A stretch of 57,219 nucleotides of DNA, filler included, from Porpidia crustulata (GCA_964255105.1; 4 parts of 4 records of this genome joined end to end with filler, not necessarily neighbours in it); one strand, 5' to 3'. Counted from the first letter of the whole stretch, positions 1 through 57,219 are shown. The notes: a model not told the origin generated them from the sequence alone. A program made the numbers and translations.

Positions 1-52
1 CCCACACCCTTCGCATAGCAACCACCAAACTAACACCCCGGTTTTCTACCAG

Positions 53-289
53 CGCGCCGATCCAAATCTAATCCATTGGCAGCCGACGGGCCTGCAGGAG
101 GAAACGAGGGCTCTGGTGCAGGCGGGCCTGCCGGACGTCAGACCACCGAGTTACGTCTCCGAAGGCAGAGAGCGCAGTACGGAGGAGACAATCGAGGCGA
201 GAAGGACGGAGCAAAGGAACGCTGGTGTTGCTGCTGTTGTTGCGCATCCTGCGGCTGTTGGTGAGGGCGGAGAAGCGCACTTTTTCTAA
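53..289 (+). CDS. Last exon of a gene truncated by the window start; PY-motif-containing protein of unknown function
   Basis: CTAAC branch point (30-34) and CAG acceptor (50-52), then an open frame RADPNLIHWQ...VRPPSYVSE...AHFF* ending at TAA 287-289; not in the ORF track. Confidence 0.55.
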   Translation, partial: RADPNLIHWQPTGLQEETRALVQAGLPDVRPPSYVSEGRERSTEETIEARRTEQRNAGVAAVVAHPAAVGEGGEAHFF

Positions 290-1580
290 CGTGGAGATTA
301 CTTGGAGGTGGGAATTGGTTGGGCTTCACTAATTTCTCGGGGTTTTTCTTTAAGATAGCACATATATCTCCATAATTCTGCATTTTGAACAAGGGCAACC
401 TAAGAGCTCGGTCTAGAGCTGGCTCATTTTTTCAAAAAACCCATCATAATCATGGTTGCGTGTATGCGGCGTTGGTGTAATGGTGCAAGGGCTCATGGTA
501 CTATGTAACAGTGCCTAGCAAGCTGGAAATTCTCGCTGTTGGGAAAGAGGGAGTATGGCGCAGGTGGATAATGGGGCAGAGGGGGTGGAATGAGTGCTGT
601 GGAGTGGAAGTATGTTATGGCATGACTCTTACTAAAAGGAGACAAACTACAACGAAAGTTAGGCAGACTTATAATCATATATATAATTTCTTCGCCTCCA
701 GATTATATATCGTGTAAATCATAAAGGTCGTGTGACACGTTCAGCGCTCGATCAAATATCTCGCTTTGACTTTTCTGCAATATCCCAAATCGTCAGGTCG
801 TTACGTTGCTATCGTTAGATTGTCCGTCGGTCATTATGGGTGGCCTCGGGTTCTTTGAGGCGGTTTTCTGCTGCGATGTGAATGTACTTATTGGGTAGGC
901 TAGCTGTGAATGTTTGGCGGTGATGGATGGTAATGCGGTATTCTTATCGTGAGAATTGCTGAATCTTATGTTCCAAAGGCGCCGGATAGTAAGGCAAAGG
1001 GAAGTGGTGGCGCGAACCTGATTATTGAGCGGAATCAAGCATAGGAAAGCGGTAGGCCGTTCAATAGCAACTTTAAAGTAGGGCCCTCAGAACTGCCCTC
1101 AGGACTGCAAGTCCCAACGCGGGTAACAGTGCGATTGAAGTCTTTTGGGCAAACCACTTGTGGACGTCCGTTCCAGAATATCGGCTCCAGAAAGACATTC
1201 CGAAAACAGTCTCGACCAAATTTACCGGTCTCCATGCACAAGATTGTCAGCCACCGATAAACTTGTACCGTGAGATCGTTTGGGGCTTTGCTCTTGCGGT
1301 TGGGCTATGGTCTTCAGACTCTTCACGGTGGGCTCGATCAGCCGCCCCGAAAAGGAGGACTCCGAAGAAGGTAGAACTTGCTATCGTTCGCTATCGCTCT
1401 TAGATATATACCGATGTCACATCGCCCTCGTTCCAGTGGCAGTCCACTTCCGCGTATAAGACTTGTCGGTCGTTGGAGCAAGCACGACTGCAGATCCAAC
1501 GTCCAATGCATAGTACTTTCGCCCCTTGTTAAAGCCATCTCCTGACAGTTTTCGTGATTTCCTCCGGGAGCTGGAAATAA

Positions 1581-2989
1581 CTAGACATGCGGAACAAAGT
1601 TGGACCACTGGACAGAATAGAATGCACCAAGAGGCAGAGACCGCAGGCTGACGAAGACCTCAATCACAATATAGGAGCGGGCTAATGTGTATATCACGGT
1701 CATAGGAAACATCAAGACAACCTCCCACATCGGAACGAAGACTGCTTGTCTCCTGGTTTTCTCTTCAGTATTGACTCTGCCGCGTCTCTGCGCCTCACTT
1801 GGAAACATCTTGGCATACCATCTCTCCCAGCGGCCTAAGCGGTGTCCATCCTGGTAAGTCTCACATGCCAAGAAAATAAGAGTGGTGGCAACGATGGTGA
1901 TGCAGCTTGCACGCCAGAGGATTTTCTCAGTGTGTGTTGGAAAGCTAAAATTCCATCCGACAAAATGAAGAGCGGCATAAACCATTGCTATGGAGAACAG
2001 GACATGGGCATCGAAGCCGGCCCCGATGACGGGAAGGCGATCGTTAGTGAATCGTGGTAGCGGCCGCTGACGTGGACCTCTACGGAATTTCAGATGAGGT
2101 TGTACTTCGGTGAGCCATGATGGTGACTGATTGTCAATGAAGTCGAGAGGGGTCCAGCTATATGGCTCCCTTGCGATGGATCCAGCTTCAATCAATATGT
2201 CTGCCGTACTCGCTCCAATGTTGATGATGGTTGGGCTTTCCACGTCGAGCGGTTTGTTGGCCCACTGAAAGTACATGGACAAAGTGCATGCTACAAAGCT
2301 CAAGGTCGTCAGTTCCAAGGTGGTGATGGGTAAGTGTTGAATGGCACGACCAATAACCTGGATGACGAACCAGGCGGTCTGGAAGCAGGTCAACAGTTTT
2401 GCAAATCCGTCTGCTTTACTCTTGTCCCAGATTTCTTTCTCGGTCATCGCGGGGACATCTGTATAACCTTTGGTGATTAGATATTGGAGTTGCTTGGAAT
2501 TGATGGGGAATGGCTTGTCACCGCCCGCAGGCTGCAGGACAAAGCCACCCATGTTTGCATAGAAAGCGTGGCGGATAGTCCATTTAGTGTAACCCATATC
2601 CTTGAAGGCCTGAACGGAGCGTTTCGCCTCGACACGTTGCCCAGTGGCAAAAGCAAGAACAAATTCAGGTGCCATGATGGTTTGTATCATCCATCTGCAC
2701 TTGCGAGAGAATGCGAGCCAGTACGATTCATTCATTGATGGGACGTTTAGGTGAAGAGAAGTCCAGGTGCAGAGAAAGATAGTGAAGAGGGTGCTCGACC
2801 AAAATCAGCAAAGATTACTCATTCAGGCTGAGGAAATCATTGTTACCTCCACAATATGTCAATAGTACCTCTTCCATCGGGTGTGCTAACCCAGCCAGCT
2901 CGACTCGGGGGCTGTGATGATGTATCATTGTTGCTGGTAGCATCCAGCCCGTGTACAAGCAAGGCCCATAGTATCAAATAACATGCCAT
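1581..2989 (-). CDS. Multi-pass fungal integral membrane protein of unknown function (2 exons)
   Basis: Exon 1 (2989-2847) MACYLILWALLVHG...GWVSTPDGRGTIDILWS, intron 2846-2794, then TLFTIFLCTWTSLHLNVP joined to ORF 1581..2735. Motifs HAFYANMGGF, IWDKSKAD, LPITTLE, KPLDV, WNFSFPT and SLRSLP typify a widespread fungal hypothetical membrane family. Confidence 0.8.
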
Positions 2990-3649
2990 GTCCAACGCAA
3001 ATCATAATCTTCCAGGTATCCAATGCGCTAAGAGGAATTGCAGGAGTGTCAGTGAGGCCTTCGATTAGGCAGGGCCCGAGCTTTTACGATGCGACAAATG
3101 AAGATTAAGCACGGTACAATCCATTGGGAAAGAGACTCATGCTCCTCGTTACCATTGAACTTTTTCGATAAAGACAGCTCTGACCTAGAACCATAGAGCT
3201 GAAGTAGAATCGATGGCGGAGGATGTCATCGCCCTGCGACACCACCATAGGTAAGGTATATACGCACGCACTAGACTAGTAGCCAAATGCCTAGAAGGAT
3301 ACTTGTTGGCGGGCGGTGAAGCTGCAGAGCTAGAGATAAAGTAGACCGGAGACGGAGAGTGCCTCGGCCGTGGCGGTGGCCTGTCTCGCTTGTCGTATGC
3401 GCGCTCGCGTTGTCGTGTGGCTGAGGACATTTTATGATTCCCATTACTTGTTTGTGGGGATTCGTGTTGACTGAGCTATTCACGTCGCAGCGCCTCGTCA
3501 ATGAAAAGAAGAATCCCAAATGAATAGATCTTTGCCCTTGCCTTCACAATGAGAGGCAGACTTATAGCAAGCTCCTCAGATCCGCAACAGCCAGCAACAA
3601 GCTCTGACTTTACTGCACTTCCACCTTCGAAGTCTACTTCTTTCAAGCC

Positions 3650-5036
3650 ATGAGTACCGCCAGCCTTATCGACGCAGAAAGAAATTTCCTGGAATATAGC
3701 TCTCCCCCATATTCAGACAATGACGGAAGACAAGATGTTCTTATATACATGATAGGCGGCAATCCTGGCCTGATCGGTTACTACCAACCCTTCTTATCTT
3801 CTTTACATAACTTGCTCCAATCATCCCCTATCTCACAGCGAGCCAGATTTTCTGTCTGTGGTTATTCTCTTGCTGGGTTTGAGGATGGACACGTTTCAGG
3901 TTCCCCAGTCGGGCTCTTAGAGACAATCACCGATACAGAGAACCAGCTCTATGGCCATGTTGAATCGCACCAAAGGTCGCATACCGGTAGCGGAAAACCG
4001 CTGAAAGTGATTCTGATGGGTCACTCTGTGGGGGCTTACATACTACTTGAGCTCATTCAACACCACAAACAAAAGGTAGACAGCGGGAACGAAGATTTTG
4101 ATTTAATCGGAGGCATCTTACTCTTCCCCACAATAACGCATATTGCTAAATCCCCATCTGGAATGGTAGCCAGCGTGAGTAATTCGTTCTATACCTATAC
4201 ACTACGGCATGTAAGATCTTACATATCATCTTTGGCAGACACTCCTAAAGATCCCATATGCAGCCCTTGTAGGTGGCGCTATTGTACGATCTTTATTCTT
4301 CCTAGTTCCCACAGCGATTCTTTACAACATCATCAAATTAGTCATGCGCTTTCCAGACCATGCAGCGAGGACAACCACAAATCTGATAAAGAGCCAGACG
4401 GGCATCAGACAAGTGTTGTATGAAATTGCGCCCATCTCCGATATCTTCACCTCCCAGCTGAGATATTTAGCTGACGCAACCTTACAGACACTTAGCAAAA
4501 GATGAGATGGACATCATCAATGACGATAAGTGGGATACCGAGGTCTGGGGAACTGCCCACAGCGACATCACAGACGAAATGGACACCGCTCGGTGGAACC
4601 TCATATTCTACTGGGGCAAGAATGTAAGTACTTCAAACTGCCAGGCCTTCCCACCGTTTCTATCACTATCTCGAACTTAACTCCGCGGCAGGATTCGCTT
4701 GTCTCCAATCGCACGCGAGACGGTCTCATAGCCAATAAAGGCAAACGACTAACGTTAGAACAGGACAGATGGGTAGCTGATCACACACGAGACCACTTCA
4801 TCAGGGACCGTAGTAGTCGAACATCGAAGGAAAGTGAGGACTCAAAGCCCTCGATGTTAATGGACGCCAAGGGCATACCGCATGCATTCTGCATAAGTGC
4901 GACCCCGTCTACCGCCATTTTATCAGAATGAGCTGACGATAGACCTACAACAGAGCACAGCGAGGTCGTTGCTGCAATGGCCAGTGACTGGGTTGGGCAA
5001 ATCATTGGGAAGCATGAGAGGGCCAGCAGGTCGTAA
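3650..5036 (+). CDS. Lipid droplet-associated alpha/beta serine hydrolase (LDAH/YPR147C-like), multi-exon
   Basis: GNPGLIGYY, nucleophile elbow GHSVG, LLFPT, FYWGKN-D.WV and HAFCI motifs. GT-AG introns begin at 4175, ~4418, 4624 and 4897. Stop TAA 5034-5036. Confidence 0.85.
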
Positions 5037-5570
5037 CACTATCTCACGAAATGTGCCAAACCTACGGCCGAGTGTTGATCTCCTGGTCGAAGAAAGTAGC
5101 ACTTAGCCCGCGAGTCGGGTCCGATCTCGGTTTCGGTTACCTTTGACGTCTCTTCTTATATGCTGAAAGAAGAATGTACATAAAACCACTGTAGACACTC
5201 CTACGAGTTTTGCTCGCTGAGTCGGTGGTTACAGTGAGCTATCACTTTCGCGACCGGAACCATCGAGATCACTCTCAAAGGGCTCGCAGTGGAGGACGTT
5301 TTCATTATCAAGGCCTTAGACAATTACGCCCTTCACCATCATCGAGAAATTCAAATCAAGGCAAATTCTTGTGCATCACTTCGAGCCAATGATCCTCCTC
5401 GAAGCCTTCACGCTTCTATTACGTAGTACAAGCAGGTTTTCTAAAAGGCTATCGAATGGTCTAGAAGTCGCAAAACATTCGAAACTCACAAGTCAAGGGC
5501 GCAAGAAGACCCACAAATGATGCCAATTCTCCGCGGCTCGCGTCTCCCTTCTGTTAGCGATCTATTATGT

Positions 5571-6347
5571 GCCAAGTCACGGGCTGTACCTGTCGTTAGG
5601 AGAAGGTTGGCATTTTGCCAAGCTAACCAGCCGGATTAGTCCGACGCTTGCCGCTTACCTAAACAGAACGTGGGCGGACCCAAATTTCCGCCTCGTTCCC
5701 TGTGGCCCGTGGGCTTCCCAGACGCTAGAGTAACCAACTTTAGCTGCTCATAGGGCGTGAAGAATTTTCCCTCCCACGATCAACTTCAACTAGCTGCCAT
5801 GCTGCACATACCTTACGCTTTCTGGAAACCAGGCAGACAGGCTGATTACGTGATGGATGATACACCACGTGTGTCAGATTCGCAATCGCCCTTGAGCAAT
5901 CCATCATTTCTTCAGGGCTGTCAACGAACTGGTCTATGACTCAGGCAAATAGTTGCATCTCGATGATGAGACACATTTGTGGTTGATAATCAGCTTAGCG
6001 GTGTGCGGGATACCTATTTAGATACCTAATTCTTTACCTACCCGCCTACCTAAGCCTACCTGAAGAGGATGGGGGACGCATTGCGCCAAGTGGGGTCAGG
6101 CCTTGTGTAGTATGAATCGATGACTGCACCGCCAATCCGGCGACAATCGAGACAAATCATCGTTATTGAGTTTGATGGCTTGCTATTTGCTACAGAGCCT
6201 GAAGCCTCTAAGGTTAACAGTAAGTAAAACTAACATACTACGATGTGATCGAAGGGCGTAAGTACCTTGCTGCCTGTTACCCCAGACCCCTCGCATCTCC
6301 ACCCAAACATCAACAACAAATCCTTGCAAGCCGTGTGACTCAGGCAA
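5571..6347 (+). promoter_or_regulatory. Candidate upstream regulatory region of the arrestin gene: three GCCAAG (PacC/Rim101 consensus GCCARG) and two identical TGACTCAGGCAA (Gcn4/CpcA/AP-1 core TGACTCA)
   Basis: GCCAAG at 5571, 5617 and 6085; TGACTCAGGCAA at 5937-5948 and 6336-6347. Function is inferred from consensus only. Confidence 0.35.
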
Positions 6348-6684
6348 TCTGGGCTCGCACCGTTCAAGTATGCATACTCTTTAATAATCATTGTTTCGTT
6401 ACCAATGTATAAGACTGTAGGTCAAGCCTTCGAGTCCTTTCTTTCTCTGCGTTATATCTATCAGCTATCTACAGATCGTATAGTGCACCGCCTCCTCCAT
6501 AGCCCTCCGCATAGATTGACACTACAGAACTCAATCCGTGTTCCAAAGCTGCTTCGTCTGCCCGGGTCGACATTGTCTTTGATCCCTAGCCCTCTCTATT
6601 CGTAATTTCCACTACTACGAGTCAGTTCCTCTAAGACTAGCGGACATTTCTATTCGCAATCCAGACCTTTCGAGTCTTCGAAGT

Positions 6685-8388
6685 ATGGGAACCACATTTA
6701 GGAACCTGGGCTCCAAGAGCAAGCCGGTCATAAGTATTGCGCTCCATGACGGCCAGCAACATGCTTTGGTTCCATCTTACACGTCCCTGGACGAGGTCAG
6801 AGGCGTAGTTTCCATTACAGCCCCATGTGATACAAGGTTCGACGAAATCTATATCACCTTCGAAGGCGCTACCAGGACCTACGTTGAAAAGGTCGCTTCA
6901 GCCGCGCCAACGAGTGGTAGAACAGAGGCATTTCAGAATTTCTTACGGCTAGTGCAACCCATGGATGATTCGACATTTCCAGAATCTCGGATTGCCAGGG
7001 CAGGGGAGACTTATACTTTCCCCTTCACATTTGTGGTTCCGGAACGCTTGCTCCCTCAGACATGTAACCACCCAGTCGACAACGTGTCGATACGAGATAC
7101 TCACCTCAATCCGCCACCAAGCCTTGGGGATCCAATGCTCGCAGTGGTGGGCAAGACTCTTATGGACGATATGGCGCCGGATATGGGTGTTGTTGCTTAT
7201 ACGGTCAAGTGTAAAGTTACCAATGGCCGAGGCAGCTCTGGAAGACATGTCATAGTTGCTGAACATTCGAAGAAGCTCCGAATCATTCCAGCGGTTGAAG
7301 AAAACCCACCTTTGAATGTACTTGGTGGCCTGAAAGATGATTACAATCTAAGAAAAGAGAAGAACATCAAAAAGGGAGTCTTCAAAGGCAAGCTAGGCCG
7401 CTTGACAATTGAATCTGCACAGCCCAAAAGTCTGCGTTTACCGTCAATCAACTCAAAGAACACTTGCCCAGTTACCACAATGGCAACCGTTCGTGTAAGA
7501 TTCGACCCTGCTGAGGAGAAAGTCCAACCTCCTCGCATGACTTCAATTAGTAGCAAGTTGAAGGCGGCCACGTTCTTTGGAAGTGTACCTATGCGTGACA
7601 TACCCAACAAATCGAACGACTTCCACTACAGCAGCACCAAAGGTATATTTGTCGAAACCATCAACCTCTCATCCCGCTGTATTGCTTCGGCTCAATGGGA
7701 ACACCACACTCAGGATGGCCCCGTGCGTCGAGATTCAGCTTTTTCTACTTTGTTTAACATCGACATCATCGAACCTACCACTTCTTATACCGGCAAATCC
7801 TTCTACACCTCCAAAATTCTTGTTCCCATAACTCTCCCCGTGGGCACTAAAGTTTTCGTGCCAAGCTTTCACTCGTGCCTCGTCTCTCGCGTGTACGCCT
7901 TAGATCTCTACCTCACCGTCAATACGCCTAGTGCGACAGCCACCGCCACAACTCTCCACCTCAAACTTCCGATCCAGATCTCTTCGGAAGGAAACGCAGC
8001 CAGAAGACCTTCCATCGTCGAACAGGAAGCTCAAGCTACTGCAGCTGCCAGTGAGGCCGCCTATTTCTTCAACCCACGGAGTCTAGCGCCTCCAAGCCCC
8101 GAATACACCGAGCGCGCGCAACTAGCGATGGCCCCAGGCTCAAGCCCTGGGCACACGGAACGTATGCAATCAGTCAGCATTCTACCCCCAAGTCCTGAGT
8201 ACACAGAGCGGCCACAACCAGTGAGCTTTGCACCGTCGATCGGCGAGTATGCGGAGCTCACGAGACCGCTACCGACGCAGAGGCATGAAAATGTTCCTCC
8301 GCCAGACTATTCATTTTCCTCCGGGGGGCAGCACCGCATTAGGATGGAAATAATGAGTCCGATGGGGATGACATCTGTTGGCGGATAG
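6685..8388 (+). CDS. Alpha-arrestin/Bul1-like ubiquitin-ligase adaptor with C-terminal PY motifs
   Basis: Intronless 567 aa ORF with YTFPFTFVVP, PPSLGD, DDMAPDM, PSFHSCLVSRVYAL, and C-terminal PPSPEY x2 and PPPDY. Confidence 0.85.
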   Translation: MGTTFRNLGSKSKPVISIALHDGQQHALVPSYTSLDEVRGVVSITAPCDTRFDEIYITFEGATRTYVEKVASAAPTSGRTEAFQNFLRLVQPMDDSTFPESRIARAGETYTFPFTFVVPERLLPQTCNHPVDNVSIRDTHLNPPPSLGDPMLAVVGKTLMDDMAPDMGVVAYTVKCKVTNGRGSSGRHVIVAEHSKKLRIIPAVEENPPLNVLGGLKDDYNLRKEKNIKKGVFKGKLGRLTIESAQPKSLRLPSINSKNTCPVTTMATVRVRFDPAEEKVQPPRMTSISSKLKAATFFGSVPMRDIPNKSNDFHYSSTKGIFVETINLSSRCIASAQWEHHTQDGPVRRDSAFSTLFNIDIIEPTTSYTGKSFYTSKILVPITLPVGTKVFVPSFHSCLVSRVYALDLYLTVNTPSATATATTLHLKLPIQISSEGNAARRPSIVEQEAQATAAASEAAYFFNPRSLAPPSPEYTERAQLAMAPGSSPGHTERMQSVSILPPSPEYTERPQPVSFAPSIGEYAELTRPLPTQRHENVPPPDYSFSSGGQHRIRMEIMSPMGMTSVGG

Positions 8389-9435
8389 CGAGGTGCGAAT
8401 CTTTCTCGAAGATGAGGCCTTGGTCTTTGTCTTCCCTGTACGTGATTTGTTGATTGAGCATTTGAGGCATTTGTGGACGCGAGAAATGTTATTGGATTTC
8501 TTTCTCTTCATGATCTATGATTCATTTTCCAAGAATGGGCGTGCTGGGATCGCTCCAAAGCTATCAACATTATTTGAACTATCGATTGAAAGAGATACCC
8601 AGCGGGCAATGGTTTGGTTGCAATGGATTAATTGGGGACATAAGCAGTTTGGATAATATATCATCGTGGCGTTTGGGGACTCTTTCGTCCACCCCGCAAT
8701 GGCTTCTTGTCAAAAGGGTCTCTATACGATACCACCCACATTGATCAGCTTTCGAAAATACTCGTCCGCCATCGACCTCTTTCCCATCTCCGGTCCTCTC
8801 CAGCCATCATCTCGATTCTCCTGACAGCTCCCCGTCCCTCCAACTTGGCCTCTATGATTCCACACGTAGCCTATCCGTGCCCAAATCCACTATTGTTCGA
8901 ACTCGAAAACGCTCCGATCCTGATTGAGGCTTACAATTATGTATGCATACGAAAAGGAAGTGCAGCCTAGCACCTACATATTATTGCCTTGATCAGCCTT
9001 ACAATAAGCTGTAAAATTTCTAATTGGGAAATCTGCCTTACTTATTCTTATGCGAGGAACGGGTTGCCTTTCATCGTTAGCCTGTACGTAATCATCCTGG
9101 TAATCTTTCCGCAGTCCCACTTGTCAATTAAGCGAGACTCAATTGATCTCACGATAAGCCGATAGCAACCCGCGATATCGGCTTCGGTTATCGACGGCTT
9201 GAGCGTCACGTTTGGATTTGTGTATGCGTCGACTACCTTTTTGGTAGTGACGATCGATTCAATTGTTATTCCCGAATGTGAACAATTATTAGATCGCCTA
9301 CCTTTCCCACCTATGATTTCACGTGATCTTTGTTGTAGCGTTCATACATTATCCTACCAATCCGTGAATAACTCTTTCTCAAATACCTCACTTTTCAAGG
9401 CGAAAACGAGGAGAAATCCCGTAAAAGAAAGAGCC

Positions 9436-10937
9436 ATGCCACCTCTGGCTCGTCCAGACCGGGTCATGAGTACTCAGAAGCCTCCCTTTCGCACCCCACT
9501 CCGTATCCAATATCTTCTTCTTCACCAAAGTCACTCAACCCACACGTCGACCGCCACCACGGCCACGGCCGCATCGCCTGGTCGACCCAAGACCCCAACA
9601 TCATCAAACCTCAATGCCCCCACGAAACGTCCTCTCTCCCTCCTCCCCACTCCTCTCCTCTTTCGTTCTTACCTCCTCGCTCTCGTTTCCTCTAAGCCGC
9701 TCTTCCTAATCCCCTCCATGCGTCTACTATCCTTATTCGCCCACTCTCGATCCCCATTCCTTTCTCCAGAGCGAAACAGAGTGCTGCACTGGTTCTTGAA
9801 GAAGACATTCTATCAGCATTTCTGCGCTGGAGAGACGCCCCAGGAGGTACAGAAGACAGTAAAAGGGTTAAGGGCGATAGGATACTCTGGTGTCATTCTC
9901 ACCTACGGGAGAGAGAACCTGGAGGAAGGAGATCGGTTGGGAGAAAATGCAGAGATTGAGGCGTGGAAGACAGGGACCGTAGGAACGGTAAAGTTGGCGG
10001 AAGTGGGGGATATGGTAGCGTTGAGGTGATTCGAGACCAACAATTGCAGGGATAGGTTGCAGATGAAGATGCTGATACATGGCTCAGCTTCACCGGCGCG
10101 GGACGTCAAGCTGTGCACCAGCTCACCAATCATTTGCCGCCTACTAATGTCACCAACAACGCCATGGACGACATCTGCAAGCTTGCCGCGGCCAGAGGCG
10201 TAAGTCTGCTTCTCAACGCCGAGCAACATTCTGTTCAAGGCGGGATCGACGAGTGGACTCTCGACGTCCAACGAAAGTATAATAGTACAACTTTGGGTAA
10301 GGCAGTCGTGTATGGTACGTATCAAGCCTATCTTCGCTCTTCCCCGGAAGTCCTTTCACGACATCTTGCCGTTGCTGAACGTGAGGGATTCACGCTTGGT
10401 GTAAAGCTTGTAAGAGGAGCCTATCTTGGTAGCGATCCCCCACATTTGTTCTGGAATACCAAGGAGGAGACGGATAGAACATTTGACGAGATGGCGAATG
10501 CGGTGATAAGAAGACAGTACAACGCCACGTTGAGGCCAGTGCATTATGTTGAGGGCAAAACCCCGAATTTTCCCATGGTAAATCTGGTATTGGCATCCCA
10601 TAACCATGTTAGTGTCAAAAAGGCCATGAGCATAAGACAGGAGCAGACGGATCGTGACGAGGAGAAGATTGAAATGTCGTATGCCCAGCTAATGGGCATG
10701 GCGGAAGAGGTTAGCTGCGATCTTGTGTTGACCGCGAAGCAGAATAGGGGCCAACAAGCCGGTAACCGAGCACTTGAAGAACCTCGAGCCTACAAATATT
10801 TTGTCTGGGGAACCGTGAGGGAGTGCTTAAAGTACCTTGTAAGAAGAGCCGAAGAAAACACACACGCCCTAGGGCGAGCCAGGGAGGGCAGTGAAGCTCT
10901 AAGGTTGGAGCTCGTCAACCGATTGTTTAGACGGTAG
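9436..10937 (+). CDS. PUT1: Mitochondrial proline dehydrogenase (proline oxidase)
   Basis: TFYQHFCAGE, GTYQAYL, GVKLVRGAY, ASHN, AQLMGM and YLVRRAEEN motifs; one intron 10026-10087; Arg/Ser-rich N-terminus. Two active-site-region residues are atypical (see findings). Confidence 0.85.
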
Positions 10938-11061
10938 ACCGTAAGAAATTCAGCTTCAACGACATCCACTTACCACGCACAAAACTTCCTCGTTATTCCA
11001 CATAGTAAGCTCGTCATTTTCAAGCTAGTCATAACGCGTTGGTCGTTCACAACAGCTGTCG

Positions 11062-12777
11062 ATGCCTTCTCCTGGCAATCTTGCAATCACGAAGATCATT
11101 GTCAAAGCACTAATCACAGCAACAACTGTGATGACAGCCGATATTGTCTCTCTGGTAATATTTCATCACACTAACAACGACACTGACACAAAGGTGCACG
11201 AGCAGCGAATCAGGGACCAGAGCAGCAGACCGGTTCGTTAAATATATGCCTTTGGGAACGAGATGTCCTCCTGACTACTTCGTGCTGTCGGCTAATTCAA
11301 ATATCCAGTACCTCGAAGAGTCAAAGTCCCCTAGCGTGGAATCCCATCCAGGTCTGGAGAGCCTCACAATTTTGCGGTGTACTATCGACATTCCGAAGTA
11401 AGTCTCCGTGTCCTTTTCTTTTGTGTCAGTATCAAGGGTGTTGTCGCATTCACGGCACCGCTTCTTGCATCGACAACAGAAATCTGTTTTTCCATTTCAG
11501 ACTTTTGTCATTTCGAATGAAGGTTGTGATATTGGGAAATTGTAACCCTCATTGCTCCTGCCTCCCCAATTGAGAACAATAAGGTCGACATTAGTAAATC
11601 TCATGTACTTTTTCTTGAAGACCATTTTCTACACATCGAATTCCTCCCCTCGAGATTTATTGAGACTGATTGAAATCCTCTAGCTCTTAATATAGCCGAC
11701 CAGCTAAGTGGCGTTCCTAATCTGATGGAAACCGAAGAACTGTCGATCGCTCTGTCGCCTCAGATGCGCCTGCTAGTGGATCAGAACTTCCACCAAGCTC
11801 TGGAGAACATCAACACGATCCATGGTCCACTTCGGCTTGTCGACAAGTCGAAAGCCAATCGTCTAGCCAAGATCAGTTACGACTTAGCTCAATTGCACAA
11901 AGAAGCCCATCGAGACGAGCTGCTATCGCCGTTGGAATCTACAGAGACTGACTCCCAATTGGATGGATCGTCAAACCCTGCTAAGCAGCAAGATATTCAG
12001 GAGAAGAAATCAGAGAAGCCGACGTGGGCAAAGATTGCGGCACCAAAGACAGGCGAATTGGAAGGAAAGCGGATCTCCATCGCTTCAGAACACGCTAAGC
12101 AAAGGAGAAGCGAGAGCATGTACATGGGTAGACCGGAGAATTCTGCTGTAAATGAGAACGAAGATGATCAGCAGCGTGTTGTAAATGTCTACGGGCTTGA
12201 CATTAGAACAAGTCTCAAAGACATAAGCCGCGCAATAGTTGAGGGACCATTGATGAGCCTCAAAATATCTACGAACCCAGACAGCACAAAATCCGCAGCC
12301 ATCGTGTTTTTAGAAGCAGCTCATGCAAAACAATTTATTGCTAGAAATGATGCTCTGCACGTGGTGAATAAACACGGATCGGGACTTTATGGACCACACG
12401 CCCAGGTGGTCCTTGGACACCCATACCACGATGACGAAGTATTCCATTATATGCGTGGCCGTGATGTACTACGACGGCGCTTGACCATCAGTGGCAAAGG
12501 ACTCTTTAACAGCGTGCAGCCGATTAAATTCTATCTTGACCTTGCCAGCGTCGTCGGAAAGGAGCAGCTAGAGCTGGTGTGGCTGTTCAACAAAGGCAAT
12601 GGCACCATTGTACTCAGTGGAGTACGAGAGGCGGTGAACTTAGCACTGTGGCTGAGGACCAAGGCGAGCGGAGATGGCCCCTACCACGGCGCCGACGTTC
12701 AATTCAGCCATGACTTTTGTGAACTGCGAGTTCCCCTCACCTCACAGATACCGGGCGGGGGCGAGGTGAAGATTTAG
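11062..12777 (+). CDS. Fungal protein with two degenerate RRM-like domains; probable upstream coding exons from 11062
   Basis: Core ORF 11725..12777 (RVVNVYGL..., SAAIVFLEAAHAKQF, RRRLTI, ELVWLFNKGNGTIV, VQFSHDFCE). Four predicted introns upstream keep an open frame from ATG 11062; the 5' end is uncertain. Confidence 0.6.
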
Positions 12778-13896
12778 ATTGCGAGGATGAAATACCGTGA
12801 AATGATGTCGATGGTCTTGATCCGCGAAAGGGACAAGGGGTCAGCATTGAATTGAACATTTCGGAAAGTCTCGAGATTTCTTTTAGTCGTGGAATCAGGA
12901 CGCGTTAATGTGGTTGCGTATCGATCTACTCGAAGTCTGGTCTCTAGTTTATCTAATTGGTATAGTGGGGATCGGTATTAGGTGTTGGAGAATACACAGA
13001 CTTTCGGCCAATGCCATTGTGGACGGCCTTTCTGTTCTCTGGAGCCCTTTGATGTTTGTATATCTCCTTTCTAAGACTAGCGCAGCGGAAGTATCTACCC
13101 CTGCTCATTGACGATCAAACGTCGACCTCCAGACAATATCCGACATCCCACGCACTTAATCAACAGAACGTTTTAGTTTATCCATGTGTCTCGATTGCTG
13201 CCCGAGAGCATATTTCTGCTAGAAATTGGTCGACAGTTTTTGACATACATCGCTCTATACATCACTTGCTGATCGAACGACATCTTGCACATTGAGAATT
13301 GCGGACTCGTGTCTTTCGGAGCTGATCTCTTCCTCCATCCTTCTATCAAATCCGAACCCGTCGTGTTACTTCCAGGGTGGAGATCTCTCCGAGCCGCAAC
13401 TCTTCAAATCTCTGATAAAACAATGTTTATTTTCTTGTACAGGGTGCGGTTCAAACAGACTTTGTTTCACGTGCAGATTTTACGGATGAGCAGCCCTAAT
13501 TGTTATGCTTTCCACTTCTCATTGGCTCGCGACAGGCGGGAAGAGCAAAACGTGCGCTTGTAGAGACCGAGGACGCTCAAGAAATTTCTTAATGTCTAGA
13601 CACCTCGTGTCAAGCGTCAATTGCCTCAGATCTCCACCTACCTACCCGTCCGTCCTATCAACTGTCTCATTAAAATCTCCGTCCCGCCCTCCACATCCCT
13701 GGACCATGAAGAAGAAACAGGATCTTTCGACCCGTCATGAAACGTTTCTCTATGGAGAACAGGCCCACTGGGCTGCTTGGCTATGATCCTTCAGTTGCGC
13801 GTCTCTTCCTCCGCCTCAAGCCCTATAAACGAGGCTTGCCCCCATTTCCACTGCATATGCACACATAATTTAGGTCTGTCCACGGTCGTTGTATCA

Positions 13897-14253
13897 ATGT
13901 TATTTTCTGTCGTTTCCCTTGTCGTCCTTCTCGCCGCTGGCGGCGAAGCAAAACCTTGCGTTAAACGTGGCAACGGCACCACTATCAGCGACGGCCTTGG
14001 CAACAGACCCATCCACATTGTCCCCGCGACGAGCGGACCGGTCGGATCCAATGTCCAACCAGGGCCGTCAGGCAAATGCCCCGCCGCCTTCCTCAATGTC
14101 GTCTTCAACACGGGCGCGGCCAAGACCTCGGGCTGGCCCAACAAGATCTGGGATTCCCTCGCCAGTAACAAAGTCTCCAACTGGATCGGCTTCTCCGTTA
14201 AACCCCTCTCGCAAAACCAGCACTACAACACCGACGCCGGCCCCGCCCCCTCC
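13897..14253 (+). CDS. Secreted protein, N-terminal fragment truncated by gap; function not determined
   Basis: Signal peptide MLFSVVSLVVLLAAGGEA followed by a KR Kex2-like site; TATAAA ~70 nt upstream; frame open into the N run. Confidence 0.65.
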
Positions 14254-14353
14254 NNNNNNNNNNNNNNNNNNNNNNNNNNNNNNNNNNNNNNNNNNNNTTA
14301 ATTAATTAANNNNNNNNNNNNNNNNNNNNNNNNNNNNNNNNNNNNNNNNNNNN
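14254..14353. other. Artificial contig spacer
   Basis: 44 N + TTAATTAATTAA (stops in all six frames) + 44 N. Confidence 0.98.
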
Positions 14354-15070
14354 TTGTAGGGGGTCGGGGGGTTGTTGAGGCCGTTTTCTTTGTCTTTGCG
14401 CTTTCTGTGCTCTGCGAACTCTTCGAGGATGTCGGCGCGCGTTGGCTGGCTTCCCCGGAAGCGCGGGGGTTTGGGGCCGGAGTCTTCGGCTTTCAGGCCC
14501 ATGCGCGAGCGCACCTTGGATTCTCGTGCGCCACCGGCATTGCCTGCTCTGGTCTGTGGGCGTCTGCTGGCTCCGGACGGAGGTGGGCGGTTGTTTTTGT
14601 TTTTGGCGCTGGGTTGGTGTCGGTGCTGGATTGAGGGGCGCTCGGGATCTCTGGCGATGACTTCTCGGAGAGATGTTTGCTGGCCGGATTGAACTTTGCG
14701 TGGGGTGGACGTTGGGCGGGGCGCTGCGAGGCTGCGAGCGTCGATAGGGGAGCGACCGTCGCCGCTGTTGCGGTGGATCATGAATTGGGGTTTGGCTTGA
14801 TCGGAGAGGGACTGGGTAGCTTGCGTTATGGATTCATTACGGATTTGGCGAGGGCGCTTTGATGGAGCTTATGTACCACATGTGAGCTTGGGATTCTTGA
14901 TCGAGGATGAGGGTACATAGGAGGGATTGAATACCTTGGGTGTCTCCGTCTGCGAAGCTCTTGGCGGAGATGTGGAACGCGCGAAGGCAGATGGCATTAT
15001 TCTCCAGTCGAGGCAGTATGCCAGAAGGCCTGCCTCTACCCAGAGCAGAGTGAACATGTAATTTGTGCAT
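14354..15070 (-). CDS. Probable mitochondrial protein, 5' part, truncated by gap
   Basis: ATG 15070 with presequence-like MHKLHVHSALGRGRPS...CLRAFHISAKS. Intron 14934-14868 (GTATTC...AAG) joins it in frame to the Arg-rich ORF 14302..14781. Confidence 0.65.
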
Positions 15071-15355
15071 GTTCTATATTGGTCCTGGCAGTTGGAAGTG
15101 TTTAGACAGGCACAAAAACTAACTTCAGGATTCTCGGATGGCGGTACTTGCCGATGCTTGAACACTCACAAGGGGGAGATAAAGTCATTGTAAAACTTTG
15201 ATAGCACATCCATATAGATTACTCTAATGACATATCACACCCCCTGTGATTGGTGCAACCGTACCCTCTCTAAATCCGTCCAAAGCTCACCAAAACCAAC
15301 ATCTTCGACTCCCACACTCCCCCCACATCTCCCCCACAACCTACAAATCTCCATC

Positions 15356-15592
15356 ATGCTTCGTCGTAAGCCCACCGCCATAACCGTCACCTCCGAAGAT
15401 GTCGCCGCCTTCGATGATGAACGCTCACGCAGATATCAGGAAGAAAACAGACGTGTCGATAGCCCCAAGCACGAGGACCCAAAGAAAGCCGCCGTGGACC
15501 CGAATGATGAGTTGAAGCCTTTGCCGAGTGATAGAACGAGGGCTGTGAGGACGATGCCGACGAGAGACGAGAGGATTGGGCTGGGTAGATGA
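15356..15592 (+). CDS. CDC26: Anaphase-promoting complex subunit Cdc26
   Basis: Diagnostic N-terminus MLRRKPTAITVTSEDVAAF; 78 aa; divergent from the neighbouring gene. Confidence 0.85.
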   Translation: MLRRKPTAITVTSEDVAAFDDERSRRYQEENRRVDSPKHEDPKKAAVDPNDELKPLPSDRTRAVRTMPTRDERIGLGR

Positions 15593-16149
15593 GGCTGGGG
15601 TGTGACTTTAATTTACTTCTATTTACGTCACGGTTGGGGTACAGTGTTACACTATACTGGAGGGTGGTTAATCATCGGGGATTGGATAAGATTACAACAT
15701 TGATCTGAACAAATTTGGTATGTTGCAGTAGAGGCGGAAATTATGCCTCTGTTCCTATTAACATTGTAATTCTGCCCCTGCCCAAGCCCATCATTCGGGA
15801 AACGCCTGATAAATCAAGTATGCCGCTAATTCGCTATCAGAAAAGACAGTATGAAGGAGCATGAATCCTGAACCACCATCTCATTATCGGAAATTCTTGC
15901 TCGCTCCCAAGGTACCCGCTAATACAGTACCGACGCTCGCTGAACTGCTATGCATCAAAGGAGTGACATTTCACCTTACAACGTCAAATACTGTGGAGAA
16001 CATTATGACGAAAGGACTTGTGTATTTGCTGGTCGTTCAAAAGCGCTGCGACGGCCAGAACGGTTGTCTGACGATCTCGATCCATTGACTTTATTCAAGG
16101 CCAAGTGCACGGTATCCCACTTATATTACGTCCGAGAGTGGGCGCAAGC

Positions 16150-16889
16150 TTATAGCATGAAAGTAAAGCCTGCACAAACACCAGCCAAGGTAAGGACGAG
16201 ACCATACGTCTGGCCGAAACTCAAGGCAAGAGCACGTGTGCTGATGATGCTATCGGCCGCTGATGATGGCGTTGCTGTGGAAGCACCTCCAAAGCCCGTG
16301 TATAGTGTGGAGCCACCGGTGGTGACAGGAGATGGACCGCCAGTGGAGGAAGCTCCAGTGGAGGTGGCGGTCATGGTACTAATAGTGGAGGAATTCACCA
16401 AATTCGGGCTCTGGGCGCCACACGGGTGGTCGTTGCGGCAAGCGCTTTGGCATGAACTATCACTTGGAGCACATCTGGCTACGCATTGTGTAGCAGCCGT
16501 TGTGCACTCGAAGTACGGGATTGTTTGAGAGTATTGTGATGCGTTTGGGGATTGCCCATCGCTGCAGACACACGAATAGATCAATGTAGTCTAGGTTGAG
16601 ATTTAGTAATGATGAGTAAGATGGGAAAGACAAATAGGCTTACCTCATTGCATCTGTTCTCTATTGGTGCTGCCGTAGTGTTAGGAAGTTGCAAGCATAT
16701 CAATGGACAAGAGCTCTTTTGATCATCACACCATGTTGCTAGACCCTCAAGTAAGTCTCGAATCTTTTCAAGGAATATCTAGTGCTTACACTTCGTTTGT
16801 TGGTCAACAGTTGATGGATCAATGCTTTGCAGCGAGGCAAACTTGATTAGACTTGCAACAAGCACCGTAACAGCAACGAGGGGATACAT
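16150..16889 (-). CDS. GPI-anchored Cys-rich cell-surface protein (3 exons)
   Basis: Signal peptide, WCDDQKSSCPLIC...YSCVC...TIPYFEC...CQSACR..HPCG domain, Ser/Thr-rich stalk and hydrophobic C-terminal GPI signal; introns 16789-16739 and 16643-16591. Confidence 0.85.
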
Positions 16890-18010
16890 CTCGAAGCTTG
16901 AATTAATTTTGCTTTGACTGGAATAGATGTCAGTATCTGATCGAGCTGTTGGTGTTACAAGTCTGCTCGGGGCCAGGGGATCGGGCGGGTGAATGAAGAC
17001 GCACATAATGATCTTTAATACTTCTCTCTTGACAATAAAAACGACAGTAAGAACGACAGTGAAGCTGTACGGTACAAAAATGAAGCGAACGTATGGGATT
17101 AACGATGTGGAGAAATGGTGTTGAAGAACAGAGAAGGTAGGAGAAAAGAAATGGCTGAGTGAGTGGAGTCGACTGGATCCGTAAAGTCGATAAGAAAGTG
17201 GCAGGGATCAGAGTAGTACGAAGTCGTAGCACGGAGTCGTAGTACGACTGTCCGTCACCGATATCTAACACTAGACTTCAATGCCTACTCATATTCTAGC
17301 GCTAGTCATCAATACCATCTTCTTGGATAATACACCTTTCAGTCGAACACCACCATGATTTTGGATATTTCGTCTGCCTATGTCGGATGCAGAATTTCAT
17401 ACCAATATCATATCATATACATCTCGAATAATTGAGGTAACAGTGATGTTGTTTATCTGGATCAAAAATCCTCTGTTGTCAAGGACTGAGCAGGTAGATG
17501 GATAGATCTGGCATTGGTATCTAGCGTTTCTCAAAGTCTGGTAGTCCGTAGTTCGAGACCTCTAAAAGATCGGGAGTCCCGGCCGGTCCATTAAGCGAAA
17601 GCGAGAAAAGACTTGCATATCAGATCTGAGGGCGATAATTGGCTTAACTGATTACCTTCCGCATTTGATGCCTGGTAGTCTAGTCTAGAAGTGCACGGCG
17701 GCACTCGAATTTTTCCTTCCTCAACGAGGTACGCGTCAACAACTTGCTATTGAATTGGATCGTCGACGTTGGCAATGAGAGTGCGTAGAGCCCACAAATT
17801 AAATCAGAGCAGCTCTAGGTACTTACTTAGTGGTAAGTTAGAGCTACTTTACCTGGATACCCTCGAATCTCCACAAACCTGATCGTCAAGGGTCGCCATT
17901 TGCACTATAATTTCAGGGTGAACTACGCTAATTCCACCTGTCGATGTCAACTAGAATACTCGCCAGGTCAAAGATAACCGGCAGTGCGAAGGAACCGCCT
18001 CTCCTCATGG

Positions 18011-18828
18011 ATGGATCCTACAGGGAATGAGTCTTCATCTCCAAAATATGACATTACTACCCATCAGCATTCTGGACCAGATGAACAGCCCATAGTACCG
18101 CCCTATTGGCAGCATCGTCGATTGATATCGTATTCCTCGCTGAATACTAGCAGACCTCCCCCTATTACTCTGGAAGATCATACGGAGGAGACGTCGGAAC
18201 AGACTGGCTCGTTATGGGCGAGGAGGGTTTCGATTGAAGATCGTGTTGTAATTCAAGGCAATGTACCTAGTCTCGGTGATTATACAGTCTGGAATTGTAA
18301 CATAGACACTCTCGATGTCAGTATGCGTTATTCTGTTCTCGTACTTCAATTGCGCTCCTTAGAAAAGACGGTTCTACATCTGTCGCACTGAATTGTGTAT
18401 TTTTCTTCAATATTGATGTGCAATCTCTTCAGGGCGGATCAATAATCATCAGAAAGAGGTCAGTCAGTCACTCCTTGTTTCCTTGATCCATCTGCTCAAT
18501 GGTCGGTAGATACTCCGAGTTTTCTGATTTGCGAAAAAAGCTCCTGATAACGTTCCCAAATGCTGGAGCCGCCATGCCTCCATTACCACAGAAGAGCATG
18601 ATCCGTAGGTGACTACTACGTACGAGAGACTTCACCTCATTTGTGCTGATCTCAAGCAGACAGATTTCAACCGGCTTTTTTGGAGAAGAGACGAGCTGGC
18701 CTCGTATACTTTCTGAAGTTGCTGCGCACCTACGCCCTGTTCCACTTTTACTGACAATCGGTAGCTGTATATTACTGAATCCTGAGTTCTCTGCAGCCCC
18801 TGTACTGAAAGAATTCATTTTTAATTGA
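18011..18828 (+). CDS. YPT35: PX-domain endosomal/vacuolar adaptor Ypt35-like (multi-exon)
   Basis: Spliced product ITLEDH...LWARRVSI...YTVWNC|GGSIIIRKR|YSEFSDLRKKL...PPLPQK|...FLEKRRAGL|CILLNPEF...KEFIFN*. Confidence 0.8.
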
Positions 18829-19286
18829 GGCGTGTGAAGATCCGAGAACAGGGTCACAGACCGACATCATTCACGATGGAGTACAAGTCGGAACAGCTCT
18901 ACATTGAGGTATATACACTTGCAACACCCGTAATCACAAATATGTCACATTTTTAAAAGCTAGGTCAACGATAGGAGATGTCTCCGTCGAAATCAATGTA
19001 CACCACAACCGCGGCGACTTGATCACGGTCATTGCGTGAACTGTAGTGATGAAATCTGTGATACTATCGAACCGATATGTTAAGATGATAGGCGATCTTT
19101 TTCCGCTCCATGGTATGATGCTGCCGCCGTTAAGTCTTAATCATAAACTTCGCCTAGGGTCAAGCGTGCTAAACGTCTCACAAATTTCATCACATTTTAT
19201 CCCCAGTTCAGTATGATTGCTTTATCTCAATTGCCTCAATCGTAAAGAACTGCTAGAGACTATGCTACTCGACTTCCAGCATCAAT

Positions 19287-20830
19287 ATGGCCGCGCTCCC
19301 AAGGCCATCGCGTCGCTCCGCTTCGCAAAGAAGTGCCGGAGTTGATTTATCTGCGACCGGCGTAGAGCGGAAACCTTCCACTCACATCTCTAGACTTGGG
19401 AAGCGCACACGCGAGTCAGTACTACTCACCGGCGATAAAGGTACTCTGAGAAAAGAAAAGACCGGCGTTTTGGATCTTCCACGTCATTTGATTGCTCAAA
19501 CCCATCACGCAGATTGTCTTACGACTCCTGCTGATCCGTCGCTGCTGACAGGCGTGGCGCACCAAAATTTTAGTTCGCGAATTGCAAAGTCGGAATCCAC
19601 GCGACAAGATGTGGATAATCTGGGGACCACTGCTACTGGCGACAGAATCACCCCAAATGGTGCCGACAACCGACTCGGTCCATCTATCGTGGCACGAAAA
19701 GTTGACAAGAGGAGTCTGAGGTCTCAGGATGGGGGTTCGCGGTCAAAAAGCGAGCTCGCATTATATTTTCCCAATTATGACCAGCTTGTCAGCATTGAGC
19801 CAAAGACGCCCGGTATGATGATGACTAAATCAGTCCTTCCCTGAATTATGCACTGACCATTGCAGAATTATTGACAATAGACACACTTGTCATGATCACA
19901 GACGAACCCGTAAAACACACAGCTTTGCAGGCAAAGCCATCAACATTGCTCATCCAAGTCGCGAATAATGAGAACCCTACAGCGAACCAGGTCTCCACCG
20001 ATCCTATCAAACTCTTCCAGACGTCCAAGAGATTTGACAACGAGTCAATGAAGTTGAATGAGGCTCAGCGCATTGAATTCTCCTCCGTTCACGGCTTAGC
20101 GAAGCTCCCTGGGGAAGATTTAATGGCTGATGCCGTTTACCTCAAAGCCCATCGGCGAGCAGAGAGACAAGAGAAACAGCTCCGCAACATCGAAAAGGAA
20201 AGAGCACAACATGAGAAAGTGCAACTCGAACGATTGGTGGACGGCCTTAAGGGCCATGATTGGCTCAGGGTCATGGGCATCAGCGGTATCACGGACACGG
20301 AGAAGAAGCTATACGAACCAAAAAAAGAGTATCTTATCCAGGAGGTTGAGAGTCTACTGGAAAAGTTCAGAGTCTGGAAAGAGGAAGAGAAACGGCGGAA
20401 GTTGGAGAAGGAGCAGAAAGCCGAAGAGGGCGACGAAGACGAGTCCGAAAGCAGTCATGCCGAACCTCCTGATTACAGTGACGTCGATGCATGGGCCGCG
20501 AGACAACTGCACAGAGAAGCCAGTTCAGCTAATGGCGTAAGGTCATGGAAGAACAAACGCCACCGACCACAACCAGTTGATGAGGTGCCGTGGCCGGTCG
20601 AGAAACCTTTTACGTCTTTCTTCTCAAAACCTTACATGCGAGCAGCTGCTCTTGGCAAGCATCGACGTGGAAGGACAACAGTCGCATTCGGGCATCCTCT
20701 GCCCGATATTCCGGAACAGGAATTTGAAATGCCTTCAGATCTCTTGACACAGGATGCACTGAATGCAAGTGCTAGAAGGTCACGACGGGCAAATCGGGAA
20801 AGTAAAGAGAATCGAGAGAAACCGGGATGA
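19287..20830 (+). CDS. SAS4: Something-about-silencing protein 4 (SAS4) domain protein
   Basis: YLKAHRRAERQEKQLRNIEKERAQHEK...DWLRVMGI...LLEKFRVWKEEEK; intron 19813-19865. Confidence 0.85.
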
Positions 20831-21407
20831 AAGTGCTTCAGTCGGTACCTTGTACATAATGGGGTCAAGCCTCTCTCACGAGCGACGGCGTTGGATCGGT
20901 TTTACCATGATTTAGGTTGTACCATCACCAGCGACTTAGAATAGTGTAGCCTAGCGTGCCTAGGTAGAGTGACTCTCTCTGTCCAAAGAGATTACTATTT
21001 GATATCTAGAAATTGACCTGAAATGATGAAGTATTAAATATGGAGGTCGTCCTCCAGTCATACATATCTATCAGAGCTCGCTACGGGGCTATCGATAAGA
21101 GCTTGTTGCGATCCATGATTTCGGTACTCTAATTCACACCTCACACCATACATCACATTTAAGACTCACAACACATTCGCTTGAGAGGTGTGATGACTTC
21201 ATTGTCTATCCATTTGCTAAGATCCGAAAAGTATTGTCACGCTTTCTAACGCTACTGGTATCTAGTATTGCTGCGGGCCCGGTTCTCATGCCGCGGCCAC
21301 AGATAGCTCCGCCCAGAATGAGTCGTGAATTGATCATACTTGCTCTGAGATAGCGAGATTTCTCCAGAGCTACTGGCACGGTTGTAGTCAGTGAAAAGCA
21401 CAGCAGG

Positions 21408-24400
21408 ATGGTTGGCCTGGTTGAGCTTCCAAGTCCGCAGGCTCCCGGGCTGGGCTTCTCAATATCACACCAAAAGGTGGACCTTGACATCGACATTCTA
21501 TCAAGACGCCTGAAGGGCAGGACAGAGATTACAGTCAATCCTCACTCTCGAGATCTGAAAACCATTCGTCTTAATTGTCGACAATGTGAGCTCACGCGCC
21601 TGAGTGTCAACGGCAAGGCCTCACTCAGCGCCCCCTACCAAGATCCCTATAAGCGTGCAAAGCTTCCGTGGAACGCAGGTGTCCACCAATATCATATGCT
21701 ACGGCAAAAATTGGAAGGTCAACTCAAAGTTCCACCAGAGGAAGAGCTAGTGGTGAATCTACCCAAAAGCATCAGGATTGATGAGCTCGACCCGCTCTCT
21801 GTGGAGCTGCAGAATATTTTGGTTACAAAGTCTATGGGGGGTGCAAAAAGGGAGTCTGGTGAAAGTTTGCCCAGTGACTTTGCTCAAGCTCCACGAGCGG
21901 TAATCGACCAGACCCTACGCTTTACTCCAATAACGCTCGTCGTGGATTACGTGATAAACAATTTTCGTGATGGCATACAATTCGTAGGATGGGAAGATGG
22001 GGATCTACGGTATCCTCATGCGTATACCAAAAATTCTCCATCGGCGAGTATTGCATGCTGTCTTTTCCCTTGCCTCGACGATATAAGCTCTCGATGTACA
22101 TGGGAAATTTCAATCAAATGCGCAAGAACAATTGGAGATGCCCTCCATAAGAATTCCAAACCGCACACTCTTCTACATGTCAACGGCAGCAACCGTGGGT
22201 CTAAGAGTGATCACCGTACCTCAGATTTCTCAAATAGCCATATCAATTGTAGTGAGGAGGATAGGGCTTTGGAGCTAGTCGTTGTTTGCACAGGAGATAT
22301 GACGGACGAGGTAAAGATTGAGGCAGCGTGGAAATATGCTGAACTGACAGGAATAGATCACGGATCCCACGGACCCCTCGAAGAAGACAACTTCCTTCAC
22401 ATGTTTGACAGCCGTGGCCCCTCAGCATGTTGGATTTGCCATCGGACCCTTCGAATATGTCGACTTGACAGAGTTTAGGGAAAGCGATGAAGACGATAAG
22501 CTTGGGCAGAACGCTGTTCCAGTCCACGGTTTCTGTTTACCCGGAAGAGCTACCGAATTGAGAAACACCTGTCTGCCCTTGGCAAAGGTAGACGTTCCTT
22601 GAAGTAATGCCAGAAAGGTCCGAAGGTTGACAGATTTTTAGGCAGTAGACTTTTTCACGCTAGCATACGGCTCTTACCCATTTTCCAACTACAAGGTCTG
22701 TTTCGTAGATGAGCTTTTACCAGACATTTCATACACCGGATCTTTGTCGATAGCCAGCAGCAGACTACTATTTCCAGAGGACATCCTCGATCCTCTAGAT
22801 AAAGTCAGTCGTCAACTGGTTCATGCCTTAGCCTCCCAATGGATGGGTATCAATATAGTACCCAAAGAAGCAGTGGATACTTGGGTTGTGGTTGGCATCG
22901 CCTATTTTATCACTGACGTATTCATGAAAAAGCTTTCTGGTAATAATGACTATCGCTATCGTCAAAAGAAAGCATCAGATCGGACGTGTGAGCTTGATGC
23001 CGCGAGGCCCTCGCTCTATGACACGGGACCGCTTCTAAATCTCGATCCATCAGAGCTTGAGTTCATGGCACTCAAAGCGCCGCTGGTCTTGTTCATACTT
23101 GATCGGAGACTTGCCAAAGCAAGCGGCTCGTCCGGACTTTCTCGCATTGTCTCAAGAGTTTTCTTGAATGCGAAGGTTGGCGACTTAGCCAATGGTGCTA
23201 TTGACACCGTTTACTTCATTAAGACGTGTGAGAAGCTTGGGCATGCCAAGTTGGAAATCTTCTTTACTCAATGGGTTTACGGCGCTGGTTGCCCACGCTT
23301 TCGCATTAATCAGCGTTTCAATAAGAAGAAACTTGTGGTTGAGATGCTAATCCAGCAGTCTCAAGCCGAATTACCTGAGCGAGATTTAGAAATGCAATCA
23401 TTCATGCGCGATGTAAAAGAGGATATTCATACAGTCTACGCGGGCCCCGTCCAGCCTATATTTACCGTAGGGTCCGTTGAAACTAGACGTAGATGTCTCA
23501 CTAATATCTCTAGGGTCCAATGACCATTCGCATTCATGAGGCCGATGGCACTCCATATGAGCATATCATCGAGATCAAAGAGGCGCTCACGAAGTTTGAG
23601 ATTCCGTACAACACAAAGTACAAGCGGCTCAAGCGCAGTAGGCGCCAGAAGGAAAGAACTGCTGCAGTTGCGGGAATGGAATACACAGGTGATGGCGATA
23701 ACGATATCCTCCTCTATTGCTTGGGTGATGTTTTGCAATCCGAAGACGAAATCAAAGACTGGAGACTGGTTGAGTGGAGCAAAGAAGATGAAGATAAAAT
23801 GAGTCAGGAGTCGTACGAATGGATCCGGATGGATGCTGACTTCGAATGGATTTGCAAGATGTCTATCTCTATGCCTGGATATATGTATCTTTCGCAGCTA
23901 CAGCAGGATCGAGATGTTGTCGCTCAATTAGAATCAATTCAATACATGGCTGCCCAGAAGGAACATCCGTTGATCTCGACTATCCTGGTGCGTACCTTGA
24001 TGGATGGAAGGTATTTCCATGGCATAAGAGAGGCTGCCATTGCTGCCTTGCCTACACATGCCACGGAACGGCTCGACTGGTTAGGACAGTTCCACTTAGA
24101 GAAGGCGTTCCGGGAGTTCTTCTGCTACGCGGATTCATCGATGACTCGATCAAATGAATTCTCTGACCGTACCGCTTACTACGTACAGCGTGCAATTCCA
24201 CAGGCTATTTCCAAAGTGCGAGACGGCGCTGGACGTGCCCCAATGAGTGCGATCACGTTCCTGCTCGAAAAGCTCAGGTTCAATGATAATTCGAACAATG
24301 AGGTGAGACCTCAAGGACTCCCCTATAGATTAATACTGTTGCTGATGTGGTCAGTTTTCTGACTGTCACTACCTCGCTACCTTAATGACCTCGCTGGCGG

Positions 24401-25452
24401 AGGCCCTTTCCTCGAAGCCAGTATCCATTCCCGATGTCTTCGACATGGAAATCGATAGCGATGATGACTCACGCTTCTACAACACATGTCTTGACGAGAT
24501 TGATAGGTACCGGCGTATTGACGAATGGATCCCTTCATACCATAACATACTCTCCTCGACAGCTCTGGCCTGCAAACAATGCCTAATCAAAGCCGGAATT
24601 GCCGAGTTTCACCCCATTGACTTTCTCCAGTACACCCGCGATGGTATCTTCTCGAACCTCCGTCTCAATGCATTCACCAATCTTATGACCCTTGGCGCTT
24701 TCAAGATTAACCCTATCCTCCGCTGGTTTCTCTTCGTGCTCGGCACTGATCCAGATCCCTACGTCCGCGAGCACATGCTTCGCATCTTCGGTACGGTCCT
24801 CGGCGCCATCGCTATCGGTGAGGACTCCGAACCGGCAACAACATTAATGCAACAAGATGGCCTCATTATTGAGCAAGAATCCTCCACCGAAGCCCGCCAG
24901 GCCGACCTCGCGAGGAAACAAACCATTGTCGGAGCCCTCGCGGCCCTAAAAGCAGAAGTCGGCGCTAATTCCGTCCTCAAAGCAGCGTTGTGGAGCGCCA
25001 TCACTTCACCCATACTCAGCTTGCGCGAGATGGGCGAGCTCTTAGGTATCTGCGGATTTATCTACACCCCGGAATCTAGTATGGTTGTGACATTGAAATA
25101 CCCTCGATATTGGAAATGTGTTCGCACAGGCAAAGCCACGCTTGTCTTCACACAATCCTCACGTATCCGTACAACGCCCATTCCTGAACGCATACCTCGA
25201 ATAGTTCCTACTCAGGCGGCGTTCAAGCGTCAGGACAGCATGAGCAGTGTCCCCAATAGTGGCGGTGGTAGTGGTATACCGGCGGCGAGACCTTTCCTTA
25301 AGCCCCCAAAGAAACCCTCGGTGGTCTTCAAAGGGTCTGAGCCTGGGCAAATGGAAGGGATCGAGATGGCGGTGCCGGTGGCGAAGCCAAAGCTGACCCT
25401 AAAGTTGAGCCTAAAAGGGGCTGGGGCGAGGACTTCCGACTGGGGCCGGTAG
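21408..25452 (+). CDS. TAF2: TFIID subunit 2 (M1-aminopeptidase-like fold), 5 exons
   Basis: HQKVDLDID, LNCRQ, FPCLD, FAIGPFE, QWMGINIVP, LKAPLVLFILDRRL, QWVYGAGCP, RIHEADGTPYEH, EWIRMDADFEW, QDRDVVAQLE and NDNSNN motifs across ORFs joined by GT-AG introns. Confidence 0.95.
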
Positions 25453-25942
25453 ACGGTGCTGGGGGGCAGGATTTGCGACATAATAAGCCGGGGTGGATGA
25501 AGGACCTGGGTCCTTTTGTATGATAGAGCAAGGTGTTCCGGTGACGGAATTATTCTGTAGATTAGGTTTCGTTTTGCATTGTTGACGCGATGGCCAGTCA
25601 TTCAAAATGATTTACCGCTATTAAACGTATCAACTTGTAGAGATCTGGATCAGACTATAATTCAACAGAATACCCTTTCACAAGTGATCCACAGTTCATA
25701 ATTATCTTAGAAGATCCTCGCACATTGTCTTTTAGTCTGTTTCTCGTAAAGTCGACCTCTCTACATAGTATGTTACTAAACCACGTTTGGCTTAAACAAG
25801 GCTACTAGCCTCTTTCCAAGCGAAACGAAACTAGTGAAAAATAATTTGTTAGACCGCCGTGCCCAATCCTCGACCAGCAATAAATCCGAGTCAAATTCCT
25901 CCTCACAACAATCATTAGTGCCTCATTCCCTATCAATCCAGA

Positions 25943-28070
25943 ATGGCTGATGAAATATACGAAGGGGCGATCGGTATCGATCTTGGTAAGGAAGGCCCGA
26001 CTTCGAACATTTGCGCTGAAGCTGACACCAGATTGCAGGTACCACATATTCATGCGTCGCCAATTATGAAGGAACAAACGTCGAGATCAGTATGTGTAGC
26101 GCGGGCACAAATCTTGTGGGCTTATTGGGGCTCGCTCACTGATATCCGCATCTTGCAGTCGCCAATGAGCAGGGAAGCTTCACAACACCCTCATTCGTCT
26201 CCTTCACGGATGAGGAACGCTTAATTGGAGAGGCTGCGAAAAACCAGGCTGCTATGAACCCCGCAAATACCATCTTTGATATCAAGTAAGTACCGCACGT
26301 CCAGGTCAACGTCCATCGGGGTCACGTGAGCAGGTCTGATGTCTTCTCAGGCGACTTATTGGAAGAAGATTTGACGACCCAACGGTCAAGAAGGATATTG
26401 AGTCGTGGCCATTCAAGGTTGTTGATCAGGGCGGAAACCCAATGGTTCAGGTGGAATATCTCAAAGAGACTAAAACATTCTCCCCACAAGAAATTTCGTC
26501 AATGGTCCTGATGAAGGTATGAAATACGTTATTAAGTTGGCAATGCACTGCTGAAGTCGCCGTAGATGAAAGAAGTTGCAGAAGTAAAGCTTGGAAAGAA
26601 GGTGAAGAAGGCTGTCATTACGGTACCAGCGTACTTCAACGACAACCAGCGTCAAGCGACTAAAGACGCAGGCGCTATTGCAGACCTGCAAGTGCTTCGT
26701 ATCATCAATGAACCTACAGCTGCGGCAATCGCCTATGGTCTCGGATCTGGAAAATCTGAGAAAGAGAGAAACGTTCTGATTTACGATCTCGGTGGAGGTA
26801 CCTTTGATGTTTCACTTTTACATATCCAAGGGGGTGTCTTTACAGTTAAGGCAACGGCTGGTGATACCCATCTCGGTGGTCAGGATTTTGACACGAATCT
26901 ACTTGACCACTTCAAGAAAGAATTCCAGCGCAAAACAAAAAAGGACCTTTCAGGAGACGCACGTGCACTACGCCGCCTGCGGACAGCGTGCGAGCGTGCT
27001 AAGCGGACTCTGTCCAATGGTACTCAAACTACCGTCGAGATTGATTCTCTCTTTGATGGTGAGGACTTCAATGCTCAAATCACGCGAGCCCGTTTCGAGG
27101 ATCTAAACGCAAAGGCGTTCAATGGAACCATTGATCCCGTTCAACAAGTTCTAAAAGATGCTGCCTTGGACAAGAGCAAGGTTGATGAAATCGTCCTAGT
27201 TGGTGGTTCCACACGTATTCCTAGGATACAGAAGCTTCTCAGCGACTTTTTTGACGGCAAGAAGCTCGAGAAGAGCATCAATCCTGACGAGGCTGTCGCC
27301 TACGGTGCTGCTGTTCAAGCCGGGATCCTTTCTGGCAAAGCCACGTCGGCTGACACTGCTGACCTTTTACTTCTCGACGTCGTTCCACTTTCTCTCGGCG
27401 TTGCAATGGAGGGCAATATCTTCGCTCCCGTGGTTCCTCGTGGTCAAACAGTTCCCACCATCAAGAAACGAACCTTTACCACTGTTGCCGACAACCAACA
27501 GACCGTACAATTCCCAGTCTTCCAGGGTGAGCGCGTCAATTGCGAAGACAATACTTCTTTAGGAGAATTCACCTTGGCACCTATCCCTCCAATGAAGGCT
27601 GGTGATGCTGTTCTAGAAGTTGTCTTTGAAGTCGACGTGAACGGTATTCTCAAGGTCACCGCTACAGAGAAGACCTCTGGTCGAAGTGCAAACATTACCA
27701 TCTCCAATTCCGTGGGCAAGCTGTCGTCAACAGAGATTGAGAATATGATTGAAGGTTGGTTTTCTGCCTAAGATCTTTGAGACAAAAGCTAACTTCACCA
27801 GACGCCGCAAAATTCAAGAACAGTGACGATGCTTTCAGCAAGAAATTCGAAGCTAGGCAACAGCTAGAATCGTACATCTCACGAGTCGAGGAAATCGTTT
27901 CAGATCCGACAATGTCGCTCAAGCTTAAGCGTGGCACGAAGGAAAAGATCGAAACCGCCCTGAGCGATGCCATGGCCCAGTTGGAGGTAGAGGATTCGGC
28001 CTCGGATGACCTGAAGAAGAAGGAGTTGGCACTGAAGCGATTGGTAACCAAAGCCATGGCCACTCGGTAG
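25943..28070 (+). CDS. SSB1: Ribosome-associated Hsp70 chaperone Ssb (multi-exon)
   Basis: [36 protein letters not shown] and VGGSTRIP; Ssb-type C-terminus [11 protein letters not shown] with no EEVD. Confidence 0.97.
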
Positions 28071-28453
28071 GCGTATTCTGATCTAAATGAGCCTGGTTGT
28101 TCACGGTTTGTTCATGATATCCATGATCTGGTCCAGCGAGTTCTTTCAAGACTACGCCAAAAGTTCGTGTTGGCAAGATCTATGGGAATTTTATGTGCTA
28201 TTTGTAACATTTGCAAATCTGGGATCTCGACGCGGGAGATGCAATTTGCACGTTTAGGAGGTGTTGGGATTAGTAGATTGAATATGAACATAGATTTCTA
28301 CCTCTGTACAGTGGTGATACAATGACACGATGGGTTCCTCAAGGGGTAAATACAATACCTGTCTATTAAAGCAGCTGGAGCAGCTAGCAAGCTGATCCTT
28401 GTAACGTGACTGCGGCTCTCAACTTTTTCCAAACATCATAAATTTTTCTTACA

Positions 28454-28602
28454 ATGTCTCCCAAACTACCCTCTGCCATTACGAGCAGTCTCGCGCGGTG
28501 TTCAATCCAACCTCCCGCAAGCAATCGCTCCCTCCAGACCTGTCAAATCTGCCTGTTCGCGCCTGTTCCCCGCGCCCTCGCCTCCCCCAATCCCTTCCAA
28601 AC
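28454..28602 (+). CDS. N-terminal fragment of a probable mitochondrial protein, truncated by gap
   Basis: ATG in ACAATG context; Ser/Arg/Pro-rich, acid-free presequence-like frame open into the N run. Confidence 0.4.
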
Positions 28603-28702
28603 NNNNNNNNNNNNNNNNNNNNNNNNNNNNNNNNNNNNNNNNNNNNTTAATTAATTAANNNNNNNNNNNNNNNNNNNNNNNNNNNNNNNNNNNNNNNNNN
28701 NN
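28603..28702. other. Artificial contig spacer
   Basis: N44-TTAATTAATTAA-N44. Confidence 0.98.
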
Positions 28703-30102
28703 GGGTATAATTTTGCATGGCATCTTTATCCGTTTTCCTTTCCCGATTTTCTTTCTAATAATCATCGCATGTAAACCCCTCCTTGACGGAGTCTCAGTCA
28801 CACACACACCCTAATTGCAGCTTTATAAATTGATAATGAATGAAGATCCTGAGAATCGTTATTTCCCTTTTTAACCGGGGGTTTCTTGACGGGAAGGGGG
28901 TGATTCAACAGCCAAGTCATGGTGCTTCTGATCCCCCTTCTCGGATTCTTCTTCCGAGGCTTGCGTCTTGCTTTTTTTTGGCTCTCTCTCTCTTGTTGCT
29001 AGCTAGCTACATTGTGCTTCTAATCACCCAGGGGGCCCAAACCGCTTGCTGATCGATATTTTGGGAAATTGGGAATTTGAAAAGTTTCGATTGGACTGGA
29101 GGGGCGTTTTACGAGGGTTGGAATACTCTCAGGCATTCATTCAGATAAATCATTACTTTACGAGAGAATAAAAGCACATGAATTGATCGCTATGTATTTT
29201 AACGTATCAGTTCGATCTTCGAATCAAAAAGTTCTGGCAATGGATGATTGCGGACTTTCACCATTACGTGGGTTGTTCCAAGGCGGTTGTTTGGATTTTG
29301 AGGTGGAAAGTCGTGAGTGAGATTGGGGGTTCAAAATGAGTCTTGGCTGATTTAGTAATCTGCTTTGACAAAAAGATCTCTTGGATGGGTTCGATGAAAA
29401 TGTCTTCATGGTTCTCTGAATTGTATTTGCGTGATTTCGATCAGACAGATGAACGGATCTCAGTGACATTCGGAACGTAGTTATAGCGACCGAGATTGTG
29501 CGAGTGCGAAGACTCTTCAGGAAGATTGTCGGTGAAGGCGGTTCATCAATTTGCCGGCGGACCAGGTACGGAATTGATTGATATTTGATGTTGTTATCCA
29601 GGAAGTTAGGTATCTAGGGGGTGGGAAAAGGAAAAAATAGGAAATTTTCCACTAGCGTGCCCAGCCCCCCATGTGGCGGAGATTGCCAATAAATAAACCC
29701 TTCAAATGCTAGCACAATTGCACCGGAAATTTGAGAAAGAGCTGATGTGTTTCCCTTCGAAGAAACACGTAAATTGTACACATGAGATTGCAACCCTTGA
29801 ATGATATTATTGTCTTTCTTCGCGAAGCTCGTGGTACCCCGGTTCTGATAGGCACACAGTATCCAACTGCATGCAAGGGGGCTGGGCCTGACGTCGCGAC
29901 AGGTGCGGGTCATACACAAACGTTCGAAGATTTCCAATCGGCACGAGACGTCCGTCTTCGATGCGATAGCTCCTTTCGCCTCGAAAACGTCTTCCTCCAC
30001 GAGTAAGTCAAACAGAATTTCTCTAAGAGTCATCTCAAGTCCGCAACGTTCGAGCATCGGGTAAAGAGCAAGCAAGAGCGTGTCGGCCCTGGCTCGTCGA
30101 CC

Positions 30103-32534
30103 TCACTGATTCCCGACGGGAACATCAGCAGTGGCGGGGTTTGATAGGGGCAATCCACTGTTCGAACAGGAAGGCCTTTGACGCTTGCGTACGGGTGGAT
30201 CCAGAGCCTGCATGTCTTCGAGTTCGTCTGATTCGATCTCGCCCGCTCCTCGTTTCTTTGCCGTGGTTGCCAGCCGGTACGAGACGACTGGCTGATGAGG
30301 TAGCCTTGATATTGTTTGCTCACTTGCTATTGACTGGGCTAAAGGTGCCCCTGTTGAATCTAGCTTGGCGGTCTGAAATTTTCGCTGAAACCTCTCGCCG
30401 ATTGTCGATTGGGTAACGCTCGTACGCCTTGAGCTTTTGACGCTTTTCGGATTGGGCAGTCCGTACGAGTGGAAATCCACTTCACACCTTGCAAGATATA
30501 GTTCAAGGTTGTCTAAATTCTGGACCAGCGTTGAAGCGGCAGCATTGATCATTTTAGAGAGATCATCCGTCGCGTATTTAAGAATCTTTTTAATCACCTT
30601 CAAGACCCTTTTCCGGGAGAATTCGTGCTCACCAATCCTTTGGAATTCTCGAAATTCGAACTTCAGGCGGTAACCAGGTTGGTCTGGCATGACAAGCTCC
30701 CACATGCTCGCGTCATCCGGCTTCCTAACAGCTCGATGGATGCGAACGATAATTCCCTTTCTATTGGCCACGACTGAGAAGAATCTGACTTTATCATAAA
30801 AGATCTGTTCATGCTCAGGGCCTGCGTCTCGGAAGAACTCGAACATGTTGTGTAAAGCTTGGCTTGCGTTATTTAGACATTGATGCAATGCCTGCGGCGG
30901 ATCGAGGTCAAACATTCCTTTCTTAGCTTCTACGACGAGGAAGTGAAAGATCCTTGACCCACTTGAGGAGCTGTTTTCGAAGCAAGCAAGCCCTTTTGTT
31001 GGGTTGGGTAGTGTCGTCCACATTCTGTCCGATATCACAGCTTCTCGTTTAAAGCACACTGCAAAATCAGGCTTTGGTTGAGTCAGAAGTTTTGCTCCAG
31101 ACTTTTGACCTTTAGCAAAATTCCAGAGAAGTCGACTTGGCATTGGCAGACAGCCCCAAGGTTCTTCCACACTAAAATCAAAAATCTGCTCTTTGCTACC
31201 ATCGAATTGATAAATCAACAGATGTAGTGGAATGAGATTGATCATAAGAGTCCGCTGATACAGGGCCTCACTCGAATTAGGGGTACATTTGGCTTTATCT
31301 GACTTCCATAGCTCTTCTTGAGATGTTTCTTGCTCTTGTGTTTCCTGCAGATATCCCTCCAGAGAAATGGATTGAATCTCCTCCTCACGTGGATCTAAAT
31401 GAGTACTTGGATCAGATAGGACATTTCTCTTGTGGAGGCCAGACAAAAATAGCTGATTTTCAGGACCTATTCCGACCATAGTCTCGGCCCGGGCTGGGTT
31501 TTTAATAATGGCCTCTATGATGCGTGTAGTCTCTTCGTCCAAGGGAGGCACGTAACCCCACTTGCGGTTAAACCGTTCCTGTGAATTAATGTCACTTTCT
31601 TGAGAAGATTCGTCCTCTGACTCTTCGTCAGAATATCCTCCGGCAATCTTTTTAGCAGAGCTGTTACGTTTGAGCGCGTCTATTGATTTAATTCCTCGAG
31701 CCAATTCTTCGAGGGCCTCTTTAGTCAGTTGCTGGCGGGAATCTGAGGCGCAGTGATCTTCTTGAATAGGTTCAACTTGAGGCTCAGTCGCATTTAGCGT
31801 TTCGGCGTTATCTATGGGAGCAGGGATCAGTCTTGAAATAGATTTGGATGAGAATTGATATTGGGTACCGTGTTCAATAGCTGCAGTTTTTCGAGGCTCG
31901 TCAATCTTCCCGGTCTGGCGCTCTGTACGATGATTAGAGGCACTACGTTGGAGGTCTCGTCCTGCACGTTGTTTAGATTTAGCAGAAATCTTTGATCCAC
32001 GACCGGGTCGAATGTGGCGCGAAGAACTAGAAGGTGATATTGGACCAGCGCGCTTGAGTCTTTTGCTGGTTCGGCGGTTGGACTGAACGACTGCTTTCGC
32101 TTTGTCTTTCGATTTTTGAGATGATTTGGCGGCAGCTTTGGACGTGACAGTTGCCTTGGCGGTTGAACGAAGATTTGTGGTGTTCCTTACGTTGACGTCC
32201 TTGTTGGTCGTGATATGGTTGTCAGTAGTTAATTTTTCATATTTTTTGGAGATTGGATGTTCTTTTGTAGCAGCAGTCTCTGAAGAGCGGTGGTTTCTGG
32301 GAGACCGGCGAGGCTTCGTTGTCGTAGTCAAATTAGGATCAAGCTAAAGATCGTCAGGCCATATGCTACAAGCTATTTGCTTTGTAATATGTGAAGCAAT
32401 CGGCGTGACGCTAGCGCAAGATTAGAGCGCAAACTTACGTTCTTGCTTTTACTTATTGATGTTGTCTTAGCGTCTTTGCGAGCTTCCGCAACATTTGACT
32501 TAGTAGCTGTCCTGCCGGACTTGCCTCGAGGCAT
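30103..32534 (-). CDS. Accessory protein with a long basic disordered N-terminus and a C-terminal PD-(D/E)xK restriction-endonuclease-like domain
   Basis: Exon 1 MPRGKSGRTATK...SKN (32534-32439), intron 32438-32344 (GTAAGT...CTGAC...TAG), in frame with the 742 aa ORF. Motifs LTQPKPDFAVCF, FHFLVVEAKK, QCLNNASQALHNM and RFFSVVA. Confidence 0.7.
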
Positions 32535-32582
32535 TGGGAGGGATTAGAATACCGATACGAAGTGGAGAAGGCTTTAGGATCA

Positions 32583-32662
32583 AGAGAGAAAGAACGAGAA
32601 AGAGAAAGAGAAAGACAGAGAGAAAGACAAAGAGAAAGAGAAAGAGAAAGAGAAAGAGAAAG
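32583..32662. repeat. (GAGAAA)n-like microsatellite just upstream of the nuclease-like gene
   Basis: Imperfect tandem GAGAAA/GACAAA units; CT-rich on that gene's coding strand. Confidence 0.85.
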
Positions 32663-35447
32663 GGTACATGGATGTGGGAGGAATGTTTGAATGTTTACAG
32701 CCGTGACACATAAATAGTGCGAATGCAGGGATAGGGCGCTTACGTGCAGTCAGTGGATATATGCGTTCTAAGGTCCACTGTGTCTCATTCCTTTGTCATT
32801 TATTATTGAGGTGCGGGACTGGCAAAGATTCCGGCAGAGGGGAAAAGAAAACCTATTGGGAGCGGCGCGTAGCAACTCCTTCCGATCGCTGGGTAAAGTG
32901 AACACTACTAGCCATTCCGCCGCTTTTTCGAAGTCTCCGGGCAGAATTATGTCGATGATTTGCGAAAGCGATGGCCTTAACGCCCACTTCTTCGTCGAGG
33001 AGGTAGGTCGATAACGCGTTCGCGGTAAACCGTCCTTCTCATCTAGGTCTGACCCCATCAACGCAGTGGATTTTGGCCTACTTCTCCAATTCGTCATCAC
33101 CTTCGTCATCGCTCCCCGAATCTTCTACCTCCCCCCTCGTAAGACCTTTAGAGTCACTTTCACAATCGTGCCGAATCGAATGCGCAGAAGAAATTGCAAC
33201 GTTGAGAGGGTGTAGATGAAATCCCCCTTGATCCTATTGTTCCAGTAAACCACGCCTCTCGGATCTCAAGATGGATTAATAAGGTGCGTAAATCGGCCCT
33301 GAGGGTCGAAAGGGCCTTTGAGGTACTCAGTGCTGTTAGAGTAGCAGCTGTAGGCGATTTCTCGAGGATGTCGGCGTAGATGGAATAGGTTACTGTGAGA
33401 TAAAAGTCGTGTCGAGCAACCAGCCAGACCAGCATGAAATTCCAAAAGCAATGTCGCACGCTAATTGGTATTGTTGGTATTTCAAGATTTTCGCAAGCCA
33501 AGTTTGCTATGGATGCTAGTAGAGCAGATAGCAAGAGGATATGACATACGGCAGGAAACAAATCCACAACGTCTGTCTAAAACAAAATCATGTTGCCGAC
33601 TTCGGTCTGAGGGCAGACGTAACTCGCGAAATTGACACGCACGTGATAATATAATTCATAAACTTTTGCCAAGGGTCTTTTCTCCACTTGTCAATGTCGG
33701 CGACGAGAATTTGCTGTAGCTAGAAGGCGAATTGAATTAGGTAATACCATTTCGCAGAGTCTTCTAATTCTCTGGCGGGCTAGTCAGTCCACCGCTCACG
33801 CTGAGTGGACCAATGCTCGTAGGTATAGATAATATATTGATTGATGTTGATGGCTGTGATTTGCGCACAGAGAGGAGGTTCAACGTATCATGCCAAGAGA
33901 CCACATGAATGGGTCATATACCAAGATCCAGGATTGTTCCGCGGCGTGTATCCTGTCCTTCTTCGCTACGCCCGAGGCCTAAGCGAGGGGTACCAGGACG
34001 TAGTCCATTGCCGCAGCCCTCAGACGTGTGAAGGCAATGGTGACTGTGGGCCACGATGCAGAAACCATCTCAGTCGATTGCGTATTTTGTTGTTTGGGGA
34101 TTGTAGTACGAGAGCAAGGGATATTTGCGGGCGCTGTGTAATAAGAAAACTGACCGCGAGATCTAGAGACGATTGTCAGTAGCGCGTTGTGAATATCTGT
34201 AATATCAAGTCTTACCAAAAAATAATGGAGGAACATGAACTGGCCAAAAACGGCGATGAATTCATCTTTGATAGTATCTTTTACTTTTGAGCTTCGTCCG
34301 GGGCTGACACAGGTTTGCGCCTGTAATCTAGACCATCTCAAGTCATCACGAGTAAGCCGGCTCTCTCCGAATCTTGAAGGTCGGTATGCACTTCATTTGG
34401 TAGACATAAATGAAGGCTTCGGCCGATTGTCAACTGGCATGTGACGTATTATGAGTGCCATTGTTCCTCAGTCGACCGTCCTGCCCAATTTTTGAACCTC
34501 TGAGCCTAGGAAAAGATTTGGCATGCATTGGCATAATCAATTGAGATCATTGTAAGAACTAACGGCTGGTATTCCTTGTGCTGCATTCCCTTCAAGAGAA
34601 TTTTGATCGTAGAATGTGTGCAAAGCGGAAGGCTAGAGGTCTTCTGCTCGCATTGAGAGGTCTCTGATGGACGAGGAATGGTATTTTGAATACGAAAAGT
34701 CGCCAAAGAGAGCGTGTGCTGAACGGGTGACTGATATCGAGCATGCGCTTTTGCGCCAGATGATGGAAGAGGGTATGTAGTCTATTTGACAGTCTGCCGC
34801 ATGGACATGAGTAATCGGAAGAGTGAGGTCGCTTTCCAGCAAGGCCATCTCCTCATTTCCAGAATCCATCGAGGAAAGCGCAGGTGTGCGACTTTGATGT
34901 GTTTGAATATCTGGAGGACGCATAAAGATGGAGAAATGGGGAGGAGTATGAGGGAGCAGCGCAGGGATGAAATGGCTTCGTCGACATCGGCTCGAGCTGC
35001 CCCGTTGTTGATCGATATATTCAGCTTCGCCTGCTGCACCTTCGGTGACGATAAACCCCAACGCTACTATCAAGACTCCCGCAAGAAGGCACCCTCGTCA
35101 TTATTTGTGAGTAAGTTCCAAACTCTGCGTAGCGCTATCAATTTAGATGTGCCCTCCATATGTCGTTACTCTAGAGCTACTAGAACAATGATATATTGCA
35201 GGATCTCCACCGAACGTTTCTGTGATGATAGCTTTGAGGAAAACCTCCAGGCTAGAGATACAAGGAGTGTTTAGGGATATTGCTGCGAGTAGCGTTCAGA
35301 AATCATTTACAATGTATATAGAGAAGAGGAGGTACGGCAGTCCATACTGGGCCTTGGCCATTCTTAATTCCGATAAATCCGCATGCTTTAGTCACATCAG
35401 AGCGACAGGACCACTATTTCTGGGATCCTTCTTTCAAGATTCAGGCG

Positions 35448-37279
35448 TTGTACAGAAAGTCAGCATTCAATGGACAATATTTCAACTCACAGCCGCAAAG
35501 CCCAGTCTACGGCAACATCCCAGATCTCTACCGCCAGCGGGTTTTACAGGACTCGGCAAGAATTTTTAAAGATGACCAAGGTAGCGTTGACTTGATATCA
35601 TGGCCCAAGAATGCCAAAGGAAGCTTGATCCTGTCTTACCCTCGCCTAGCAAGTAATAATAGCAGGCAGATTTGATTCGACTATCAGTGTTGATTCTGCA
35701 GCGTCCCTAATTTCATGTAATCAGGTACGTGGTGTCGTGACAGTGGCTCCTCATCTCAATTATGTGTGACTCATTATGCAACGCAGCGCCTGCAAAACGT
35801 GGAGAGAAACTTTCTACAGTAGGCTCTCAATTCTTAGATGTCAAGTTTTCGGTCCCAAGAAAGGCTTTCAGCATCATCAAGCAGAAATATACATGGGACA
35901 ACCTGTTTATCACCAGAGATTTATTGTTCAACCTCCTACATATGACTCGTGTTTTCTTCCCGTTTCTGGATTGTGTTCAAGCTTTTGTTTTCCGTAATAA
36001 CGACGACGATGAGGTCTGGGAGGGTTGCCATCGAGCTTGTAATTGGGACCCCAGCTCCTGAGAGCTTCAAATTGGCTATTTCAAATGCTGACTGCTTTGT
36101 GTTTAGCACAGAGATTGCCTACACGTTTCGGTATGTGGATACCAACGGTCGGACAGAAGGCTCTCCGTGGTCTATTCGGCAAACGGCCGTTTATCAGAAG
36201 ATCAACTTGAAGACTGGCTGCTCAATATGGATTCTGATCCAGCCCAACGATGCAGTATTAGAACGATTCAAGGCGTTGTGTCTTCAGTCAGTAGACGGTG
36301 CGGGTCACCCAATGGCACCGCATCTCACCTTTCTGAGCTCTGCTCGCGTCCATTGGAAGGCTTATATTGGTCAACTGCGGCTGTCTCTCCAGAAATTGGT
36401 CAGTGGCCGAACGTTAACCAAAGATTACTCTTATACGACGAGACGATACTTAAACAATAATTACTCCAGAATGAGAAGGCCTGCTTCTCCCGAGTCGGCA
36501 AAGCACAGCCAGGGGACTACAAAGTCTCTTTCTCCGATGGTCAGCAACTTCAAAAGATTTGTCATAAGCTGGGTCGATCAATGCTCATGCTCGGAGGAAT
36601 TCTAGCAATCATCAACAGCTGCAAGTCCCATTGCGCAGATGTTGAACGGGCCGATTTATGTCGTCGGGAACATACCATACGTCTTGAGTCAAGTCAGCTT
36701 ATCAACTACTTCACCTACTGTAAAATTGTTATACGTAATCTCATAGAGTCTGCAACTGGGACGGCCGGTCTTGTAAGCGGGCCGAGTTGATCTATTATTC
36801 AATCAAAACGCAGACTCAATATTATCTTAGCTCAAGCAGATTTGCGACTTCTACATGACAGACGAGCTCAGACGCAGCAGCAAAACCCTGGGGGCCAGTA
36901 TGATTGCGCTAGAAAATATCGCGGCGGCAACACGTACCGATAATGGCGATATGCTGCAATTGGCAAGGCATAATCGTGAAAATACGATCAACTTGAAGAC
37001 TTTAACACGCATTACGATTGTATACCTTCCTGCATCTCTCATCGCGGTAAAGTCTAACGTACGGATTTTATCAGACGCTTCTGTTTACTGAAATTGCTGC
37101 AGACTATATTCAGCTCCAACCTTATTAGTTCTGAGCCACTGGGTGCGGCCCACCAACCCACTCGATTTATGATTAGTCCGCAATTCTGGATCTATGTCGT
37201 AGTCACGCTTGGATGTACGGCTCTGACACTAGGTGTACCTATTATATTGGAGCGGAGGCGTGGGCGCAGATGCCCGTGA
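35448..37279 (+). pseudogene. Fungal CorA-like transmembrane protein, multi-exon, 5' end apparently degraded
   Basis: Spliced product contains YTWDNLFIT, VFFPFLDCVQAF, EIAYTFRYVDTNGR, PWSIRQTAVYQK, WILIQP, SFSDGQQL and C-terminal TMs TRITIVYLPASLIA|TIFSSN...FWIYVVVTL. No in-frame ATG before 35448; first donor reads GAAGCT (35620). Confidence 0.7.
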
Positions 37280-37450
37280 AATTGTCTTACACCGACCAAA
37301 AGAAAGTATTCCGTGAATTGTCATTGAGCTAGATTCTAAGCATTAAAATAGCAATAGAGCCGACAGTTTGAAAAACAGTAACATCAACTCAATCATAACA
37401 TATGATCCAATTCCCTGGAGGAGTCTTCTTGCTTCAGTCGCCTCCATAAC

Positions 37451-37719
37451 TTAGGCTGATCTCACTGACTGGATTTCATCCTTTCAGGTTTTTAGCAGCT
37501 AGCAGACATGGTCAATGGCAAAACTCGCCTGAGTGAGGCCTCTCGGTAGAGACAAGATATAGTGCTCTCCAGTGTCCTGCCTCTCGTCATTAGACTAGCG
37601 ACGAATCTTCATCTGATGGCGCTTGTCTCCACAAAGAAGGTCCCATTTACAAACAGCCTAGCCAGTAGGGAGAAAAGCCTCTGCTTGTCGACGTATCTTT
37701 GCTCAAGGACTTGGTCCAT
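37451..37719 (-). CDS. 56-aa spliced microprotein (3 exons); intron-1 donor is non-canonical or mutated
   Basis: Exons 37719-37627, 37576-37529 and 37480-37451 give MDQVLEQRYVDKQRLFSLLARLFVNGTFFVE-DTGEHYILSLPRGLTQ-DEIQSVRSA*. Introns of 50 and 48 nt have CTAA branch points and AG acceptors; donors are ACAAGC and GCGAGT. Confidence 0.65.
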
Positions 37720-37983
37720 TGTCAAATTATAAGTCTTCAATTTGGACGGTAGACTAGACGTACAGAATTTTACCAAGTAGCTGAGTATTAATAATAATCG
37801 CAAACATCCATCGATTGCGGGGTGTTGGCCCTGTCTTGTTAAAAATAGATTCAGTTGCCTGATTATCGCTTGGCGAGACTGTTACCAACAGGTGGTACGT
37901 CTCTTTGTTTCCTCTCAGCCTTGCCATAATCGCACACTTCGACTTCAAAACTTGGCGGAGATGATCCGTAGACGCCGCGGAGG

Positions 37984-40978
37984 ATGGATGTAACACGCCG
38001 GAAGATCAGAGAGGCCCGCTGCCGAAATGCCGATGGAAGATGGTTCGTCCCTGAAGGATCGCTGGCGTCGGTGCTTCCTCCTGAGATCATACAGCAGTCG
38101 CTCCAGAACCATTGCGACGTCGAACCCTTTGCAGTCCAGTGGATGACGCAGGCTATCGAAAAGGGTGGTAGGAGGACCTTCGCAGCATTGATCTTAATTA
38201 GGGAAGAGAAGAAGATCATTGCTGTTTTGGAACATTACTTGCAATCTGACAGCCAAAAGCTCGACTCTCGGCTGCCATTTTCCAGGTTAGAGTTAGAAAC
38301 GATCCTTTCTCCGGATGTGGCCAGCGAATTTCATGAGCATCAGTGGGAACTCATAGCCCCAGTCTTCACTCATCGACTTCATCACCACAATATCCCCATT
38401 GAATTCAATCTTCCTTTCATCGAGTCCCGAAGGATTGGAGGTGGAGGATTTGGGGACGTTTATGAGGTTGTTATCACAGCAGGCCACCACAAATTCAAAA
38501 ATATAGACAACACCAAAGTATAGTCAGCCTTTGTTATCCTTCTGGAAACAATGGACCTAATAATCATCAGCCTGCTCGATTGGTTCGAAAAGAGCTCCGC
38601 GAAGGCTTTGGGGCTGACGACTTGTGGGCTGAAGTGGGATCTAACGAGCATCAAGTCATGTCTTATATGTATCACTTGGAGCATCCCAACATTCTGCCAC
38701 TTTTGACATCGTACACATATAACGGGATCCACAACTTCCTACTACCTCTCGCCGAGGGAGGGGACCTGGAGTACCTGATGAATGAAAGAACTAGAGCCAG
38801 AGAACTTTCCCAAGACATGCAATTCTACGACGCAATATCTGGACTGGCTTCAGGGCTCGAAACTCTACACGAGTACAAATCCGACATCCTTGGCAGGGAA
38901 ATGATCGGATACCATCACGACCTTAAGCTGAAGAACGTGCTGGTGTCTCAAGGCCGTTTCATTCTCTCAGACTTCGGGCTTTCGAAGCTAAAGACAGGCG
39001 AAAATTCTCGGACTCCTTTCAAAAAGGGGCAGGGCCATTATTTGGCCCCTGAATGTGAGGATCTGGAGCATGGTTTTGTCAAGGGAATAGTCAGTAGAGC
39101 GAGCGATGCCTGGTCATTGGGTTGCATTTTACTTGAAGTGATCATCTTTATGGCTGGAGGAAGCGATTCTCTTGCACAGTTTCGACAATCTCGCTCGATT
39201 ACAAAGGGCCTCCTAACGACAAGGACCTTTTTTTACGAAGATGTTATCAACCCGGGGGTAGAGAATAAGTTGATCGAATTGGCTGATTGTGGAGATAAAT
39301 GTATCGAAAGATCAGTGGCGTTGATTCGCCAGATTCTGGTAGTTAAACTCGAAAACCGACTGAAGGCGAGTGAGATTGCGGTAGGGTTTAGACTCATTTC
39401 TTTCGAAGCTTGCTACCTGAGTTTATCTACAGCTCTTGAATCTATTAGGTGGCGAGTTGAGAACCCAGAAACTATCGCGGAATGGAACAGATTTCGCCAA
39501 CTGGCCCATACTCTTACTTCAAGCGACGACACGACGGTGGTTGGTACCCCCGATACGACAATTTCAAATTTTTTTGCAGATCGTTCTCAAGTTAAATCAC
39601 TTCTGGAGTCCATTAAAAGACTGTTCGACTACATCGTAGATTTAGACCTATCAGACGACTTTACAACGGCAATATCGTCGGACTTAAAAAAGTCAACAAC
39701 TTTCTAGACCTGGAACTCAACCACAATCGAAGAGAACGTAATTCAATATCTCATGTGGAGGCTGATTCGGGCGATATTACCCATGAGACTGTCGAGTCTG
39801 AGCACGTGAGAGAACTGAATTGGAGTGAGCCTACTTTGACGGTACCGACGGCCAATGTGCGTAATGCCACTATATCGAAAGACGAGAGGTTTCTTACCGT
39901 GGAGTATAATCGGCAAATCACGATCTATGCTTTACCTTCAGGCGACGAAGTCCGAGCAATCAGAATACCGGACGAGTTGCAACCGGCTCAAAGGGAATGG
40001 GTTCGTAAATACCCCCAATTCGCCTTTTCGCCTAACGGAAAGAATCTTATTGTCTGTTGGACTAGACACGTGTGTTCTTATAAGATAGACAGCGATGGGA
40101 GCGAGTTTGTAATACTTTTCCCACCATTTATCGGTGAAAGCAATTATGGTCACATCGGTCGTTCCGAAAGTATGATGAGACCGATAGTTACTGGAGTGGC
40201 GGCGATTTCTGCAGACTCGAGATGTGTGGCTTTCGGTGTTACAAGACGTTTCTCTACGTTATCTGACGCATTCGAGGAGTTGATATTTATTCTCTTCCTC
40301 ACGAGAAATGGAGTGGCTGATGGACCACCAATTTGGGTCACCGTGGGGGATTATGATTGCGTAGCTGGATTTTCTCCGGACATTCGCTAGCTGGCAATTG
40401 GTAGTTAAAGATTAGTTCGGCATAATTGACAGAATGCCACTCGTATCCGGTTGTTGAACCTTCTTGGGAATGGCACTGATCTGAAATGGGCTACGATCTA
40501 TTGCAACGAAAAATTCGACAAAGGCCCACGCAGACCATGGATGGAGCCGTTCGACGCGATGGTCAGATATCCACGCCTGGCGTTTGCAGTCTGGGAGAGC
40601 CGCTGGGTGGCAGCACTATGGGAGAAGTCCAAACGAACCTTGACCTTGCACGACCTACACTCTCAGAGCCATCTAGCATCATTCGACCTTTTCCGTTACG
40701 ATCCATTCGGCTCCGGCATCGAAAAGACTATATTTTCTGCCGATTTGAAAATCACGGCAAGCCTGAGAGCTCCTGCCGGAACTATCCTGGAGAAGTTCGG
40801 TTTGGGGAAGGAGAGGGCAACGGGTAACGAGGTCGCGTTTCTGGATGTGAAAACGGGCCAGATCATCTGCACTTTGAAAAGGGCATACTTTGATGAATAC
40901 TGGCTTTCAGACTCGGGACATTATGCCGTGACACGAAAGAAGAGAGAGTTGAGGGTTTTTCATATTGTAGAAATTTGA
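37984..40978 (+). pseudogene. Ser/Thr protein kinase with N-terminal helical domain and C-terminal WD40-like region; C-terminal half disrupted
   Basis: IGGGGFGDVY, intron 38518-38570, LVRKEL, HPNILPLL, HHDLKLKNVL, SDFGLS, YLAPE, SDAWSLG. Frameshift at the A6 run 39686-39691. WD-like motifs FAFSPNGKNL, ISADSRCVAF and GFSPDIR. In-frame stops at 40388, 40406 and 40427. Confidence 0.8.
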
Positions 40979-41231
40979 TGTCATGCCGAACGATCTCAAA
41001 TTACGCAGGCGCGTGTCTTTCGAGCCATTGTCGGCCTAATTATTGGTTGTGAGCCTGTAACAGAAGTAGATAAATAGCTAAACATTCAATAAACCCATCT
41101 ATTACCAGTAAAATAATAAGTATAGATTGAATTTAATGAAGCTCGAGTTCCACTCTGGATAAGTTAAAAAAACCAACTCGTACAATTTGATAAAAATATA
41201 GTTCCAATAGGAACGCAGTATTATGGAATAG

Positions 41232-41318
41232 GCCTGGCTAGCTCAATCAGGTAGAGCGTGAGACTCTTATCTAAACACGTACATCTTAAGGTTGCGGGTT
41301 CGATCCCCGCGTTGGGCT
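41232..41318 (+). tRNA. tRNA-Lys(CTT) with a 13-nt intron
   Basis: Acceptor GCCTGGC/GTTGGGC, D arm GCTCAATCAGGTAGAGC, anticodon CTT 41266-41268, intron 41270-41282, T loop GGTTCGATCCC; oligo-T Pol III terminator at ~41330-41337. Confidence 0.9.
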
Positions 41319-42320
41319 TCCTTATTGTGTTTTTTTTCGCTCAAGATTCGACAGAATCTGCAGTGTAGGTACATACCAGATTTGGCTTGTCTGATTTCCA
41401 AAAGGAATTTGTACTTAATGGAAGGGAACCTACTATCGATATACCACCTTTTGGTTACTCATACCTACATCCCCGATACAAAGTTTAGATCTAGGGTTAT
41501 AAACCTATTTCTTACCAGAGCACTTCCCCAGCATATATCTTCTAGCAACTACACGCCGTACTATTTCGATCCCAAAATTGCTTTCTATGATCGGAGTATC
41601 TCTCATTCAAAGGCCTTGCGCAGTCCGCCTAGAAGGTATACTTGCCTCCCCAGGAGTCCCACGCCGCCGCCGCTCCCGTTCTCCTTCCTTCCACTTCTGT
41701 CACTACTACCAACCCGCTCCTACTTTCCCTACCCCGCCCTCGTTCCTAGCTGTTGTTGCTTTTGTCCTGCTAATGGCTCATGGTCATTGTCTTTTTTGTG
41801 TTTATTGGTGATGGTGGTGGAGGTGTGGTGGTGGAAGGATGGTGGTGGAAGGGAAGGAGGGATGGAGGTGGGTAAGAGGATGGAAGGTAGTTGCTTGATT
41901 GGGAAGCGATTTGGTGAGGGATAAGATAGGTTTATGACTTTAGAATCAAACTTCATTCTGGGGGGCAGTGGGTGTACGGGTAGGCAAATGGGATGTAACG
42001 CTGGTAAGTAAGGTACCTAAAAGACGAGATAGAATAACTAGGATATTTCAGGACTTACCTACTATACGAGGTAAAAAAGGCCAAGGTACCTGATACTAGC
42101 CTTGCATGTGTAGGAAAGAACGATGGAATGTCATCGCTTCGCATTCTTTGCTATTTGCTCTGGGTCTCGAAAATTACGTAGCTGCTTCTTCTCTACGGAG
42201 TCTACATAGTACCGGAGGCAGGTGCCCACGATTAGAGGACAGTAGCGACTGCCAAATGAAGTGAACTACTACGGTATTTAACCCAGTTCCTGTTGCCCAT
42301 TCTCTCTCTCTCTCTTTTAT

Positions 42321-42937
42321 TTCCCCATCTTACTCCATCAAAATTAGATCAAGAATATCATGCGATACAACATGATAGCAGCACTTATTATTTCTTTGAC
42401 ATTACTAATTGTGTCTGTCGTAGCCTTAGCTGCGACAAAGCCCATCTCTTGGGTATGGGAGAGATGCCTCTCAGGGAAACCAACCTTAGACCCAGCTGTT
42501 TCCCCATAATTCAATCCACAAAAATCCATCACATTCAATCGAAATGATTGCTTCCGTCATACTCCCGCTTGTCTCACTCATCATATCGATCCTAGCATTA
42601 GTCACAACGAAGCCCATATCTTGAGTATGGGAGAGGTGCCTCCCCGAACATCCAGCCCCAAACCAGTCGATACTCGAAACGCTTCAAAGATGTGAAGAGC
42701 GACTCGCCAAATCTCGAGCAATTATAGCCTTGGCTACAACAAGGCTCATCGCCTGGGCCTAGGACCGCTACCTACCAGGTAAGACGACCATGGACCCAGC
42801 TGTTTCCCCCATCTTACTTCCCTGAAATTAGTTGAAGAATATCACGCAATACAACATGATAGCAGCATTTATTCCTTCTTTGACATCAATTATGATGTCT
42901 ATCGTAGCGTTGGCTACGACCCGTCCGATCGCTTGGC
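42321..42937 (+). repeat. Imperfect tandem repeat array (4 units) encoding short hydrophobic peptides
   Basis: 42321-~42440 is nearly duplicated at ~42805-42937. AAGCCCAT.TCTTG.GTATGGGAGAG.TGCCTC occurs at ~42438 and ~42610; GACCCAGCTGTTTCCCC at 42489 and 42793. Confidence 0.8.
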
Positions 42938-43037
42938 NNNNNNNNNNNNNNNNNNNNNNNNNNNNNNNNNNNNNNNNNNNNTTAATTAATTAANNNNNNN
43001 NNNNNNNNNNNNNNNNNNNNNNNNNNNNNNNNNNNNN
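42938..43037. other. Artificial contig spacer
   Basis: N44-TTAATTAATTAA-N44. Confidence 0.98.
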
Positions 43038-43858
43038 GTGGGGGAGGTGGAGTGGAGGTGTGGGCATTGGATCTGGAGAGCTACGGCAGCGTGGCGGGGT
43101 TCGCGGAGAGGGTGAAGGGGACGCAGGGGTTGAGGGTTAATTTTGCGATGTTGAACGCCGGGGTGGTGAGGCCGAGATTCGAGCGGAACGGGGAGACGGG
43201 GCATGAGGTGACGGTGCGGACGAATTGGTTGAGCACGGCGCTGTTGGCGGTGTTGCTGGTGCCGGTGCTGCAGGCGCAGTATGAGGCTGCGGGAAGGGGT
43301 GGTGCGGCGCCGGTGCTGACGCTGGTTGGGAGCGAGGTTGCGCAGTGGGCAAAGATGAAGGAGGGGAAGAAGGCGGTGGGGTTGCGGAAGAGTGTGCTGG
43401 AGACGCTGGACGATGAGAAGAATTTCGACCCGTCCGATTGGTATTACGCGTCCAAGTTGTTGCTACTGTTCTTGTTTCGGGAGTTCACGGAGCGTCTCGA
43501 AACTCCTGGGATACGAGGCTCGTCAAATAACGTCGTCGTCAACAACGTCAACCCGGGCTTTTGCTACGGCTCAGAGCTGCACCGCGACGTTGATGGAGTA
43601 TTCGGCGCCGTCCTTGGGGTTGTGAAGAGGATCATGGGAAGATCTACTCCGTTGGGGGCGAGAACGCTGGCGCATGCCGCTGTGGTGGCTTCGGTTGAGT
43701 CGCATGGGAAATATCTTAGTGATGAGAAGATCACCGCGTTTGCGGATTATCCGTTGACCGCGGAAGGGAAGGCGATGCAGAAGCAGCTATGGGAGGAGAT
43801 GGCGAGGGAGCTGAAGAAGGTTGTTGATATTGAACGTATGACGAGGAGGAAGATCTAG
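43038..43858 (+). CDS. Short-chain dehydrogenase/reductase (retinol-dehydrogenase-like), 5' truncated by gap
   Basis: VEVWALDLESYGSV, LNAGV, catalytic YYASK, VNPGFC and GARTL; the Rossmann TGxxxGxG motif lies in the missing part. Confidence 0.9.
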
Positions 43859-44076
43859 GATGGTAGCTTGTGGGTTGAATGGTTTTAAGAGCTTGTTCTG
43901 CCTTCGATCTGACACAATTTAGCCTGAGTAGGAATCCGACTTATTGGGCAAGATTGTAACCTAGATGATTACCAATACTCTATAGCACTGGCTAATTACC
44001 TCCAATCGAAGTCCCCTCCTATCATCGCGGCTATGACCCTCGAGCTTCAGGAGAACCAGATGTTCATTGGCTGTCA

Positions 44077-46931
44077 CTATGTGCTAGGGTCTTCGTTTGG
44101 TAGTATCTGAGAAGGGTTATCTACGACGTTCCACATGTTGAAAGAGCTCTGAAAGAGATCCCCTAAAGTTCCAGCGTCGATAAGAGCTCCTTGGCTGTCA
44201 TTCTCAGGACTGGCGATCGGAACCCATGATAAAGAGACGTTATTAAAGTCGGAAAGCCAGTCAGCAGCATCGACACTTAGGTCAACTGGTAATGTACCCA
44301 ACAAACCGGATGGATCTCCTCCGTCATTTCTTTGTTGCATGTCAATCCAGTCATGAGACGTCGATCTGGTCGTTATTGATTTATTTAATCCCGAAGAGCT
44401 CGGATATTTAGGCTGACGTATCGCATCGAGATCTTAGAAAGGAGGCTCGAGCTGTGCTTCGTTTGACTTATGCTATGAATTTGTCAGAGGTGGAAGTATA
44501 GATTGTGGTATTTCTTTGGGAGCGAACCTGTTTGTGATGGTGGCCATAACGGGCCGTTGACCGCATCAAACGTCTTAGAAAACTCACGCTCTGCTAAATC
44601 TTGACAGAATGACATTGCACGTTGGATACGATTTCTAAGCCACGTTGGATGGCTATCTTTGTCCGTGGGAGATCTGTAACCACGGCAGCAAGATCTGGGC
44701 TTGGAATGCTAATAGCTGCGAGGAGGACGCAGATGGAATTGAAAGTGACTGAGGAACATCAGATTCATAGATCAACGCATTATCAAGGATTACAAACAGT
44801 TGAAATCCCACCACCATGACTCGGTCAAATTCTGCGACGAATATAGATATATTGATTCGATCTGTGACAAAGCAGCAGCGACACATGTCTTTGCGCTCAG
44901 ATGAGCAAGGGTGGTCTCCGGCAACGAAGGCTTGCTAAAGTGCCGTACTGCTACCGAGCCCCCAATAGACATATCCATTGTTGTATCTGAATATAGAGGA
45001 GGCCACATGTGTGCTTCATTCTGCGGCCAAATTTCCTTATAAGGCTGCATCAGAAATAAGACAGTTTGTCGATGAAGTAGGTTACGCATTCCAAGAAAGC
45101 GAAGTCTCAGTATGATCCTCTGTCGTTGAAGCCAACGTGGATACTGCTTATCAGCTGCCAAGTCTTCGAGTGAAAATTGTAATTCTTCGGAAAGCGAATC
45201 GTGCCAAGCTAGCAGCATTCCGTCGAGTTGAATAACAACTGTAAGATAAGACAAAGCACTGTTACTTTCGACTAGTAATGGCCACCCGAGGCTCTTGCTT
45301 GGAGTGCCCCTGAGGTCAGCGTCAATGACACCTTTTGCTCTGTGTAGACGCTCTAAGACTTCGTCCATGAGATAGTGCAAGCGTATACTGTAGACAAAGA
45401 AAGCAATCATGGATACGTCCCTTGGCGGCTGCGCTTGATGTCTGATTATACATGAGTCGTTGATTGGCCAAGGAAAGCTGTCTGGAGATGTCGAAAAACG
45501 TCCATAGGGAATACCAATTGGTCTTCCATAAATCATGCTCGAGATACTATGAAGATGAGCAATCTGAAGATTGAATTGATCCAAAGTCTTTTCTATGGCT
45601 AGCTTGAATATGAGAGAGTGCGATGGGCGGGATCCAACAGAAGAAAAAACTTACCGATCAAAGGAGAAGCAAGTCCACCACAGTCGGAGGCGTAGCTGTT
45701 TCTCTAAAGCTGAGACAGATGAATTATCTGAAAGAGGAACGTGGAGCCCTAGCTCTTGAGCTATCCTCACGGCATATCTAATAGTAAGATAGCACTCCTT
45801 TGATCTTAACGAGTTTTGCTGATACTGAGCCATAAGAGCGCTTGAACCATACTTAAGCTGGTAAGATCAAATATGTTCGCAAGAACAAAGTCTCGAGCGC
45901 AGCTGTAGAACTGGTAGCTGGCCTTGACACTGTCTTCATAGGGTGATTTGCCATCTAAACCACCATTATAGGACTGACAGGATAAGCAGAACATTGCGTT
46001 ATCCACATTGTATCAGAATGTTCTGGGAGTTCCCAAGTACGCTTGAAGAGGCACCGAGAGTCGTCCTCAAGAAGAAGGGGCCAAATGGGATTCACAAACG
46101 AGAAGTAACGCTCAAAGAGTAATTCAGCAACATAGCGCTTAGGTAGGAAGTAAGGTAAAGCCAGCGTAGATGCTACGTTCGACGCACGTTCATCTCGTCT
46201 TTCACTGACAACATACGAACGAGTGTCTGTCCTGTGCGGATCACCCTTTTGCCATGGATTGGTAGGGCGTTCGAGGATAGGTTGAGAGTAAGCGGTAGGA
46301 GGAGTTGCATATGAGTCACGGTGTTGATTGAGATTATGTGTCACTGACGCCTCGACGCTCATCGCAAATTGCAAAGTGGACGATCCATCAAGAGCAGCTT
46401 CGGAACGACAAGACTTAGTATCTTTGACCGTGCTCTCCGTCGTCGGTACAGGGTGTCCTCCTTCGCTGCTATTGTCCTCATCTTGTAAAGATTTAGTTAA
46501 GTGTGCGGGTCTTTCCGTAGATTTTTGAGGGCTAGGTTTCGTTTGATAATCACCATTTATTGAGGGAGAGTCTTAAATCAAGGACAAATGGATCTTTAGA
46601 TGCTTTCAAGATATCTTCCAGTTCTTTCAGCCTAGCTTCCAGCGTATCGACATGACTGTCAGTAATTCACCTTTAGATCACGTAGTATAGGTATACCATA
46701 CGGGTAGGGTAATGGAAAGACATGCAATTGAGAGCATTGGGCACGCACGAATGGCGGAGGATAGCCACAATCTTTACCATGTTTGACGCAATATGAGCAT
46801 CGAGGACGAGCTGCATCACAACGGACCTTACGCTTTTTACAGGCCGTGCAAGCTTGATGAGACGCTATCTTGTTGGAGTCTTCACTAATGGTTTGTGAAG
46901 TCTTCCTTCTCTTAGATTTTGAGGCATCCAT
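44077..46931 (-). pseudogene. Zn2Cys6 (GAL4-type) transcription factor with fungal-specific TF domain; multiple lesions
   Basis: ACTACKKRKVRCDAARPRCSYC...C, YFSFVNPIWP, AVRIAQELGLH, RLWWTCFSFDR and YGRP. Frameshifts at ~46575, ~46000 and ~45833; in-frame stops at 44594-44596 and 44434-44436. Confidence 0.8.
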
Positions 46932-47564
46932 ATCACAATAATCATTGAATATATTTGCTGCGGCTTCACGAGTATCCCTATGATGGCCTTAGACTCTCAA
47001 TCTTGTCGCTGGATCATATTGACTGCTTGTTACTGCATGCTTAAGAATCCCAGGCAGAATTCTCAGGCTCTTAAACCCTTCTATTTGTCTCGTTCGGTAT
47101 TAATTTCTTAGCCTGGACGACTGGACGAATAAGAAACGTTCTTTCCACGAAATACGTACCACATAGAGAGCCAGAAATCATTATATATGCAATATGCTCT
47201 CCATAAGTGTTGCAGTGACTTCTGGCACGAGGTAGTAAGTTGTAGGGCTGAGTCTTTCATCACGTGTTAACGCGTCACGCACTGGCGTCTCATCAATTCT
47301 TCATGTCAATATGTCAATCCATAGCTTTATAATTCTATCATTTAAAGGCCTTAATCAGTTTCTCATACATGAAGTCGTTCGCCAAAATCTGAATTCTGAA
47401 TTTAGCAGACAAGGCGGCTGATGATACGGAATGCTCTACATCAAGTTTTGAACACAAACGCTAAGATATCCGTTGCAACACTCCTCGCCCCAAAAACACC
47501 ACCCTTCAAATGCTCAAATCCTCGAGAACGCCTCGCCACAGCTACACCGAGCCCCTTGCAAATC

Positions 47565-50500
47565 TTATCGTAGTTTCTTACTCGCGCTTCTCATTCCGCT
47601 CGCCTTCCTTACACTCTCCAATTTCTTTGCCAACTGCGCTTGGACCTTCTTTTGCACGGCCCAATCCTTTTGCATCTTCTTCATTCGGATTCCAGCGATA
47701 AACATGAGGGACACAGCCCGTAAAGTGGGACGTTTCGGAGGGGTAGAGGGTCGCCTGTCAGGAGTGACGCCCAACTCGGAAAGGAGGTGTAAGTCGAGTT
47801 TATTGCATGCATTGAACATCTCAATCTGCATCAGCAGGAATCGCTTCTCGTATGCCAAACCTCGTCTGAAGCCTTCCTCCCTCAAAAACCTTGCTCGCAT
47901 CCATTGGATCTGCTTCGCCAATCCTGTCAACTCGCGCTGGTGTATCTTATCCTTCTCCTGCACGATGAGCTCCGTCTGCTTGACTTTGGTGGACATAACC
48001 TTCGGATCAATGCTACTGACGCTTGTGTTCGCGAATCTGACCCGGCTCATGATAGCCTTTCGCTCACCATCCCAATCATGCTGCTGGCGGGCTATTTTAT
48101 CTAGCGCACCGTCGAACTGGGCTTGGACAGTCTCGAGCTCTGTGTTCAGCGCCGTGGTTTTCTTAAAATAGAGTATCCGTTCTTCGCGAACACGCTTGAG
48201 CTGCGTGCGGAGATCTTTCTCACGAGAAGAAGTAGCTTCGACTTGAAGCTGTCGATCTGTGATCTGTAGGCGAAGATCTTCCGCTTCCAACTTGGCATCC
48301 TTCAGCATTTCATGTAGATCTTTACGCTCGTCAGCCATAGTTTTATCGCCGGTAGAGGAGAGACGGTTGTCATGAAGGGACTGCTCTAGCGATTGGATTC
48401 GGGTGCGGAGGCGGGCGATGGTCTTTTCGTTGGATGTAGTTTTGAGAATCTGATCTTCTTGCCGGAGGCGGTAATCGGAGAGCTCTTGCTCTAGCTGCTC
48501 TCGCTGCTGTTCATAAGAATCATATGTTGCCTGGGCTTGGCGTTCTGCATCAGCAAGTTTGCGATAATGGTCTTTTTCGCTTTCCTTGATTTTTGCACGA
48601 AGCTTTTTCATCTCTTGGTGTCCTTCTCCCAGTTGGCGCCTGGACTCAAGGAGCTCGTTCTTCTGAGCCGAGCCACCAATGGATGACTTTGGCGAATTGA
48701 CAGCCAGTTTAGAGACCTCCGCCTCATGGATTTGGCGCTCGAGTTGCGCAACCTTCTGCCGTAGATCACGAATACTCTCCTTATGAGCCGCCTCGCGATG
48801 GAAAAACTCGGTCTCTCTCCTTCTTGTAGCCGACAAATCTTTTTGAATCATTGAAAGCTCAGCAGCAGCTTCGCCGTCTTGCTCGCCCCGTGATAAGCGA
48901 TTTTCAAGGTCCTCATTTTGAAGTTCGAATCGCTGTATCTTCTGCCTTGCCAGAAGAAGCTCGCGATCTCGGCTTTCTGAGGCTGTCGTCATCTGCCGCT
49001 GCAGGTCCGCCACTTTCTCGTTCAAATGTTCTTCTTCGGAGGCGGCCCTTGCGATCTCATCGTGAAGCTCTGACTCCAGAGCCTCATTCTTGTCTAGAAG
49101 ACCTTTGCGTTCACTACGGAGACGTCCAACGTCAGTTTCCAACTTTAGTTTTGAAGTCCGGAGCTCGATTTTCTCTTGGTCAAGTTTGAATGTCTCGTCC
49201 ACTTGGTCTTGCATCTGCTTGAGTTGACTTTGAAGTTCGTCTCGCTCTGCCTCGGTCTCCATTGAACGCGTCCTCGAAGTATGAAACTCGATGTTGATGG
49301 AAGCTAATCGGTCCTGCAACGATTGCTTGTCGCTTCGTGTCTGCTGAAGCTGTGTTTGAAGATCCTGAAGCTGAACATTAAGCGCATCCAGGGATTCGTC
49401 CCAACCCTCGCCTCTAGCCATGACGCGCTCAGTCTCGGCTCGGTTGAATTCCTTCTTTGCCGTCTGGAGTTGGCTTTGTAATAACTCTGCGTCTTTCCTG
49501 GCTACGTTCACCGCGTCTCTCGCGTTCTCGGCCTCATCGTCAAGACCACCCTGCAAGACTTCTATTTCATCTTCTAAAGCTTGCAACTTTTCTTCTGTAG
49601 CAGCTTGTTCGCGCCTGCTCATACGGAGCTCTTCCTTATTCCGCGATAAATCTAAACGAAACTCATCCAAAGCCCGCCGCTTGTCACTAATTTCTTTGTT
49701 AAGCTCCTCGATTTGACGAACAAGGACAGCCTCTTCACTGCGGTGCCGCTGTTGTTCACTCTCAAAAGCTTCTTGAAGCTTGAGCTCGCGGCCCGAGAGT
49801 GTTCCTTCCGTCTCTTGGAGCTTCTTCACTGTGCGCTGAAGTCCAACCGCTTGCTCCTCTGCCTTTTCCTTGCAGGCCTGCAGGCCTCGCTGTTCGTTAG
49901 TCCATCGGTCTAGATCTGCGGTATGCTGGCTAGTTTTTTCATTCAACACGCGGTTGAGTTTTTCAATTTCATTAGAAAGGCGGTCAAATTCGTGCTTAGC
50001 TTCATCCCGAAGTCTGCGATCGTTCTCGAGCGCATGATCCCTCTCTTCTTGCAAGCTACGCCTTAGGGTCTCTGCCTGTGCGCATGCTTCAGACAGCTCT
50101 TTTTGCAATACTTCATACTCGGCTGTTAAAGCGTCATGCCCAGAGTGCAACATATCTTTCTCCTCGGACTTGATTTGTAGCTCTCTAGTAGCCTGTTTAA
50201 GTTCTTTCGCAAGAGAGTCGCTCTTCCTGACACTGATTCCATGTTCGTGATGTAGCGACTCGTTCTCGTCTTTCCAACGTTGCTCGCGTGTCTTAGCGTT
50301 CCGTTCCGCGTCTTTGAGACTTTCCTGTGCTTTTCTAGCTTCTCTCGACTTCTCGTCTTCTAATGCGGCGTATCTTTGACGAAGGTCAATTAAATCAGCC
50401 TGCAAACTGTTTGATTTATCCTCGAGCTGCCGGCTAAGACCTTTGGTATTCATCGACTTGTTGGACATTTCATCGCGCAACTTCAGTTCAATGTCAGCAA

Positions 50501-51883
50501 ACAATCAACTTCAACGATATTTAGGAGAACGTACCTCGTCTAGATCGGCTTCTGCCCTCTGTTTTGCGTACAATGCTTCTTCGGTCTCCTCCTTGACACT
50601 TTTCACTGTGGTCTCGGCGAGATCCATCGCAATCTGAAGGTCCTGCAATCTATGTCGCACATCAGAGAGGTCGTCGTGAGCTTGCTTTAACTCCGTAGCC
50701 TGTTCCGCGGAGGCTCTCTGGGTTTCTTCAAGACTTTCGATTCGTGTCTTCCCTGCTGTGAGTTCCTCATAAACATCGTCAAGTTCTTCCGATTCCTTCT
50801 TGAGCTTAGCCTTCAAATTTTCGTTCTCCTCATCCCGTTCCTCTATCAAGCGATCCTTCTCCCGTACATCTGCCTCTAAGTCTTCGATATCCCCTCTGCA
50901 TTTTTCGAGCGACTGCAGACTACTCTCTGCATTCTCCAATTTTCCATGCAGCTTTTTCACTTCAGCTTCTTTGTTTGAGACTTGTATTCTCAGAGATTCG
51001 AGCTCTTCCCGCAGACCTCTATCCGCGTGCTTCCGCTTCAAGTCCTCCTGCACGTCCTGCAGGTGAACGCGGTAAGCTTCGAGGTCTCTCTCTGCCTGGC
51101 TTAGAGTTTTCTTGGCGCGGGCAAGCTCTTTCTGCATTGTAATCTTATCGACTTTCAGATCCGTGTTTTCCCTCAATGCGGCTTCGTTAAACCCTGGTCC
51201 TGCTTTCCGCAATGATTCTTCCAAGAAATGGATTTTTAGCTTCAGTCCAAAATTCTCCTTCTCAACCTTGTTTATGATCTGAATAAATGTTAGCACTGCG
51301 AAGGAGATCGACCGATTCGTAATATGACACGCACATTCTCCTGCTCCCTGAGTGTCATCATCTGTCCCTGATCTTGAAGAAGCCCCGCGGCATCACGCTT
51401 CGGCAGTGCTGCAAGAGGTGTAGATTGAACACTGCTGTTGACAATTTGAGGCACAGGTGTCTCATCATCGTCTCCTATCTGCGAACTTTCTCCATCGTAG
51501 CCATACACTGCCGAAATTTCTGCTGCCGGCAATGCGGGACTTTTGCCCCCCTTATAATTAGCCTTAAGAAAGGCAGGTGTCATTGGCCCACCATGAGCCT
51601 TTCTATTTCGAACCACGTTCTTTCGAAGGCCGCTTTGGAGTAGAGGAGTAAATTCTCCCTGTGACGGCGCAGCTTGAAGGTTATGTAAGTCCTTGAGGGG
51701 TCCACGCGCCCGCGGCGTCTTCAGACTGAGTCCGCGACCATTACGAAGCTGAGATATTAGATCATCCTTCCGCTTCGAAGGCGAGAGAAATGAATTCTCA
51801 ACCGAGAAATTGTCGAGATTGTGACCATTGGACAGGTACGTTGCGTTTCCAGCATCAGTCCGGGGAGTTTCAATGTAAGCCAT
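47565..51883 (-). CDS. pcp1: Spindle pole body coiled-coil protein Pcp1/PcpA (pericentrin/Spc110-like)
   Basis: CM1 motif TLREQEN|IINKVEKENFGLKLKIHFLEE, long coiled coil, and PACT-like C-terminus GLAKQIQWMRARFLREEGFRRGLAYEKRFL; introns 51334-51279 and 50534-50481. Confidence 0.9.
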
Positions 51884-52136
51884 AGTTGCGTTACATCATC
51901 GAACAGCCATCAAGAAAAGGTTGAAAGGTCTCTCAAGCTGCACCGGTCCATCAGCTAAGTGATGGGAAGGGAAACAAAAAATGTATCATATCTATGTTGA
52001 CTTTCGGAGGACGTGTTGTAGTGCGATGTAAACATCGGCAAAGTTGCCGCTTTGGAACACGCTAGTAATGAGGCTTTCGTCGACCTGGGATTCTCTCCCT
52101 TCCTACGAACTCGACCAACTTCAACGTCTTCCGGAA

Positions 52137-53512
52137 ATGGATAGACAAAAAGATAATTTGAAGTGGTTTGGTGAAGGCTTTGATGGATTTCCCAGGTCCC
52201 TCCCAGAAGACTGTGTAGAATACACTCTTTACGTCATAGACAGTAGGCTCAATGATTTTGATGTGCGGGAAAAGCTTCGTGAGGTGCAAACCGAGGCAAA
52301 CAGGCTGACGAAGAAACTGCTCGGCAACTTCATTTGGCAGCGAGAAAGCTTTACCCTTAACTTAGTACGAAAAAACGATAAGTTGCCAGGCTTTTTACAT
52401 GGTCGAACGAACTATGGGGACTCTGTGGAGGACGAGTGGCTTGTAGTGTATCTACTCCGAGAACTTAGCAGGCGCTTTCCCAAACTCTGGATTAGGGTTG
52501 TAGACACAGACGGACAGTTTCTACTCATCGAGGCTGCAAATGCTCTTCCACAATGGTTGAATCCTGAGATTGCCGATTTTAGGGTAAGTACAGGACAGAA
52601 TGTGTAAGATCACAATTGACCATTCATAGATTTGGATCAACGATGGCAATCTCAAGATAATTCCTATCATACCAATGAAAGAAACGCGGAAAGTCAAATC
52701 TATGAGGCCCTTACAGGAAATGACAATAGAAGATGCTCTGAATATCCTAAGAAATGAGCTTTCGAAGCTACTCCATTCGCCTTCGATTGAGGCGGAAGCA
52801 TTCTATCGCTTGCAGAAATACCCCAAACAAATTACAGATACCCTTCATCATGCGCTCATTCAAATACCGAGGAAGCTTGCATACATTCTTCATGAAGAAG
52901 CCGCTTTCATTAGTCCAGCGATAGAAGCATTTTATCTGCGAGACCCAATTGCAACCCGTCTATTATATGCATCGGATGCGACCAATGCCGTGTTCGCTCC
53001 AACAGACTTAGTCACTGTATCTGTAAAGTTTACTAAAGTTGGATATGCCCAAGTTAAGAGTCAACGATTCGCTGCGCCTCCAGCATGGTCTGGAATATTA
53101 TCTACGGCCCAAGGGAAATCCTTCGACAGATTAGATTTAGGTATGAAGGTCACTAGTGGTTTCGAGATGCTATTATCGGATTCGCAGAATAAGGATCTCA
53201 AGGCTGTTCGGGAAATAAACTTACTTCTTGAAGATATTGAGACTGGAGATGATAGATTACCGTCAGATAGCGATATAGCCAAATGGAAAACCAATGATGA
53301 CGATGAGACCTGGCTCGATGTTGATTTTGAGCAATTCGAGCGAGAACTAGCGGGAAAGGGCTCTGAGAACTTGTCCGCCAGTCCAGAGGGGTTTGGTGAC
53401 AAAGCTGCTCAAGGAAATCTACGAAAGATGGTTGAGAGATTCGAAGACTTCTTGAAAGACGAGGAAGCAACTGCTGAAGGTGCGGAATACCTTGACGACA
53501 TGGACAAAGACA

Positions 53513-53544
<32 letters not shown>

Positions 53545-54078
53545 CACGATGATGATTGCTCCGACGACAGTAGTAAAACTGAAGGAGATGAAAATAAAGA
53601 AGTTATATTTGATGCGGATGAATTTGCGACCTTGATGAGAAACATGATGGGTGGCCCAGAGGGAAAAGGCCCATATAAAAGCCACACCAAGGAACGTCAA
53701 GGCGCCGAAACAAATGATGCTCCAGCAGATGTAGATGAAGAAAATGAAATACGACGAGTGATGAGCGATATGGAATCAGAGCTTCGTGAAGCTGGAGCTC
53801 TTAGGTTAGACGTGGCCCCGACTGCTGGCACAATCAACTCGCCAAAACAACCCGATGACGCCGGAGCGAGAGGATTTGACCGCCCAACAAATGGAGCAGA
53901 CAGGGAAAGCGACACAGATGAAGATCTAGACATAGACTACAATCTAGCGAAGAACATGCTCGAGAGCTTCAAGAGCCAAGATGGTGGAGCAGGCCCTGGT
54001 GGGAACCTATTGGGCTTGATGGGTATACATCTGTCTCGAGACGAGGGAGACAGCTCTTCCACTCTGCGACGAAGGTGA
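52137..54078 (+). CDS. ECD: Ecdysoneless/SGT1-family protein
   Basis: FIWQRE, GRTNYGDSVEDEWLVVYLL, DTDGQFLLIEAA, SPAIEAFYLRDP, GMKVTSGFEML, DDDETWL and NLAKNMLESFKSQ; one intron ~52584-52629. Confidence 0.9.
53514..53555 (+). repeat. (GAT)n microsatellite encoding poly-Asp within the Ecd gene
   Basis: About 10 consecutive GAT units, then CAC GAT GAT GAT. Confidence 0.9.
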
Positions 54079-55684
54079 GGACACCTTCGACTAAGGCGTC
54101 AGCTTGGTTGCACAAAACTCGGTTGGGGTTTGACCGGGCCTGCATTGAGCATATCCAGCAGGCTGCAGCTACATAATTCAGGCTTTGGAAACCAAGGGGG
54201 CTGAAACACTAATTTATGCATGGATAATTCATGGGAACTGTACAAATCCCATTTCCTCGGACATAGTCGATCGTTGGTACTCTTTACAGCGTGGCAGACG
54301 TTGTTAAGAGCATCCTTCCAATTACCAAGTCTACTCGCAGTGTTGTCGATCATGTTCCGACAAATCAGGGTTCTGGACAGCCACCCGCCAATGCCCATTG
54401 ACAATAGAGAAGATTACGGATACCTGCGAAGAACCAGATCACTGGGAAAAGCAATCAGTTTACCCCTCAACAAGGCGCAACAAAGGCCTCGATAGTCGAT
54501 ACCTACCCACATTCCCGTTGTGTCCGCTACTCATCCGGTGTTTCAAAATCTGCCGTGTGCTGGAACAAGACTGGCGTCCAATGTTGAGAGCGCAGTCATG
54601 CCGATCCGTTCCAGATGATGGGTGGACCAAGGGTGCGGTCTCCAAAGTTAATCTCTACAAAGTAAAGTACTTCGTCGCTTCTTGCAAAAGTCGATTGGCG
54701 ACGATATAAGCGCCCTCGCATGATTCGATCGAGGAAGAATCTGAGACAGAGATGCCATCCGCCGTAACCTTAATTGGACGCGCAGCAATCCAGCGCCAAG
54801 CCCCTCGTACGCCCGCCACACCTTGGAATTGCTACGCCCATTGCCGGCGTCCGGACGCTGTAACGTCTGGTAGCAACGAACTTGCAGGCTTCGTGCCTTG
54901 GCTAGTATGTGTTCCTGCTCTGAAGAGGGCACGACGGCTTCATACCTTGCGACGGAGATTTTACGGCCACGTGGTCATCTCTTCGTACATACCCGCTTTG
55001 TATGCATGTTCACTGCTATGCTTTCTGCGTGATTGTGGGATTTCAGTCTATTCAGTCGTGGGGTTGTATCAGGTTATCCTTCAACAAGTCGTCCCTCTCC
55101 AAGTCTATCTTCAGCCACGTAAGGATGAACAATGCATGTCTAATGGTGCCGGTCAATGCAGATGGTGTCGGATTGTATGTCTCACATTTTCTTGGCTTAA
55201 ACCAACCCAAACAGCATGCTAACCTTGTGCCTTGGCAGATGCGTCTACTATGTACAGGTGTGCGAGAGAATGTACGATGGGGTAAAGGTGGTGTTGAAAT
55301 TCTGAAACTACAGACGGGACGAAGCAACGGATGGGGCCAATCACTGCGAACTTAGGTTCAGCTGATAATTGACAGGGCCTGCTAATAGGTGTGCGACGAT
55401 CTAAAGTACGACCATGTCTTGTATAGCACCGGTAGAACACCCGGCTTCAAGTGACATTGCTTGCGCATGGCCTTCTGCACCTCCCTTGCCCCGGCCCGTC
55501 TTGCGCTGTCTTCTCCTCGTCATGCCTGACCGCAGCCGCGCCTTTGATGTATTTTAGTATTCTCGGAGTTTTTTATCTCTTATCGATTTGATAACCGCGG
55601 TCCTGTCGATAGTGATACATGCGACTCGTGATTGTATGATCTTGTTATAGTTGAACAGGTCGTCGCCGGTGTGAGAACTTTGTC

Positions 55685-57219
55685 ATGGCCGATCAGGGCT
55701 CACCGATTGTATGTAAGTGTCTGAGCGTTTGCCTGTGCATGGACTGACCGAACTTCAGTCACCCGTCAACGGCGAGGATTACGAAGGGCTCCAAGTCGAT
55801 ACACGAGCAAAGGATAGCACAGATAAGCACCTCGACACTCAATATGGCCCTCAAGGACTGCGCAGTTGGGAGACTCTTGACGATAAGCACGATTACCTCC
55901 ACGAGAAGCAGATCGCTTTAGTGGACGAAACTCTCAAAGGCGATCATTCGCCAACCTCTCCAGGTGCGACGTTGGTCGAGGACGCGGAAACCCCTCGCCC
56001 CAAGACAATTGACGACGGTATTTCTGTCGAACCTGGATCACCGCCGGCACCAAACGTCAGGAAAATCTGTGGCATGCGGCGGCGCAACTTTTGGATTGCA
56101 TTCGGTGCGGTTTTGGTCATTGTTGTTGTAGCGGCCATAGTTGGTGGGCTGGTAGGTGGAAAAAGGAAGAAGACGGTCAATTCCTCAATGGCGCCTGGGG
56201 GCTCGCTTCCTCCGGCCTCCGCTATTGCGCCTCCAGCGTAGGTTAAAGAAGAAGACATATATGACGTCCAGATACTGATTGTGCGGGTTATAGATCGTCA
56301 GATGTCATCACTGATTCGCCCTTGTGCGTTCTTTCGTATGATAACAATGGTACCGGCAACCCAGAAAGCCGGCAGTCGTTCCGCATGTATTACCAATCTG
56401 TGATTGGGAATGTCAAGGAATCCGTCTCTGATGGGCTGAGTACCTGGCAAGCTGCTACGTAAGTCTCGTAGTGCAGAAATTCGGGGTTTTCTGACGAGAA
56501 CAGACCTATTTTCACAGATGCCATGAACAACACAGGGCTGGCAACAGTCATCTATTTGAACGGTACTCAACAGGTAAGCTTAACCTTGGCCTTGATGAGT
56601 CGTTCCTAATGGAGAGCTCAGGGGGCCATTTTCTACGTCGGATCGAACGGGCTATTGCAAGAAAAGAGAAAGTATAACATCTCGAATTCTACGGCGATCT
56701 GGCTTTCAGGTAGTCTGAATAGCATGAATATCCCCGTGGTCGGCAATCTGACGGCCCCGTCTAATACCAACGACTCCGTGAACAATTGGGATAGCTATCG
56801 AATAGCGGCCGTATATTCTACCAGCTTCCAAAGCGGACCTGGAATGCGCCTTTACTACCACGCCAAAGAACTCAACGGCACTAGCTGGGTGCAAGAAATC
56901 ATATGGACCCAGCGAAATGATAGCTGGTCCATGGGTGCTTCCTTTTACGATGCATGGCCGACATCTCACCTCGCCGCTACCATTGACGAAAACACCAAGA
57001 TCCTCCGCCTCTTCTTTTCGTCGGCAAACCTCACCCTCTCAGAATACTACACCAATATTTCCTCTCCCGACTCCACCTACCACAAAGGTAATTCCATCTC
57101 CTCCTTCTCCCAGACCCCCAACATCTAACCCTCGAAACAAAAAGGCCTCGCGATCCCCTCTTACCTCCACTCCTACAACGCCAACCTCGCCGCCATCTCC
57201 ACACCCTCGGGCACATCCC
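55685..57219 (+). CDS. Type II membrane protein with a fungal fucose-specific-lectin-like beta-propeller, 3' truncated
   Basis: ATG 55685, intron 55709-55758; cytosolic YEGLQV segment, ICGMRRRNFWIAFGAVLVIVVVAAIVGGLVGG TM; repeats FRMYYQS, MRLYYHA..WVQEIIWTQ..SWSMG, LRLFFSS; many N-x-S/T sites. Confidence 0.7.

Follow-up and report, generated by a model that had tools for sequence, protein, structure and literature searches.

Between positions 35470 and 40978 of a window of 57,219 nucleotides from Porpidia crustulata (GCA_964255105.1; the window is the whole stretch of DNA that was analysed), three genes lie where the initial annotation had put them: a CorA-like membrane-protein gene (+), a microprotein gene (-) and a gene for a kinase with a propeller-type tail (+) (Table 1). 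The spacings given there also hold, with 264 nt separating microprotein and kinase head to head and 171 nt between the stops of the microprotein and CorA-like genes, which stand tail to tail; at another locus, L002, microprotein and kinase are likewise head to head, with a gap of 273 nt. The CorA-like gene runs from an ATG at 35470 to a TGA at 37277-37279 in five exons (about 35470-35645, about 35838-36398, 36470-36775, 36831-37046 and about 37103-37279). The microprotein is read from an ATG at 37719 to a stop at 37451-37453 through exons of 31, 16 and 9 codons (37627-37719, 37529-37576 and 37451-37480, respectively), and the kinase gene from an ATG at 37984, across an intron at 38518-38570, to 40978. 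The cassette is compact and is flanked by housekeeping genes.

Table 1 Genes, gene parts and lesions of the locus, in window coordinates
Feature	Position	Strand	Basis
CorA-like membrane-protein gene (PF26616 family)	35470..37279	+	tblastn of P0121; family HMM matches five ORF pieces
1-nt deletion, CorA-like codon 3	35474..35475	+	Extra T in X2 gives M-D-E-Y, as in P0121
1-nt deletion, CorA-like exon 1	35620..35621	+	Extra A in X2, X6 and X7; with the A, the frame fits P0121
Frameshifting loss of 40 nt between direct repeats of 6 nt, CorA-like exon 2	36048..36053	+	X2, X6 and X7
Microprotein gene, 56 codons plus stop, three exons	37451..37719	-	Coordinates read from sequence
Divergent intergenic region, microprotein ATG to kinase ATG, 264 nt	37720..37983	.	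Read from sequence
Kinase exon 1: helical N-domain (residues 1-125, part SAM-like) and start of N-lobe	37984..38517	+	AlphaFold2 model
Catalytic domain and helical linker, encoded in first part of kinase exon 2	38571..39690	+	Pkinase score; alignment to P0001/P0002
Loss of one base at or next to A6 run, shifting kinase frame	39686..39691	+	P0001/P0002 alignment moves from frame 3 to frame 2
Kinase tail: helix and 7-bladed WD40-type beta-propeller, out of frame, interrupted	39692..40978	+	P0001 tail; L001 model
Three in-frame stops within 42 nt of kinase tail (TAG 40388, TAA 40406, TGA 40427)	40388..40429	+

Domain content of the encoded proteins

The membrane protein was assigned to PF26616 through its orthologue P0121 from Cladonia borealis (489 aa; precomputed domain, also present in Atlas clusters), which is 68-88% identical to the window over in-frame segments. 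Built from 40 members of the family, a profile found seven CorA chains (E 6e-5 to 1e-4), the match falling at profile positions 397-474, a region that covers the CorA TM1-TM2 hairpin and corresponds to a stretch in window exons 4-5. The family thus shares a C-terminal two-helix membrane hairpin with the CorA/Mrs2/Alr1 Mg2+ channels (PF01544; Thermotoga maritima CorA, 4eeb and 2iub), its profile L-T-I-I-A-T-x-Y-L-P...N aligning with CorA TM1-loop-TM2 (E 6e-5). Unlike these channels, it has a cytoplasmic domain that forms an Ascomycota-only family of its own (PF26616), it is encoded in a cluster with a kinase gene and a microprotein gene, and the GMN motif, which ends TM1 and defines Mg2+ selectivity, is replaced by S-S-N at the aligned position (F-S-S-N-L) in both the family consensus and the window. 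The separate window exons gave no Pfam match to PF01544, and its cut-off of 27 bits was missed by P0121 (15.8 bits) and by the intronless homologue at L002 (26.2 bits); the Atlas model of P0121 reaches a TM-score of 0.51-0.60 to clusters carrying PF01544. The original label of CorA-like is therefore upheld by PF26616 membership and the membrane-hairpin match, and not by PF01544, which falls just below its cut-off. At E<=0.001 this large family numbers 1175 representatives.

The kinase scores 71.7 bits against Pkinase (PF00069; cut-off 31.7) and, aligned to the homologues P0001 and P0002, carries H-H-D-L-K-x-K-N, D-F-G and A-P-E and is of the non-RD type. In alignment A1 the HHD, N, DFG and APE residues do not vary among the 23 sequences, and the kinase looks active; the window has L after the K where 23 of 23 relatives have P. 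The N-terminal domain lies in a region conserved in relatives and is modelled by AlphaFold2 at pLDDT 90.3, with no match in Pfam or Foldseek (best E 0.3). Approximately residues 59-126 bear a weak likeness to the SAM domain of Tric1, on which 60 residues superpose at rmsd 1.8 A with a VIA-align Z of 5.8, below the level at which caution is advised for helical folds; this is the highest Z of a list headed by SAM domains, which make up about half of the best 50 VIA-align matches listed, with no SAM match by sequence in Pfam; the HeLo/HELL four-helix bundle is absent from those best 50.

The window's kinase tail is 71% identical to that of P0001, and because it is broken, its fold was modelled on the homologue at locus L001. 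That model (466 aa, pLDDT 74.5) has about 28 strands in a seven-bladed propeller, and Foldseek matched it to at least 500 PDB entries (E<=0.001), headed by the WD40 domain of PkwA, G-beta and a 7-bladed designer propeller. In Pfam, the window tail pieces gave no match to WD40 (PF00400) and P0001 stayed sub-threshold (WD40 23.7 bits versus 27, PD40 16.5 versus 20.9), while single PD40 repeats in P0006 (25.3 bits) and in P0025 (30.2 bits) exceed that PD40 cut-off. The WD40 tail named in the initial annotation thus stands at the level of fold, on the model of the L001 homologue, and not at the level of Pfam scores. PkwA, a Ser/Thr kinase of Thermomonospora curvata with a WD40 tail (PDB 5yzv), follows the same two-domain logic, and its WD40 domain is the best match of the L001 tail model (E 8e-13, 18% identity; a likeness of fold only), but it has no N-terminal helical domain. 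RHIM, HeLo/4HB and NOD domains were not found in the window's three genes, a HET domain (PF06985) is absent from the window ORFs, and NACHT or NB-ARC was not found by Pfam in the window pieces, seven homologues or 58 neighbouring ORFs.

Lesions in the Porpidia copy

Alignments and relatives' contigs bear out the initial claim that all three genes are damaged. For the CorA-like gene, the reference was P0121 together with contigs of the relatives X2, X6 and X7 (about 91% nucleotide identity), which have the undeleted form at the gene's three frameshifting deletions; at the first, the indel table has coverage from X2 alone, and a loose end of X6 reads an intact start. At the third, X2, X6 and X7 have 34 additional letters plus the repeated 6, encoding P0121 residues absent from the window. 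The gene is a pseudogene or, at best, could yield an N-terminally truncated product from an ATG at 36008. Both splice donors of the microprotein gene are altered: intron 1 begins with AC, against GT in 11 of 12 relatives, and intron 2 with GC, against GT in all 11 relatives. The clustered stops in the kinase tail are of the C>T type and replace W/Q, Q and R, respectively, in P0001/P0002. A contig built from a public run, which may be the window's own source, is identical to the window at depth 11, and so the lesions are not artefacts of this particular assembly. The window kinase deviates at 6 of 148 conserved columns, compared with 0-11 in intact relatives, and the best reading of the sequence is that decay of this copy was recent.

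The three genes recur as neighbours across rearranged loci

The initial annotation had named, as the outcome that would speak against a joint role, homologues found together no more often than by chance; the opposite was observed, with homologues recurring as immediate neighbours. The sample was drawn with the kinase alignment alone and comprised 80 metagenome loci in 55 non-redundant groups; the CorA-like HMM matches 35 of the loci (22 of the groups), in five groups through the C-terminal membrane part only. In these 22 groups the CorA-like gene lies less than 3 kb from the kinase in 19 (220 kb of flank), at 3-6 kb in three and at 6-10 kb in none (125 kb), a proximity that departs from uniform spread (binomial P = 1e-4) under an internal control, namely distance within the flanks of kinase-anchored loci. 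Where at least 3 kb of flank was available on both sides, the CorA-like gene is present in 13 of 21 groups and absent in 8.

Microprotein exon 1 was recovered by jackhmmer in 23 of the 80 loci (12 of 55 groups), always adjoining a kinase or a CorA-like gene, and a set of 21,853 ORFs contained it at no other place; the other 43 groups gave no microprotein, many of them having short flanks or distant kinases. All three genes occur together in 11 groups, the three-exon microprotein layout is common to relatives, and gene order and orientation vary from locus to locus. Across loci of differing arrangement, the three genes sit side by side much more frequently than position by itself would lead one to expect. 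The kinases of these recurring neighbours are 25-55% identical to that of the window, and the cassette turns out to occur in many distantly related ascomycetes, with kinases down to about 25% identity. Kinase and CorA-like identities are correlated over 18 gene pairs from 17 loci and the window (Spearman rho 0.52, a value reached by none of 2000 permutations), a mirror-tree signal that can also come from shared species history. The trio had been read as one functional unit in joint decay, and both parts of that reading gain support because the three genes recur together across rearranged, diverged loci and because kinase and CorA-like divergence are correlated.

The kinases differ in the modules that they carry. 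A DUF7580 pseudokinase replaces the propeller tail in many relatives, giving a kinase-pseudokinase tandem form (as in L002, L008 and L013) where the window has a WD40-type tail, and the DUF7580 tail profile matches kinase and MLKL pseudokinase chains (E 2e-4 to 5e-3). A second kinase with TPR repeats lies beside the CorA-like gene in four groups, and a HET domain is fused to a related kinase in L073 (E 3e-12) and P0084. Such swapping of WD40, pseudokinase, TPR and HET modules is characteristic of fungal sensor-effector clusters, and the HET fusion, the TPR-tailed kinases and the MLKL-like pseudokinase tail lend indirect support to an immune or cell-death context.

Candidate roles of the cassette and related systems

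Fungi encode stress, immune and cell-death switches in clusters of two or three genes. We consider it probable that this locus preserves, in recently decayed form, a three-gene cassette that is conserved in filamentous ascomycetes; no earlier account of such a set of kinase, microprotein and CorA-like protein was found in the literature searched. Its likeliest role would be that of a conditional switch in stress, immunity or cell death. The first component of the cassette would be a Ser/Thr kinase whose helical N-domain resembles SAM in part and is followed by a non-RD catalytic domain of active appearance and by a C-terminal module that changes between relatives; the second, a soluble microprotein some 55-65 residues long, with its coding sequence split over three exons; and the third, a member of the CorA superfamily in which two helices form a membrane hairpin and SSN takes the place of GMN. 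The kinase may act as the sensor, with its variable tail as input, and the CorA-like protein as the membrane output through ion flux or permeabilisation, while the microprotein could be the kinase's substrate, adaptor or brake. On the best reading, the sensor kinase would govern a pore derived from CorA, with the microprotein as intermediary or as co-actor, and this lichen-type fungus would have lost the unit as a whole. The mechanism put forward in the initial annotation, loosely modelled on RIPK-MLKL, in which the kinase would sense, the microprotein adapt or inhibit and the CorA-like protein form a death pore, stands as a hypothesis.

An alternative is that the cassette is real and serves ion homeostasis, the kinase and small regulator tuning a CorA-derived transporter of Mg2+, Co2+, Zn2+ or a similar cation in answer to a nutrient or stress signal, with no tie to immunity or cell death. 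The CorA superfamily consists mainly of divalent-cation channels, the hairpin matches Mg2+/Co2+ CorA structures, the N of GMN is retained and the window's three genes carry no known death domain, all of which this reading would accommodate. We nonetheless consider it unlikely because the Mg2+-selectivity motif reads SSN, because the swapped WD40, pseudokinase and TPR tails and the one HET fusion are typical of fungal non-self sensors and not of nutrient regulators, and because the entire unit was dispensable enough to decay in the window. Still less probable is a selfish poison-antidote or killer element, with the membrane protein as toxin, the microprotein as antidote and the kinase as switch, whose spread through drive and subsequent decay would explain patchy presence and pseudogenes. 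A compact unit between housekeeping genes, decayed in all three genes here and intact in relatives, the contigs of which diverge from the window downstream of 41030 (loose ends), would suit such an element, but no terminal repeats or transposon genes were found flanking the cassette, which is old, widely diverged (kinases to about 25% identity) and co-divergent, a pattern no less compatible with vertical persistence. That the genes are three unrelated, intact neighbours by descent or chance, with lesions that are sequencing errors, is highly improbable: X2, X6 and X7 may share the arrangement simply through their identity of about 91%, and one lesion falls in a homopolymer (A6, 39686-39691), but the adjacency recurs with kinases only 25-55% identical and in differing gene orders, three lesions are substitutions to stops and one is a 40-nt deletion, and an independent contig build of the run holding the stretch is identical at depth 11.

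A stronger form of the switch reading, which we regard as possible but doubtful, is that the cassette represents a widespread, undescribed innate-immunity or regulated-cell-death system of Pezizomycotina, in which sensor kinases with exchangeable modules (WD40, TPR, pseudokinase or HET) open a CorA-derived pore via the microprotein, and which was discarded here as one unit. If true, fungi would have an equivalent of RIPK3-MLKL, plant tandem-kinase/NLR pairs and the CRISPR-CorA effector of bacteria. RIPK3-MLKL and the fungal HeLo/HELL executioners likewise place a kinase upstream of a membrane-acting executioner (PMC12881547), and the second, dead kinase domain of relatives' kinases (DUF7580) matches the MLKL pseudokinase; unlike those systems, the cassette has an effector of the integral CorA type, and no RHIM, amyloid motif or four-helix-bundle/HeLo domain was found in it. 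No shared amyloid motif linking the cassette genes was found. Fungal NLR-effector and gasdermin-protease clusters (PMC12881547, PMC9815663) resemble the cassette in their two or three genes, WD40/TPR sensors, HET fusions, patchy presence and decaying copies, but the kinases examined here have no NACHT or NB-ARC, and the effector family is new to such a context. Plant systems genetically pair a kinase-pseudokinase sensor with a separate executor at membranes, in another kingdom and with an NLR as partner where the cassette has a CorA-like protein (bioRxiv 10.1101/2024.08.30.610185,.610287). The CorA-family membrane effector of type III CRISPR, which is bacterial and is reported to be activated by SAM-AMP, relies on a nucleotide messenger and no microprotein where the cassette has a kinase; the likeness, at superfamily level, lies in a CorA-derived membrane protein as the output of a sensor-coupled defence, encoded beside its sensor (PMC10600005, PMC12255297).

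A three-gene cassette and its surroundings in the window

The window is fungal DNA in which housekeeping genes occupy both flanks, with TAF2, SAS4, CDC26, proline dehydrogenase and HSP70 upstream (up to 27.8 kb) and a pericentrin-like protein and SGT1 downstream (from 47.5 kb). The trio consists of gene A (CorA-like protein), gene B (microprotein) and gene C (kinase). Its existence, proposed in the initial annotation together with spacings of about 265 and 170 nt, was upheld, the intervals being 264 nt between genes B and C and 171 nt between genes B and A. The best named relative for any of the three genes is a Cladonia borealis protein of 489 aa (P0121), titled 'CorA-like transporter domain-containing protein' and assigned to PF26616, to which gene A is 68–88% identical across its in-frame segments. 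Gene C shares 81–82% identity in the kinase and 70–71% in the tail with two 776-residue open frames (P0001 and P0002), and the nearest named kinase relatives come from lichen-forming and xylarialean ascomycetes. No flanking repeats were found around the trio, and a search of 28–47.5 kb for relics of kinases with TPR repeats or other neighbours found none. Paired runs of 44 N, 12 bases apart, occur at 14254–14353, 28603–28702 and 42938–43037, the last of these directly preceding an SDR-like open frame.

Features of the window and of metagenome loci (L-numbers) retrieved with the kinase
Feature	Position	Strand	Basis or remark
Three-gene trio	35470-40978	A +, B -, C +	Sequence and relatives
Gene A, CorA-like	Stop TGA 37277-37279	+	Five exons, by alignment to P0121
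Gene B, microprotein	ATG 37719, end 37451	-	Exons of 31, 16 and 9 codons, by comparison with relatives
Gene C, kinase	ATG 37984, 53-nt intron 38518-38570, end 40978	+	Pkinase, 71.7 bits
Open frame, 746 codons	30103-32343	-	DUF7924 (E 4e-11); lies before the trio, as the second large gene in the stretch that lacks housekeeping genes
Odd tRNA-like element	41231-41321	+	ARAGORN; two-base 'anticodon'; about 250 nt 3' of the kinase
Diverged direct repeats	42320-42900		85-97 nt, 66-81% identity; short open frames with similar peptides inside
SDR-like open frame	43040-43858		
Second TPR-tailed kinase	L002:13156-16463		Adjoins CorA-like gene
Second TPR-tailed kinase	L006:5328-8735		Adjoins CorA-like gene
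Second TPR-tailed kinase	L008:2334-5397 and 12738-15748		Adjoins CorA-like gene
Second TPR-tailed kinase	L013:2086-5031		Adjoins CorA-like gene
Stand-alone DUF7580 open frame	L008:17060-17881		Follows the cassette by a few kb

Co-occurrence of the three genes across kinase-anchored loci

Loci were sampled as DNA around kinase relatives only, giving 80 metagenome loci that were merged at an identity of at least 90% into 55 groups. A CorA-like HMM, derived from 80 full-length family representatives, matched 35 loci belonging to 22 groups, and the CorA-like gene lay less than 3 kb from the kinase in 19 of these 22 groups, 3–6 kb away in three and 6–10 kb away in none, the last zone contributing 125 kb to a total flank of 480 kb (P = 1e-4 against a uniform spread). 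In L002 and L006, two of the three distant cases, a second kinase gene sits between the first kinase and the CorA-like gene. Where at least 3 kb of flank was available on both sides (n = 21 groups), the CorA-like gene was present in 13 and absent in 8.

The microprotein frame was revealed by tblastx of the window's intergenic DNA in four loci (L001, L002, L005 and L080), and jackhmmer started from the window's first exon retrieved it in 23 of the 80 loci (12 of the 55 groups). In every case it adjoined the kinase or the CorA-like gene, and a set of 21,853 ORFs yielded no match at any other place. Of the 12 relatives shown, 11 had a recognisable exon 2 and 7 a recognisable exon 3, with spacings from the ATG that agreed. 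Layouts differ between loci: microprotein and kinase stand head to head in the window, L002, L018 and L023; in L005, L008, L013 and L076 the microprotein precedes the kinase in tandem; in L051 and L073 it lies downstream of the kinase; and in L001, L006 and L080 it precedes the CorA-like gene. All three genes occur together in 11 groups, and the identities of neighbouring kinase and CorA-like proteins correlate (rho = 0.52, 153 pairs, 0 of 2,000 permutations as high), a correlation to which shared species history can contribute. The earlier suggestion that the trio acts as one unit is supported by the test it had set itself, namely whether homologues occur together in other genomes more often than chance.

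Homology of the microprotein beyond the studied loci was not detected by a word-index search, by Pfam searches with exon 1 from eight loci or by an Atlas search at scores above 0.85. The three-exon gene has been missed by gene callers, and the single annotated trace found is a kinase model from Apiospora aurea (P0074, 791 aa) that starts with the microprotein's first exon, a fusion most likely produced when a gene caller merged two neighbouring genes. Apart from this merged model, no amyloid-style signalling motif was found that the microprotein has in common with either the kinase or the CorA-like protein.

Constant and variable parts of the cassette and their possible roles

All 23 kinase sequences compared keep the motifs HHD...N, DFG and APE without change, so the kinase, although non-RD, looks like an active enzyme. 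Its first 125 residues are modelled as an N-domain of eight helices (pLDDT 90.3), for which Foldseek returned no match; SAM domains topped the VIA-align list (Z 5.8, rmsd 1.8 Å, 60 residues), which we treat as a lead only. The tail, modelled on the homologue from L001, consists of a helix and, after it, a WD40-type propeller of seven blades; PkwA, a bacterial kinase, supplies the best match with its WD40 domain, and Pfam repeat matches in the tails fall mostly under threshold. More distant relatives carry DUF7580 as the kinase tail. DUF7580 has degenerate catalytic motifs, and its profile aligns with C-lobes of kinases and with pseudokinase chains of MLKL (E 2e-4 to 5e-3), which makes these proteins kinase–pseudokinase tandems. 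In four groups, a second kinase with TPR_10/TPR_12 repeats lies beside the CorA-like gene, giving a four-gene version of the cassette. HET is fused to the kinase in L073 and in P0084.

The N-domain, kinase, microprotein and CorA-like protein would be the constant parts of the cassette, and variation would be confined to the tail of the kinase or to the additional TPR-kinase, a division that matches the expectation for a variable sensor input driving a fixed output. In such an arrangement, the kinase would both sense and switch, the CorA-like protein would provide the output at the membrane, and the microprotein would be a substrate, an adaptor or a brake. On the basis of tail swapping and HET fusion, we favour a switch that acts conditionally in immunity, stress or cell death, with plain ion homeostasis as a serious rival. 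The CorA-like family itself is large (1,175 representatives), Ascomycota-only in the Atlas and matches the CorA membrane hairpin (E 6e-5), with SSN where GMN is expected. A complex prediction pairing its N-domain (P0121 residues 1–340) with the kinase N-domain scored 0.00, which we take as no verdict.

Fungal regulated cell death is now explained by a few sensor–executioner pairs, in which NLRs act with HeLo/HELL and proteases with gasdermin, alongside HET and patatin systems. A kinase-driven system with a CorA-type output would add an executioner family and a sensor logic without a NOD domain, and would connect three kingdoms in using kinases or CorA-type proteins for immunity. The cassette offers a testable function for the PF26616 family, for DUF7580 and for the microprotein, and is small enough for direct co-expression. 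Analogies are drawn with the CorA-family effector of type III CRISPR systems (PMC10600005, PMC12255297) and with plant tandem kinases (two bioRxiv preprints). Within the full-text literature searched, which leaves most subscription journals outside, we found no account of fungal gene clusters that combine a CorA-like protein with a kinase, passages of a 2025 review (PMC12881547) included, and no paper containing 'DUF7580', 'PF24476' or 'PF26616'.

Lesions and recent decay of the window copy

Collinear contigs of close relatives from three runs (X2, X6 and X7; ~91% identity) cover the stretch, X2 in a single 5.9-kb contig. Relative to these and to P0121, gene A lacks a base after 35474 (codon 3), for which indel coverage comes from X2 only and a loose end of X6 shows an intact start, one base at 35620, and 40 bases at 36048–36053 between 6-nt repeats. 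An ATG at 36008, in the post-deletion frame, begins a reading frame that takes in every CorA-like exon still to come, and a truncated product of ~390 residues that lacks the N-terminus could be made from it.

Gene C has a frame change within the A-run at 39686–39691 and three stops (TAG 40388, TAA 40406 and TGA 40427), each one C>T away from the relatives' codons (W/Q, Q and R, respectively). The stops span 14 codons (42 nt), the remaining ~1,000 kinase codons hold no such stop, and all three fall within an in-frame 72-nt GT..AG segment (40361–40432). Intronisation of this segment is a possible reading; the frameshift upstream of it already puts the tail out of action. In gene B, the intron-1 donor is AC (GT in 11 of 12 relatives) and the intron-2 donor GC (GT in 11 of 11); splicing from a cryptic GTGGAG donor that lies 6 nt upstream would preserve the frame, so that of the three genes B is the one whose death is least certain.

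A run containing every sampled word of the stretch, possibly its source, yields an identical contig at a depth of 11. With lesions left out, the window kinase differs from 6 of 148 conserved columns, compared with 0–11 in close intact relatives; the kinase is thus barely degraded apart from its lesions. Decay is therefore recent, and the window copy represents a conserved cassette that has died only lately. Repeat-induced point mutation is not indicated as the cause of decay: between the window and X2, transitions in the two directions are almost equal in number (A>G 100 and T>C 85 versus C>T 79 and G>A 66), G+C content resembles that of the flanks, and a clear signal is absent.

Among the indels listed, the X2 and X7 contigs have single-base gaps of their own in the kinase frame at window positions 39038, 40262 and 40338, and the kinase may be decaying independently in these lineages too, although further gaps may compensate for these. 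In both contigs, the last 10 kinase codons and the next 30 nt (40948–41030) are replaced by 94 other letters and resemblance to the window is lost past 41030, which places a breakpoint where the cassette ends on its 3' side.
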